Source: Chlamydiales bacterium
GTDB taxonomy: Bacteria; Chlamydiota; Chlamydiia; Chlamydiales; JAAZZY01
DNA length: 64,000 nucleotides
NCBI GenBank assembly: GCA_965206695.1
Contig: CBDBKM010000005.1
Coordinates: 140,414 to 204,413 of the forward strand
Direction: 5' to 3'
Shown: piece after piece, positions 1 to 64,000 of the stretch
How positions within the stretch are numbered: position 1 is the first letter of the stretch
Layout of the letters: the number at the start of each line of letters is the position of its first letter
Notes under the pieces: generated by a model
Database searches by the model: none
What the model saw: only the letters and a program-made list of their open reading frames with translations
Told to the model about the DNA's origin: nothing
Translations under genes and position numbers: made by a program

Positions 1-133
1 TCCGGACTTAAATCCTATAGAAAAATATTGGGCTAATATGAAAAATAAAGTTAGAGAGATATTACGAAAAGTTACGAATTTTAAATTCGCCATTGATCAA
101 GCAATCTTATCAATATAAAATTAAATGACTATA
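1..133 (+). mobile_element. IS630-family element type A, 3' end (cut by the window edge)
   Basis: Identical to the 3' end of the copy at 2800-3738 (PDLNPIEKYWANMK... and terminus AAATTAAATGACTA-TA). Confidence 0.95.
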
Positions 134-470
134 CATGTTCTAGGATAGGAAAAAACATTTTTACCCAACGACACGGCTGGCTCTGCGATCAGCTTGAAAA
201 ACATACCTGCCGAATCATAGGTGAGACAGACCTTTAGATAAAATAAGATAAAAAAAAATTTTGCCTTAACATTTCGTAATATTCCTTTACATCCACCTCC
301 GATACCACGCACTTTCTGCTTTTTATTTGCGGCATGGAAAAGCGCTTGCTCGAAAAAAATAATCAATTCATTAAATTGACGAATACTTACACCTGTTATA
401 GCTCTCATGGTTCGTTCTTCACGTTTAGCTCGTTTTAAAAGTCCTTCAATCATCTGCCTGCCTCTATATT
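134..470 (-). pseudogene. IS5-family (ISL2 group) transposase N-terminal fragment, truncated by IS630-A
   Basis: ORF 121..453 has the R..TG.....F..L...GGG.K..L......FFILFYLK pattern of the HTH_Tnp_4-like domain; it runs into the IS630 end. Confidence 0.65.
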
Positions 471-584
471 TTTCTGAAAAACCTTAATCAGAAAACAATA
501 AAAATTTAAACCGTAACAAGTCTACTCTATGAGATCTACAAAAAAAGGTGAAGAATAGAAGAGTACCATAAATCTATTAAGCAA

Positions 585-720
585 AATGCAAGTCTTGCAA
601 AATCGCCTACCAAGGTTGAGAGATCTCAAAAAAATCATATTTTTGCATCTCTTGTTGCTTCTTGCAAGCCAGCATTGTTAAAAATTAAGACCCACTTAAA
701 TCTTTTTGCTCTTAAATATA
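585..720 (+). pseudogene. IS701-family transposase C-terminal remnant
   Basis: Translates to SLAKSPTKVERSQKNHIFASLVA, matching the KSPT...Q.NHIFAS motif. Confidence 0.55.
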
Positions 721-1069
721 AATGGTTAATCAAGGCAAATCAGGTAACCTGTTATGAACTACAAAAATTATATGTTACTTGATTTGGCGTAAGATTGAGT
801 GAATTAGAAGAAAAGTGCATACTTATTTATCAAATATTTATTTGAAAATGCTCTTTTTTTACATTTAAACGTTTGATTTAGCATTATTTTTACTCACTTC
901 TCTTGTATTTAGTAATTAATCTCAATTCTTAAGCATTAGTCATGCAGATGTCTTTATATGAAGCTAGGATTAAATAAGAATTGTTCTTTTATTGCCTATT
1001 TCATATCATTTCTTGGAAATCAATAAATCAAGCTAACAAATTTTTAAAAATTAATGAGATGTAAAAGAC

Positions 1070-2044
1070 GTGGATCAAAAATTAAAAAAACAAGCTTTAA
1101 ATTTCGTTAATATTGGGGTAGCTTGTCATTGTCTGGCCCTATTATCAACAATGGACATTATAACAATATTAGGCGGGGGAAAAGGGATTAAGACAAGGGA
1201 TCTATCTGAACCAAATGTTTATAAAAAAACACATATTTTAAAGATTATCATTCGAGTTTTAGTTCAGGTTAATGTCTTAGAACTAAAACAAGATGCCTAT
1301 TATTTAACAGAACTGGGTTTTGCATTAGTACAATATAGAGGTTTAAATTCTTTATTTTTTGAAGGGTATGCTGAATTGATAGGTGTTCAAAAATCCATTT
1401 TTCACACTAATAAGATCAAACCAAAAGATAGAGTTGATTGGGAAGCGATAGCAACAGCTTCGATAGAATTTGGAAAAGAAATGATTGATCCTTTTGTAAT
1501 AGAAGCCCTGTCCTCTCTAGATGTCAAAGGTACGATTTGTGATTTAGGTTGTGGGGCAGCAACACGTTTAATTAAGATTTATGAAGAAACTCATAACCCG
1601 GGTTTAGGATTTGATATCAGTAAGGAAGCGATTGAACTAGCGGAGCAATACATTAGAGAACATGCTGAAATCAAGGTTAGAGCTTTGAAACAAGATATTA
1701 CTCAAGTAGTTGGGGTTTATGAGGAGGTTGTGCTCCTCATGCAATACATGGTTTTTCACGATTTTACTCCTGCGCAACAATGCCAAGATATTATGAATCG
1801 CTATCTACAAAATTTTCCTAATCTAAAATATTTTTTCTATGTGGATATTGTCGCTCCTTCAAACTCATATCCTGAGATGTTGCCGGGATATGATTACGTT
1901 CATTCTTTGATGGATATCCCAACACGGACTTATGAAGAAACAATGGATCTTTTTAACGCAACAGATTTTAAAATGATGAAGGAGTTTTCTATCCCTGATT
2001 TGCCAAATACGTTTTTTTGGATTTTAGTGCCTAAACATTCATAA
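1070..2044 (+). CDS. Class I SAM-dependent methyltransferase, MppJ/MrsA-like alpha-keto acid C-methyltransferase family
   Basis: N-terminal wHTH/dimerisation-like region, motif I ICDLGCGAA, GFDIS; C-terminal YMVFHDF..NFPNLK..YVD..GYDYVHSLM parallels MppJ FMMGHDF..AFPNVR..LGD..GFEFGHDMM (MppJ sequence recalled from memory). Confidence 0.75.
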   Translation: MDQKLKKQALNFVNIGVACHCLALLSTMDIITILGGGKGIKTRDLSEPNVYKKTHILKIIIRVLVQVNVLELKQDAYYLTELGFALVQYRGLNSLFFEGYAELIGVQKSIFHTNKIKPKDRVDWEAIATASIEFGKEMIDPFVIEALSSLDVKGTICDLGCGAATRLIKIYEETHNPGLGFDISKEAIELAEQYIREHAEIKVRALKQDITQVVGVYEEVVLLMQYMVFHDFTPAQQCQDIMNRYLQNFPNLKYFFYVDIVAPSNSYPEMLPGYDYVHSLMDIPTRTYEETMDLFNATDFKMMKEFSIPDLPNTFFWILVPKHS

Positions 2045-2051
2045 TCTTCCC

Positions 2052-2575
2052 GGGGCTGTCCCATTAAAATAATTTTTCTAAATTAATTCGTTTTTCATTC
2101 ATTCTCTCTGTATTAAATACAATCTTTGGAGAGAGAGAATGAATAGAGTTATCCCGTTTTTAGAAAGCCTTGAGACACTTGAAGACCCTAGAATTGATAG
2201 AAAAAAGTTATACCCGTTAAATGAGATCTTACTTATTACACTCTCTGCTGTTATTTGTAGAGCAGACAGTTGGAGGGATTTAGTTACATTTGGAGAAGAA
2301 AAGCTTGAACATTTGAAACGTTATCTTCCTTTTAAACATTTCGATTAACCCCGAAAAGTTTAAAACCTGTTTTTTATCTTGGATAGATTCTTTTCAAAGA
2401 GTTTTTAAAACAGTAACCATTGACGGCAAGACACGAAGACGTAGTCATGATAAGATTCATAATCAATCAGCTATTCATTTAGTTAGTGCTTTTGCCACGG
2501 AAGCAAGACTTGTATTGGGTCAGTTAAAAGTTTCTGATCAATCAAATGAAATAACAACCGCTATCCGTAATCATT
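2052..2575 (+). pseudogene. ISAs1-family transposase remnant
   Basis: LEDPRIDRKKLYPLNEILLITLSAVIC..W, then out-of-frame VTIDGKT..IHLVSAFATEARLVLGQ..SNEIT. Confidence 0.85.
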
Positions 2576-2799
2576 AGGGAACTCATACTTTAGACTTAAT
2601 CTTAATAACCTGAATTTTTGGTTTAAGTCATTAACGTTTAATTGATAGTATGGATAAAAGCAAAAGCTACCCTATTTCACAAATATAAGCAAGTACTGCG
2701 GACAATAACAAGTTTTTTTTAAAATAAAAATCAAGTTATCTATTTTTGATACAGTAAGATAAATTTAAAATTTCAGGGTATAAAACCCAAAACTTAGGT

Positions 2800-3738
2800 T
2801 ATAGTATTTTAATTTTTATTTGATAATATGTTATCCTTCTTTTTTTATACAAACAGTAAGGATAAAACAATGCCTAGAGCCTATTCAGTAGATCTTCGAG
2901 AGAAAGTATTACAACATATAGAAAAACATCATGATAAAAAAACAGCCGGCCATATTTTTCAAGTAGGTATCGCAACAATATATCGATGGATCTTGCAAAA
3001 AAAGCAAAAAGGACATTTAAAGCCAATCCGCAGAAAATATGCTTATAAGAAATTAGATGATGAGTTGTTATCTAAATATGTAGAAAAACATCCGGATTAT
3101 TTTTTATCGGAAATTGCTGATTATTTTTCAGTCACTCCGCAAACGATTTTTTATGCCCTTAAAAGATTAAAAATTACACGAAAAAAAAAACTACTCGCTA
3201 TAAGGAAAGAGATGAAAAGAAACGGGAAGCTTTTATGAAAGATTTAAAAAATATTCCCTTTGACAAGAGAATTTATCTCGATGAAACCGGGATTCATCAA
3301 TTTTTATTTCGTGAGTCCGGAAGAAGCTTACGCGGCAAAAAAGTTTTTGGAGCGGTTTCAGGAAACCGCTTTATAAGGCAAAATATTATTTCAGCCCTAT
3401 CTAAAGGGCAGTTTTTGTCTCCAATGTGTTTTGAAGGTACTTGTAATACCGGGTTATTCAATATTTGGCTTAAGGAAGTTTTGACTCCTCAGCTTACACC
3501 CGGTAGTGTTCTTATTCTTGACAATGCCGGTTTTCACAAGTCAGCGGAAAGCAGGAAAACAGTAGAATCTGCCGGTTGTAAGCTTATGTTTCTTCCTCCC
3601 TATTCTCCGGACTTAAATCCTATAGAAAAATATTGGGCTAATATGAAAAATAAAGTTAGAGAGATATTACGAAAAGTTACGAATTTTAAATTCGCCATTG
3701 ATCAAGCAATCTTATCAATATAAAATTAAATGACTATA
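2800..3738 (+). mobile_element. IS630-A, full length, apparently intact (orfA 2870-3238, orfB 3235-3723, A10 frameshift site)
   Basis: TA on both flanks; imperfect IRs TAGTATTTTAATTTT / AAATTAAATGACTA; MPRAYSVDLREKV HTH; DDE motifs YLDET, LDNAGFH, PPYSPDLNPIE. Confidence 0.97.
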
Positions 3739-3873
3739 ATACAGAAAAAATGTTAATAGGATAGCCCCGGCAAAGATAAAATAAGATTGACACAGAAGTG
3801 TAAAAAAATCAAATATGGCATCTAAGAATCTTATTCAAACTATAACAACGGATTATGAAGGATAATTCATCCA

Positions 3874-5073
3874 GTGAAATTTATAGACAATTCTATTTCA
3901 AATAACCACATCCATCGGGGCATTGTATTTCTTCTTATCATCCTCCTCTTCTTTATTTTTTTAGATGAGGTCATAGATATTAATTTCATTCATGCCGCTA
4001 AAAATAATTTTAATCTTATCTACCTTCTTTTCATACTTCAAGCAATCTTTGCACCTCTACAATCCGGATTTTCGGATTACTTTTGCCGCAAAAAAAGTAT
4101 CATTCTCTCTCTTATCGCCAATTTTTTTAGTCTCAGTTTAATAAGCCATTCAAATGTCGGCGGACCAATTTTTTTAATCATTGCTATTATCATAAAAGGA
4201 GTCTTAGGTAATACTTTACCGATGGCATGGGCCGCTATTTCTGATATTACACCACGTAAGGCCCTTCGTTTTGCGTTAGCTCTATCCATATTTGCAATAG
4301 CTTTTGGGGCATGGATATCCTTATTTGTGATATCAATAATTTCCACATATACGTTATTTCTCATTCTTTCCATTGATCTTGCTTTTTCTCTTATTTTAGC
4401 TGTTTTTTACTTTCAAGATACTAAGGATTATAGACAATATCCTCAAAAAGTTAAAAAATCATTTTGGCGTTTAGTCGCTGCCGAACCTGCTGCACTATAT
4501 GCTTTAGCTTCTAAACCAACCATTTTGTTTGCATTATTGGCTTTTTTCTTTTCAGAAATCGCATTTTATCAGATTTTTTTTAGACTAGAGGTCTTTGGTA
4601 TAGGCTATTACTTAAAAAGTACTCCCTTTGCAATAGGGATCGCTTACCTTATAGGCACTATTCTAATGAGATTTATTAAGTTCAAAGACAGTATTCTCTT
4701 TGTTTGTGCATTAACTTTAATTAGCATTATAATGCTATTAATGTCTCTCTTGATCTATCTAAATATAACAGACAGATTATTTCTGGGACTATTTACCAGC
4801 GCTTATACCTTTGGTTATGTTTTCTTTGTTCCAAGCCTTGTTTCATTCATAACTTCACATAAAAAAAATCCACATGATCAGGGAAAAGTTTACGGAATTA
4901 TTAGCTCCGTGGATATTTTAGCAAGCCTTGCGACTTTTATCGTCATTTTTTTATGCGAAAGGGGAAGTTTAACAACGATATTCGGCATATCTGCATTTTT
5001 TATTCTTATCAGTTATATTTGTCTTTTATTATTACTGATATTTGACACATCTCAAAACAAACACTTAAGCTGA
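3874..5073 (+). CDS. MFS transporter (DHA1/TetA-like exporter)
   Basis: About 12 hydrophobic segments; motif A-like SGFSDYFCRKK; DQGKVYG..SS motif in the C-terminal half. Confidence 0.85.
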   Translation: MKFIDNSISNNHIHRGIVFLLIILLFFIFLDEVIDINFIHAAKNNFNLIYLLFILQAIFAPLQSGFSDYFCRKKSIILSLIANFFSLSLISHSNVGGPIFLIIAIIIKGVLGNTLPMAWAAISDITPRKALRFALALSIFAIAFGAWISLFVISIISTYTLFLILSIDLAFSLILAVFYFQDTKDYRQYPQKVKKSFWRLVAAEPAALYALASKPTILFALLAFFFSEIAFYQIFFRLEVFGIGYYLKSTPFAIGIAYLIGTILMRFIKFKDSILFVCALTLISIIMLLMSLLIYLNITDRLFLGLFTSAYTFGYVFFVPSLVSFITSHKKNPHDQGKVYGIISSVDILASLATFIVIFLCERGSLTTIFGISAFFILISYICLLLLLIFDTSQNKHLS

Positions 5074-5089
5074 AAAGAGACTAAAATCA

Positions 5090-6115
5090 TCATCCAACAG
5101 CATTTTCTAAACAGATCTCTTTCAAAGCCTTTATCCAGAATGAATTAGCATTAAGCCCTTTAACTAAATCTAGGGTATCCCCTCCCATTTTTTTAAATTG
5201 AGATTGATACTCCCCCTCAATTTCAAAAATGGTTTCCAAACAATCAGAGACAAAAGCAGGACAAAAAACCAGAATTTTTTTCTTCTTTTTTTGAATCATC
5301 TCTTTCAAAACATCATTAAAATAAGGTTCTAGCCACGGATCAGAACCTAGGCGAGATTGAAAACAGATGGAATACTGTTCTTTTGTTAGACCTAAAGAAT
5401 CAACCAATATTTTGGTTGTTTTATGACATTGAGCGGAATAACAAAATTGATTTCTTTCATCATTTTTCTGACAACAATCTTTTGTGCCTAGACAAAAATT
5501 GTTGGTATCCGCTTTTTTTATTTGCCTGATAGGCAACCCATGAAAACTAAATAGAATGTGGTCATAAAAGCTAAGGTCATAGTCTTTTGCTAACCTAACG
5601 TAGGAAGAGATGAAAGAGGAGTGATCAAAAAATTGATTAATAAAACTTAACTTCGAATAAGCTTGCCAAGATTTAATCTCTTTCATCACTTTTTCATAAA
5701 TGGAACCCACCGTAGCTGATGCATATTGAGGAAACAGTGGAACAACTATAATATGAGCAACATTTTTACTTCTAAGACGATTTAAACCTTGTTTAATACC
5801 GGGCTCTTGATACCTCATAGCAAGTTCAACGTGAAACTCATCTCCCAGCAAATCATTTAAGCCTTTTGTAAGTTGATTACCGTAAACTAAAAGAGGAGAA
5901 CCTTCATCTGTCCAAATAGATCGATACATTTTATAGGTATTAAAAGAACGAAAAGGAACAATAAGGCCTTTTACCAATATACTTCTGAAAAAAGAGGGTA
6001 TGTCAATAACTCTAGAATCCATTAAAAACTCATTTAGATAGCTTCTAATAGCTTTTAGAGTGCACGCCTTCGGTGTACCTAAATTAACTAATAATATGCC
6101 TGTTTTATTTTTCAT
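5090..6115 (-). CDS. hemH: Ferrochelatase
   Basis: GILLVNLGTP, PLFPQYAS, FSFHGLP, FQSRLG..WLEPY, FVSDCLETIFEI motifs. Confidence 0.97.
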   Translation of the reverse strand: MKNKTGILLVNLGTPKACTLKAIRSYLNEFLMDSRVIDIPSFFRSILVKGLIVPFRSFNTYKMYRSIWTDEGSPLLVYGNQLTKGLNDLLGDEFHVELAMRYQEPGIKQGLNRLRSKNVAHIIVVPLFPQYASATVGSIYEKVMKEIKSWQAYSKLSFINQFFDHSSFISSYVRLAKDYDLSFYDHILFSFHGLPIRQIKKADTNNFCLGTKDCCQKNDERNQFCYSAQCHKTTKILVDSLGLTKEQYSICFQSRLGSDPWLEPYFNDVLKEMIQKKKKKILVFCPAFVSDCLETIFEIEGEYQSQFKKMGGDTLDLVKGLNANSFWIKALKEICLENAVG

Positions 6116-6229
6116 TACTCAAGTAATAGGGATGTGAAAAAGTAAAACCCTTTTTAATAATTGTATCATTGGATACTTTTTTATTCCCTCCATGTGGAGA
6201 TTGCTGCGAGGTATCCCGTTTATGTTTTC

Positions 6230-6345
6230 TTGACAGCTCCCAACCCTAAAGGGAAGGGATTCCTAATTCATCGACCACTGCTAACAAACAAGCTAGTCTA
6301 ACATGATCTCCAAAGGCTTACATTACCGACTGCCCTGCGGTATCG
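6230..6345 (-). ncRNA. TnpB omegaRNA (reRNA) scaffold; guide predicted from flank 6214-6229
   Basis: Overlaps the tnpB 3' end and runs to the RE hairpin/TCAA, the established TnpB omegaRNA architecture. The 5' boundary is uncertain. Confidence 0.75.
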
Positions 6346-7421
6346 AGATTAATAGATGCATTAAGATCTCTATCGTGTGTTACTTTGCAGTTTGGACACT
6401 GCCAACTTCTCACACTTAAATCTAAAATTTCTATTTGGTACCGGCAGGCAGAGCATAGTTTTGAACCGGCAAAAAATTGATCTAATTCCACTATATTTCT
6501 TCCGTACCATTCACACTTATACTTTAAAAATGTTAAAAACCGGCTCCATCCTGCATCCGATATATGCTTGGAAAGTTTTTTATTTTTTAACATCTTATTA
6601 ATATTTAACCCTTCTATCGTGATCGTTTGGTTTTCACGAGCCAACTTTGTAGAAAGTTTATGATGAAAGTCCTGCCTTATATTTTTTATCTTCGAATGTA
6701 TCGAAGCCACCGATCTTCTTTTTTTGAGTCTGTTTTTACCTTTGACTTTAGCTTTGCTAAGAGAACGTTGTTTTCTTTTTAGTCTTTTCTTATGAAATCT
6801 AAAAGGTTTAGGTGCCGTAATCTTTTTCCCTGTAGAAAGAGTTGCGAATGTCGTTAATCCTAAATCTATACCGACAGAATTATTTCTCTTCTCAAAAGGG
6901 ATCACTTCTTCTTCTACTAATAGGCTCACAAAATACCTGTCACAAGAGTCTTTTGTGATTGTTATACCTGTTGGTGTACCTAAAAAACACCTTGACCAAT
7001 GTATTTTTAATCTGTCTTTAGATTTTGCAATCTTAAGATTAACCCCATCCCAACTAAATGCTGACTTAGTTAATCGTATTGCCTGCGTACTGTGTTTGTT
7101 TTTAAAGCGAGGGAAATTTGACCTTTTTTTAAAAAAGTTTAAAAAAGCTCTATCAAGATCTCTAAGACTTTGTTGCAGACAAACAGAAGAAACTTCGTTT
7201 AACCAAAGAAACTCTTTGTTTTGCTTAAGACTTGTCAAGAATGCCGATGTTTTAGAATAACTTACATTCTCTTTGTATTCCTGATATTTCTTGATCTTAA
7301 AGTTTAAAGCTTGATTATATACAACTCCGGAACATCCAAAGCTTTTTGCAAGCAACTCCTTTTGTTTTTTCGTTGGATAGAATCTAAATTTATATGCTTT
7401 TTTGATCATCATGTATTGCAT
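6318..7421 (-). CDS. tnpB: RNA-guided endonuclease TnpB, all three RuvC acidic residues present
   Basis: N-terminal AYKFRFYPT HTH; GIDLG (RuvC-I), ITIEGL (RuvC-II), CSAC..CPNC zinc finger, DRDLNA (RuvC-III). Confidence 0.97.
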   Translation of the reverse strand: MQYMMIKKAYKFRFYPTKKQKELLAKSFGCSGVVYNQALNFKIKKYQEYKENVSYSKTSAFLTSLKQNKEFLWLNEVSSVCLQQSLRDLDRAFLNFFKKRSNFPRFKNKHSTQAIRLTKSAFSWDGVNLKIAKSKDRLKIHWSRCFLGTPTGITITKDSCDRYFVSLLVEEEVIPFEKRNNSVGIDLGLTTFATLSTGKKITAPKPFRFHKKRLKRKQRSLSKAKVKGKNRLKKRRSVASIHSKIKNIRQDFHHKLSTKLARENQTITIEGLNINKMLKNKKLSKHISDAGWSRFLTFLKYKCEWYGRNIVELDQFFAGSKLCSACRYQIEILDLSVRSWQCPNCKVTHDRDLNASINLDTAGQSVM

Positions 7422-7812
7422 TATATGTCCGGTATATATATATTGTCTATCCGGAAAGACGGAAAACCTCTAAAACAGCAGTTTTTAACCTTAGTTACCA
7501 TGTTATTTGGTGTCCTAAATATAGGAGAAAGGTTCTTGAAGGTGATATTGTTGTTCGTTTAAAGGAATTATTAGAATTAAAAGCTCTACAACTAAATATA
7601 GAGATTAACGAACTGAATATTATGCCTGATCACGTACATATTTTTTTAAATACCAAGCCTATATATTCACCACAATTTTTCATAGGACAACTTAAGGGAT
7701 ATACAAGCCGAATATTAAGGCAAGAATTTTCAAGCTTAAGATCTAGGTTACCCACACTGTGGACACGGTCTTATTATGTTGATAGTGTTGGAAAATTAAA
7801 TGAATATACAAT

Positions 7813-10517
7813 CCGACATTCCTAGACCTCTAAACAAGTTTTTCTAATTAAGCCATACATCCTCATTGCAGTCTTTCCAAACAAAACAATAATCTTTTTC
7901 CGAAGACGGGTTAAATTTGTGATCATTTCTTTACAAATTCTCCGGGAAGTCTTCTGAAAAAAACGGATTATTCCGATACCTTCCATAATTTGGAAAATCC
8001 ATCTTAATGTTGGATTTTTGACTTCCTTTCCTAATTGGTTGGGTAATGTCTCTTCTGTTTCTATCAATTTTTGTCGAAGTTGATATTGTCCGATATTATA
8101 AACCATTAAACACAATGTCATAACCATCATTAATGCTTCAATGCGTCGAGGGGTTTTTAAAAAAATAGAATCAACCATAAACCAAGGATCTTTTAAAAAG
8201 CGAAACCCTCCTTCAACCTTTTGCTGTTCTTTATATTCTTCTAACATCATCTCATCTTTATAATTTTCTCTATCGGTGTCATTCGTAGCTAAAATAAACC
8301 GTCCTTTTCTATTCATCAGTTTATTAATTTCTTCTTCTTCCCTTTCAAAGCTAGCATGAATCTTGTATCCAACAACTTGTTTTTCCTCTCCTTGTTTAGG
8401 TTTGCCTAATTTACCATATTTTAGAATCGGCAATATCTCACTATTCATGGAATATAAATGATTTTTTTTAGTCAATCTGCCCCAAGCTTTTTTAGCATCA
8501 CTTTCGCATTTAAATTCCTCATTACCCAAATGCCAAAGTTGTTTCTTGAGCTTTTCTTCTGCCTTGGTCAATTTTTTTTCTAATGATTTTATCTCTCTCT
8601 GATAGGCTTGCTCTGAAAAAACCAAAAGCCATCTTTGTTTAATCCCTCCATAAAAAGAGGTGAAGCTGCATGTTTTATATCCTTTCTCCTGATCAATCCA
8701 ATCAATTTCTTCTTCCGGTTTTTCTACTAATCTTTTTGCTTCTCCTATTATCTCGGGAACTCGGGTGAGCCATTTATAATCATTATTTTTTAAGAGCTTT
8801 TCTTTTGTGTATAACGCTGAATCGGCAACCCACTTAAACTTTGTTTTTACATCAATCTGTTGTTGAAATTCACTGATTTTTTTGATCGTCTCATGAAAAC
8901 TTGCTTTATCAGAACTATTGCCGTCTAAGGCTTCCATCCATAGAGGCATAGAACTCGGACCATTGGTAACGAGAGAAAGTACAACTTGTTTCAAATCAGG
9001 TCTATGATCTTTAGAATAACCCTGCTTAATCTCAATCACTTGCGGATCATCTTTCACTTCATACGACCCATGAACGGAAAAGCTTGTTGTATCTATAGTA
9101 TTTTAATTTTTATTTGATAATATGTTATCCTTTTTTTTTTATACAAACAGTAAGGACAAAACAATGCCTAGAGCCTATTCAGTAGATCTTCGAGAGAAAG
9201 TATTACAACATATAGAAAAACATCATGATAAAAAAACAGCCGGCCATATTTTTCAAGTAGGTATCGCAACAATATATCGATGGATCTTGCAAAAAAAGCA
9301 AAAAGGACATTTAAAGCCAATCCGCAGAAAATATGCTTATAAAAAATTAGATGATGAGTTGTTATCTAAATATGTAGAAAAACATCCGGATTATTTTTTA
9401 TCGGAAATTGCTCATTATTTTTCAGTCACTCCGCAAACGATTTTTTATGCCCTTAAAAGATTAAAAATTACACGAAAAAAAAAACTACTCGCTATAAGGA
9501 AAGAGATGAAAAGAAACGGGAAGCTTTTATGAAAGATTTAAAAAATATTCCCTTTGACAAGAGAATTTATCTCGATGAAACCGGGATTCATCAATTTTTA
9601 TTTCGTGAGTCCGGAAGAAGCTTACGCGGCAAAAAAGTTTTTGGAGCGGTTTCAGGAAACCGCTTTATAAGGCAAAATATTATTTCAGCCCTATCTAAAG
9701 GGCAGTTTTTATCTCCAATGTGTTTTGAAGGTACTTGTAATACCGGGTTATTCAATATTTGGCTTAAGGAAGTTTTGACTCCTCAGCTTACACCCGGTAG
9801 TGTTCTTATTCTTGACAATGCCGGTTTTCACAAGTCAGCGGAAAGCAGGAAAATAGTAGAATCTGCCGGTTGTAAGCTTATGTTTCTTCCTCCATATTCT
9901 CCGGACTTAAATCCTATAGAAAAATATTGGGCTAATATGAAAAATAAAGTTAAAGAGATATTACGAAAAGTTACGAATTTTAAATTCGCCATTGATCAAG
10001 CAATCTTATCAATGTAAAATTAAATGACTATAGATGATGCGTTTTTTGTAGTAAATCATGGTCTAGGGCTATTCCAAAAGAAACTTCAGCAAATAATTTA
10101 CTGCTCCCATATTTCGCAATATCATCCAAAGCATGACCTAAAGTATAATCTGTGAGATCTTCTGCTCGAAGATTGTTGCCAAGTAAATTCTCTATCGATT
10201 TAGAAGCAAAAAATTGATGTGTTAGGTAGAGACGTCTATTAGTAAACCCTAATCCATTCAGAATCATTGCAATTACTGCCTGTCCCGCACTTACTTTTCT
10301 TTGTGGATGATTTTTTAATCCGGTATCAATCCTTTCCGCTACCTTTAGATCGCTGCAAAGTGCTGCAATTAATCCATGGTGATCCATGTTCACTGTTTGA
10401 ATATTATCTCCTGCAACTTCCGGCATAACTTTTCTCCTTGTATCAAATAAAAAGTAACAGGATAGGCAATCTATAATTCTAATTCAAAAAAAATATCTTA
10501 CGGTCTAGGAATGTCGG
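7813..10517 (-). mobile_element. IS1634-family element copy 1, transposase split by IS630-A (ORF pieces 10028-10426 and 7822-9057)
   Basis: Perfect 16-bp IR CCGACATTCCTAGACC; TSD TACAAT; GYSKDHRPDLKQ, ADSALY, RIEALMMVM motifs. Confidence 0.95.
9094..10032 (+). mobile_element. IS630-A full length, inserted into the IS1634 transposase
   Basis: The empty site GTATCTAGATG is visible in IS1634 copy 2 (about 40214), so the TA duplication is shown directly. Confidence 0.97.
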
Positions 10518-10602
10518 TACAATCAAAAAGTATATACGGAATCAAAAAAACAAATAGACACTTTCATCCCACCCTTAAAAAGGTGGGGTTTCTCGTTTAA
10601 TT

Positions 10603-10917
10603 ATAAATCAATTGCTTACAATTATTTCTCTCTTTCAATGCTTCTTGGATTATAAGAGCTGTTTGAAGATAAGTATTTTCATATTGCTTTCGGGTTTTTG
10701 AAGCAACAGACACCAATATAATATCAGCTTCTTTCAAGGTAGAAGCTAAAAGATTGCCATTATTACTATCAAATAAAAAGGTTTTATTGCTAACTTTTCT
10801 TAAATCGGATAGTTTTTTTTCTGTTGTAGTGGTCGTTGTGATATAAAAGCCTAAAGACTGAATAGAAGACGCAACTCTATATCCAATGTAACCACAACCA
10901 ATAATTACGATATGCAT
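10603..10917 (-). pseudogene. NAD-dependent epimerase/dehydratase (SDR) 5' fragment, truncated by the IS605 left end
   Basis: Rossmann motif IVIIGCGYIG; the ORF stops at KQLIY, exactly at the TTAT TAM. Confidence 0.8.
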
Positions 10918-11000
10918 GTAACAACATTTAGTGGAAGGGTAATTTAAAATCCGGTTACAATGTAAAATACATTTAACCGAACCTAAACAAGGAAATAAAA

Positions 11001-11183
11001 ATGAGTGAAGTTTTAGTCATTGCCAGTAAAATAAAAGCACATATTAAAAGTGAATCCGGGATGAATACCTCGGCAAATGTTATGCCCTCTTTAACAAAAA
11101 TTATTATAAAAGAATGTGAAAAAGCGGTTGAAAATGCTAAAAGAGACGGACGAAAAACCGTCATGGATCGAGACTTTGAATAA
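11001..11183 (+). CDS. Bacterial histone-fold protein (Bd0055/HBb type), 60 aa
   Basis: MSEVLVIASKIKAHIK..GMNTSA..L......CEKAVENAKRDGRKTVMDRD closely follows Bdellovibrio Bd0055 as recalled; RKTV..RD histone-fold L2/alpha3 motif; RBS AAGGA. Confidence 0.9.
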   Translation: MSEVLVIASKIKAHIKSESGMNTSANVMPSLTKIIIKECEKAVENAKRDGRKTVMDRDFE

Positions 11184-11194
11184 AATCAACTGTA

Positions 11195-11217
11195 GTAGGG
11201 ATGTTTTTCATCCCTAC
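11195..11217 (+). terminator. Stem-loop downstream of the histone gene (putative terminator)
   Basis: Perfect 9-bp stem GTAGGGATG-TTTTT-CATCCCTAC; the U-tract is weak. Confidence 0.55.
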
Positions 11218-11314
11218 CCTTGTATTTCGGTCTCTCTTACATAAGAGTGTACTCCTTCATTACTTTTAAGACCTTGTATAAAAGCATCAGCTATTTTATT
11301 CGTAATTCTTTTAT

Positions 11315-11589
11315 GACAATTAAGCGAGAAAATCCTTTGCTTTAGCATTGGGATGAGAGCGCTTTTCTCTTGTATTAAACAGTTCTTTTTGTTTGAATTC
11401 CTTTATTTTTCAAAATTGCCGTAGGGTATCCGGAAAGGGTTGTGTAAAAACCCATAACCTTGGAAACTGATACTACTACAAAACGAAAGTAATCCTACTT
11501 TAACTTAAAGTGGGTTGGTAAAGGATTAAAGGAATCTCCTAACCGTGAGGAATAGGAATCCAATGGCTTTAGTCGTTGGAGGAAGTCAA
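11315..11589 (+). mobile_element. PATE-like non-autonomous IS200/IS605 derivative (275 bp) with an omegaRNA-like interior
   Basis: TTAT followed by LE GACAATTAAGCGAGAAAA (same LE as at 18294 and 63414); ends with an RE hairpin CCAATGGC-TTTA-GTCGTTGG and GTCAA; no ORF. Confidence 0.8.
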
Positions 11590-11616
11590 ATTAATTAATC
11601 CAAAATCTTACAATAG

Positions 11617-12489
11617 CTAAATAGTGTCGTCATAAAATAGCTCCCGGGCAATACGGCGAATGTGAACAGCAACCATGAATGATGCCGTATTTTTCACCTA
11701 TCGAGTAGCAATACCACGCCATCGTTTTAAATGAAGAAAAGCATTTTCTACAAGATATCTAAGTTTATATAGGCCTCTATCATGCCTTGCTTATGAGCTT
11801 TTTTAATAATGGCATTGCTATCATAACCACGATCTGCAAGAAGATATTCCGCATCTAATCCCTCTATTAAAGTACTTACTTGTGTACGATCCGCAGTGGT
11901 ACCTTCCGTAATAATAACTCGGACCGGCATACCATGCGCATCCACGGCCAAATATAATGTCGTGTTGAGCCTCCTTTTGTACGGTTCATATCTTGATTTC
12001 CTCCTTTCGCTCCTGCTGTATGGGGATGCATTTTGATATGGCTTGCACCAATTATTAACCATTCATAATCAGGATCCTCAACTATAATTTCCAATAAAAA
12101 TTCCCAAAGCCCCTTATCTCTCCATCGAATAAATCTACGATGAGTATTTTTCCGACCCCCATAGTCAGCAGCAAGATCACGCCATGATGCTCCTGTCCTA
12201 AAAACCCAAAACACAGTGTTGATAAAAAGACGATTGTCTTTTGCAATTGCTCCCCAAGTTCTTTTGCGACCGGAAAGATGAGATTCTAGTTTGTTCCAAA
12301 GTGCATCGGAAATATTGTGCCGTCTATACATTGAATTAGCCATAAAAAAAAACCTTTTTTATTAACTCACCTTACGCACGCCTTCTACTAAGCAGGCTAC
12401 AGAATCAATCTCTCTTCACGAAAGTGCGTGCATAAGGTGAGTTATTAAGCAAATTATCAAATTTAAAGTTTTAAGACGATGCTATTTAG
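11617..12489 (-). mobile_element. IS5-family element (IS427-like, two frameshifted ORFs), degenerate
   Basis: IRs CTAAATAGTGTCGTCATAAAA / TTTTAAGACGATGCTATTTAG; W..RTGASWRDL..DYG, LAVDAHG.P, LLADRGYDS, ENAFLHLKRWRGIATR; internal stops and a deletion. Confidence 0.88.
12363..12444. repeat. 82-bp inverted repeat / hairpin in the IS5 leader
   Basis: TAACTCACCTTAcGCACGC ... GTGCGTGCaTAAGGTGAGTTA: 19-bp arms with 1 mismatch. Confidence 0.7.
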
Positions 12490-12538
12490 AAAGACCTTTA
12501 CCTTTTTATTACGGTAATATCTAGGCTCAATCCTTGCC

Positions 12539-13477
12539 TATAGTCGTTTAATTTTACATTGATAAGATTGCTTGATCAATGGCGAATGTAAAATTCGTAA
12601 CTTTTCGTAATATCTCTCTAACTTTATTTTTCATATTAGCCCAATATTTTTCTATAGGATTTAAGTCCGGAGAATATGGAGGAAGAAACATAAGCTTACA
12701 ACCGGCAGATTCTACTGTTTTCCTGCTTTCCGCTGACTTGTGAAAACCGGCATTGTCAAGAATAAGAACACTACCGGGTGTAAGCTGAGGAGTCAAAACT
12801 TCCTTAAGCCAAATATTGAATAACCCGGTATTACAAGTACCTTCAAAACACATTGGAGACAAAAACTGCCCTTTAGATAGGGCTGAAATAATATTTTGCC
12901 TTATAAAGCGGTTTCCTGAAACCGCTCCAAAAACTTTTTTGCCGCGTAAGCTTCTTCCGGACTCACGAAATAAAAATTGATGAATCCCGGTTTCATCGAG
13001 ATAAATCCTCTTGTCAAAGGGAATATTTTTTAAATCTTTCATAAAAGCTTCCCGTTTCTTTTCATCTCTTTCCTTATAGCGAGTAGTTTTTTTTTTCGTG
13101 TAATTTTTAATCTTTTAAGGGCATAAAAAATCGTTTGCGGAGTGACTGAAAAATAATCAGCAATTTCCGATAAAAAATAATCCGGATGTTTTTCTACATA
13201 TTTAGATAACAACTCATCATCTAATTTCTTATAAGCATATTTTCTGCGGATTGGCTTTAAATGTCCTTTTTGCTTTTTTTGCAAGATCCATCGATATATT
13301 GTTGCGATACCTACTTGAAAAATATGGCCGGCTGTTTTTTTATCATGATGTTTTTCTATATGTTGTAATACTTTCTCTCGGAGATCTACTGAATAGGCTC
13401 TAGGCATTGTTTTGTCCTTATTGTTTGTATAAAAAAAGAAGGATAACATATTATCAAATAAAAATTAAAGTACTATA
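12539..13477 (-). mobile_element. IS630-A full length, apparently intact
   Basis: TA flanks, both IRs, orfA and orfB, A10 tract. Confidence 0.97.
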
Positions 13478-14999
13478 ACATGTAGTTAACCAGTATGCAT
13501 TGCTGCTCGTAATCCCGCCGAGTCTCATCTTCTAATAATAGGTGCACCCAATCCTCCGTCCTCTCCTTCGTGTCAATTTTCAAGCCAAGAGTCGTCAACT
13601 CGCGTTGAAATCGCTCATAGAAGGAACTTGTTCCTGTTGTAACAAACCACTCATCTCTTCTTTGGGCAAGGGCCATAAAGCGATCTATGATGTCGTTACG
13701 GCAAGATGCAGGGGTGCATTGAACTATCCGCAAAACATGCAATTTCTGCTCGATATTCATACCTTGATCTTGTGTAAAGAGCGGAACCAGTCTTTCGATG
13801 AACGTGGTGCGTTCCTTTTCAGGAATAACTGCAAGATACTTCAAGGCTTCAAGTATATTATCGGAAGTTGCATTTTTTCCGATAAATGTCTTAGCCTGCT
13901 TAATGAATTGGTCGCGTTGAATGCCGGGGATATCTTTAATAATCTTCAAAACTTCAATTATACTATCGGAATCCACATTTTCTCTGCTAAGAAATCCCGT
14001 AACCAGTGCACTGAACCGGTCGCGTTGAACGCCGGGGATACCTTTAATAATTTTCAAAACTTCAATTATATGATCAGAAGACATATTTATACTATCGGGA
14101 TTCACATTTTCTCCGATAATACATCCCTTAACCTGCTTAATGAATTGGTTGCGTTGAATGCGGGGGATATCTTTAATAATCTTTAAAATTTCAACTATCT
14201 GAAAAAACCACATCTGTTTTGTGATCAAGCCCTTAGCCTGAATTAAAGTATCAATTTGAAGAGGTTCTTGAACGCAATTGAAAATAACTTCCAAGAGCTC
14301 ATGTATGTGGTCGTCGCTACTCATATTTTCTGTGATCAACATCTTAGCTACTTGAATGCACTGTTCACATTGAGCTTTAGGGATATTCATAACGCCTAAG
14401 GTATTAAGTTTATGCAAAATACGCCGTCTATCAAAGACCTCCATATCTTTTCGGGTAAACTTCTTAGCTAGTTCAATAAGCTGTTCACGTTGAGCTTCAG
14501 GAATATTTTTAATCACCTTCCAGTCGTTAACTATATCATTGGAATTCATAACATTTTGGTTTTCAAGTGTAGCATCGAGAGTTATATATTCTTCGAGCCA
14601 CGCATTAGACTGCTGAATGAGCTGAGCCCGTTCATCTACAGGAAGTGTTAAAATATAATTAAAAAGATCCTGACCCTCATCTAAAGAATCCTTATTCCTA
14701 AATATATGAATAAATAAATTCTGTACTGCTTTCTCTACCCTATTCTTTTCCCTTGTAGAATGAAGATTAGGAATAGCATTCATAATTTTATTTTTGTAAT
14801 TGACCTCAAATAAGCTCATTGATTTTAATATAGCGAGTACAGGTAGCAGTGACACTGTTAGCACAACAACACCGGTGATCCAGGGGCACTTATCATTGAG
14901 AAATGAAACCACGTTAGCAGGCCCATTATTTATCATATCAATATTATTATCTATCACACCGGAAACACTATTAGCTATCGTATTATATATATTAATCAT
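13473..14999 (-). CDS. Hypothetical 508-aa protein with an N-terminal TM segment and 35-43-aa alpha-helical tandem repeats (putative effector)
   Basis: Repeats IIEVLKIIKDIPxxQRDQFIKQAKxFI; the stop codon is supplied by the IS630 end. Confidence 0.75.
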   Translation of the reverse strand: MINIYNTIANSVSGVIDNNIDMINNGPANVVSFLNDKCPWITGVVVLTVSLLPVLAILKSMSLFEVNYKNKIMNAIPNLHSTREKNRVEKAVQNLFIHIFRNKDSLDEGQDLFNYILTLPVDERAQLIQQSNAWLEEYITLDATLENQNVMNSNDIVNDWKVIKNIPEAQREQLIELAKKFTRKDMEVFDRRRILHKLNTLGVMNIPKAQCEQCIQVAKMLITENMSSDDHIHELLEVIFNCVQEPLQIDTLIQAKGLITKQMWFFQIVEILKIIKDIPRIQRNQFIKQVKGCIIGENVNPDSINMSSDHIIEVLKIIKGIPGVQRDRFSALVTGFLSRENVDSDSIIEVLKIIKDIPGIQRDQFIKQAKTFIGKNATSDNILEALKYLAVIPEKERTTFIERLVPLFTQDQGMNIEQKLHVLRIVQCTPASCRNDIIDRFMALAQRRDEWFVTTGTSSFYERFQRELTTLGLKIDTKERTEDWVHLLLEDETRRDYEQQCILVNYML

Positions 15000-15588
15000 A
15001 TTTTTACCTTATTTATATTTAATTTATAGATATTTAACAACTACATGTAATGTTTTATATAATTCATTATACTATTTATATGTATTTATATATATTAATG
15101 GTTTTTATTATCACATATTAAGGACTATCTGAATAAATACTTAAATAGATAAAATAAATCTTTTTCTAATATATTTTATGTATGAGAAGGAATATATGAG
15201 GTTTACAGGTGTTTTTAAAAATAGTTTCATCTTTATAGCTTCTTTAAATATTTATTTAGAGGTCACTTAATTATTTATAATATACATATGTAAAAATTTC
15301 TGTAAACCCCACGGACACTTAAAATAAATAACTTATACTATAATATTAGCTTTAAATATAAAATATCTATTCAAATAAAAAATTATATGTTATAATTATC
15401 TATACTATGAGGATCGACTAATAAATTAAGTGGAATGCTAAAAATATAAAAAAAACAAATTACTGACGAATAAAATCATTACAAAATACATAAATAAGCC
15501 TTCTAATTTATAACATTAGCTTTAAATATAAAAGTTATATTTTATAGTTAAAGCACATGCAAAAAAAACTAATCTATAAGGTAAATCT

Positions 15589-16350
15589 ATGATAATGAAA
15601 GCAGCTAATAACTTATTTTCTTCAAATAAAGAACCAATTATTAATGCAATTAGCAGTGTTTCTCTATTTAATCAACAAGGCAAAAGAATTACAATTATTA
15701 ATGCCCTTCGTCTAAAGCTTACAAGTCGAGATCAGGCTGTACAACTAAAAGCTCAAAACTTTGAAAAGACAGCAGCTACAATACATTCTTTTATACCAGA
15801 ATGTTTTTTGTATATCGTAGATGAATACGGCAAATCTAGATATCTTAATATTGAAACAGAGAGATCAAGGCCTCTTTTTCCGACTTTAACTGAGAATAAT
15901 CGTAATACCGTTAATTTATATGGACATACTAGTATGTTGAATCCGAATGACATCGATCCAATAATTAAAGAGGCAAAAGCATCAAACCCGGATTTGGATC
16001 AAATTAATTTAGTTGGTTGTTCAACTATGGACAATGCAAAAGTGTTAAGTAAAGAGAATCCCGATATTAAAATTACAGGAACAAAAGCTTCTATAGCTCC
16101 AACTAAAGGAGGTTTTTTTACTGTTTCTAAGGGGCCGGCTTCATTTTTACATTCATGTTCGGTAGGCGGGAAAACTGTTTCGGTTCAGGTAATTAATGGA
16201 GACCCAAGTCACCTTATTACATACCAAAATGGGGTAGAAATACACTCCGAACCAAGCGATCAATGGGGTATCAAAACGATTGAAGATTCAGTATTACGGA
16301 ATGATCAGATTGAGTACAATAAAACATACGGATTTGAAGCCACCATCTAA
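15589..16350 (+). CDS. Hypothetical 253-aa protein, possible caspase/CPD(C80)-like His-Cys protease
   Basis: VNLYGHT...QINLVGCST resembles the strand-GH / strand-GC dyad of clan CD proteases. Confidence 0.5.
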   Translation: MIMKAANNLFSSNKEPIINAISSVSLFNQQGKRITIINALRLKLTSRDQAVQLKAQNFEKTAATIHSFIPECFLYIVDEYGKSRYLNIETERSRPLFPTLTENNRNTVNLYGHTSMLNPNDIDPIIKEAKASNPDLDQINLVGCSTMDNAKVLSKENPDIKITGTKASIAPTKGGFFTVSKGPASFLHSCSVGGKTVSVQVINGDPSHLITYQNGVEIHSEPSDQWGIKTIEDSVLRNDQIEYNKTYGFEATI

Positions 16351-16414
16351 ATAGCGTTAGCCTACATCATCCCCCTACGGCAATTGTGCAACAACCTGTT
16401 GCACAAATTGTATC

Positions 16415-16523
16415 TAGTACTTTAATTTTTATTGGATAATATGTTATCCTTCTTTTTATACAGATAGTAAGGATAAACCAAATGCCCGGAACCTATTCAG
16501 TAGAGCTTCGAGAGAAAGTATGA
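16415..16523 (+). mobile_element. IS630-A 5' fragment (diverged)
   Basis: IRL and MPGTYSVELREKV* only. Confidence 0.85.
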
Positions 16524-16559
16524 TCTTGTAACCATTTTTAATCACAAACTTGAAAACCG

Positions 16560-17496
16560 TATAGTCGTTTAATTTTACATTAATAATATTGCTTGATCAA
16601 TGGCGAATTTAAAATTCGTAACTTTTCGTAATATCTCTCTAACTTTATTTTTCATATTAGCCCAATATTTTTCTATAGGATTTAAGTCCGAAGAATACGG
16701 AGGAAGAAACATAAGCTTACAACCGGCGGATTCTACTATCTTCCTGCTTCCCGCTGACTTGTGAGAACCGATATTGTCAAGAATAAGAACACTACCGGGT
16801 GTAAGCTGAGGAGTCAAAACTTCCTTAAGCCAAATATTGAATAACCCGGCATTACAAGTACCTTCAAAACATATTGGAGATAAAAATTGCCCTTTAGACA
16901 GGGTTGAAATAATATTTTGCCTTATAAAGCGGTTTCCTGAAACCGCTCCAAAAATTTTTTTGCCGCGTAAGCTTCTTCCGGATTCACGAAATAAAAATTG
17001 ATGAATCCCGGTTTCATCGAGATAAATTCTCTTGTCAAAGGGAATATTTTTTAAATCTTTCATAAAAGCTTCCCGTTTCTTTTCATCTCTTTCCTTGTAG
17101 CGAGTAGTTTTTTTTCGTGTAATTTTTAATCTTTTAAGGGAATAAAAAATCGTTTGCGGAGTGACTGAAAAATAATTAGCAATTTCCGATAAAAAACAAT
17201 CCGGATATTTTTCTGCATATTTAGATAACAACTCATCATCTAATTTCTTATAAGCATCCTTTCTACGGATTGGTTTTAAATGTCCTTTTTGCTTTTTTTG
17301 CAATACCCATCGATATATTGTTGCGATACCTACTTGAAAAATATGGCCGGATGTTTTTTTATCATGATGCTTTTCTATATGTTGTCATACTTTCTCTCGA
17401 AGATCTACCGGATAGGTTCCGGGCATTTGTTTTATCCTTACTGTTTGTATAAAAAAGAAGGATAACATATTATCAAATAAAAATTAAAGTACTATA
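16560..17496 (-). mobile_element. IS630-A diverged full-length copy, A8 tract (orfs fused), early TGA stop
   Basis: Fused ORF 16575-17303; GTA TGA at codon 13. Confidence 0.93.
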
Positions 17497-17807
17497 ATAA
17501 AACCATAACCGCGCAACTAAATGCTTAGTCCTTCATACGAAATATCCGAATCTGCCAAACTTACATTACGATTAACTTTTTTAGCTTTACGCAAACCGGT
17601 GATAAAATGTAACCCTATGGCTCTTCCATATTGACATCGTGGTTTACGGTTTCAAAAATTCCTTTAGGTTGAAATTTTTTATCTTTTAAGCGGCGGCTAA
17701 TGCTGTCATGTGATAATGTATCAGGGCAACCCTCTGACATCGCAAGGCCGGAATATCTCATACTGCTTGCTTGAATGAAAACGCACTTCTGTAGCACGAA
17801 ACTCCTG
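17497..17807 (-). pseudogene. IS701-family transposase remnant
   Basis: YSGLAMSE..LSHDSISRRLK..KFQPK motif; internally deleted; abuts a tnpB start stub. Confidence 0.6.
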
Positions 17808-18294
17808 TTTATACATTGCATTATATTATTGGTATGTATACATGACTTGCATGGAAAGACGGCAAACTTCAAAGACCGCTGTTTTTAATCTTAGTTATCA
17901 TGTTATTTGGTGTACTAAGTATAGAAGAAAAGTTATCGAGGGAGATATTGAAAAAAGACTAAGAGAGTTATTAAAGGAGAAAGCCAATCAACTATCTATG
18001 GAGATTAAAGAACTTGATATTATGCCTGACCATGTACATATGTTTATCAAAACTCAGCCTATTCACTCTCCACAGTTTGCAATTGGTCAACTTAAAGGGT
18101 ACACCGGTCGCTTGTTAAGACAAGAATTTTCAAGTTTAAAATCTCGATTGCCTACATTATGGACAAGATCGTATTATGTTGATAGTGTGAGAAAACTAAA
18201 TGAATATACAACTAAGCAGTATGTCCAAAATCAAACAAACAAATAGACGCTTATATCCCAATTCTAAAGCATTGGGTTTTCTCGCTTAATTGTC
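17808..18294 (-). mobile_element. IS605 variant B remnant: tnpB 5' stub, intact tnpA and left end
   Basis: LE GACAATTAAGCGAG at 18294, preceded by TTAT (18295-18298, minus strand); ATATAATGCAAT stub matches the tnpB start region. Confidence 0.8.
17851..18246 (+). CDS. tnpA: IS200/IS605 Y1 transposase TnpA, intact
   Basis: YHVIWCTKYRRKV, DHVH (HUH), LWTRSYYV, KQYVQNQ. The start may be at 17842. Confidence 0.93.
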   Translation: MERRQTSKTAVFNLSYHVIWCTKYRRKVIEGDIEKRLRELLKEKANQLSMEIKELDIMPDHVHMFIKTQPIHSPQFAIGQLKGYTGRLLRQEFSSLKSRLPTLWTRSYYVDSVRKLNEYTTKQYVQNQTNK

Positions 18295-18467
18295 ATAACA
18301 AAACTTAAAAATCCTATCACAATCATATTTTCACTAAAGAATATGGCACTTTTAATTTTTAGCTAAAATCAAACACGAACCATTTGCTTTAATCAGTTAA
18401 AAATATGATCGACAAAAAGCCTCTTTTATGGATTAATTTGTTCTCCTAGGTAAAATAAGGATTTACT

Positions 18468-19526
18468 ATGATGCATTCCACTGATGATCTAAGGATCTCC
18501 TCCCTTAGACCTCTGCTTTCTCCTGCTCTTTTGTTAGAAGAACTACCTATAAGTAAAAAGATTGTAAACTTGGTTGAAAAATCGAGGCAATCTGTTGCAG
18601 ATATTATTTCAGGAGTTGATGATCGATTACTTGTTATTATTGGTCCCTGTTCTATTCATGATCCAAAAGCTGCTATCGAATATGGCGAAAAACTAACGCC
18701 CTATATAGATTCTTTAAAAAAAGATCTATGTATCGTCATGCGCGTTTACTTTGAAAAACCTCGCACGACAGTTGGATGGAAGGGGCCTATTAATGACCCT
18801 GACTTGAACAATAGCTTTGCTATCAATAAAGGATTGAGATGCGCACGTAAACTGCTACTTGAACTTGCAAGTAAAGGCATTCCTTCCGGTACGGAATTTT
18901 TAGATACCATTATCCCACAGTTTATAGCTGATGTCATTTGTTGGGGGGCTATCGGCGCCCGTACTACAGAAAGCCAAATTCATAGAGAACTCGCATCCGG
19001 ATTATCTATGCCGGTAGGTTTTAAAAATGGTACAACAGGCAATGTCCAAATTGCTGTCGATGCTGTTGGAGCTGCTAGTCAGCCTCATTACTTTGTAGGT
19101 ATGACAAAACACGGCATTCCTGCAGTTGTCGGAACAACGGGCAATAAAGATTGCCATATTATCCTACGAGGTTCCTCTACAAAAACTAATTATGATAAAA
19201 AATCGGTTGAAGCAGCAGCTAAAAAATTAGAAAACGCTAAAATAAGCCCTTCTATTATGGTAGACTGTAGTCACGGTAATAGTCGTAAAGACTATAAAAA
19301 ACAGTCTGAAGTCCTCCATGCCCTCAATCAGCAAATTCAGGACGGCTCTCAATATATCACCGGAGTCATGATTGAAAGTCACCTTGTTGAAGGAAAGCAA
19401 GCTTTACAAGCCGGTAAAGAGCTCATATATGGACAAAGTGTTACTGATGGATGTATTGGTTTTGATGAATCCATTTCGCTTTTAAAAGATCTGGTCAAAG
19501 CTGTGCAAAAGAGACGCAATAGATAG
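18468..19526 (+). CDS. aroG: DAHP synthase, class I-alpha (AroF/G/H type)
   Basis: IGPCSIHD, MRVYFEKPRT, GARTTESQ, GFKNGT, VDCSHGNS, GVMIES, YGQSVTDGC motifs. Confidence 0.95.
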   Translation: MMHSTDDLRISSLRPLLSPALLLEELPISKKIVNLVEKSRQSVADIISGVDDRLLVIIGPCSIHDPKAAIEYGEKLTPYIDSLKKDLCIVMRVYFEKPRTTVGWKGPINDPDLNNSFAINKGLRCARKLLLELASKGIPSGTEFLDTIIPQFIADVICWGAIGARTTESQIHRELASGLSMPVGFKNGTTGNVQIAVDAVGAASQPHYFVGMTKHGIPAVVGTTGNKDCHIILRGSSTKTNYDKKSVEAAAKKLENAKISPSIMVDCSHGNSRKDYKKQSEVLHALNQQIQDGSQYITGVMIESHLVEGKQALQAGKELIYGQSVTDGCIGFDESISLLKDLVKAVQKRRNR

Positions 19527-19622
19527 CGCTTGTTTCGACACCTCTACTCCATAGTAGTATATGTCATTATTATGCCTTTTCAACTATGAAGTGCCACAAA
19601 TAGTTAATTTGATAAGAAGACT

Positions 19623-20135
19623 TTAATCTATTTTTTTTACTCCATCTGTACTAATATTTTCTTCTTCTTTATCTTTTGTAAGTTTATAAAAAATTCCTAA
19701 TCCGACAATAAAGAGTACAGCTGCAAATATTAATGCTATTGGATAGCCTATCTTTTCTATATTTTCTTTAGAGACTTTTATAGTTAAAACCAAACCCTCT
19801 AGTGATAAAGCAGTAGCTATAATCATCCCGAATTTTGTTATCGTTTTCCTGGCTTGCTGAGGCGATCTCTCCTCTTTTCCTCTTAGAACCTCTTCGATCA
19901 TCAAATACTTAACCACATCAAAAGAGGCGATAGAAAAAACGATCATACCGACTTGATCTAATAAATAGACGAGAGTAAAGGTGCGATTCCCTACACTAGT
20001 AAGGACTTCTATAATTTCTCCCACAACAATCCAAAACGCGATTAAATATAGGCAAAGACATCCAATGATATATCCTATATTAGATAGAAATAGTATTACC
20101 TTAAAGCTCGGTTGATCCATATCGTCGTACTGCAT
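19623..20135 (-). CDS. Four-TM membrane protein (PsiE/YqhA-like)
   Basis: Four hydrophobic helices; FDVVKYL.IEEV.R.....A.KTITKF pattern. Confidence 0.6.
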   Translation of the reverse strand: MQYDDMDQPSFKVILFLSNIGYIIGCLCLYLIAFWIVVGEIIEVLTSVGNRTFTLVYLLDQVGMIVFSIASFDVVKYLMIEEVLRGKEERSPQQARKTITKFGMIIATALSLEGLVLTIKVSKENIEKIGYPIALIFAAVLFIVGLGIFYKLTKDKEEENISTDGVKKID

Positions 20136-20246
20136 ACAATTCCATTTGGGTCGTAGAAAAGCCCCACATCCTTGAAGTAATCTAACTTATATTAAATTGC
20201 CACATAAAAATGTGGCAATACTAGAGACGGGTAAGGAAAAAGTCTT

Positions 20247-20963
20247 CTAAGAGAAGATTTCAGTGAGAAAATTTTTCATTGCTTTCCATGATCTTGTATC
20301 GGCTTGTTTATTATAAACCGTTCCAAAAGAAAGATTATTAGCCTCCGGGTTCGTAAATGAATGGAAGGTATGGCCATAGATATGGAGTTGCCAGTCAACC
20401 TTTTCCTTAGTCATCTCATCTTCAAAAGTTCTTATAGCCTCAACCGGAACCAGAGGATCATCATGGCCATGAAGAGCTAATACTTTAGCTTTTATTACTT
20501 CGGTTTTCAGGTTTTCCGGTGCCCCTAAAGTGCCGTGAAAACTGACAACTCCTTTAATATCAGCACCACTACGGGCTAACTCTAAGGCACATAACCCACC
20601 AAAGCAATACCCTATTACAGCTATTTTATTAGAATCTATTTGTTCACACTTTTTTAATGTTGCTAAGGCCGAGAGTAATCTGGCACGTAAAAGAGCCCTA
20701 TCGTCTAAAACAGAAGTCATTAAAGCCATTTTCTCATCTTTAGTCTCTCCTATCCTTCCATTGCCGTAGACATCCATAGCGAAACTTACATAACCAAACT
20801 CTGAAAAGATTGCTTTTGCCCTATCACAATAGAATTGGTTTCTTCCATCCCATGCATGGGCTACTAATATTCCGGGCCTTTTTTCTTTAGAATGTTTGTC
20901 AGTCACTAAATGACCTTTTAAAAGAGTATCCCCTTCATAGTAATTAATATCTTCTACATGCAT
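20247..20963 (-). CDS. Dienelactone hydrolase family protein
   Basis: GYCFGG nucleophile motif, SFHG, HGHDDP, YG...HSF. Confidence 0.92.
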   Translation of the reverse strand: MHVEDINYYEGDTLLKGHLVTDKHSKEKRPGILVAHAWDGRNQFYCDRAKAIFSEFGYVSFAMDVYGNGRIGETKDEKMALMTSVLDDRALLRARLLSALATLKKCEQIDSNKIAVIGYCFGGLCALELARSGADIKGVVSFHGTLGAPENLKTEVIKAKVLALHGHDDPLVPVEAIRTFEDEMTKEKVDWQLHIYGHTFHSFTNPEANNLSFGTVYNKQADTRSWKAMKNFLTEIFS

Positions 20964-21109
20964 ATAAGTTGCTCCTTTTTAAAAATAATTAATTACACAA
21001 TATGTTATAAATGTTGACAAATCAAACAGGAAAGCTTATTAATTGCAGAACGCAACTTTTAAAGGCCCTTTCAATATCGAAGTGCGATAAATAGGAAATA
21101 TTTGAAAAA

Positions 21110-21330
21110 GTTAAGATCTTTTTCTCCTTTTTTTTCTTCCACTAAGAGTTTTTCTATTTTTCATCGATGTGTTTAATATGCATATCGTTCTATCGAATGT
21201 TGCTTTTTTTATACCTGTTAAACGACGAAACCTTTCATTATTCAAGGTGCGAATTTTTTCAAATTTCATAATACACACCTACTTTTAACGTAGGCTACTA
21301 TAATCAAAAATTTAATTTCGAAAGCAATCT
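21110..21330 (-). pseudogene. IS5 (ISL2 group) transposase N-terminal remnant
   Basis: MKFEKIRTLNNERFRRLTGIKKATF, then a stop. Confidence 0.65.
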
Positions 21331-21419
21331 ATTGAATTCTTTCATTTGTTTTTACTCCTCTTTAAATTTAGAGAAGACTATATCATAACTGTCCTATTGT
21401 TCAGGGAAAGATCAACCTA

Positions 21420-21700
21420 TCACGACAAACCGGATTAAGTGTGCCGGATGGTCCCTCCATTTTCAGGGCTCAGCTTGTTATCGACTTCATAATCTAAAGT
21501 ATGTTGGTGTATGGCTTCATGGCTAATGAATCATGCTTCTGCTATTTGTTGGATAATTCCAACCTTTATCATACGGCAATACCACTTTAATACGATCACG
21601 AATACGATCATCTTTTTCATATTGGTGTGGTTCTATAAGCCTTTGTCGCTCTGTTTGATCTAAAAAATGTTTTACACTCGGTATTATAGAATAATCTAAA
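21420..21700 (-). pseudogene. Degenerate IS630-B-like transposase remnant
   Basis: EKDDRIRDRIKVVL..DKGW parallels IS630-B EKNGRIRDRIKAVLLSNKGW. Confidence 0.65.
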
Positions 21701-21786
21701 ATCTATTTTCAAATCTTCAAATAACCTCTTTAACTAACATTAATATTACTATCAACAAGTCTTCTTTCATAAAAAAGAAACAGAAT

Positions 21787-23907
21787 CTATTCCGGTGATT
21801 CTGTTTTGATTTCGCTGTCTGCTGTCAAGGCACGATTAGGATCATAATTAAGGCCATAGCTTACAAAAAACTCTGCCTCTTTCTCGATATCCCTATTAGC
21901 CACATAAAAAGTTAGATTTTTACCGAAACGGACTCCACATATATTATTATCTCCTATTTTTTCACAATCTCCGAACTGACCGGTATTTACGTATCTCAGG
22001 TGGTTTCCTGATTGGAATCCATCAACACCACGCAGATCCGAGTTTGTTGCAAATAGATATTCTGAATATCGCCTCACTCCATATTGTCGTCTTCCATCCA
22101 AAAAACCTTCCTCTCCTTCACGAAGAACCCCTGCATAAGGCCCTAAAACTTCGAATTGTTTTATATCTCTCTTTGCAAAGGTAGAGCTTCCTCTGTTTAT
22201 CCCCATATCTAGAGGAATAGCAATTTTATAAATAGCATCCAAACGATTGTAATATTCACTTCTATCCTCTTCACTTAATGTTAACCACTCACGCATGCTG
22301 TCTTTCATTTTATCTTTAATTGCATTTTTTTCCGATGTAGTTAACTTCCTTATTTTTGAGGTAGTCGATTGCTTTTTTGTCAAGGTAGTTGCTTCATCCA
22401 GATATTTATGAAGGCCACACCAACATGTGACCTTAATCGACCCTATTTTTCCTTCACGTTCCAATAGAAGGCTCTGTGTGTTATCCTTCGGGTTTTGCAG
22501 TACAGGTAAGGTTCTATCTATTATATGAGTAAATGGCTCTTTTTTTATAAATAGAACCTCATTACCGGTAATATTACCGGTAATAAGTCGAGGTGTTTGA
22601 GATATCTGTCGGTGTATAGTATCTTCGAGTCTAATCTCCGGGTTTTTCATTTGATGTATTATTGTAGGCGAATGCTTATCCGTACCTACCGGTGTTGCAG
22701 AGATTCTATCTTTAAAATCTTTTTTATCTTGCTGTTTAGAAGAAATCTTCCGGTCTTTAAGTATCTGTAATTGAGATATTTGATCTATAGGTAAAGTCTT
22801 GTTTATTGTATGAGTAAATCGATACTCTTCTTGAATCTGATAATCCGGATCTGCATTTTTACAATCATTTAACAATGGTCCTTCTTTCATAGATACAATC
22901 TCATTATCAACGGCAGAAACAACCTCATTAGTAGATCGAGCTGCATTATCGGTAGATACAAACTCATCGGAAGGATCTTTTTGGCAGCTAATTTTCTTGC
23001 TTTTAGCAAGGTGTGATAATGACATTTTCTTTTTAGTTTTTTCACTATGTGGTTTAACCGGGGTTTTATAAGGCTCTTTCTGGATTTTCATATGCCGGAA
23101 TATAACTGCCAGGCGATTTATTCGCTGTGTTATAGATATTCTATCTTTAGTTTCTTTAGTATGTGTGTAAGCAGACTTTGATTTTTTAACTGGACTTGCA
23201 GAAGAATGCTGCTTGTCTTTAATCTCCTTAAGTCTAATCTTCAGCTCCTTAATTCGACATGTTATATTCCTTTCCTCTTTAGTTTCTTCAGTATGTGTGT
23301 AAGCAAACCTTGATTTTTTAACTGGACTTGCAGAAGAATGCTGCTTGCCTTTAATCTCCTCACGTCTACGCTGCAACCATTTCGCTGCATTCATTGCAAC
23401 CATCACTTGAGTTGCAATTTCCTCACTCTTTTTTCCACTATGTTCTTGACCCGGCCATTTGGAAGGATGATCCTTGAGTCTACTCCGGGCTTTAATCTCC
23501 TTAAGTCTAACCTTCAGCTCCTTAAGTCGACATGTTATATTCCTTTCCTCTTTAATTTGTTCACTAACATGTCTTTTTTCGCCGGAAGACTTTTGAGTAG
23601 GTTTGTCATCTAGACTTGTGAAAGGATTATTCTGGCATCTACGTTGCTTTTTTTGAGGCATTTCCTCTCTATTTTTGTCACTAAACCGTCTTTTAGTGGG
23701 GAAAGGTGAAATTGGAAATTCATTGGGGACAGATGGAGGTTCATTGGGGACAAATAAAAGAAAGTAGGGTATAAGTGGAGGAGGTTCAGGTGGAGGAGGT
23801 GCAGGTGGGGGAGGTTCAGGTGGAGGTTCATTGGGGTCAGGATCAAAAAAAAATGAAAGCAGGTAGGGTGAAAGCACGTTTGGGTTTTCAGGGCTAAAAA
23901 TACTCAT
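21787..23907 (-). CDS. 706-aa SET-domain protein (putative secreted lysine methyltransferase/nucleomodulin)
   Basis: C-terminal GSSTFAKRDI..LGPYAG..YLF..GNHLRYVN..FYVANRDIEKEAEFFVSYG..Y; polyproline N-terminus; NLS-like basic clusters; 44-aa internal repeats. Confidence 0.8.
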   Translation of the reverse strand: MSIFSPENPNVLSPYLLSFFFDPDPNEPPPEPPPPAPPPPEPPPLIPYFLLFVPNEPPSVPNEFPISPFPTKRRFSDKNREEMPQKKQRRCQNNPFTSLDDKPTQKSSGEKRHVSEQIKEERNITCRLKELKVRLKEIKARSRLKDHPSKWPGQEHSGKKSEEIATQVMVAMNAAKWLQRRREEIKGKQHSSASPVKKSRFAYTHTEETKEERNITCRIKELKIRLKEIKDKQHSSASPVKKSKSAYTHTKETKDRISITQRINRLAVIFRHMKIQKEPYKTPVKPHSEKTKKKMSLSHLAKSKKISCQKDPSDEFVSTDNAARSTNEVVSAVDNEIVSMKEGPLLNDCKNADPDYQIQEEYRFTHTINKTLPIDQISQLQILKDRKISSKQQDKKDFKDRISATPVGTDKHSPTIIHQMKNPEIRLEDTIHRQISQTPRLITGNITGNEVLFIKKEPFTHIIDRTLPVLQNPKDNTQSLLLEREGKIGSIKVTCWCGLHKYLDEATTLTKKQSTTSKIRKLTTSEKNAIKDKMKDSMREWLTLSEEDRSEYYNRLDAIYKIAIPLDMGINRGSSTFAKRDIKQFEVLGPYAGVLREGEEGFLDGRRQYGVRRYSEYLFATNSDLRGVDGFQSGNHLRYVNTGQFGDCEKIGDNNICGVRFGKNLTFYVANRDIEKEAEFFVSYGLNYDPNRALTADSEIKTESPE

Positions 23908-24336
23908 AATATACCTATATTATATTTTGATATTAAAATAATTATATGCATTAATTGTTAATTAAATATTAAAAATATCAATTTATTAAACAATAAAGCC
24001 TAAAAGGTTGTCTGTAAAAATAACCGGCCTATTCTACATAAAACTATTTTAATAATTTAGGAACATTTGATTAATAAAATGTTTTTAGAGAGGAGTTAGA
24101 AAAGAAGAATTAGCTGTGTTGAAAAAGTATCATAACTCTTTGATTAGTTAACAAACCGTTACAGATTATCAGTGACTCAAGTAGACTTTTTTAGAACAGC
24201 TAGAGGATTAGGTTCTTAACAAGATTTTTTTTAGTCAAATATTGGGTTTTTTATCTAATTTAAAATAATTATTTGATTCTTTTGACAATAGCCTTGTTGC
24301 ACCCGTCATTCCTCAGTAAAAAATATAATTTTGTTT

Positions 24337-25275
24337 TATAGTCGTTTAATTTTACATTGATAAGATTGCTTGATCAATGGCGAATGTAAAATTCGTAACT
24401 TTTCGTAATATCTCTCTAACTTTATTTTTCATATTAGCCCAATATTTTTCTATAGGATTTAAGTCCGGAGAATATGGAGGAAGAAACATAAGCTTACAAC
24501 CGGCAGATTCTACTATTTTCCTGCTTTCCGCTGACTTGTGAAAACCTGCATTGTCAAGAATAAGAACACTACCGGGTGTAAGCTGAGGAGTCAAAACTTC
24601 CTTAAGCCAAATATTGAATAACCCGGTATTACAAGTACCTTCAAAACACATTGGAGATAAAAACTGCCCTTTAGATAGGGCTGAAATAATATTTTGCCTT
24701 ATAAAGCGGTTTCCTGAAACCGCTCCAAAAACTTTTTTGCCGCGTAAGCTTCTTCCGGACTCACGAAATAAAAATTGATGAATCCCGGTTTCATCGAGAT
24801 AAATTCTCTTGTCAAAGGGAATATTTTTTAAATCTTTCATAAAAGCTTCCCGTTTCTTTTCATCTCTTTCCTTATAGCGAGTAGTTTTTTTTTTCGTGTA
24901 ATTTTTAATCTTTTAAGGGCATAAAAAATCGTTTGCGGAGTGACTGAAAAATAATCAGCAATTTCCGATAAAAAATAATCCGGATGTTTTTCTACATATT
25001 TAGATAACAACTCATCATCTAATTTCTTATAAGCATATTTTCTGCGGATTGGCTTTAAATGTCCTTTTTGCTTTTTTTGCAAGATCCATCGATATATTGT
25101 TGCGATACCTACTTGAAAAATATGGCCGGCTGTTTTTTTATCATGATGTTTTTCTATATGTTGTAATACTTTCTCTCGAAGATCTACTGAATAGGCTCTA
25201 GGCATTGTTTTGTCCTTACTGTTTGTATAAAAAAAAAAGGATAACATATTATCAAATAAAAATTAAAATACTATA
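24337..25275 (-). mobile_element. IS630-A full length, apparently intact
   Basis: TA flanks, IRs, orfA and orfB, A10. Confidence 0.97.
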
Positions 25276-25619
25276 AAGCCTGTTAAGGATAGATTTCACA
25301 CATTAACAGCAGATAATGGTTTAGAGTTTTCTCGGCATCAAGAAGTAAGTTCAACACTCAAAGCAGAGTTTTTTTGCTAAACCCTATCATTCCCGGGAAA
25401 GAGGCTTGAATGAACATACGAATGGGTTAGTTAGACAGTATTTGCCTAAGAAAACAAACTTTAATAATGTGACACAAGAGGATGTAAAAGAGATAGAAAA
25501 ACTGCTTAATGAAAGACCTAGAAAAAGTTTGAATTTTAAAACACCTATAGAGGTTTTCAATCCGAAGAATTTGTGCTATAATAGAGTACAAGTTTGTTGC
25601 ACTTCATAGTTGAAAAGAC
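25276..25619 (+). pseudogene. IS30-family transposase 3' fragment with right IR
   Basis: TLTADNGLEF, PYHSRERGLNEHTNGLVRQYLPK, LNERPRKSL; ends GTTGCACTTCATAGTTGAAAAG. Confidence 0.88.
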
Positions 25620-25835
25620 AATGCCGGTTTTCACAAGTCAGCGGAAAGCAGGAAAACAGTAGAATCTGCCGGTTGTAAGCTTATGTTTCTTCCTCCATAT
25701 TCTCCGGACTTAAATCCTATAGAAAAATATTGGGCTAATATGAAAAATAAAGTTAGAGAGATATTACGAAAAGTTACGAATTTTAAATTCGCCATTGATC
25801 AAGCAATCTTATCAATACAAAATTAAATGACTATA
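25617..25835 (+). mobile_element. IS630-A 3' fragment
   Basis: DNAGFHK through IRR. Confidence 0.92.
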
Positions 25836-26611
25836 ATGTCATAACAAATTTTTGGACCGGTATTAACCTATTTACCGGCGCATCCTTTACTTCCTCAGCG
25901 GTTTTACGCGAGACCTTTTCCGGTTTTGTTAGCTTTGAGACTCTTTTGACCATTCAGACAATGACTCCGCTCCCTTCCGTTCCTATGATTGTATCTAGCT
26001 CCCAATCGCCTAAACGAGTTTTCTTCTCTACGATATCAGGTCTTTCAGAAATATCTATCCGTCCGGGAATACATCCTCGTCCGGCCCTATTTTTACCCCG
26101 CTTGTTATATTTCTTTCCACTATGTCTAAGGTGTTTATAAAACAGGCTCCTCTTTTCTTGTCCTCCCAAACATATTTATAGATTGTCTCATGACTTATAG
26201 CTTCTTGATACCGTTTCTTCTTCAGCCATCCTGATATTTGATCGGGGGCTCCACTGCAGGCTTAACTTCTCTTCGATAACGGCAATCATTGCACTACCCA
26301 TCTTTGGGTTTTGGAGCCTCGTCTCTTTAAAGCCTTCTCTTGAACCTGTTGATACCGATATCCACGATTTCGTTTTAGTTCGCGATAAACAGTAGATCGA
26401 TCCACTTTTAACTCATTGGAAACTAGGGTGATAGGATCTCTTCTTCTTATTCAAGGTGTACAATTGGCATCTCTTGTCTTTCTTTAAGTGACGGTAGCCG
26501 TTTGGCATCTTTCCTCCTTGGTTTTCTTACGTTTACCATAGGAAGTTTTTTTACCATCTTCAGACAAGTTTAATTTGCATCGGTTTGTTGCACTTCGATG
26601 TTGAAAGGGCG
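25836..26611 (-). mobile_element. IS30-family element, 5' two-thirds, degenerate
   Basis: IR CGCCCTTTCAACATCGAAGTGCAAC at 26611; near-identical to the copy at 58068-59150; truncated by IS630-A. Confidence 0.9.
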
Positions 26612-27027
26612 ATTCATCACACGTCTCCTTTAAAAAAAAGCATAATAGCTTTTTAGAAAAATAGTCACTTAGATTTCAATAATCCCATAATATATTGAGG
26701 CATAAGATGAATATCTAAACCTATACCATCTAAACCTTGTTCCTTCCAATCATTATAAATAGGGAGAGGCTCCTCATAAAAAGGATGTTTAAAAGCATCA
26801 GGAACTCGCCCATCAATTAACATAAAAATTGCATCTATTAAGTTAACTACCTATAAAGAAATAAGATAAATTAAAGCTCTGTTGATATCAAAAAGTTTAA
26901 TATTTATACCTTCATCGTGCTTTTTCGGATCGTTTTAGGAGAAAAAATTGGGGACGGTTGGACGCATTCAGAACTTTTGATTGGAAAAAATTAGAAAATA
27001 TAACAAATAATATTATTGGAAATTAGA

Positions 27028-28668
27028 TCATACTAGCTCTCCGTAAATGGTCAATCGACCAAGATTGTCAGGGAGCTCCTTTACTCTATCTTTAAAAGAT
27101 TCCAGAATACTATCTTTTAATGCTCTACCGCTATTAAAACCCGTGATAACAGTTATATGTGGTATTTTATTCTGATTCATAAAAAATTGTATTGCTACTT
27201 TGGCAACAGAAGGATGGATTCCTGACATGCCATCTCCGCCTTTCATTGGATAAGTATAAAACGAGTTGCGATGTAAGTTTAAAGTATTATTGTTTAACTC
27301 CTGTATCAAACCTTCAATATACATCTTAGCAAAGATCTCCAAAGCCTTCTCTGTTTTACCACCTTTTTCACAAGCAGAGATGACAGCATTATAGGTAATC
27401 TCATCAGGTGTAATACCGGCATCAGGCATCTTATTAAAGATCTCCAAAGCCTTCTCTGCTTTACCACCTTTTTCACAAGCAGAGATGATAGCATTATAGG
27501 TAATCACATTAGGTTTAATAGCGGCATCAAGCATCTTAATCTTATTAAAGATCTCCAAAGCCTTCTCTGTTTTACCACCTTTTTCACAAGCAGAGATGAT
27601 AGCACTATAGGTAATCACATTAGGTGTAATACCGGCATCAGGCATCTTATTAAAGATCTCCAAAGCCTCCTCTGCTTTACCACCTTTTTCACAAGCAGAG
27701 ATGACAGCATTATAGATAATCACATCAGGTGTAATACCAACAGGAGTTGCCTTAAAGATCTCCAAAGCCTCCTCTGCTTTACCACCTTTTTCACAAGCAG
27801 AGATGACAGCACTATAGGTAATCACACTAGGTTTAATACCGGCATCAAGCATCTTATTAAAGATCTCCAAAGCCTCCTCTGCTTTACCACCTTTTTTACA
27901 AGCAGAGATGACAGCACTATAGGTAATCTTATTAGGTGGAATACCGGCATCAGGCATCTTATTAAAGATCTCCAAAGCCTCCTCTGTTTTACCACCTTTT
28001 TCACAAGCAGAGATGACAGCACTATAGGTAATCACATCAGGTTTAATACCAACAGGAATTGCCTTAAAGATCTCCAAAGCCTCCTCTGCTTTACCACCTT
28101 TTTCACAAGCAGAGATGACAGTATTATAGATAATCACATCAGGTGGAATACCGGCATCAGTTAAATTGTTGAGTAATCTAATAGCATCTTGATAATTGGC
28201 GGTAGGTTTTGTAATTAAAGATACGGTACACTTCAAAACATCTTGGAGATTTTTAGTTCCGCTACGATACTGCTTAATGATGATGCTATTATCCAATACA
28301 GGTTTATGTTGTCTTGATGCTGAGGAGTTTTGCCCGCTAAAAGACGAGCAAGAAGCTCTATTATAATTAGATAACGTATGAGACGCTAAAGATTGAACCT
28401 GATTTAAGATAGATTCTTTTTGAGAGGGCTTTAATTGTAACCAATTTTCTGTTAAATCTCCGTATCCTGTTAAATCTCCGTATCTTAGTGAACTGGCGGG
28501 TGTTTTATCTTTTATATATGCACTAAAATGATCTTCTATACCTTGATCATGCTGATAGTGGACAAAATAATCATTATACCTCAGTCTGTTGGATTTAATA
28601 TACTCTTTATTATTAAATATATAATTATTTATTAGATTAAATTCTGTAGAAGAGTTACTGGTTAACAT
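27028..28668 (-). CDS. PPR-Smr protein A (8 P-class PPR repeats plus C-terminal Smr domain), 546 aa
   Basis: Repeats VITYxAVISACEKGGKAEEALEIFNKMPDAGIxPx fit the PPR consensus; C-terminus TLNLH...ITVITGFNSG...DNLGRLTI fits Smr. Confidence 0.9.
   Translation of the reverse strand: MLTSNSSTEFNLINNYIFNNKEYIKSNRLRYNDYFVHYQHDQGIEDHFSAYIKDKTPASSLRYGDLTGYGDLTENWLQLKPSQKESILNQVQSLASHTLSNYNRASCSSFSGQNSSASRQHKPVLDNSIIIKQYRSGTKNLQDVLKCTVSLITKPTANYQDAIRLLNNLTDAGIPPDVIIYNTVISACEKGGKAEEALEIFKAIPVGIKPDVITYSAVISACEKGGKTEEALEIFNKMPDAGIPPNKITYSAVISACKKGGKAEEALEIFNKMLDAGIKPSVITYSAVISACEKGGKAEEALEIFKATPVGITPDVIIYNAVISACEKGGKAEEALEIFNKMPDAGITPNVITYSAIISACEKGGKTEKALEIFNKIKMLDAAIKPNVITYNAIISACEKGGKAEKALEIFNKMPDAGITPDEITYNAVISACEKGGKTEKALEIFAKMYIEGLIQELNNNTLNLHRNSFYTYPMKGGDGMSGIHPSVAKVAIQFFMNQNKIPHITVITGFNSGRALKDSILESFKDRVKELPDNLGRLTIYGELV
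27298..28137 (-). repeat. PPR array A: 8 repeats of 102, 105, 105, 102, 105, 111, 105 and 105 bp
   Basis: Near-identical tandem DNA repeats. Confidence 0.95.
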
Positions 28669-28851
28669 AAATTCTAATATAAGGTTATTTATTTAACTAA
28701 AATATAACATAATTAATGTATTACTTAAACTTAAAAGATGATAAATAGTAAATATCTTTTAAGGTTATTTGATTATAATTTTAAAGGTTAAATTAAAATA
28801 TGTAATCTAATTTATTATTGAAAAAAATTAGGTACTTTTGAAGCTTTTGAA

Positions 28852-30018
28852 CTTAGTACAGGACAAAAAAAATGAGATTGAAGTAACTCGCTGATATGCA
28901 GTAATCTTTTTTGAAAAAAAGGAGATTTTAACATGCATATCAATGAGTTATCCGGGATCTTAAACCGATACTTCAATTTTCACAAGGCTCGTGCTGATTG
29001 CCTTGCTCAGCTTGTGATAGCAATGATCACTGTTAAGACTGTGAATTTCGCACATCTTGCAACCTCTTTTATCACGCAGTCTCTTCCGGAGTCATGCTAC
29101 AAACGCATTCAGAGATTCTTTAGATTTCTAAAATTTGATCCTTTTGCCCTTGCTTCTATGGTAATCACCCTTTTTGATCTAAAAAATAAAAAACTGAAAT
29201 TGGCTCTTGATCGAACGAAGCGGAAGTTTGGGAAAATAGACATTAACATTCTTATGCTTACAGTAGCCTATAAGGGAATTGCTCTTCCTTTGATGTGGAG
29301 TCTTCTACAAAAAAGAGGAAATTCCAATACTTTAGAACGAATCGAGTTGATAAAACGTATTCTCCTTCTTATTGGAGCCGGAAACATTGACTCTCTCCTT
29401 GGAGATAGAGAGTTTGTTGGATCAGAGTGGATTCAGTGGCTAGATGAGCAAGAAATTCCTTTTCTTTTTCGTGTTCGTAACAACAGTTTACCGGAGGGAG
29501 TGTTGCCAATAAATATCTTTTTTAAAAGATTACCTTTTGGCAAGACACTTAAAAATGCAAAAACTGTCTTGTGGGGAAGAAGTATTTATCTAAGCACAAG
29601 ATGGTCTTACAAGAAAGATGAGCTTGTTACAATTATCTCCAATCGGAATTTCTACAACCCCTTCAAGGTCTATCGTAAAAGATGGGAGATTGAGACATTC
29701 TTTGGATGTTTGAAGAAAAGGGGGTTTTGCTTTGAAGACACACACCTCATACATATTTCCGGAATAAAAAAACTTGTTTTCGTTTTTGCAATAGCATTTT
29801 GCCGGAGTCATCGCGTAGGAGAGGCTAAGGAAACAAATACTCCGATCAAAATAAAATCTCATGATCGTAAGGCAAAGAGTATTTTTAGGTATGGATTTGA
29901 TGAGCTGCGAGCAATATTTTTAAGAGTTAGAGAGAAACTTGAGGAGTGTGTTAATTACCTTAACTTGCTGATTATTAATCATAAAATAGAGCTGTCTTGA
30001 AAAATGTCCTGTACTAAG
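28852..30018 (+). mobile_element. IS4-family element (IS10/ISAba1-like), transposase 28933-30000
   Basis: IR CTTAGTACAGGACA; LALDRT, GDREFVG, YRKRWEIETFF..LK..GF..EDT (YREK). No TSD visible. Confidence 0.92.
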
Positions 30019-30295
30019 ATGGATATGAGTAAATCTTACATAAGTGGTGCGGAGCAGTATCTCAACGGTATTGATATTGTATTTGACCGCTTTCATATTA
30101 CATAAATAATGAATAAAGCTCTCGACAGGCTCCGTAAATAAGAGTACGCTCAGCTTGATAAAAAGGATAAAAAAGTTCTTACAGGGCAACGTTTTTTACT
30201 TTTGAAAAATTACTCTAATCTCTCTCAGAAGATGAAATAATAACATTGAATAAACTCTTCGCAGTAAATACCCGGCTTGTTCATGCCCATGCTCT
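30019..30295 (+). pseudogene. ISL3-family transposase fragment
   Basis: MDMSKSYISGAEQYL..IVFDRFHI..MNKALDRLRK. Confidence 0.8.
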
Positions 30296-30416
30296 TATAG
30301 TATTTTAATTTTTATTTGATAATATGTTATCCTTTTTTTTTTATACAAACAGTAAGGACAAAACAATGCCTAGAGCCTATTCAGTAGATCTTCGAGAGAA
30401 AGTATTACAACATATA
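30296..30416 (+). mobile_element. IS630-A 5' fragment, truncated by IS630-B
   Basis: IRL through ...VLQH, then the IS630-B end at a TA. Confidence 0.9.
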
Positions 30417-31512
30417 TACTCATCACGAATAAACCTCCGGATATTTTGTATTCGTATAGTGTAAATTATTTTGTATGAATTCATTTTTAACACTATCAGA
30501 AGAAAAGCATCTCAGACAGCAACATAAACGAGAAAAGAATGGTCGTATACGAGATCGTATCAAGGCTGTTCTATTGTCGAATAAAGGTTGGAGTAATACT
30601 CGTATTGCTGAAGCTGTGCTTTTAGACGATGAAACAGTGTCTCGTCACATTAAAGAATATCAAAATAAACAGCAATTGCATGTAGAAAGCGGTGGTTCAG
30701 TCAGTAAACTTCTTGCGCCACAGTCAGAAGAATTCATTAAACATTTAACAACTCATACCTATGTCAAAGTAGAAGATATCTGTTCTTATGTTCTCGCGAA
30801 ATATGGCATTGTTTATACGATTTCAGGGATGACTTCTTGGCTACACTCACATGGTTTTTCCTATAAAAAGCCTAAAGGTACACCGGCTAAGGCAAATTCT
30901 GATCAACAAAAAGCTTGGATGCAATTTTACGCCAAGCTTATGGCATCTCTGCCTAAAAATGAGCCTGTTGAATTTGCTGATGGTGTACATCCAACTATGG
31001 CAACTAAAATTTCTTATGGTTGGATTCGACCGGGAACAGATAAATTGATTGCAACAACAGCTTCTCGTACTCGAATGAATCTTATGGGGTCTATCAATTT
31101 AAACAGTATGAAGGTAACAATAGATGCTTATGAAACATTAAATAGCGGTACCACGGCAAAGCATTTTGCTTTGCTACGGTCAAAATACCCCTCAGCTCCA
31201 AATATCCATCTTATTTTAGATCAAGGCCCTTATAATACAAGTATTCAGACCAAACAAGAAGCAGAAAAACAAGGTATTATTCTCTATTATTTACCTTCTT
31301 ACAGTCCTAACCTCAATCCCATTGAACGATTATGGAAAGTGATGAATGAATATTGTCGCAATAATCGGTTTTTTAATTCTGCTAAAGAATTTCGGAGATC
31401 GATTACCGGATTTTTTGAAAATACTTGGCCCTCTATTGCTCAATCAATGAGGAAACGAATCAATGATCATTTTCAAGTCTTAGAATCGGCACTTTGATTC
31501 ATAAGGGGTATA
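30415..31512 (+). mobile_element. IS630-family type B, single intact 340-aa transposase (30475-31497)
   Basis: IRs TATACTCATCACGAAT / ATTCATAAGGGGTATA; FADG, ILDQGPYN, LPSYSPNLNPIERLW. Confidence 0.95.
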
Positions 31513-31812
31513 GATCCTTTATCGGGTGTCGTTGAATAAGGAGCTGAGACCCCTGAAGGAATTTGTGAACTTAATGAAAACATTTTTAAACCTCGACCGA
31601 CATTATTTTATTAGTTTATTAGCGAATTACACATATACTGTATTAAAAAACAATAAAACCTTTATTAAAAAAAATAATTTAATAGAAACTACATTAATAA
31701 ACTACCCCCACAAAAGTTATTGATAACTAAGAAATTATTTTCCAAACTCTCTTTTTTAGATGAGAAACACAAATACTTTTAAACTATAAATATTTCATGA
31801 TATTTGCTTATT

Positions 31813-31893
31813 CAAAAGGTCCAAAAGGTCCAAAAGGTCCAAAAGGTCCAAAAGGTCCAAAAGGTCCAAAAGGTCCAAAAGGTCCAAAAGGTT
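31813..31893 (+). repeat. 9 x 9-bp tandem repeat (CAAAAGGTC), in frame as (Gly-Pro-Lys)8 in a 38-codon ORF at 31797-31913
   Basis: 8 perfect units and 1 single-mismatch unit; whether the ORF is real is uncertain. Confidence 0.9.
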
Positions 31894-32036
31894 CAAATAT
31901 AAATCTTCTTTAATAACACTACCTTAATTCATTGATAACCTGTAATGGATTTTAACTAATCAAGAAATCTCTTAAATAGACAAGATTCCAATATTACTAT
32001 TATACTTATAGCTTTTGTGAAAAAAATGAGGTTTAT

Positions 32037-32190
32037 ATGGTTTCATCAATCAATCAAAATGATTATTTTAATAACACTAATAGTAGATCATTAAAAGACA
32101 TTATTTAATCAGTATTCTAATACTACAATAGAGGATTCTTATCTAAAAGCCATTGATGAAAAAGACTATGAAGCTATACAGATACTACTA
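32037..32190 (+). pseudogene. 5' part of a hypothetical gene interrupted by the IS630-A composite
   Basis: GAGG RBS then ATG; MVSSINQN.. (frameshift) ..YLKAIDEKDYEAIQILL, ending at the TA. Confidence 0.5.
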
Positions 32191-43835: not shown

Positions 43836-45134
43836 TTAAAGCATTTCTTTTGTTATAAAATCCATTATGGCATCACGATATATATCTAAACTTTGCTGTG
43901 TGTGCGCTTGCATAATAAAAGAAGCCTCAAAAGGTGAAGGAGGGATATATATTCCCTTATCAAATAACGTATAAAAAAAATGATTGAATAGTGTTTGGTC
44001 GATACCGTTAGCTTCTTCTATATTGCCAACACTTCTTTTTCCAAAAAATATCGTAAACATAGAACCTACTCGTTGAATACACATATTCAAATTATTTTGT
44101 TGTATTAACTCTTCGACCGGATCTAAAAGAGACTTAGCTTTGCCTTCCATTGTTTCATAAAATCCGGGTTTCTGCAACATTTGTAATACCTGATACCCTG
44201 CTTCCATAGCAATAGGATTTCCTGATAAGGTCCCCGCTTGATAAACATCACCCAATGGAGCCAGATGATTCATAATCTCTTCTCGCCCTCCAAAAGCAGC
44301 TGCCGAAAAACCTCCTCCTATGATTTTTCCAAAACAAGTTAAATCAGGTGTCACCTGATATAGCTCTTGAGCTCCTTTCAGGCCCACACGAAATCCTGTG
44401 ATAACTTCATCAAAAATAAGCAAAGCCCCTGCTTTTTTAGTCTCTTCTCTTAAAGTGGTTAAAAATGAAAGTGTGGCAGGAACAACGCCCATATTTCCGG
44501 CAATGGGCTCTAATATAACAGCAGCAATTCGATCCTTATATTCTGAAGAAGACAAAAGCTCTTTTACCTTGTCAGCATCATTATATGGCAAATTGATCAT
44601 TTGCTCGATAGCACCTTTTGGAATCCCTTTTGAAGAGCTTTCACTACACTGAGTAAGTCCTGAACCGGCTTTAACTAAAAAGAAATCCGCATTCCCATGG
44701 TAGTTACCGATAAATTTTACTATGAGATCTTTTTCCGTATAGCCTCTTGCCAATCGACAAGCATACATAGTAGCTTCCGTTCCCGATGAACAAAAACGGA
44801 TCTTTTCAATCGATGGGATAAGTTTAACAACCTCCCCGGCTAACCGACTCTCAACTTTACTGGTTATACCAAAAGTCGTCCCTCTTGAAAGGCTTTTTGT
44901 AATAGCGTGGACAACGATTTTATTGGCATGACCCAGAATAAGAGCGCCCCAAGAGGCACAAAAATCGATATAGTCTCTTTTATCCACATCATGGATAATA
45001 TCTTCACCGGCAGAATCTATGACTAAAGGTGTACGATTTAAACCGGGAAAAGCTCTTACAGGTGAATTAACACCTCCGGGCAATACTTCACACAGTTCTT
45101 TGAAAATCTGTTGACTAATAGGACGATTAACCAT
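43836..45134 (-). CDS. hemL: Glutamate-1-semialdehyde 2,1-aminomutase
   Basis: PGGVNSPVRAF, SGTEATM, LLIFDEVITGFR, FGKIIGGG, QAGTLSGNP. Confidence 0.97.
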   Translation of the reverse strand: MVNRPISQQIFKELCEVLPGGVNSPVRAFPGLNRTPLVIDSAGEDIIHDVDKRDYIDFCASWGALILGHANKIVVHAITKSLSRGTTFGITSKVESRLAGEVVKLIPSIEKIRFCSSGTEATMYACRLARGYTEKDLIVKFIGNYHGNADFFLVKAGSGLTQCSESSSKGIPKGAIEQMINLPYNDADKVKELLSSSEYKDRIAAVILEPIAGNMGVVPATLSFLTTLREETKKAGALLIFDEVITGFRVGLKGAQELYQVTPDLTCFGKIIGGGFSAAAFGGREEIMNHLAPLGDVYQAGTLSGNPIAMEAGYQVLQMLQKPGFYETMEGKAKSLLDPVEELIQQNNLNMCIQRVGSMFTIFFGKRSVGNIEEANGIDQTLFNHFFYTLFDKGIYIPPSPFEASFIMQAHTQQSLDIYRDAIMDFITKEML

Positions 45135-45213
45135 CTTACCGTAACCCTTTTTTCTTTAACGAAGGGTGAAAATAGTCAAACTACATTAATCTTACCAGAT
45201 TATTTTAATTTTT

Positions 45214-46374
45214 CTATCTTAAACCCGAATCCCAATTTCCGCAATGCGCCTTGAAGAAAGTCTCGAAACTTGTATCCGCTGAAGAAGAATCGTCCTGTAC
45301 TGTAACTCTAGAAGGGTCAATCTTTTGTATCGGTTCGGCCGAACGTTTGAGGGAATGTGTAGGGGTTAATTCCCTTCTTCTACTGACAGGTCCTACCCTA
45401 TCTTCTAAATCATCCTCTATAGGTGCAGGTGGAAAGGCTCGCCATCGATCAAATTTAGCATAAAATGCATCAGTAAAACCCAGCGTCTTAATGAATGCTC
45501 TTAAATCTACGGCCAATAACTTATGGTGTTTTAAAAAAGAATTCCACCTATGTGACATCTCTATAGGAATGGGAGAAGCACCCGGCGCATTAAAATTCTT
45601 TTTAATTTCAAACTTTTTAATCAACGCAAACATTTTGCCTTTTACTTCCAGCGCTTTTCGAACTTGAGAACTTTCCGATCCATTAAGAGCGCGTAAACCG
45701 GCAGTGTTAAAATCATCCAATTCTTTAATCTCGCCTGCATCTGATGCTTCATTTAATGATGCTTTAAAAGCGTCCAGATCTCGACATATTACTTTAGAAG
45801 CTTCATATAAAGATTTATTATCAACGCGACTAAAATCTTTAAAGTTACGCTTTGATTCTGCTTTATAATCCAAACTCATGGCTGATATCTTATGAGTTAA
45901 GCTACTGTGTCCTACCTTTGTATCTATCACTTTTAATGTAGAAGGCTTTTTCTCTTCTAAATTTATATGAAGTTTTACTAAATCTATTATATCCGACGCT
46001 AAGGATTCCATTTGCCGGCTATCTAATAAACCGTTAACAAAGACCCTTTTCTTCTGTTCATCATCCCATACAGATAGCTCAGTAATCTGATAGACATTTT
46101 CTTCACAAACTAATTTGCTTAAACCATCCCCGTCAGGCTTAAAAAACTTTTGTGTAATGGTAACGGTATGCTTTTCAGAGTCTAATTTATAGACAGCCGG
46201 ATCATCTAATGACCTTATTTTGGATTGAAGTCGCTCAATTCCAACAGTCAATTTGCCGGCTCGCTCTTCATCATGACCCGAAGTATCGCCTAACGAAGAG
46301 GGATTCGACCCACTCGAAGAAAATGTGACATCAGAAAAATCACCGGAAAAAGATTGAGACCCGGATAAACCCAT
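45214..46374 (-). CDS. Hypothetical protein with a Ser-rich N-terminus (putative T3SS effector), paralog of the next gene
   Basis: 386-aa ORF; shares motifs with 46552-48267. Confidence 0.65.
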   Translation of the reverse strand: MGLSGSQSFSGDFSDVTFSSSGSNPSSLGDTSGHDEERAGKLTVGIERLQSKIRSLDDPAVYKLDSEKHTVTITQKFFKPDGDGLSKLVCEENVYQITELSVWDDEQKKRVFVNGLLDSRQMESLASDIIDLVKLHINLEEKKPSTLKVIDTKVGHSSLTHKISAMSLDYKAESKRNFKDFSRVDNKSLYEASKVICRDLDAFKASLNEASDAGEIKELDDFNTAGLRALNGSESSQVRKALEVKGKMFALIKKFEIKKNFNAPGASPIPIEMSHRWNSFLKHHKLLAVDLRAFIKTLGFTDAFYAKFDRWRAFPPAPIEDDLEDRVGPVSRRRELTPTHSLKRSAEPIQKIDPSRVTVQDDSSSADTSFETFFKAHCGNWDSGLR

Positions 46375-46551
46375 AATAAATTATTTTAAATTGCTTTTTT
46401 TAAATATTATTAACTAATTTAGATATATGTTTATTATAATATTAAACAGACTAATAGTAAATAAATAAATTAAAATCCTACTTAATTTATTATAAGAATC
46501 AATTTATAATAGAAATCTCTTTAAACTTAAAATTACTATTCTACTTCCCTG

Positions 46552-48267
46552 TTAGGTTGAGATAAATGATCCGTCAGAGCCGGCATCGAGTACACCTAGA
46601 GAAGCAAGAAAATCATACTTATGACTTTCAAAACCTAAAGCTTTGCAACGCATCTTATCATCTTCAAATCCACCGGAATCAGTATTTTTTAAAAACCCTT
46701 GAGCTTCTAAACATGCATGCCATTCATCAGCTATTGTTTTCGGAAGTTCGGGTTGAAACCCCTCACCTACAAAATGCTCACGAAGCTTAAATCTTTCTGC
46801 CATTTCTAAAAGAGCTTTTCTTCTCTTAAGTCCTTCACTTAGTTCTTTTAAGCCCGGAAGATCGTCTGTTAATTGTTGCTTGGTCAAATAAAGACCGCCA
46901 CTTTCCAACGCTGTAGATTCAAGAGAGTCATGGCGATCATTTGAGCCTTGATCCGCCAGTTCTTCAAGGGCAATTCTATACTGTTCATATTGTTCTTCAA
47001 TTTTTGCTATATTTTGCTCTATCATTTCAATTGGTTGTGATAGTTCATTAAACATAGCGATTAGACCTATTTTATCGTCAATATCGTTAATCTCACCGAA
47101 TAGCTTCTTTACTTCCGCCATAGCTACATCTATTTCTTGCTTCTTATCAGCTATCTGAACCGCATTGCTCTCCAATTCCTTATAGGCTGTATCCAGATCT
47201 CGCTTCTTAGCTTCTTGCTGATCTGTTGTATTGGCAGCATTGCCCTTATTTATAGTTTCCAAATCCTTTAATAAAACCGAGCTCTGTTCTGTTAAACTAA
47301 CCTGTTTTTTCTGTAACATTACCAATGCAGGTGTAAGAGTCTTTTCCGATTGTTTTTGGAGTTCTACACTCTGTGTATGTCTACGGTTTCTCTCGTGTTG
47401 CAAATCTCCGAGAGATTGGTCTCGTTCGTCAGGTTCCATCGTAAATAAGTGTTTATAAGAAGGAGATAGCGCTTCGTACTTATTAGAGAGTTTCTTCTTG
47501 TAATCTGCAAATTTCCTCAAAAATAAATCTGAGACAGCATAAAATTGTTTGTTGGAAGACCCTTTAGGATAACCTGTGAACGCCGCAGTATGAAATCCTG
47601 AAATATCGGGCTTAAACTTAGACTGAAATTCTCTCGATTGTAAAATCGTTGGCAACTGTGGAGCCACAGAATATTCCTGTGCTACTAAAGGTTGATCTAA
47701 TTCAAAAGTATCAGTTTCAGAGTATCTCGAGAAATACTTAACCGGATCAGAAGAACTTTCAGACGGTGGAGGAATGATGACCACTTCTGCTCGCTTAATT
47801 TTTGAGTTTGCTTCCAGTAATGGTTTGAAAACATCTATAATATGCTTCCCTACCATCTCCCATTGCTCCTTAACTAAGCCTGCGGCTAAATGTATACTTG
47901 CATTCCTTTCCGGGTTAAATTTCATCATATCAGTTACCTGATAGGTATCTATTACTACCGTCCTTTGACTATCACGGTCATACCTTATACTTGTTTTTAT
48001 AATAGTATGATTTACCGGATCGAATGTATATGTAGAAGGATCTGCTTCCCTTAAAGTTCTTTTTAAAGAATGGATTTGTCCCTGAAAAGCTCTATTCGTA
48101 TTATATACGCTTGGTTTTGTATTCGGGTCAATAGGAGACGACGAACCTTGTATCGGTGTATCGGAATGATTAGTAACCGTTGGTAATGGTGTTGCCATAA
48201 ACATATCCCGTATAAAATTAATATTCGCTCTTAAAAAAGAAAAAGCTATTATATAGTTTAAAACCAT
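46552..48267 (-). CDS. Hypothetical coiled-coil protein (putative T3SS effector); likely start about 48198-48204
   Basis: S/P/T-rich N-terminus MATPLPTVTNHSDTP; central heptad-rich region. Confidence 0.65.
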   Translation of the reverse strand: MVLNYIIAFSFLRANINFIRDMFMATPLPTVTNHSDTPIQGSSSPIDPNTKPSVYNTNRAFQGQIHSLKRTLREADPSTYTFDPVNHTIIKTSIRYDRDSQRTVVIDTYQVTDMMKFNPERNASIHLAAGLVKEQWEMVGKHIIDVFKPLLEANSKIKRAEVVIIPPPSESSSDPVKYFSRYSETDTFELDQPLVAQEYSVAPQLPTILQSREFQSKFKPDISGFHTAAFTGYPKGSSNKQFYAVSDLFLRKFADYKKKLSNKYEALSPSYKHLFTMEPDERDQSLGDLQHERNRRHTQSVELQKQSEKTLTPALVMLQKKQVSLTEQSSVLLKDLETINKGNAANTTDQQEAKKRDLDTAYKELESNAVQIADKKQEIDVAMAEVKKLFGEINDIDDKIGLIAMFNELSQPIEMIEQNIAKIEEQYEQYRIALEELADQGSNDRHDSLESTALESGGLYLTKQQLTDDLPGLKELSEGLKRRKALLEMAERFKLREHFVGEGFQPELPKTIADEWHACLEAQGFLKNTDSGGFEDDKMRCKALGFESHKYDFLASLGVLDAGSDGSFIST

Positions 48268-48517
48268 TATAACATATTTTTTTATTTAATTTTAATAAAA
48301 AAAATTAATTAACTAATTAATCAACTAAAAAACATCAAGCTATTTATTATTAGATATTTATAAAATTAAGAACACGGTTTTTCTTTTTTAATTTTATTTT
48401 CAAATATTCACTTGATTCCTAAGAGATTGATATATTAATGTGCCGTTGAAGAAAAAATCTAAACAATTAAATATAAATTACTTAATACTAGTTGTTTAGG
48501 TTAATAGCAGAGTTGTA

Positions 48518-50470
48518 TTGCAAGGAAATAGCGTGAAAAACTCAAGAAAAACATCCTTTTTATCCTTTAGACGGATAGTTGGTTTGAGTTGGGTGATAGC
48601 TTTAAGCCTTTCACCTCTTTATGCTAAAAATAACGAAAAAAAAGGCAATATTCAGATAGAATATGAGGTCGCATTTAAAGGCGTAGAAGATAAAAATTTG
48701 GTTAAAGATCTTAAGCAAACCTCAGATTTAGAAAATTTTAAGGATAAAAGCCCTATATCGGTAGCTGCTTTAAAGCACCGCGCCGAAGCAGACAATACTC
48801 TTCTTTTAGAAGCTATGCATGCCTATGGCTATTATGAAGCATGTATTAATACCTCTATCTCATTTCTTCGGCATATGAATGCTCATCCTGTATCTTTTGC
48901 TTATAACGCACATCCTATTTCTAAATACGGCCACTCTAAAGACACTATCATCATCAACAAGTATAAAGTTTTAATCGATCTAAAACCGGGGCCCGATTAT
49001 ATCCTATCAACTTTCAAAATTGTCCCTAAAGAAGAAACTGTTCATGATAACTTCGGTAAATTATTTGACTTTGATACTTTCGATTTAAACAAGCTTGGTA
49101 TTCATCCGGGTGCTCCGATAAACTATCGCTCTGTTGCCGATGCAAAAGAAAATCTTATCAAAAAAATGCGAAATAAGGGGTTTCCTTTAGCTCGTATTAC
49201 CAATCAAGAAATCCTTGTCGATCAAGCTAAAAAAAGTGTCTATGTCACATTAGATGTGACAAGCGGGCCCCAAGCCCGTTTTGGAAACGTTGTTATCACC
49301 GGATTAAAAAATGTCAGTGAAAAATATGCTCAAAACCGAGTCTCCTGGAAAAAAGGAGAATTATATAGGCCTAAAGAATTAGACATCACTCAAAAATCCT
49401 TTTTTGATAGTGGACTTTTTACAACAGTTAGTATTACCCCGGGTTCTCACGTTGATACCAACGGTTATATCACCATGTATATCACTGTAACAGAAGGGAA
49501 GCATCATACTATAACATTAGGAGGGACTTACCATTTAACTTGGGAAGGCGTTGGGGGCATTGTAGGCTTTAAAGATCGTAACCTCGGACACTCAGGAATC
49601 ACTTTTGATATCAACAGCTCTATAAATCAAAAAAAACAAGTCGGTAAACTTCTATTTCAGGTTCCGGATGTTTTAATACCGAATCAAAATTTTTTTGTTA
49701 TGGGTTCTCTAATGCGTAACAGAGCACCTAACTATTTGGAAAAAAACCTCGATGCCAGAGCTTTTATAGAACGACATTTCAATCGCTACATTTCTATGTC
49801 CATCGGATTGAAATTTGATTTAATGCAAACGGGAAAAACAGATGCTAACGAACATTATACCTTGCTAGGCTCTCCTTTTCATTTCAATTTTCAAACTTCT
49901 GATAGTTTGCTGTTACGTAACCCTTACAAGGGAGGGTGGGTAAACATTAAAGTGATTCCGTATATGAGTCTAACTAAATCCGAACCACAGTTTATTAAAG
50001 GAAAAATTGCCGGAGCCACCTATTTTCCCCTTTGGCCAAATAGACGGTTAATATTAGCTCAATCAGCTCTTTTTGCCTCTCTTATGGGAGAAACCAGAAT
50101 TAATATCCCTGCCCCTTATCGTTTCTATGCCGGTAATGAACAACATTTAAGAGGATACCCCTACCAAGCGGTAAGTCCTTTAGATGATTTAGATCGACCC
50201 ATCGGAGGAAAGTCGACTTTTTTATATAGTTTGGAAATTAGAATGCTTGTGAAGAAGGATTTTGAAATGGTAGGTTTTTTAGATATTGGTAATGTATGGG
50301 CAACTTCTTGGCCTGATTGGGATAATGCTATGTTAAAATCAATGGGTTTTGGTTTACGTTATTTTACATTTATAGGCCCTTTAAGAGTCGATATAGGTTA
50401 CCCGATGAATAAACGACCTAATATAAAAAAATCTTATCAAGTCTACTTTAGTATCGGCCAACCGTTTTAA
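48518..50470 (+). CDS. tamA: Omp85-family autotransporter assembly protein TamA (POTRA domains plus beta-barrel)
   Basis: AYGYY POTRA1, RFYAG...LRGY, GG.S...SLEIR, GFGLRYFTFIGPLRVDIGYP, terminal IGQPF; adjacent to tamB. Alternative GTG start at 48533. Confidence 0.88.
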   Translation: MQGNSVKNSRKTSFLSFRRIVGLSWVIALSLSPLYAKNNEKKGNIQIEYEVAFKGVEDKNLVKDLKQTSDLENFKDKSPISVAALKHRAEADNTLLLEAMHAYGYYEACINTSISFLRHMNAHPVSFAYNAHPISKYGHSKDTIIINKYKVLIDLKPGPDYILSTFKIVPKEETVHDNFGKLFDFDTFDLNKLGIHPGAPINYRSVADAKENLIKKMRNKGFPLARITNQEILVDQAKKSVYVTLDVTSGPQARFGNVVITGLKNVSEKYAQNRVSWKKGELYRPKELDITQKSFFDSGLFTTVSITPGSHVDTNGYITMYITVTEGKHHTITLGGTYHLTWEGVGGIVGFKDRNLGHSGITFDINSSINQKKQVGKLLFQVPDVLIPNQNFFVMGSLMRNRAPNYLEKNLDARAFIERHFNRYISMSIGLKFDLMQTGKTDANEHYTLLGSPFHFNFQTSDSLLLRNPYKGGWVNIKVIPYMSLTKSEPQFIKGKIAGATYFPLWPNRRLILAQSALFASLMGETRINIPAPYRFYAGNEQHLRGYPYQAVSPLDDLDRPIGGKSTFLYSLEIRMLVKKDFEMVGFLDIGNVWATSWPDWDNAMLKSMGFGLRYFTFIGPLRVDIGYPMNKRPNIKKSYQVYFSIGQPF

Positions 50471-50484
50471 ATGGATTGTTTTAA

Positions 50485-53400
50485 ATGAAAAGAAAATGCC
50501 TTAAAATAATTAAAAATAGTGCCTACACTATTATTGTCGTTATCGCCTTTGCTTTCATTTTATTACAGACATCGCCCGTAAAAAACCTCCTTCTTAAAAT
50601 AGCAATTGATAAAGTCAATCAATCCGGTGAATATCAGATTAAGACATCCGGTGCTTTAGGTTTTTTACCCTTTACCTTGTCGGTAGAAAAAGTTGAACTC
50701 TATCAAAACGATACGCTACTTATAACGGCAGATTCTATCACTATTCATTGGTCTCCTATTAGATTTGTAATAGAACGTTCGTTATTTACAAATATAGATT
50801 GTAAAAATCTTACCGTTCTTGCCCTACCTACTTCTAAAAATAACGTTTTAGAATCTCTTGAATGGCCAACAACGCCTTTTCCTTTTCTTACTATTAACAT
50901 GAATTGTAAGAACTTAGTTTTAACATCCAATATAACCAAAACAAAGGAACTCCCTTTTGACAGTTCATTTGATCTTAGTATGTATGGGCGTATCGGTAAC
51001 TTCGCAATAGATGGGCATTTAAGAAGTAATGTATTTAAAGGATCCATTGCCTCTTGTCATATTAGAGGCAATCGTCGTAATCAACTCGTCAGAGTTGAAT
51101 TGATAGCCGAGGATGACTATCAAGGGCTAATCAATTACTGTTATGATTTACCGGAAATACCTAAATTCCATTTAAGAGCAAATGCCATAGCTCCTTTTGA
51201 TCAGTGGCAACGCTTCATCACCGAGACATCGAATACAGGAGAAGAAATTCTCGGATCCCTCTATATTGAAGGTTTTAATGAAAGCTTAGCACCTGAATCT
51301 ATATTATGCGCTTTATTTAGTTCAGAAAACTGGACCGCTAACTCAGAGTTTTCCTATTCGCTTTTCGATACACTCAGCTTAAGCAAAATGGAAATTAATA
51401 GTTGTAATTTCCGGGCAATGGCCTCTTTTGAATTCAATAAAAATTTTATAATTCAAGATAGTCACATCTCAGGAAATATTTCTGATCTATATGCCATAGC
51501 CGACTTTATTGAATTACCGGTAGAAGGTCCCTTACATTTTGATGCGAGTCTTAAAGGTAATCTCTTCAACCCTGAGAGTAGCGTTCATTGTACCAGCGAC
51601 GCACTGTATTTATTTGATTATCGAATTAGTGATTTTAAATGGTTTGTCAACACGTATCAAGATATGGCATTTCATGGAAATATCGACATCAATGGCTATA
51701 TAGAAAGTAACCCTTTTTCAATTCAAACGCCCTTTTCTGTTGAAAAAGAAAACATCCATTTCAATCCGATTGATCTCAAATTGCAATCTTTAACTTTAAT
51801 AGGTCATATAAGTGTTTTACTCAATCAAGGCTATTTAGCAGGCAGCGTTGACATTCAAGCCCCTCAGCTCTCTTCTTTTGCCTATCTTATAGGTCATGAA
51901 GTCGATGGCTCAATGCAAGCAAAAGCTGATTTGGATTATGTCATAAGAGATGGCGCATATAAACAAAGGTTGTCATTTAACGGCACTTTTCAGCACTTTA
52001 AACTTAATGATATTAAAGCTGAAAAACTGTTTTCAAAAGCCCATCTCACAACTAATTTCTCAGACTTTAGAAATCAGTTGAAAGGCAAAGTTGACATGGA
52101 TGGAGAAAACATTGTTAAAGAAGAGCTCAAACTGTCTATTTTGAGAACCAAAACGTACATTCGAGATAAACAATATTTTTTCGATCTCAATAGTGAAGGG
52201 TCATATAAAGAATACTTTTCTTTACATACTATCGGGATATGGCGTCCATTACAACAAGGTTGGCATCTTAAACTTGACCGAATAAGAGCCCATGCTTTGG
52301 ATGAATACATCACTTTGAATTTCCCCATGTCTATAACCTATCATGATAAACGTATCAGCTTTAAAGACATTGATTTATCAATAGGATCAGGTTCATTATA
52401 TGTCACAGGGTTTCCTTTAATCGATTCTTCTGAATTTAGAGCAACAGTTAAAGATTTTCCCTTACCTTTAATCAATCTCTTTTATCCCGAGTTCCCTATG
52501 GTAGGTTCTATAAACTTAACCGCTGTTTTAGATAATACCGATAAGATTCCATCCGGAACCTTGGACATGACATTGGAAAATGTGAAACTAATGGACATTT
52601 CCGAAAAAGCAAGCAGCCTTAATGGATCGGTTGAAGCTAGGTTAAAGAATGAATCTCTATTTGTTCTCACGCGTATTACGGATCAAGAAGAACAATATTT
52701 AAAATTGGATCTGGATCTTCCTATAATATTATCCGTTCCAACATTTAAGGCACAACTTAAGCCTCACGAACCCCTCTTTTTAAAGATGCATTATGAAGGG
52801 GATATTAATCCCGCCTGGCAATTCCTTCTTCCTCAAAATCATCTTCTAAGAGGTGATATTCAAATGGATTTGGATATATCAGGTACCCGGGATCATCCTG
52901 ATGCTAAAGGAAGCTTTTCTTTAACGGATGGTACCTATGAAAATATTTATAGTGGACTTGTATTACGCGAGCTAAACTTAAACCTTAAAGGTAACCAAGA
53001 AGAGCTGGTATTAGAATCTCTTAATGCAACCGATGGTGAAAAAGGTAGAATTTGCGCAACAGGAAATATTTTATTAACTCCACAAAGGCATTTTCCTTAT
53101 CTATTAGAGGGATACTTATCAAAGGCTAAACTGCTTCAACTAGGTTATGTCAGCAGTATATTTGACGGCACTGTAGCCATTTCAGGAAACTTTAAGAAAT
53201 CCTCTATTTCAGGAGATTTAACAGTTATAGAAGCTGATGTAAATATTCCCGGCCAAATACCCAACCCTCTTCCAAAATTAAAGGTTAAATATATTAATCC
53301 ACTGCCTCAAACCGACTGCTCCAAATTTGAAGAACCTAAAGGGATCACTTTCCCGATATATTTTAATATCAACCTCGATATCCCGGGTCATGCATTTTTA

Positions 53401-54063
53401 CGAGGAAAAGGACTCGATAGTATTTGGAAAGGAAAGATATCTCTTAAAGGTACCGATATGGATCCTTTTATTAAAGGGATGTTACAACTTGTCAGCGGAC
53501 AATTTTTTTTCTCAGGAAAGACGATGACTCTTACAGAGGGTTCGGTTACATTTAACGGAAGCCCTACAAAAGATACCTATATCAATTTGAGTGCTGAGAT
53601 AAATCTAAGTAATCTAAGAGTAATTGCCATATTAAATGGACCTTTGGAATCTCCCGGCCTGAACTTTAGATCTGATCCACCCCATGATCAAAGTGAAATC
53701 CTATCTCTTTTACTCTTTGATAAAAATGTTGATGAATTATCCCCTTTCCAAGCCCTAGCCCTTGCCCGGACTGTCGCCGCCTTATCCGGTACCTACCAAG
53801 GGCCTGATGTTATTGAAAAGCTTAGAATAGGAATAAAACTCGACCGGTTAAGTTTTGGAGTAGCCGACAATGACATGCAAAAAATTAATATACAATTAGG
53901 AAAATATATTACTCGAAATGTCTTAGTCACCGTAAGCCAAGGATTAACCTATCTATCTAATACAGAGGTAACAGCTCATTTTGTCTATGGTTTTCAATTG
54001 CAGGCAAAAATCGGATATGCTATCCTTTCCGAATTACTTCTATTGTGGAAGTACAATTATTAA
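50485..54063 (+). CDS. tamB: TamB / DUF490 protein
   Basis: N-terminal TM anchor, long beta-rich body, C-terminal F.SDP...QSEILSLLLF and GKYIT..V.V. Confidence 0.88.
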   Translation: MKRKCLKIIKNSAYTIIVVIAFAFILLQTSPVKNLLLKIAIDKVNQSGEYQIKTSGALGFLPFTLSVEKVELYQNDTLLITADSITIHWSPIRFVIERSLFTNIDCKNLTVLALPTSKNNVLESLEWPTTPFPFLTINMNCKNLVLTSNITKTKELPFDSSFDLSMYGRIGNFAIDGHLRSNVFKGSIASCHIRGNRRNQLVRVELIAEDDYQGLINYCYDLPEIPKFHLRANAIAPFDQWQRFITETSNTGEEILGSLYIEGFNESLAPESILCALFSSENWTANSEFSYSLFDTLSLSKMEINSCNFRAMASFEFNKNFIIQDSHISGNISDLYAIADFIELPVEGPLHFDASLKGNLFNPESSVHCTSDALYLFDYRISDFKWFVNTYQDMAFHGNIDINGYIESNPFSIQTPFSVEKENIHFNPIDLKLQSLTLIGHISVLLNQGYLAGSVDIQAPQLSSFAYLIGHEVDGSMQAKADLDYVIRDGAYKQRLSFNGTFQHFKLNDIKAEKLFSKAHLTTNFSDFRNQLKGKVDMDGENIVKEELKLSILRTKTYIRDKQYFFDLNSEGSYKEYFSLHTIGIWRPLQQGWHLKLDRIRAHALDEYITLNFPMSITYHDKRISFKDIDLSIGSGSLYVTGFPLIDSSEFRATVKDFPLPLINLFYPEFPMVGSINLTAVLDNTDKIPSGTLDMTLENVKLMDISEKASSLNGSVEARLKNESLFVLTRITDQEEQYLKLDLDLPIILSVPTFKAQLKPHEPLFLKMHYEGDINPAWQFLLPQNHLLRGDIQMDLDISGTRDHPDAKGSFSLTDGTYENIYSGLVLRELNLNLKGNQEELVLESLNATDGEKGRICATGNILLTPQRHFPYLLEGYLSKAKLLQLGYVSSIFDGTVAISGNFKKSSISGDLTVIEADVNIPGQIPNPLPKLKVKYINPLPQTDCSKFEEPKGITFPIYFNINLDIPGHAFLRGKGLDSIWKGKISLKGTDMDPFIKGMLQLVSGQFFFSGKTMTLTEGSVTFNGSPTKDTYINLSAEINLSNLRVIAILNGPLESPGLNFRSDPPHDQSEILSLLLFDKNVDELSPFQALALARTVAALSGTYQGPDVIEKLRIGIKLDRLSFGVADNDMQKINIQLGKYITRNVLVTVSQGLTYLSNTEVTAHFVYGFQLQAKIGYAILSELLLLWKYNY

Positions 54064-54083
54064 AACTAACAAACTTTTTTTAA

Positions 54084-54512
54084 ATGACTGAAATATCCGG
54101 AGCTCAACTCTTTGCTCCTTTAAAGGTCAATATACATCAAGTCCAACAAGACCGGGATGCGATCAAAATATGTAAAAAGGCAGTAGAGATTCTTAATCTC
54201 CTACAGAACGCTGTTAAAGAAGATCTCAGTATCCGGGCTCGATTCGATACGGAGAACAAGGCAAAGACCTGTCTTTTACAAAAAGCAATTGAGCAACAAT
54301 TAGTCAGAGCTATAGACCCCGATCAACTAGAGGGTGATCAACTGATTGCTTTTTTAGAAGAAATTGGAGAAAAAACACTTTCTCATTCTAAGAAGTTGGA
54401 ATTGAATCAACAATCCTTATCAGAACATAGGCAAGCTCTTTTCAAATACTATGAAGCACTTTTAGAGATGATCTCTAAGCTTAACAGTATTATTGAAAAG
54501 AACTTAAGATAA
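54084..54512 (+). CDS. Hypothetical helical protein
   Basis: 142-aa ORF directly after tamB. Confidence 0.6.
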   Translation: MTEISGAQLFAPLKVNIHQVQQDRDAIKICKKAVEILNLLQNAVKEDLSIRARFDTENKAKTCLLQKAIEQQLVRAIDPDQLEGDQLIAFLEEIGEKTLSHSKKLELNQQSLSEHRQALFKYYEALLEMISKLNSIIEKNLR

Positions 54513-54584
54513 CATTGCCTTGCTTAAACTTTGCCACCTAAATATCGCAATATTCAAGCCCTGTTATCTTTCGATGAATGTTAA

Positions 54585-54688
54585 TTGACAGCTCCCAACC
54601 CTAAAGAGAAGAGATCTCTTATTCAACGACCATTGCTAATAAGTGTTAGTCTAGCATGGATCTCCAAAGACTTAAATTACCGACTGCC
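54585..54688 (-). ncRNA. Orphan IS605 right end / omegaRNA scaffold (variant B)
   Basis: Homologous to 6230-6335 and ends GGGAGCTGTCAA; followed by a stub of the IS630-C left end; no tnpB. Confidence 0.7.
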
Positions 54689-54760
54689 TTTCGCTACTGA
54701 AAGGCACATAAAAAATTATAAACTTGATAATATTCTTTAAAACTCATTGATTGTCTAAAC

Positions 54761-55103
54761 TTATTTTTCATTTATTTTGATAAGTTTTATAATAAGCAGG
54801 TTTTTTACTGCGGTTAATAAATGATGTGCTCGATCACTGAAATCTGTAGAACCGAAAACAGATTGAGCGAGATTAGTGCAACGTCCATAAATTCCACTAT
54901 CATCACCTTCCCAAACCTGTTGTAAATATTGATATCGTTCCGCTAGAGTATTGGTTCCAAAGAGGCCTTGTGTACCCGATTTAAGAGTTTTATACCCCAT
55001 AATTGGGGTTAAAATAGCACCGGCCCCCAACATCAATTGGTTGTTAAGGGTATTACCCGGATTCGGATATTCGGACTTATAGAAATGAGCTGATTGTGAT
55101 ATT
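54761..55103 (-). pseudogene. Hypothetical gene remnant whose apparent start (MGAVK) comes from the IS605 RE
   Basis: TTG GGA GCT GTC AA lies inside the element. Confidence 0.4.

Positions 55104-64000: not shown

What the first reader, a model, noticed from the sequence alone, without database searches (positions are those of the whole stretch)
11001..11183. Bd0055-type bacterial histone
Seen: a 60-aa tail-less histone-fold ORF with an RBS and a downstream hairpin, intact although IS debris surrounds it. Established: Bd0055-type histones bind DNA in Bdellovibrio, and histone-fold genes have been noted in some environmental chlamydiae; chlamydial elementary-body chromatin otherwise relies on H1-like Hc1/Hc2. 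Inference: a possible role in developmental nucleoid compaction. Whether the SET protein 11 kb away acts on it is speculative.
Basis: partly seen in the sequence, partly recalled or inferred. Interest (0 to 1): 0.68.

Follow-up and report, generated by a model that had tools for sequence, protein, structure and literature searches.

The report
HBb-type bacterial histone in a chlamydia
The 60-codon gene is a real, intact bacterial histone of the type already solved in Bdellovibrio, sitting in an insertion-sequence-riddled part of an environmental chlamydia genome; the family was already reported in chlamydiae, so this is a correct call and not a discovery.

Summary
ORF 11001-11183 (+) encodes 60 aa, has an AGGA ribosome-binding site 7 nt upstream and is followed by a 9-bp GC-rich hairpin. 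It lies on a 708-bp unique island between mobile-element DNA.

The protein matches Bdellovibrio HBb/Bd0055 over its full length (E 2e-13, about 55% identity). The AlphaFold model (pLDDT 94) is a histone fold with a one-turn alpha3, and its best PDB matches are the HBb structures. The RD clamp (R51-D58, plus D49), the K52-T53 loop motif and 9 of the 10 main HBb DNA-contact residues are conserved.

It is single-copy and matches the host in GC. It keeps the divergent hemH-histone adjacency seen in three genera of another chlamydial family, so it looks inherited and not IS-delivered.

The gene occurs in 94 of 401 genomes of the order, but in none of the 8 other genomes of its own family. It co-exists with Hc1.

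The SET link finds no support. SET domains occur in 354 of 400 genomes, including all histone-less relatives.

The likely function is a small dimeric, sequence-nonspecific DNA-bending nucleoid protein.

Published work (Hocher 2023; Hu 2024; Schwab 2024) already places this family in Chlamydiota, so this is a new member of a known kind.

The parts
11001..11183 (+). Coding sequence of the 60-aa HBb/Bd0055-type ('bacterial dimer', alpha3-truncated) histone. It is 6.7 kDa with pI 8.9.
   Evidence: ORF. phmmer to PDB HBb 8fvx/8cmp gives E 1.8e-13 over residues 1-59. AF2 pLDDT is 94.4 with helices 2-19, 27-48 and 56-59. Foldseek top hits are 9ezz, 8fvx, 9f0e and 8cmp, TM 0.71-0.76. There are 339 homologues and 15 invariant columns. 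pI and GC come.
10990..10993 (+). Shine-Dalgarno core AGGA, 7 nt upstream of the ATG.
   Evidence: Read directly from the sequence. An SD-like core is present in 25 of 26 orthologue upstream regions.
10956..10968 (+). Candidate -10 boxes TACAAT (10956-10961) and TAAAAT (10963-10968). There is no convincing -35, so the promoter is not established.
   Evidence: Read from the sequence. The consensus scan found no sigma-70-type site. An extended -10 (TGnTAnnnT) occurs in 7 of 26 orthologue upstream regions, against 2.0 +/- 1.3 in shuffles, but not in the window.
11195..11217 (+). Terminator-like hairpin (GTAGGGATG-TTTTT-CATCCCTAC) 12 nt after the stop codon.
   Evidence: dG about -15 kcal/mol, z -3.1. 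Many orthologues have a comparable hairpin just after the stop.
10603..11310 (.). Unique (non-repeated) island that carries the histone gene, its upstream region and its hairpin.
   Evidence: Self-BLAST of 6101-13600 against the whole window.
10597..10917 (-). 106-aa N-terminal fragment of a Rossmann-fold NAD(P)-binding protein. It is divergent from the histone gene and is cut off where repeated IS DNA begins at 10602.
   Evidence: Weak Pfam hits to several NAD-binding domains. No paralogue in the genome. Repeat boundary.
5090..6115 (-). Ferrochelatase gene hemH, the ancestral divergent neighbour of the histone gene. About 4.4 kb of IS DNA plus the Rossmann fragment now separate them.
   Evidence: Pfam Ferrochelatase, 318 bits. 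hemH(-)/histone(+) lie 42 bp apart in L012, and are adjacent in L037 and in G231.
6230..10602 (.). Nested insertion-sequence cluster. It contains an IS605-type tnpB (6318-7421) and a DUF4277+DDE IS (7822-9057 plus 10028-10426) that is split by an IS630 copy (9093-10032).
   Evidence: Pfam, blastn of the IS630 copies, repeat map.
11748..12343 (-). IS5-like transposase in two overlapping ORFs (DUF4096 and DDE_Tnp_1).
   Evidence: Pfam.
12537..13476 (-). Second IS630 copy. It is inverted relative to 9093-10032 and 98.7% identical over 940 bp.
   Evidence: blastn, Pfam HTH_Tnp_IS630 and DDE_3.
21787..23907 (-). 706-aa protein with a C-terminal SET domain. It is probably a host-directed effector and is not linked to the histone gene.
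   Evidence: Pfam SET, 27.9 bits at residues 577-685. SET is found in 354 of 400 genomes of the order whether or not the histone is present.

Best explanation
The gene encodes a small, tail-less bacterial histone of the HBb/Bd0055 type, the 'bacterial dimer' class of alpha3-truncated histones.

By homology, two copies form a histone-fold dimer. The dimer binds the DNA backbone in the minor groove without sequence specificity. Contacts come from the first turn of alpha1 (S9, K10, K12, K16), loop 1 (N22, T23, S24), loop 2 (K52, T53) and alpha3 (R57). The R51-D58 (plus D49) salt bridge holds loop 2 in place. Binding bends DNA and so compacts it. The alternative in-vitro mode is coating of straight DNA.

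In this chlamydia the protein most likely acts as an abundant accessory nucleoid protein alongside Hc1.

The gene is a chromosomal, vertically inherited copy that survived while insertion sequences piled up around it. It is not IS cargo.

What is shown here: the ORF, its translation and termination signals, homology, the fold, residue conservation, phyletic distribution and synteny. What is inferred: dimerisation, DNA binding and bending, abundance, and any stage-specific role.
For: Homology and fold
- Full-length match to HBb, E 1.8e-13.
- AF2 pLDDT 94.4, with alpha1 2-19, alpha2 27-48 and a 4-residue alpha3 at 56-59.
- The top five Foldseek PDB hits are all HBb (TM 0.71-0.76, 52-55% identity). 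The next are Leptospira HLp and archaeal HTkC.

Functional residues
- HBb DNA-contact residues come from PMC11317129. The window keeps N22, R57, S9, T53, S24, K10, K12, K52 and K16. Only T8 differs (A8).
- R51, D58 and D49 are all present (ungapped alignment).

Selection
- 15 invariant and 12 near-invariant columns across 42 homologues, and the window matches all of them.

Expression signals
- RBS and terminator hairpin.

Native gene, not cargo
- Single copy.
- ORF GC 33.9% against 34.4% for the window.
- The divergent hemH-histone adjacency is shared with L012, L037 and G231. It spans the inner IS630 boundary, so the ISs were inserted between the two genes.

Co-existence with Hc1
- Hc1 is present in the same genome and in 67 of 75 histone-bearing genomes.

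Literature
- Bd0055 is the most abundant nucleoid protein in B. bacteriovorus, and the Waddlia chondrophila histone-fold gene is highly expressed (PMC10627809).
- HBb bends DNA (PMC11317129).
Against: - There are no expression or protein data for this organism.
- The promoter is not identified.
- Pfam PF00808 (14.6 bits, below 21.4) and NCBIfam archaea_histone (21.7, below 50) both fall under their cut-offs. The assignment therefore rests on HBb homology and the fold.
- The gene is absent from all 8 other genomes of the same family and from 77% of the order, so it is dispensable for chlamydial development in general.
- The 60-aa tree cannot separate vertical descent from transfer within the phylum.
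- The window sequence sits on a branch about twice the median length (0.42 against 0.2).
- The in-vivo binding mode of HBb itself is disputed: filament (Hocher 2023) or bending (Hu 2024).
Confidence: 0.85

Rival explanations
1. It is a stage-specific chromatin protein of the chlamydial developmental cycle. It would either help Hc1 condense the elementary-body nucleoid, or organise the relaxed reticulate-body nucleoid until Hc1 displaces it. This refines the best explanation and does not exclude it.
For: The organism has Hc1. Histone and Hc1 co-occur in 67 of 75 genomes. Bdellovibrio, where HBb is abundant, also has a biphasic cycle with an extremely compact attack-phase nucleoid (PMC10627809). 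The Waddlia histone-fold gene is highly expressed in a data set that compares elementary and reticulate bodies (PMC10627809 citing PMC6090853).
Against: 77% of genomes in the order, and all 8 relatives of the same family, complete their biology without it. No stage-resolved datum on any chlamydial histone-fold protein was found. No sigma-28-type or other late-gene promoter was identified. The same protein family occurs in many bacteria with no developmental cycle, including Planctomycetota, Nitrospirota and Gemmatimonadota.
Confidence: 0.3
2. The gene is recent cargo of a mobile element. It was brought in by the pair of inverted IS630 copies (9093-10032 and 12537-13476) acting as a composite transposon, or by transfer from another chlamydia. 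That would explain why only this member of its family has it.
For: Two 98.7%-identical IS630 copies bracket the gene in inverted orientation. None of the 8 other genomes of the family carries the gene. The histone tree is unresolved inside the subfamily.
Against: The ancestral neighbour hemH lies outside the IS630 pair, yet the divergent hemH-histone adjacency is the same as in three genera of another family. The ISs therefore landed between pre-existing neighbours. The left IS630 copy sits inside another IS, which fits random nesting. This IS630 has at least seven further copies or fragments in the window. GC matches the host. The gene is single-copy. The relatives of the same family have smaller genomes (1.4-1.9 Mb) and also lack the order-typical hemH, which fits loss in them.
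Confidence: 0.07
3. It is a secreted histone mimic that acts on host chromatin, possibly together with the nearby SET-domain protein, and not a protein of the bacterial nucleoid.
For: Chlamydiae secrete nuclear effectors such as NUE (PMC2904774). The window encodes eukaryote-like proteins: a SET protein at 21787-23907 and PPR repeat proteins.
Against: The family is widespread in free-living and predatory bacteria with no eukaryotic host. Bd0055 is nucleoid-bound and not secreted (PMC10627809). All bacterial DNA-contact residues are kept. SET is present in 354 of 400 genomes independently of the histone. About 10.6 kb holding several unrelated genes and ISs on both strands separates the two genes.
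Confidence: 0.04
4. It is a decaying remnant with no function, an intact-looking ORF that has not yet been hit in a region being destroyed by ISs.
For: The neighbourhood is heavily degraded and the adjacent Rossmann gene is truncated. The terminal branch is longer than median. No promoter was recognised.
Against: Every invariant and near-invariant family position is kept. Differences from the consensus are conservative (V/I, R/K, A/S), apart from E36I. The RBS and terminator are intact. The model confidence is very high.
Confidence: 0.04

Closest known systems
HBb / Bd0055 of Bdellovibrio bacteriovorus HD100 (PDB 8FVX, 8FW7, 8CMP, 9EZZ, 9F0E); 'bacterial dimer' class of alpha3-truncated histones (Schwab et al. 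2024)
   Same: It has the same length, aligns without gaps over residues 1-59 and is about 55% identical. It has the same fold with a one-turn alpha3. It keeps the RD clamp R51-D58 plus D49, the K52-T53 loop and 9 of 10 main DNA-contact residues. It falls in the same well-supported subfamily (99/99) as HBb in the tree.
   Different: The host is an obligate intracellular chlamydia that also has the H1-like Hc1. Residue 8 is A where HBb has T. It is slightly less basic (pI 8.9 against 9.25 for HBb residues 1-59). Nothing is known about its abundance, essentiality or DNA binding.
Histone-fold proteins of other Chlamydiota, for example the highly expressed Waddlia chondrophila gene noted by Hocher et al. 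2023 and the Chlamydiota members in Schwab 2024 and Hu 2024
   Same: These are 60-63 aa orthologues that are 58-70% identical. They share the strong SD, and many share the stand-alone gene plus hairpin layout. The divergent hemH-histone arrangement is shared with three genera.
   Different: This is the only histone-bearing genome among the 9 sampled from its family. The locus is broken up by nested ISs. It has no downstream MFS gene, whereas in several orthologous loci the next ORF is open from the histone stop codon.
HLp of Leptospira (PDB 9QT0-9QT2), the face-to-face (FtF) tetrameric alpha3 histones / DUF1931
   Same: It shares the alpha3-truncated histone fold (TM 0.79, 34% identity) and a similar alpha1 SK.K motif (alignment).
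   Different: The sequence match is much weaker (22.6 bits against 52.7 for HBb). At the two positions that align with the HLp R...N pair, which I take to be the FtF dimer-dimer contacts R48/N52 of Schwab 2024, the window has N45 and D49, as HBb has S45 and D49. That mapping is my inference. No tetramer is therefore expected.
Archaeal nucleosomal histones HMfA/HMfB (PF00808)
   Same: It shares the histone fold, the RD clamp and the RKT loop-2 motif. There is a weak Pfam/NCBIfam match over residues 31-58.
   Different: Both matches are below the curated cut-offs. Alpha2 is shorter and alpha3 has 4 residues in place of about 10. TM is only about 0.5. No tetramer or hypernucleosome interface is present.
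Chlamydial Hc1/Hc2 (HctA/HctB), H1-like nucleoid condensers
   Same: They are small, basic DNA-binding proteins of the chlamydial nucleoid. Hc1 is encoded in the same genome.
   Different: They are unrelated in sequence and fold: lysine-rich and H1-like, not a histone fold. Their late-cycle role is established experimentally, whereas nothing is established for the histone-fold protein.

Membership tests
HBb/Bd0055-type 'bacterial dimer' alpha3-truncated histone | Significant full-length sequence similarity to HBb. The class was defined by sequence clustering (Schwab 2024). | tested here: met
   phmmer gives E 1.8e-13 and 52.8 bits, with residues 1-59 aligned to 1-59 without gaps. The sequence falls in the 99/99-supported subfamily that contains HBb.
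HBb/Bd0055-type 'bacterial dimer' alpha3-truncated histone | Histone fold (helix-loop-helix-loop-helix) with alpha3 cut to 3-4 residues, a shortened alpha2 and no tails. | tested here: met
   AF2 pLDDT is 94.4, with helices 2-19, 27-48 and 56-59. The top Foldseek hits are the HBb structures, TM 0.71-0.76.
HBb/Bd0055-type 'bacterial dimer' alpha3-truncated histone | RD clamp (R51-D58, augmented by D49) and the RKT motif in loop 2. | tested here: met
   The sequence reads ...KRD49GR51K52T53VMDR57D58F. R51, K52, T53, R57 and D58 are invariant in 42 homologues.
HBb/Bd0055-type 'bacterial dimer' alpha3-truncated histone | Conservation of the HBb DNA-backbone contact residues N22, R57, S9, T53, T8, S24, K10, K12, K52 and K16 (PMC11317129). 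| tested here: met
   9 of 10 are identical and T8 is A8 (alignment). Position 8 is A or V in most chlamydial homologues.
HBb/Bd0055-type 'bacterial dimer' alpha3-truncated histone | Forms homodimers only, with no higher oligomer. | not testable with these tools
   The structure tool folds single chains only. The only indirect evidence is that the positions I align to the FtF dimer-dimer residues are N45 and D49.
HBb/Bd0055-type 'bacterial dimer' alpha3-truncated histone | Binds and bends or compacts DNA, and is an abundant nucleoid protein. | not testable with these tools
Archaeal/eukaryotic-type nucleosomal histone (Pfam PF00808 CBFD_NFYB_HMF; NCBIfam NF043032) | Score at or above the curated family cut-off. 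| tested here: not met
   PF00808 scores 14.6 bits against a cut-off of 21.4. NF043032 scores 21.7 against 50. Only residues 31-58 match.
Archaeal/eukaryotic-type nucleosomal histone (Pfam PF00808 CBFD_NFYB_HMF; NCBIfam NF043032) | Full-length alpha3 of about 10 residues, which supports tetramer or hypernucleosome formation. | tested here: not met
   Alpha3 is residues 56-59 only. TM to HMfA is about 0.5.
Face-to-face (FtF) histones / HLp / DUF1931 | Closest sequence relationship to HLp-type proteins, and the conserved R...N dimer-dimer contact pair. | tested here: not met
   HLp scores 22.6 bits against 52.7 for HBb. The aligned positions are N45 and D49, not R and N. Mapping these positions onto the published R48/N52 is my inference.
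Chlamydial H1-like Hc1 (PF07432) | Match to the Hc1 domain. | tested here: not met
   No Hc1 hit for this ORF. The genome's Hc1 gene is elsewhere, at C11:236033-236200, with 76.3 bits.

The most novel reading that the evidence does not exclude
In histone-bearing chlamydiae the HBb-type histone could be a stage-specific chromatin component that works against or with Hc1 during the switch between reticulate and elementary bodies. It could also be a substrate of one of the many bacterial SET-domain lysine methyltransferases, of which this genome has nine loci. That would make a bacterial histone-plus-writer system. My data do not exclude this but give it no positive support: SET presence is independent of histone presence, and the two genes are not linked.
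Probability: 0.04. Interest if true: 0.8.

Novelty: new member of a known kind. Interest (0 to 1): 0.2.

Why it matters
It adds little that is new. It confirms that small, often unannotated HBb-type histone genes are real in environmental chlamydiae, and it adds three modest facts.

- The gene is present in about a quarter of the order (94 of 401 genomes, 53 of 216 genera). It is patchy down to family level, which points to many losses.
- It co-exists with Hc1 in about 90% of carriers, so chlamydial nucleoids can combine an H1-like condenser with a true histone-fold protein.
- The hemH-histone adjacency is conserved across two families and survives heavy IS bombardment here.

The open question is what a histone-fold protein does in an organism with a condensed and a relaxed nucleoid stage. 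That question is interesting and can be tested in cultivable Waddlia or Simkania, but this locus does not make it more tractable than the published examples do.

Tried and rejected
1. Composite-transposon cargo. The inverted IS630 pair brackets the gene, but the conserved neighbour hemH lies outside the pair and the left copy is nested in another IS. Rejected.

2. Horizontal transfer of a hemH-histone block from the family that shares the synteny. The window's hemH is 45-54% identical to hemH of many families and is not specifically closest to that family. The relatives of the same family carry only a distant hemH (30-36%). Loss in the reduced relatives fits better, but this is not proven.

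3. Histone phylogeny. The 87-row, 66-column tree gives two robust subfamilies but no resolution inside them, so it cannot decide between vertical and lateral descent.

4. SET-histone co-occurrence. SET is near-universal (354 of 400), so no association is detectable.

5. Replacement of Hc1. Rejected, because Hc1 is present here and in 67 of 75 carriers.

6. Promoter search. The window has no sigma-70-type consensus site. An extended -10 motif is enriched among orthologues (7 of 26 against 2.0 expected) but is not present here.

7. The antisense 63-aa ORF 10973-11164 (-) also appears 'conserved' in other loci. It is the shadow of a conserved gene. Only the + strand product matches solved structures.

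8. Rfam scan of 9000-13600. No hit.

10. dN/dS was not attempted. The nearest homologue is only 70% identical, so synonymous sites are saturated.

11. The first handles search failed on a list-length limit. It was repeated with 75 handles.

Full report
**Observation**

The window has an ATG-initiated ORF at 11001-11183 on the + strand. It encodes 60 residues: MSEVLVIASKIKAHIKSESGMNTSANVMPSLTKIIIKECEKAVENAKRDGRKTVMDRDFE.
- The open frame from stop to stop is only 68 codons, and the first Met aligns with the first Met of the homologues.
- An AGGA core lies 7 nt upstream of the ATG.
- Twelve nucleotides after the stop there is a 9-bp GC-rich hairpin at 11195-11217. Its dG is about -15 kcal/mol, z is -3.1, and none of 200 shuffles folds as well. 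The T-run that follows is weak.

A self-BLAST of 6101-13600 against the whole window shows repeated DNA at 6230-10602, 11311-11364 and 12533-13479. The gene therefore sits on a 708-bp unique island, 10603-11310. Pfam names the surrounding pieces:
- an IS605-type tnpB;
- a DUF4277+DDE insertion sequence that is itself split by an IS630 copy;
- IS5-like ORFs;
- a second, inverted IS630 copy that is 98.7% identical to the first.

**What the gene is**

- Sequence. phmmer against all PDB chain sequences finds the Bdellovibrio bacteriovorus histone HBb/Bd0055 (8fvx, 8cmp) at E about 2e-13. The alignment of residues 1-59 has no gaps. Leptospira HLp and archaeal HTkC follow far behind.
- Curated models. 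Pfam PF00808 and NCBIfam archaea_histone match only residues 31-58 and stay below their cut-offs. The protein should therefore not be filed as an archaeal-type nucleosomal histone.
- Fold. An AlphaFold2 model built on 42 homologues has mean pLDDT 94.4. It shows alpha1 at 2-19, alpha2 at 27-48 and a single-turn alpha3 at 56-59. Its five best Foldseek matches in the PDB are all HBb structures (TM 0.71-0.76, 52-55% identity). HLp, HTkC, MHF/CENP-S-X and HMfA come next.
- Functional residues. Hu et al. 2024 (PMC11317129) list the main DNA-contact residues of HBb as N22, R57, S9, T53, T8, S24, K10, K12, K52 and K16. They also describe the stabilising RD clamp R51-D58 with D49. The numbering carries over because the alignment is ungapped. 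The window protein keeps all of these except T8, which is A8 here. Position 8 is A or V in most chlamydial homologues.
- FtF contacts. At the two positions that align with the R...N pair of HLp, the window has N45 and D49, as HBb has S45 and D49. I take that pair to be the face-to-face tetramer contacts described by Schwab et al. 2024.
- Conclusion. The protein meets every sequence and structural criterion of the 'bacterial dimer' alpha3-truncated histones. Dimerisation and DNA binding cannot be tested with these tools.

**Family and distribution**

The large protein database returns 339 clusters at E <= 1e-3. The best non-self hit is 70% identical, and several hits come from Chlamydiae MAGs or are labelled 'histone H3/H4' by JGI. 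A pattern scan of GTDB species genomes confirmed at least 538 loci. They lie in Chlamydiota, Bdellovibrionota (including Oligoflexales), Planctomycetota (Scalindua), Nitrospirota, Gemmatimonadota, Myxococcota and others.

A maximum-likelihood tree of 87 sequences splits them into two subfamilies with 99/99 support. The window protein lies in the one that contains every chlamydial sequence and HBb itself. Nothing is resolved inside that subfamily, and the window's terminal branch (0.42) is about twice the median.

Within the window's own order the gene is present in 94 of 401 sampled genomes and 53 of 216 genera. It is absent from all 8 other genomes of the window's family.

The host is a chlamydia, on three grounds:
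- The genome encodes Hc1 (PF07432, 76 bits).
- Genomes of the same order are the records titled Parachlamydiales, Chlamydiales, Simkaniaceae and Candidatus Sacchlamyda.
- The histone lies on a 208-kb contig next to a ferrochelatase of the type common in this order.

**Native gene or mobile cargo**

- The gene is single-copy.
- Its GC content (33.9%) matches the window (34.4%).
- The strongest argument is synteny.
  - In L012 a ferrochelatase gene (hemH, - strand) starts 42 bp from the histone gene (+ strand).
  - hemH and the histone gene are also adjacent in L037 and in G231. These are three genera of another family.
  - The window has the same divergent pair: hemH at 5090-6115 (-) and the histone at 11001 (+). 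The nested IS cluster and a truncated 106-aa Rossmann-fold fragment (10597-10917) lie between them.
  - hemH lies outside the inverted IS630 pair and the histone lies inside it. The ISs therefore landed between pre-existing neighbours, and delivery by a composite transposon is unlikely.
- The window's hemH is 45-54% identical to hemH in many families of the order. The smaller genomes of the same family (1.4-1.9 Mb) have only a 30-36% identical hemH or none. Retention in this larger genome and loss in its reduced relatives is the simplest account, but it is not proven.

**The speculative extensions**

*SET protein.* The SET protein is real: ORF 21787-23907 (-), 706 aa, with SET at residues 577-685 and 27.9 bits.
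- SET domains occur in 354 of 400 genomes of the order, including all eight histone-less relatives of the same family.
- This genome has nine SET loci. One of nine loci lying within 11 kb of a given gene in a 2.46-Mb genome has a chance of about 8%.
- At least two histone-bearing genomes, G033 and G069, have no SET hit.
- The interval between the two genes holds unrelated genes and ISs on both strands.
- Nothing links the two genes.

*Developmental role.* This could not be tested.
- The literature holds no stage-resolved data on a chlamydial histone-fold protein.
- What can be said is that the histone does not replace Hc1. Hc1 is present here and in 67 of 75 histone-bearing genomes.
- The histone is dispensable for the chlamydial lifestyle in general, because 77% of the order lacks it.

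**Mechanism**

By homology the protein forms a histone-fold dimer that contacts the phosphate backbone in the minor groove. The contacts come from the alpha1 N-terminus, the paired L1/L2 loops and R57. The dimer binds without sequence specificity and bends DNA (Hu 2024). At high density it may instead coat straight DNA (Hocher 2023).

In Bdellovibrio it is the most abundant nucleoid protein. Hocher et al. also show high expression of the Waddlia chondrophila histone-fold gene (PMC10627809).

I therefore consider an abundant accessory nucleoid-associated protein the most likely function (confidence 0.85 for identity and general mode of action). Any stage-specific role is a refinement at about 0.3.

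**Novelty**

Three publications already cover this family:
- Schwab et al. 2024 (PMC11390915) list Chlamydiota among the phyla that carry 'bacterial dimer' histones.
- Hu et al. 2024 state that the DNA-contact residues are conserved in Chlamydiota.
- Hocher et al. 2023 cite Waddlia expression.

Earlier follow-ups in this scan reached the same verdict for other chlamydial copies. Those notes are not independent evidence, but my own tests agree with them.

This is a correct identification of a new member of a known kind. The distribution figures, the co-existence with Hc1 and the conserved hemH-histone adjacency are modest additions.

Noticed in passing
whole genome G000; window 21787-23907: The window's genome has nine SET-domain loci, whereas the eight other genomes of its family have one to three. 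This looks like an expansion of SET-domain (probably effector) genes in this lineage.
   Followed up: no
window 7822-9057 (-) and 10028-10426 (-), with 9093-10032 between them: An insertion sequence with a DUF4277 N-terminal part and a DDE_Tnp_1 C-terminal part is split in two by an IS630 insertion, giving nested ISs. Segment 10031-10521 has a 99.8% identical copy at 40219-40709.
   Followed up: partly
window 10597-10917 (-): A 106-aa N-terminal fragment of a Rossmann-fold NAD(P)-binding protein is cut off exactly where repeated IS DNA begins (10602). It has no paralogue in the genome and no counterpart in the orthologous histone loci.
   Followed up: partly
L011 6180-7463, L016 1583-2860, L038 4444-5712, L012 6183-7484: In several chlamydial genomes an MFS-transporter ORF is open from a start codon that overlaps the histone stop codon (xTGA). 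This suggests a histone-MFS operon with possible translational coupling. The true MFS start was not verified. The window has no such downstream gene.
   Followed up: partly
G215, G123, G103, G151, G279, G183, G163 and others: Several genomes of one family, apparently Simkaniaceae, carry a second and much more divergent histone-fold locus. It is 26-34% identical to the window protein, with E 1e-5 to 1e-4.
   Followed up: no
L067 (Bdellovibrionales MAG): The histone domain here is the C-terminus of a 162-aa protein with a cysteine-rich N-terminal part. It is probably a ZZ-histone of the kind described by Schwab 2024.
   Followed up: no
upstream regions of 26 chlamydial histone genes: An extended -10-like motif TGnTAnnnT lies 37-60 nt before the ATG in 7 of 26 loci. 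Shuffles give 2.0 +/- 1.3, and only 1 of 1000 reaches 7. The motif is not present in the window's copy.
   Followed up: partly
G001, G004, G005, G007, G008: The genomes of the window's own family have only a distant ferrochelatase (30-36% identity) or none. The window's hemH is 45-54% identical to hemH of more than 150 genomes from other families. Haem-pathway content therefore differs sharply within the family.
   Followed up: partly
window 27028-28668 (-) and 34107-35747 (+): There are two 546-aa ORFs. The first is a pentatricopeptide (PPR) repeat protein with very strong Pfam scores, a eukaryote-like protein typical of amoeba-associated bacteria.
   Followed up: no

Follow-up and report, generated by a model that had tools for sequence, protein, structure and literature searches.

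A putative translocated SET methyltransferase with a degenerate NUMOD3 arm in a Chlamydiales bacterium

Only a few SET enzymes are known that bacteria secrete to rewrite the chromatin of their hosts, namely NUE, RomA/LegAS4, BtSET and BaSET. RomA/LegAS4 of Legionella pneumophila (PDB 5czy, 8sr6) is a Dot/Icm-translocated SET histone H3K14 methyltransferase, in which an N-terminal NLS region and SET domain are combined with a separate targeting domain, and its family carries six ankyrin repeats. Proteins of the chlamydial NUE-like type are short (about 200-300 aa) and have the canonical RFINH motif. NUE (CT737) is secreted by the type III system and reaches host chromatin (PMC2904774; PMC3980110), and cpnSET of C. 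pneumoniae methylates Hc1 (review PMC3980110). Further points of comparison are the PRDM, NSD and MLL methyltransferases and the GIY-YIG/HNH homing endonucleases with their NUMOD3 modules (PF07460).

The protein described here (P0001, below called the target) has 706 aa plus stop and is encoded by an uninterrupted reading frame at 21787..23907 on the minus strand of the window, the 64,000-nucleotide stretch that we analysed from the genome of an amoeba-type Chlamydiales bacterium. Like NUE and cpnSET it is a chlamydial SET-domain protein, but it is only about 30% identical to the NUE-like type, from which it also differs in having a pre-SET region and an arm with repeats. The original prediction had seen in it a much larger NUE. 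This has to be abandoned, since the NUE-like RFINH SET domains of this genome are separate genes (C13:160417-161106 and C11:417825-418523) and the target module belongs to a different, patchy family. The canonical RFINH type is present in 45 of 61 relatives, and the target is not an ortholog of this short chlamydial gene.

With RomA/LegAS4 the target shares an N-terminal NLS-like region and the Arg/Asn/Tyr triad of a bacterial SET enzyme. It lacks ankyrin repeats (no Pfam match), carries SET at the C-terminus instead of the N-terminus, differs in its pre-SET region of about 100 residues, has Thr in place of His in the NH motif and would be expected to use a type III system instead of Dot/Icm. 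The NCBIfam model for AnkI/LegAS4 (NF043024), which has a cut-off of 550, gave only 20.8 bits. The architecture of SET plus tandem small DNA-binding units parallels that of PRDM proteins, and Pfam PRDM2_PR (PF21549) scored 20.8 on the target, below its cut-off of 27, while two paralogs reached 27.4 and 29.6. In contrast to PRDM, NSD and MLL, to which identity is about 20%, the target has neither C2H2 fingers nor Cys-rich pre- or post-SET regions, and the arrays of the family are of NUMOD3 or CxxCY type and N-terminal to SET. NUMOD3 units, as in the homing endonucleases, are intact in paralogs and remnants in the target, but here their fusion partner is a SET methyltransferase, and a nuclease domain is missing from the target. 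We favor, with a probability of roughly 0.55, the reading that the target is a putative translocated, DNA- or chromatin-tethered lysine methyltransferase.

The SET module and its active site

The C-terminal SET domain that had been predicted was recovered by Pfam SET (PF00856) at residues 577-685, with a score of 27.9 bits (cut-off 22.4). Together with the pre-SET region it forms a module with the following features:

22198..22530, minus strand: pre-SET region, residues 460-570, LPVLQNP...SLL...EG.I..IKV..W, with long helices, family-specific
21838..22197, minus strand: SET domain, residues 571-690, found by Pfam, family profile, AlphaFold and Foldseek
22534..22548, minus strand: IKKEP, residues 454-458, a ψKxE(P) motif upstream of the module, where the flank is disordered
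21799..21810, minus strand: IKTE, residues 700-703, a ψKxE motif within the C-terminal tail, which is disordered

The SET motifs of the target are RGS (572-574), GPYAG (589-593), YLF (617-619), GNHLRYVNT (634-642) and EFFVSYGLNY (679-688). An AlphaFold model of residues 440-706, built on a 30-sequence alignment, reached a pLDDT of 85.8 and a pTM of 0.83. Its pre-SET region lies mostly above pLDDT 90, exceeds 95 at residues 460-490 and drops to 82 and 65 across residues ~500-519, at an insertion of about 16 residues that is specific to the target. The best Foldseek matches in the PDB were NSD1/2, MLL1/3, EZH2 and SETD2, with a probability of 1.0 over about 140-150 columns, and the matched folds do not cover the pre-SET region. 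In a search of PDB sequences, the family profile found MLL1 (3e-10), SETD8 (5e-10) and RomA/LegAS4 (1e-9), with GxG, YxG, YLF, GN..N and EELxxDY as the aligned motifs.

The target agrees with the other 104 modules in 20 of the 20 columns that are conserved in at least 80% of them. Its active-site residues R638, N641 and Y684 are the counterparts of Arg178, Asn181 and Tyr220 listed for RomA (PMC10653858), and the triad is thus intact. The RYVNT motif, which had been noted as a replacement of RFINH, is part of GNHLRYVNT, and two of its features differ in their distribution. Thr instead of His (T642) is a property of the whole family, found in at least 90% of members, so that the His of the NHS motif of SET enzymes is missing, as it is in PR-domain enzymes. 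The Arg and Tyr of RYVNT are unique to the target, the family consensus being SL(V/I)NT; the Arg restores the canonical arginine of RFIN, which the other members lack. The His-to-Thr exchange, with its possible effect on activity, is a point against our main reading.

As judged from profiles, conserved columns and the structure model, the target is a genuine SET-fold protein that has kept its catalytic residues. Catalytic competence of the domain as a protein-lysine methyltransferase is part of the predicted best explanation and on these grounds most likely. The module is often flanked by ψKx[ED]: among 79 cases, 45 have it in the 40 residues before the module and 51 in the 35 residues after it, compared with 9% of control windows; both ψKxE motifs of the target sit in flanks of low pLDDT. 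The ψKxE motifs of the family resemble the SUMO consensus.

Leader, basic arm and repeat units

The part of the protein that precedes the module consists of a leader, a basic string and a series of repeats:

23698..23907, minus strand: acidic leader with 38% proline, residues 1-70, contains PDPNEPPPEPPPPAPPPPEPPP; identified by composition and TRF
23638..23694, minus strand: bipartite-NLS-like basic string KRRFSDKNREEMPQKKQRR, residues 72-90, a consensus match only, conserved in the paralog fragment P0039
23491..23622, minus strand: repeat unit A1, residues 96-139, repeat search family D1, with helix 110-146 of the single-sequence model
23215..23346, minus strand: repeat unit A2, residues 188-231, SPVKK linker, YTHTEETKE (NUMOD3 remnant), then a helix
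23083..23214, minus strand: repeat unit A3, residues 232-275, SPVKK linker and YTHTKETKDRISITQ, the best NUMOD3-like unit of the target
22951..23082, minus strand: decayed fourth unit A4, residues 276-319, TPVK in register, HSEKTKKKMS
22597..22872, minus strand: weak partial duplicate of the module start, residues 346-437, FTHTINKTLPIDQ... versus FTHIIDRTLPVLQ...

The N-terminal polyproline tract of the original prediction occupies residues 23-44 (nt 23776-23841), where TRF reports a 15-bp period in 3.5 copies. The MSIFS start is common to the paralogs (MSIF/MSTF), and the N-terminus from Met1 onward is also kept in the truncated paralog P0039. PTKRRF and PQKKQRR, the basic clusters that had been proposed, are both present and jointly make up the bipartite-NLS-like string, and PSKKRKV occurs in paralogs. 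With Lys and Arg making up 22% of the region, chance alone should produce NLS-like and SPxK strings fairly often.

The 132-bp/44-aa duplication was confirmed by direct alignment and repeat search: A2 and A3 are identical at 100 of 132 nt, and at 63 of the first 66. A partial third copy, likewise predicted, exists, but it lies upstream, as unit A1, and it is its second half that is 94% identical to that of A2. This identity, which at the DNA level covers the A1 helix segment EERNITCRLKELKVRLKEIK and the corresponding part of A2, marks A2 as a mosaic. Since A4 carries TPVK in register, (S/T)PxK recurs at residues 194, 238 and 282, with a spacing of exactly 44 residues. The 132-bp repeat, which repeat search and direct alignment do detect, was missed by TRF, and self-BLAST of the target gave no off-diagonal matches, whereas a broader NUMOD3 regular expression and an HMM detected the units. 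The duplicate at residues 346-437 was found in the repeat search (D5, 76% over 41 nt) and as a weak second domain match (E 0.22).

Pfam NUMOD3 reached 10.7 bits (E 0.53) in the N-terminal half of the target, below its cut-off of 20.4, and an HMM of paralog-derived NUMOD3 units matched two stretches, residues 247-261 (12 bits) and 287-296 (7.7 bits); recognizable remnants are YTHTKETKDRIS and HSEKTKKKMS. In the paralogs, arrays of 4-5 units each exceed the cut-off with 37.7 and 42.3 bits, a NUMOD3-rich paralog arm lies at C3:146220-147668, and all 15 NUMOD3 matches of the whole genome fall inside the SET-module family. Given that paralogs exceed the NUMOD3 cut-off and the target falls short of it, and that SPKK-type basic linkers adjoin the units, the repeats are better accounted for by the decay of NUMOD3 DNA-binding units than by SPxK as a CDK site. 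Falling below the Pfam cut-off also means that DNA binding may have been lost in the target. When the full-length target was modelled by AlphaFold from its sequence alone, confidence was low (pLDDT 41.8), and no more than three or four long helices are supported, at residues 110-146, 158-190, 210-234 and 257-271. Promoter and terminator scans gave results no better than those for shuffled sequence, and no Rfam families were found within 19000-27000 of the window.

Module family, paralogs and mobile elements

The target belongs to a family defined by a pre-SET plus SET module of about 240 residues, and its placement in the clade is supported in the tree. A word-indexed search with the full protein returned the query alone, as it was swamped by 8000 low-complexity candidates, and residues 450-706 as query returned two relatives; it was an exhaustive phmmer search of 1.84 billion entries that revealed the family, with 78 cluster representatives at E <= 1e-10. 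A back-translated peptide scan of the genome contigs gave no match. The family motifs are LPILQDP...SLL..EG.I, W..L, GP.RG.S.FAK, GPYAG, YLF, GN..S/R.(V/I)NT, NN and EELL.DYG..Y. P0106 (C2H2 fingers) and P0115 (CXC domain), from the weak phmmer tail, proved to be generic eukaryote-type SET proteins outside the family.

Among 400 Chlamydiota genomes, the module occurs in four, which belong to four families, and it was found in none of 60 close relatives. It is also present in proteins of Pseudomonas, Pantoea, Winslowiella, Paraburkholderia and Herbaspirillum. The Proteobacteria concerned are eukaryote-associated, and their proteins are 1000-2800 aa long, carry the module C-terminally and match no further Pfam domain. 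Toxin-delivery domains, looked for with a polymorphic-toxin reading in mind, were absent from the nine long ones that we checked. In P0075 and P0076 the module is directly followed by an XVIPCD type IV secretion signal (59.7 and 46.9 bits, cut-off 24.9), which the Pfam search did not find in the target. Type III machinery is encoded in the target's own genome (SctV/FHIPEP, 750 bits), and we know of no testable consensus for type III secretion signals.

In relatives, the module is joined to DNA-binding partners. P0017 has five NUMOD3 units, P0020 has an OmpR-type winged helix (57.6 bits), and CxxCY units, a putative new zinc-type repeat of about 60 residues, form arrays of 2-8 copies. Some relatives are fused to Trans_reg_C or HTH_31, and because these domains are of bacterial type, they would suit a role on bacterial DNA equally well. 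The neighbors of P0015 (Paraburkholderia) and P0016 (metagenomic) are housekeeping genes and uninformative on function. The literature that we searched contained no prior account of NUMOD3 with SET, XVIPCD with SET or chlamydial SET expansions; the module family is thus undescribed there, and it is associated with mobile elements.

The target's own genome holds nine SET-bearing copies and two N-terminal fragments (C13:142132-142728, followed by an IS, and C13:40048-40581). The copies form a single clade with 100/99 support, and an IS lies within 4 kb of every one of them. Next to the target gene, the window contains, as context only:

24352..25247, minus strand: IS630-type element with ORFs of 136 and 162 aa, 445 bp upstream of the target gene
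21111..21278, minus strand: 55-aa ORF downstream of the target gene, like the remnant of a transposase N-terminus as judged by eye

The nine-copy, IS-linked expansion shows a putative effector family that diversifies through repeat shuffling.

Proposed role and alternative readings

The target is built from an acidic, Pro-rich leader, a basic arm and the pre-SET plus SET module between its ψKxE flanks. The arm, with a pI of ~9.9 and largely helical or disordered, is made of four decayed 44-residue NUMOD3 units with SPVKK-type linkers and follows the bipartite-NLS-like string. In our proposed mechanism, the chlamydial type III system would export the protein into an amoebal or other protist host, where it could enter the nucleus and be tethered to DNA or chromatin by its basic arm, while the SET domain would methylate lysines of histones or other chromatin proteins. 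Export, nuclear entry, substrate and the roles of the SUMO and CDK motifs are what we infer for the target. The family as a whole, going by its sequence features, probably consists of proteins that enter the host cell by injection and modify chromatin there. The original prediction is supported in part: the target has the SET fold and intact catalytic residues, and several independent in-silico indications speak for translocation and for a eukaryotic host as its place of action, but the framing as an enlarged NUE is lost.

A separate SET family with intact catalytic residues, spread across environmental chlamydiae and plant- and soil-associated Proteobacteria, would, if injected and DNA-guided, be a case from nature in which bacteria direct histone methylation to particular loci, and it would offer a tractable way into the control of host transcription by amoeba symbionts. 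An extension that we put forward tentatively, and consider rather doubtful, is that of bacterial "array-guided chromatin writers". Here, interchangeable arrays (NUMOD3, CxxCY, winged helix) would steer the SET module to sites in host DNA, ψKxE(P) flanks would be SUMOylated by the host and in this way regulate activity or sub-nuclear location, and IS duplication and repeat recombination would diversify the targets; PRDM9 or TAL effectors could be regarded as analogues.

The alternative that survives best, although we deem it unlikely, is a translocated SET methyltransferase with non-chromatin host substrates, for instance cytosolic or vacuole-associated ones, whose leader and arm would serve in protein docking and not in DNA or nuclear targeting. 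The effector-type evidence (patchy distribution, XVIPCD in relatives, clade and IS) fits it as well as it fits our best explanation, and the degeneration of NUMOD3 in the target is in its favor. Proline-rich tracts such as that of the leader are common binders of SH3, WW or profilin domains, and SET enzymes that act on non-histone substrates are well known. It is at odds with the repeated pairing of the module with NUMOD3, winged helix and HTH in the family, with the NLS-like strings of target and paralogs, and with histone methyltransferases being the nearest folds and profiles.

It appears less probable still that the protein is not exported and methylates the bacterium's own nucleoid proteins (Hc1-like or HBb-type histone), with its basic arm holding it on bacterial DNA. 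The action of cpnSET on Hc1 (PMC3980110) provides a precedent, and Trans_reg_C and HTH_31 in relatives would agree with it. However, presence in 4 of 400 chlamydial genomes is a poor fit to a housekeeping role, for which widely conserved canonical SET genes are already there; the growth of the family, linked to IS elements, to nine copies that bear SET and vary in their N-termini, XVIPCD secretion signals in relatives and enriched ψKxE flanks, a motif without known meaning in bacteria, likewise speak against it.

Finally, a decaying, functionless paralog that arose as a by-product of IS-driven duplication and is on its way to a pseudogene could be suspected from the target's branch, the longest of the own-genome clade (0.52), its degenerate NUMOD3 units, the two truncated relatives of the N-terminal half and the IS elements throughout the genome, but is very unlikely given a frame open over 2121 bp, the retention of all strongly conserved module positions, among them the Arg, Asn and Tyr of the active site, the confident structure model, and repeat units with blocks of 94-95% DNA identity, which indicate recent recombination and not long neglect.

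Protein architecture and a repeat arm related to NUMOD3

We found the SET protein to be encoded in one open frame, and every sequence element listed in the original prediction (proline tract, basic clusters, GNHLRYVNT, 132-bp/44-residue repeat) could be read in it. Its features are:

21787-23907, minus strand: SET gene, 706 codons
Residues 23-44: proline tract PDPNEPPPEPPPPAPPPPEPPP, 15-bp period in TRF
Residues 72-90: PTKRRF and PQKKQRR, jointly KRRFSDKNREEMPQKKQRR, fitting the classical bipartite-NLS pattern by consensus match
Residues 96-139, 188-231, 232-275 and 276-319: 44-residue repeat units A1 to A4
22597-22872: weak partial duplicate of the module start (..H.IN..LPI.Q..; first ~40 residues), upstream of the full module (repeat family D5)
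22558-22587: perfect 12-bp tandem repeat ATTACCGGTAAT x2 within the coding sequence, encoding ITGNITGN
22534-22548, residues 454-458: IKKEP, ψKxE upstream of the module
Residues 634-642: GNHLRYVNT
21799-21810, residues 700-703: IKTE, ψKxE downstream of the module

The module is the C-terminal part of ~240 residues, pre-SET plus SET. A relative that belongs to a different chlamydial family (L023, genome G171) has the module start cleanly duplicated over ~165 residues. In the target, a terminator scan additionally scores the 12-bp tandem repeat as a 13-bp-stem hairpin.

Residues 1-60 are acidic and contain 38% proline, and residues 61-440 are strongly basic (pI 9.9, 22% K+R), with (S/T)PxK at positions 194, 238 and 282, spaced by exactly 44 residues. 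Units A2 and A3 have 100 of 132 nt in common, their first halves (KQHSSASPVKKS...) 63 of 66. In its second half (EERNITCRIKELKIRLKEIK), A2 instead matches upstream residues 119-139 at 94% DNA identity (repeat family D1); since its two halves pair with different partners, A2 is a mosaic drawn from two other units. A3 is followed by a decayed fourth unit. A single-sequence model of the whole protein predicted helices at 110-146, 158-190, 210-234 and 257-271, and was otherwise uninformative (pLDDT 41.8).

The paralogs of the same genome carry, N-terminal to the module, three to six copies of ...(H/R)(T/I)V(S/T)D(A/E)TK.K(I/M)S..., and Pfam NUMOD3, a small DNA-binding module of homing endonucleases, scores 37.7 and 42.3 bits in paralogs against a cut-off of 20.4. 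All 15 NUMOD3 matches of the genome lie within the SET family. In the repeat region of the target the Pfam model reaches 10.7 bits, below that cut-off. Because the target's units keep the NUMOD3 core (YTHTEETKE, YTHTKETKDRISITQ, HSEKTKKKMS), are picked up by an HMM trained on those of the paralogs (12.0, 7.7 and 0.8 bits) and have intact NUMOD3 counterparts in the paralogs, the 44-residue repeat is, judged by sequence, a decayed NUMOD3 unit. A basic linker of SPVKK type precedes the NUMOD3-like unit, and an amphipathic helix follows it in two units.

In other members, other nucleic-acid-binding parts occur alongside the module: five NUMOD3 units in P0017, an OmpR-type winged helix in P0020 (57.6 bits) and, in two members, HTH_31 (E <= 1e-4, 2.8e-8 at best). 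The only one checked individually, P0114, stays below the HTH_31 cut-off of 27 with 23.9 bits. Ten chlamydia-like members (P0005, P0007, P0009, P0010, P0012-P0014, P0016, P0018, P0029; loci L021, L024, L025) have two to eight tandem copies of a ~60-residue unit, C.L...H...DPLKR.K...(M/I).LC.SCY..A, N-terminal to the module. No Pfam model matches this CxxCY-type array, which may represent a new zinc-binding, possibly DNA-reading, repeat.

The SET domain and its family

Pfam SET scores 27.9 bits on the target (cut-off 22.4), and an AlphaFold model of residues 440-706, built from a 30-sequence family alignment, has a mean pLDDT of 85.8 and a pTM of 0.83. Its best PDB fold matches, all with probability 1.0, are the SET domains of NSD2, NSD1, MLL1/3, EZH2 and SETD2 (~140-150 aligned columns, ~22% identity). 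Among PDB sequences, the family profile matches MLL1 (3e-10), SETD8 (5e-10) and RomA/LegAS4, an effector of Legionella (1e-9), and these alignments place the family motifs RG.S, GPYAG, YLF, GN...N and EELL.DY on the matching SET motifs. The target carries the consensus residue in 20/20 columns whose conservation across 104 other module copies is 80% or more, and its R638, N641 and Y684 are the counterparts of the RomA active site, Arg178/Asn181/Tyr220 (PMC10653858). The sole canonical residue absent is the His of 'NHS', replaced by Thr; this change, common to at least 90% of the family, resembles that of PR-type SET domains, and two paralogs, but not the target, score high enough to reach the cut-off of Pfam PRDM2_PR. 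In 'RYVN' the Arg is particular to the target, the family consensus being SL(V/I)NT. The SET domain is real by these measures and looks active.

phmmer, run exhaustively over 1.84 billion cluster representatives, yielded 119 matches at E <= 1e-3 and 78 at <= 1e-10, nearly all aligned to residues ~460-695, a ~100-residue pre-SET (LPILQDP.DP..SLL..EGPI..I.V..W, then long helices) followed by the SET domain. The weakest matches, C2H2-finger and CXC-domain proteins, were rejected as generic eukaryote-type SET proteins. The module, sometimes doubled, is usually C-terminal in proteins of 140-2865 aa. The named members are from a Parachlamydiaceae MAG, an Enterobacteriaceae bacterium, several Pseudomonas, Winslowiella toletana, Pantoea, Paraburkholderia sediminicola and a Herbaspirillum MAG, and their annotation reads 'SET domain-containing protein-lysine N-methyltransferase' or 'hypothetical', nothing more. 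The long N-terminal parts hold no significant Pfam domains, and the sole NCBIfam similarity, AnkI/LegAS4, lies far below threshold. In a maximum-likelihood tree the modules of the genome group together with support of 100/99, the target being on the longest branch among them (0.52). Their clade is nested in one of chlamydia-like members (99/95), outside which the named proteobacterial members fall.

The genome, an environmental chlamydia (2.46 Mb, 13 contigs, ~35% GC), holds 11 SET matches: two short proteins with the canonical RFINH (129 and 208 aa; 71 and 66 bits) and nine proteins sharing the module, target included. The RFINH type is a widespread chlamydial SET gene, since the 208-aa query has matches in 45 of 61 related genomes. 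The module was found in 0/60 genomes of close relatives and in only 4 of 400 sampled Chlamydiota genomes (one not scorable), from four different families. The original view of the target as a much larger version of the C. trachomatis protein NUE is therefore not borne out, as the canonical RFINH genes exist separately. Identity to the target is 55-58% for six of the genome's copies and 36-38% for two RING-type paralogs:

C11:131806-132540 and C12:11367-12140: 240 aa each, RING-variant-like Cys/His region joined to pre-SET and SET

Pfam RINGv scores 18.3 bits on these, below its cut-off. They lack ~45 SET-core residues (YLF...GN) and are therefore probably catalytically dead.

Amplification beside insertion sequences

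Across phyla the family has a patchy distribution, and in this genome it is amplified; all 11 family loci here (nine SET-bearing, two N-terminal fragments) have an IS within 4 kb. The elements and fragments concerned are:

21111-21278, minus strand: 55-aa ORF (…ERFRRLTGIKKATFD…RKKRRKRS) downstream of the target, resembling a transposase N-terminus and probably a remnant
2828-3723, 9122-10017, 12554-13449 and 24352-25247: IS630-type element copies (136-aa and 162-aa ORFs)
35945, 56205, 60514 and 61799: lone 162-aa IS630-type ORFs
C13:142132-142728 (P0039, 195 aa) and C13:40048-40581: truncated relatives of the N-terminal half of the target

The 55-aa ORF and the IS630 element at 24352-25247, which lies 445 bp from the target, bracket the SET gene. 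Genome-wide, the IS630-type ORF starts MKDL and MLSF occur 113 and 73 times. P0039 has the leader (MSIFS..NPNVLSPYLLSFFFDP) and bipartite basic string in common with the target, and another IS type follows it. The paralogs C8:91905-93128 and C11:185342-186796 are nearly identical, and each lies between inverted copies of IS630, whose distances are the same in both cases (-471/-833 and +1186/+1549 bp); this arrangement is suggestive of a composite-transposon-like unit or of a recent segmental duplication.

Export, host targeting and competing explanations

Among the relatives, two, P0075 (375 aa) and P0076 (507 aa), carry an XVIPCD directly after the module (59.7 and 46.9 bits; cut-off 24.9); the longest contig of each measures 3244 bp and is possibly the same one. 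In Xanthomonas-type T4SS substrates, XVIPCD acts as the secretion signal and binds VirD4. A gene for SctV, the type III export gate, is present in the genome of the target. The SET paralogs start alike (MSIF.../MSTF...), and two of them contain PSKKRKV, which is close to the SV40 NLS. From chlamydiae to Pseudomonas, ψKx(E/D), often IK.EP, flanks the module, upstream in 45 and downstream in 51 of 79 cases, a six- to seven-fold enrichment on either flank over control windows of the same proteins (9%). In the target, IKKEP and IKTE both lie in low-confidence, probably disordered flanks of the AlphaFold model. ψKxE is the eukaryotic SUMOylation consensus, and we infer that the family may make use of SUMO through these flanks. 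Together with the patchy distribution and the amplification of the family, these features are signs of export and of action in a eukaryote, secretion of the target itself being putative.

We consider it somewhat better than even (about 0.55) that the target is a lysine methyltransferase which the type III system would translocate into the host, and which its basic, NUMOD3-derived arm would tether to the DNA or chromatin of the host. SET effectors as such are already known from bacteria; in the searchable literature we found no description of the module family or of a NUMOD3-SET or XVIPCD-SET fusion. If the repeat arrays guided the enzyme to specific DNA sequences, this would be considerably more interesting.

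The same translocated enzyme acting on non-chromatin host proteins is a less probable, secondary reading. It is rather unlikely that the target stays inside the bacterium and methylates bacterial nucleoid proteins, for which C. pneumoniae cpnSET, reported to methylate Hc1, sets a precedent (PMC3980110); a housekeeping role fits poorly with the family's distribution and IS-linked amplification, with the fusions to secretion signals and with the ψKxE flanks. Least probable is a decaying paralog, against which stand the intact frame and the full conservation of catalytic positions.
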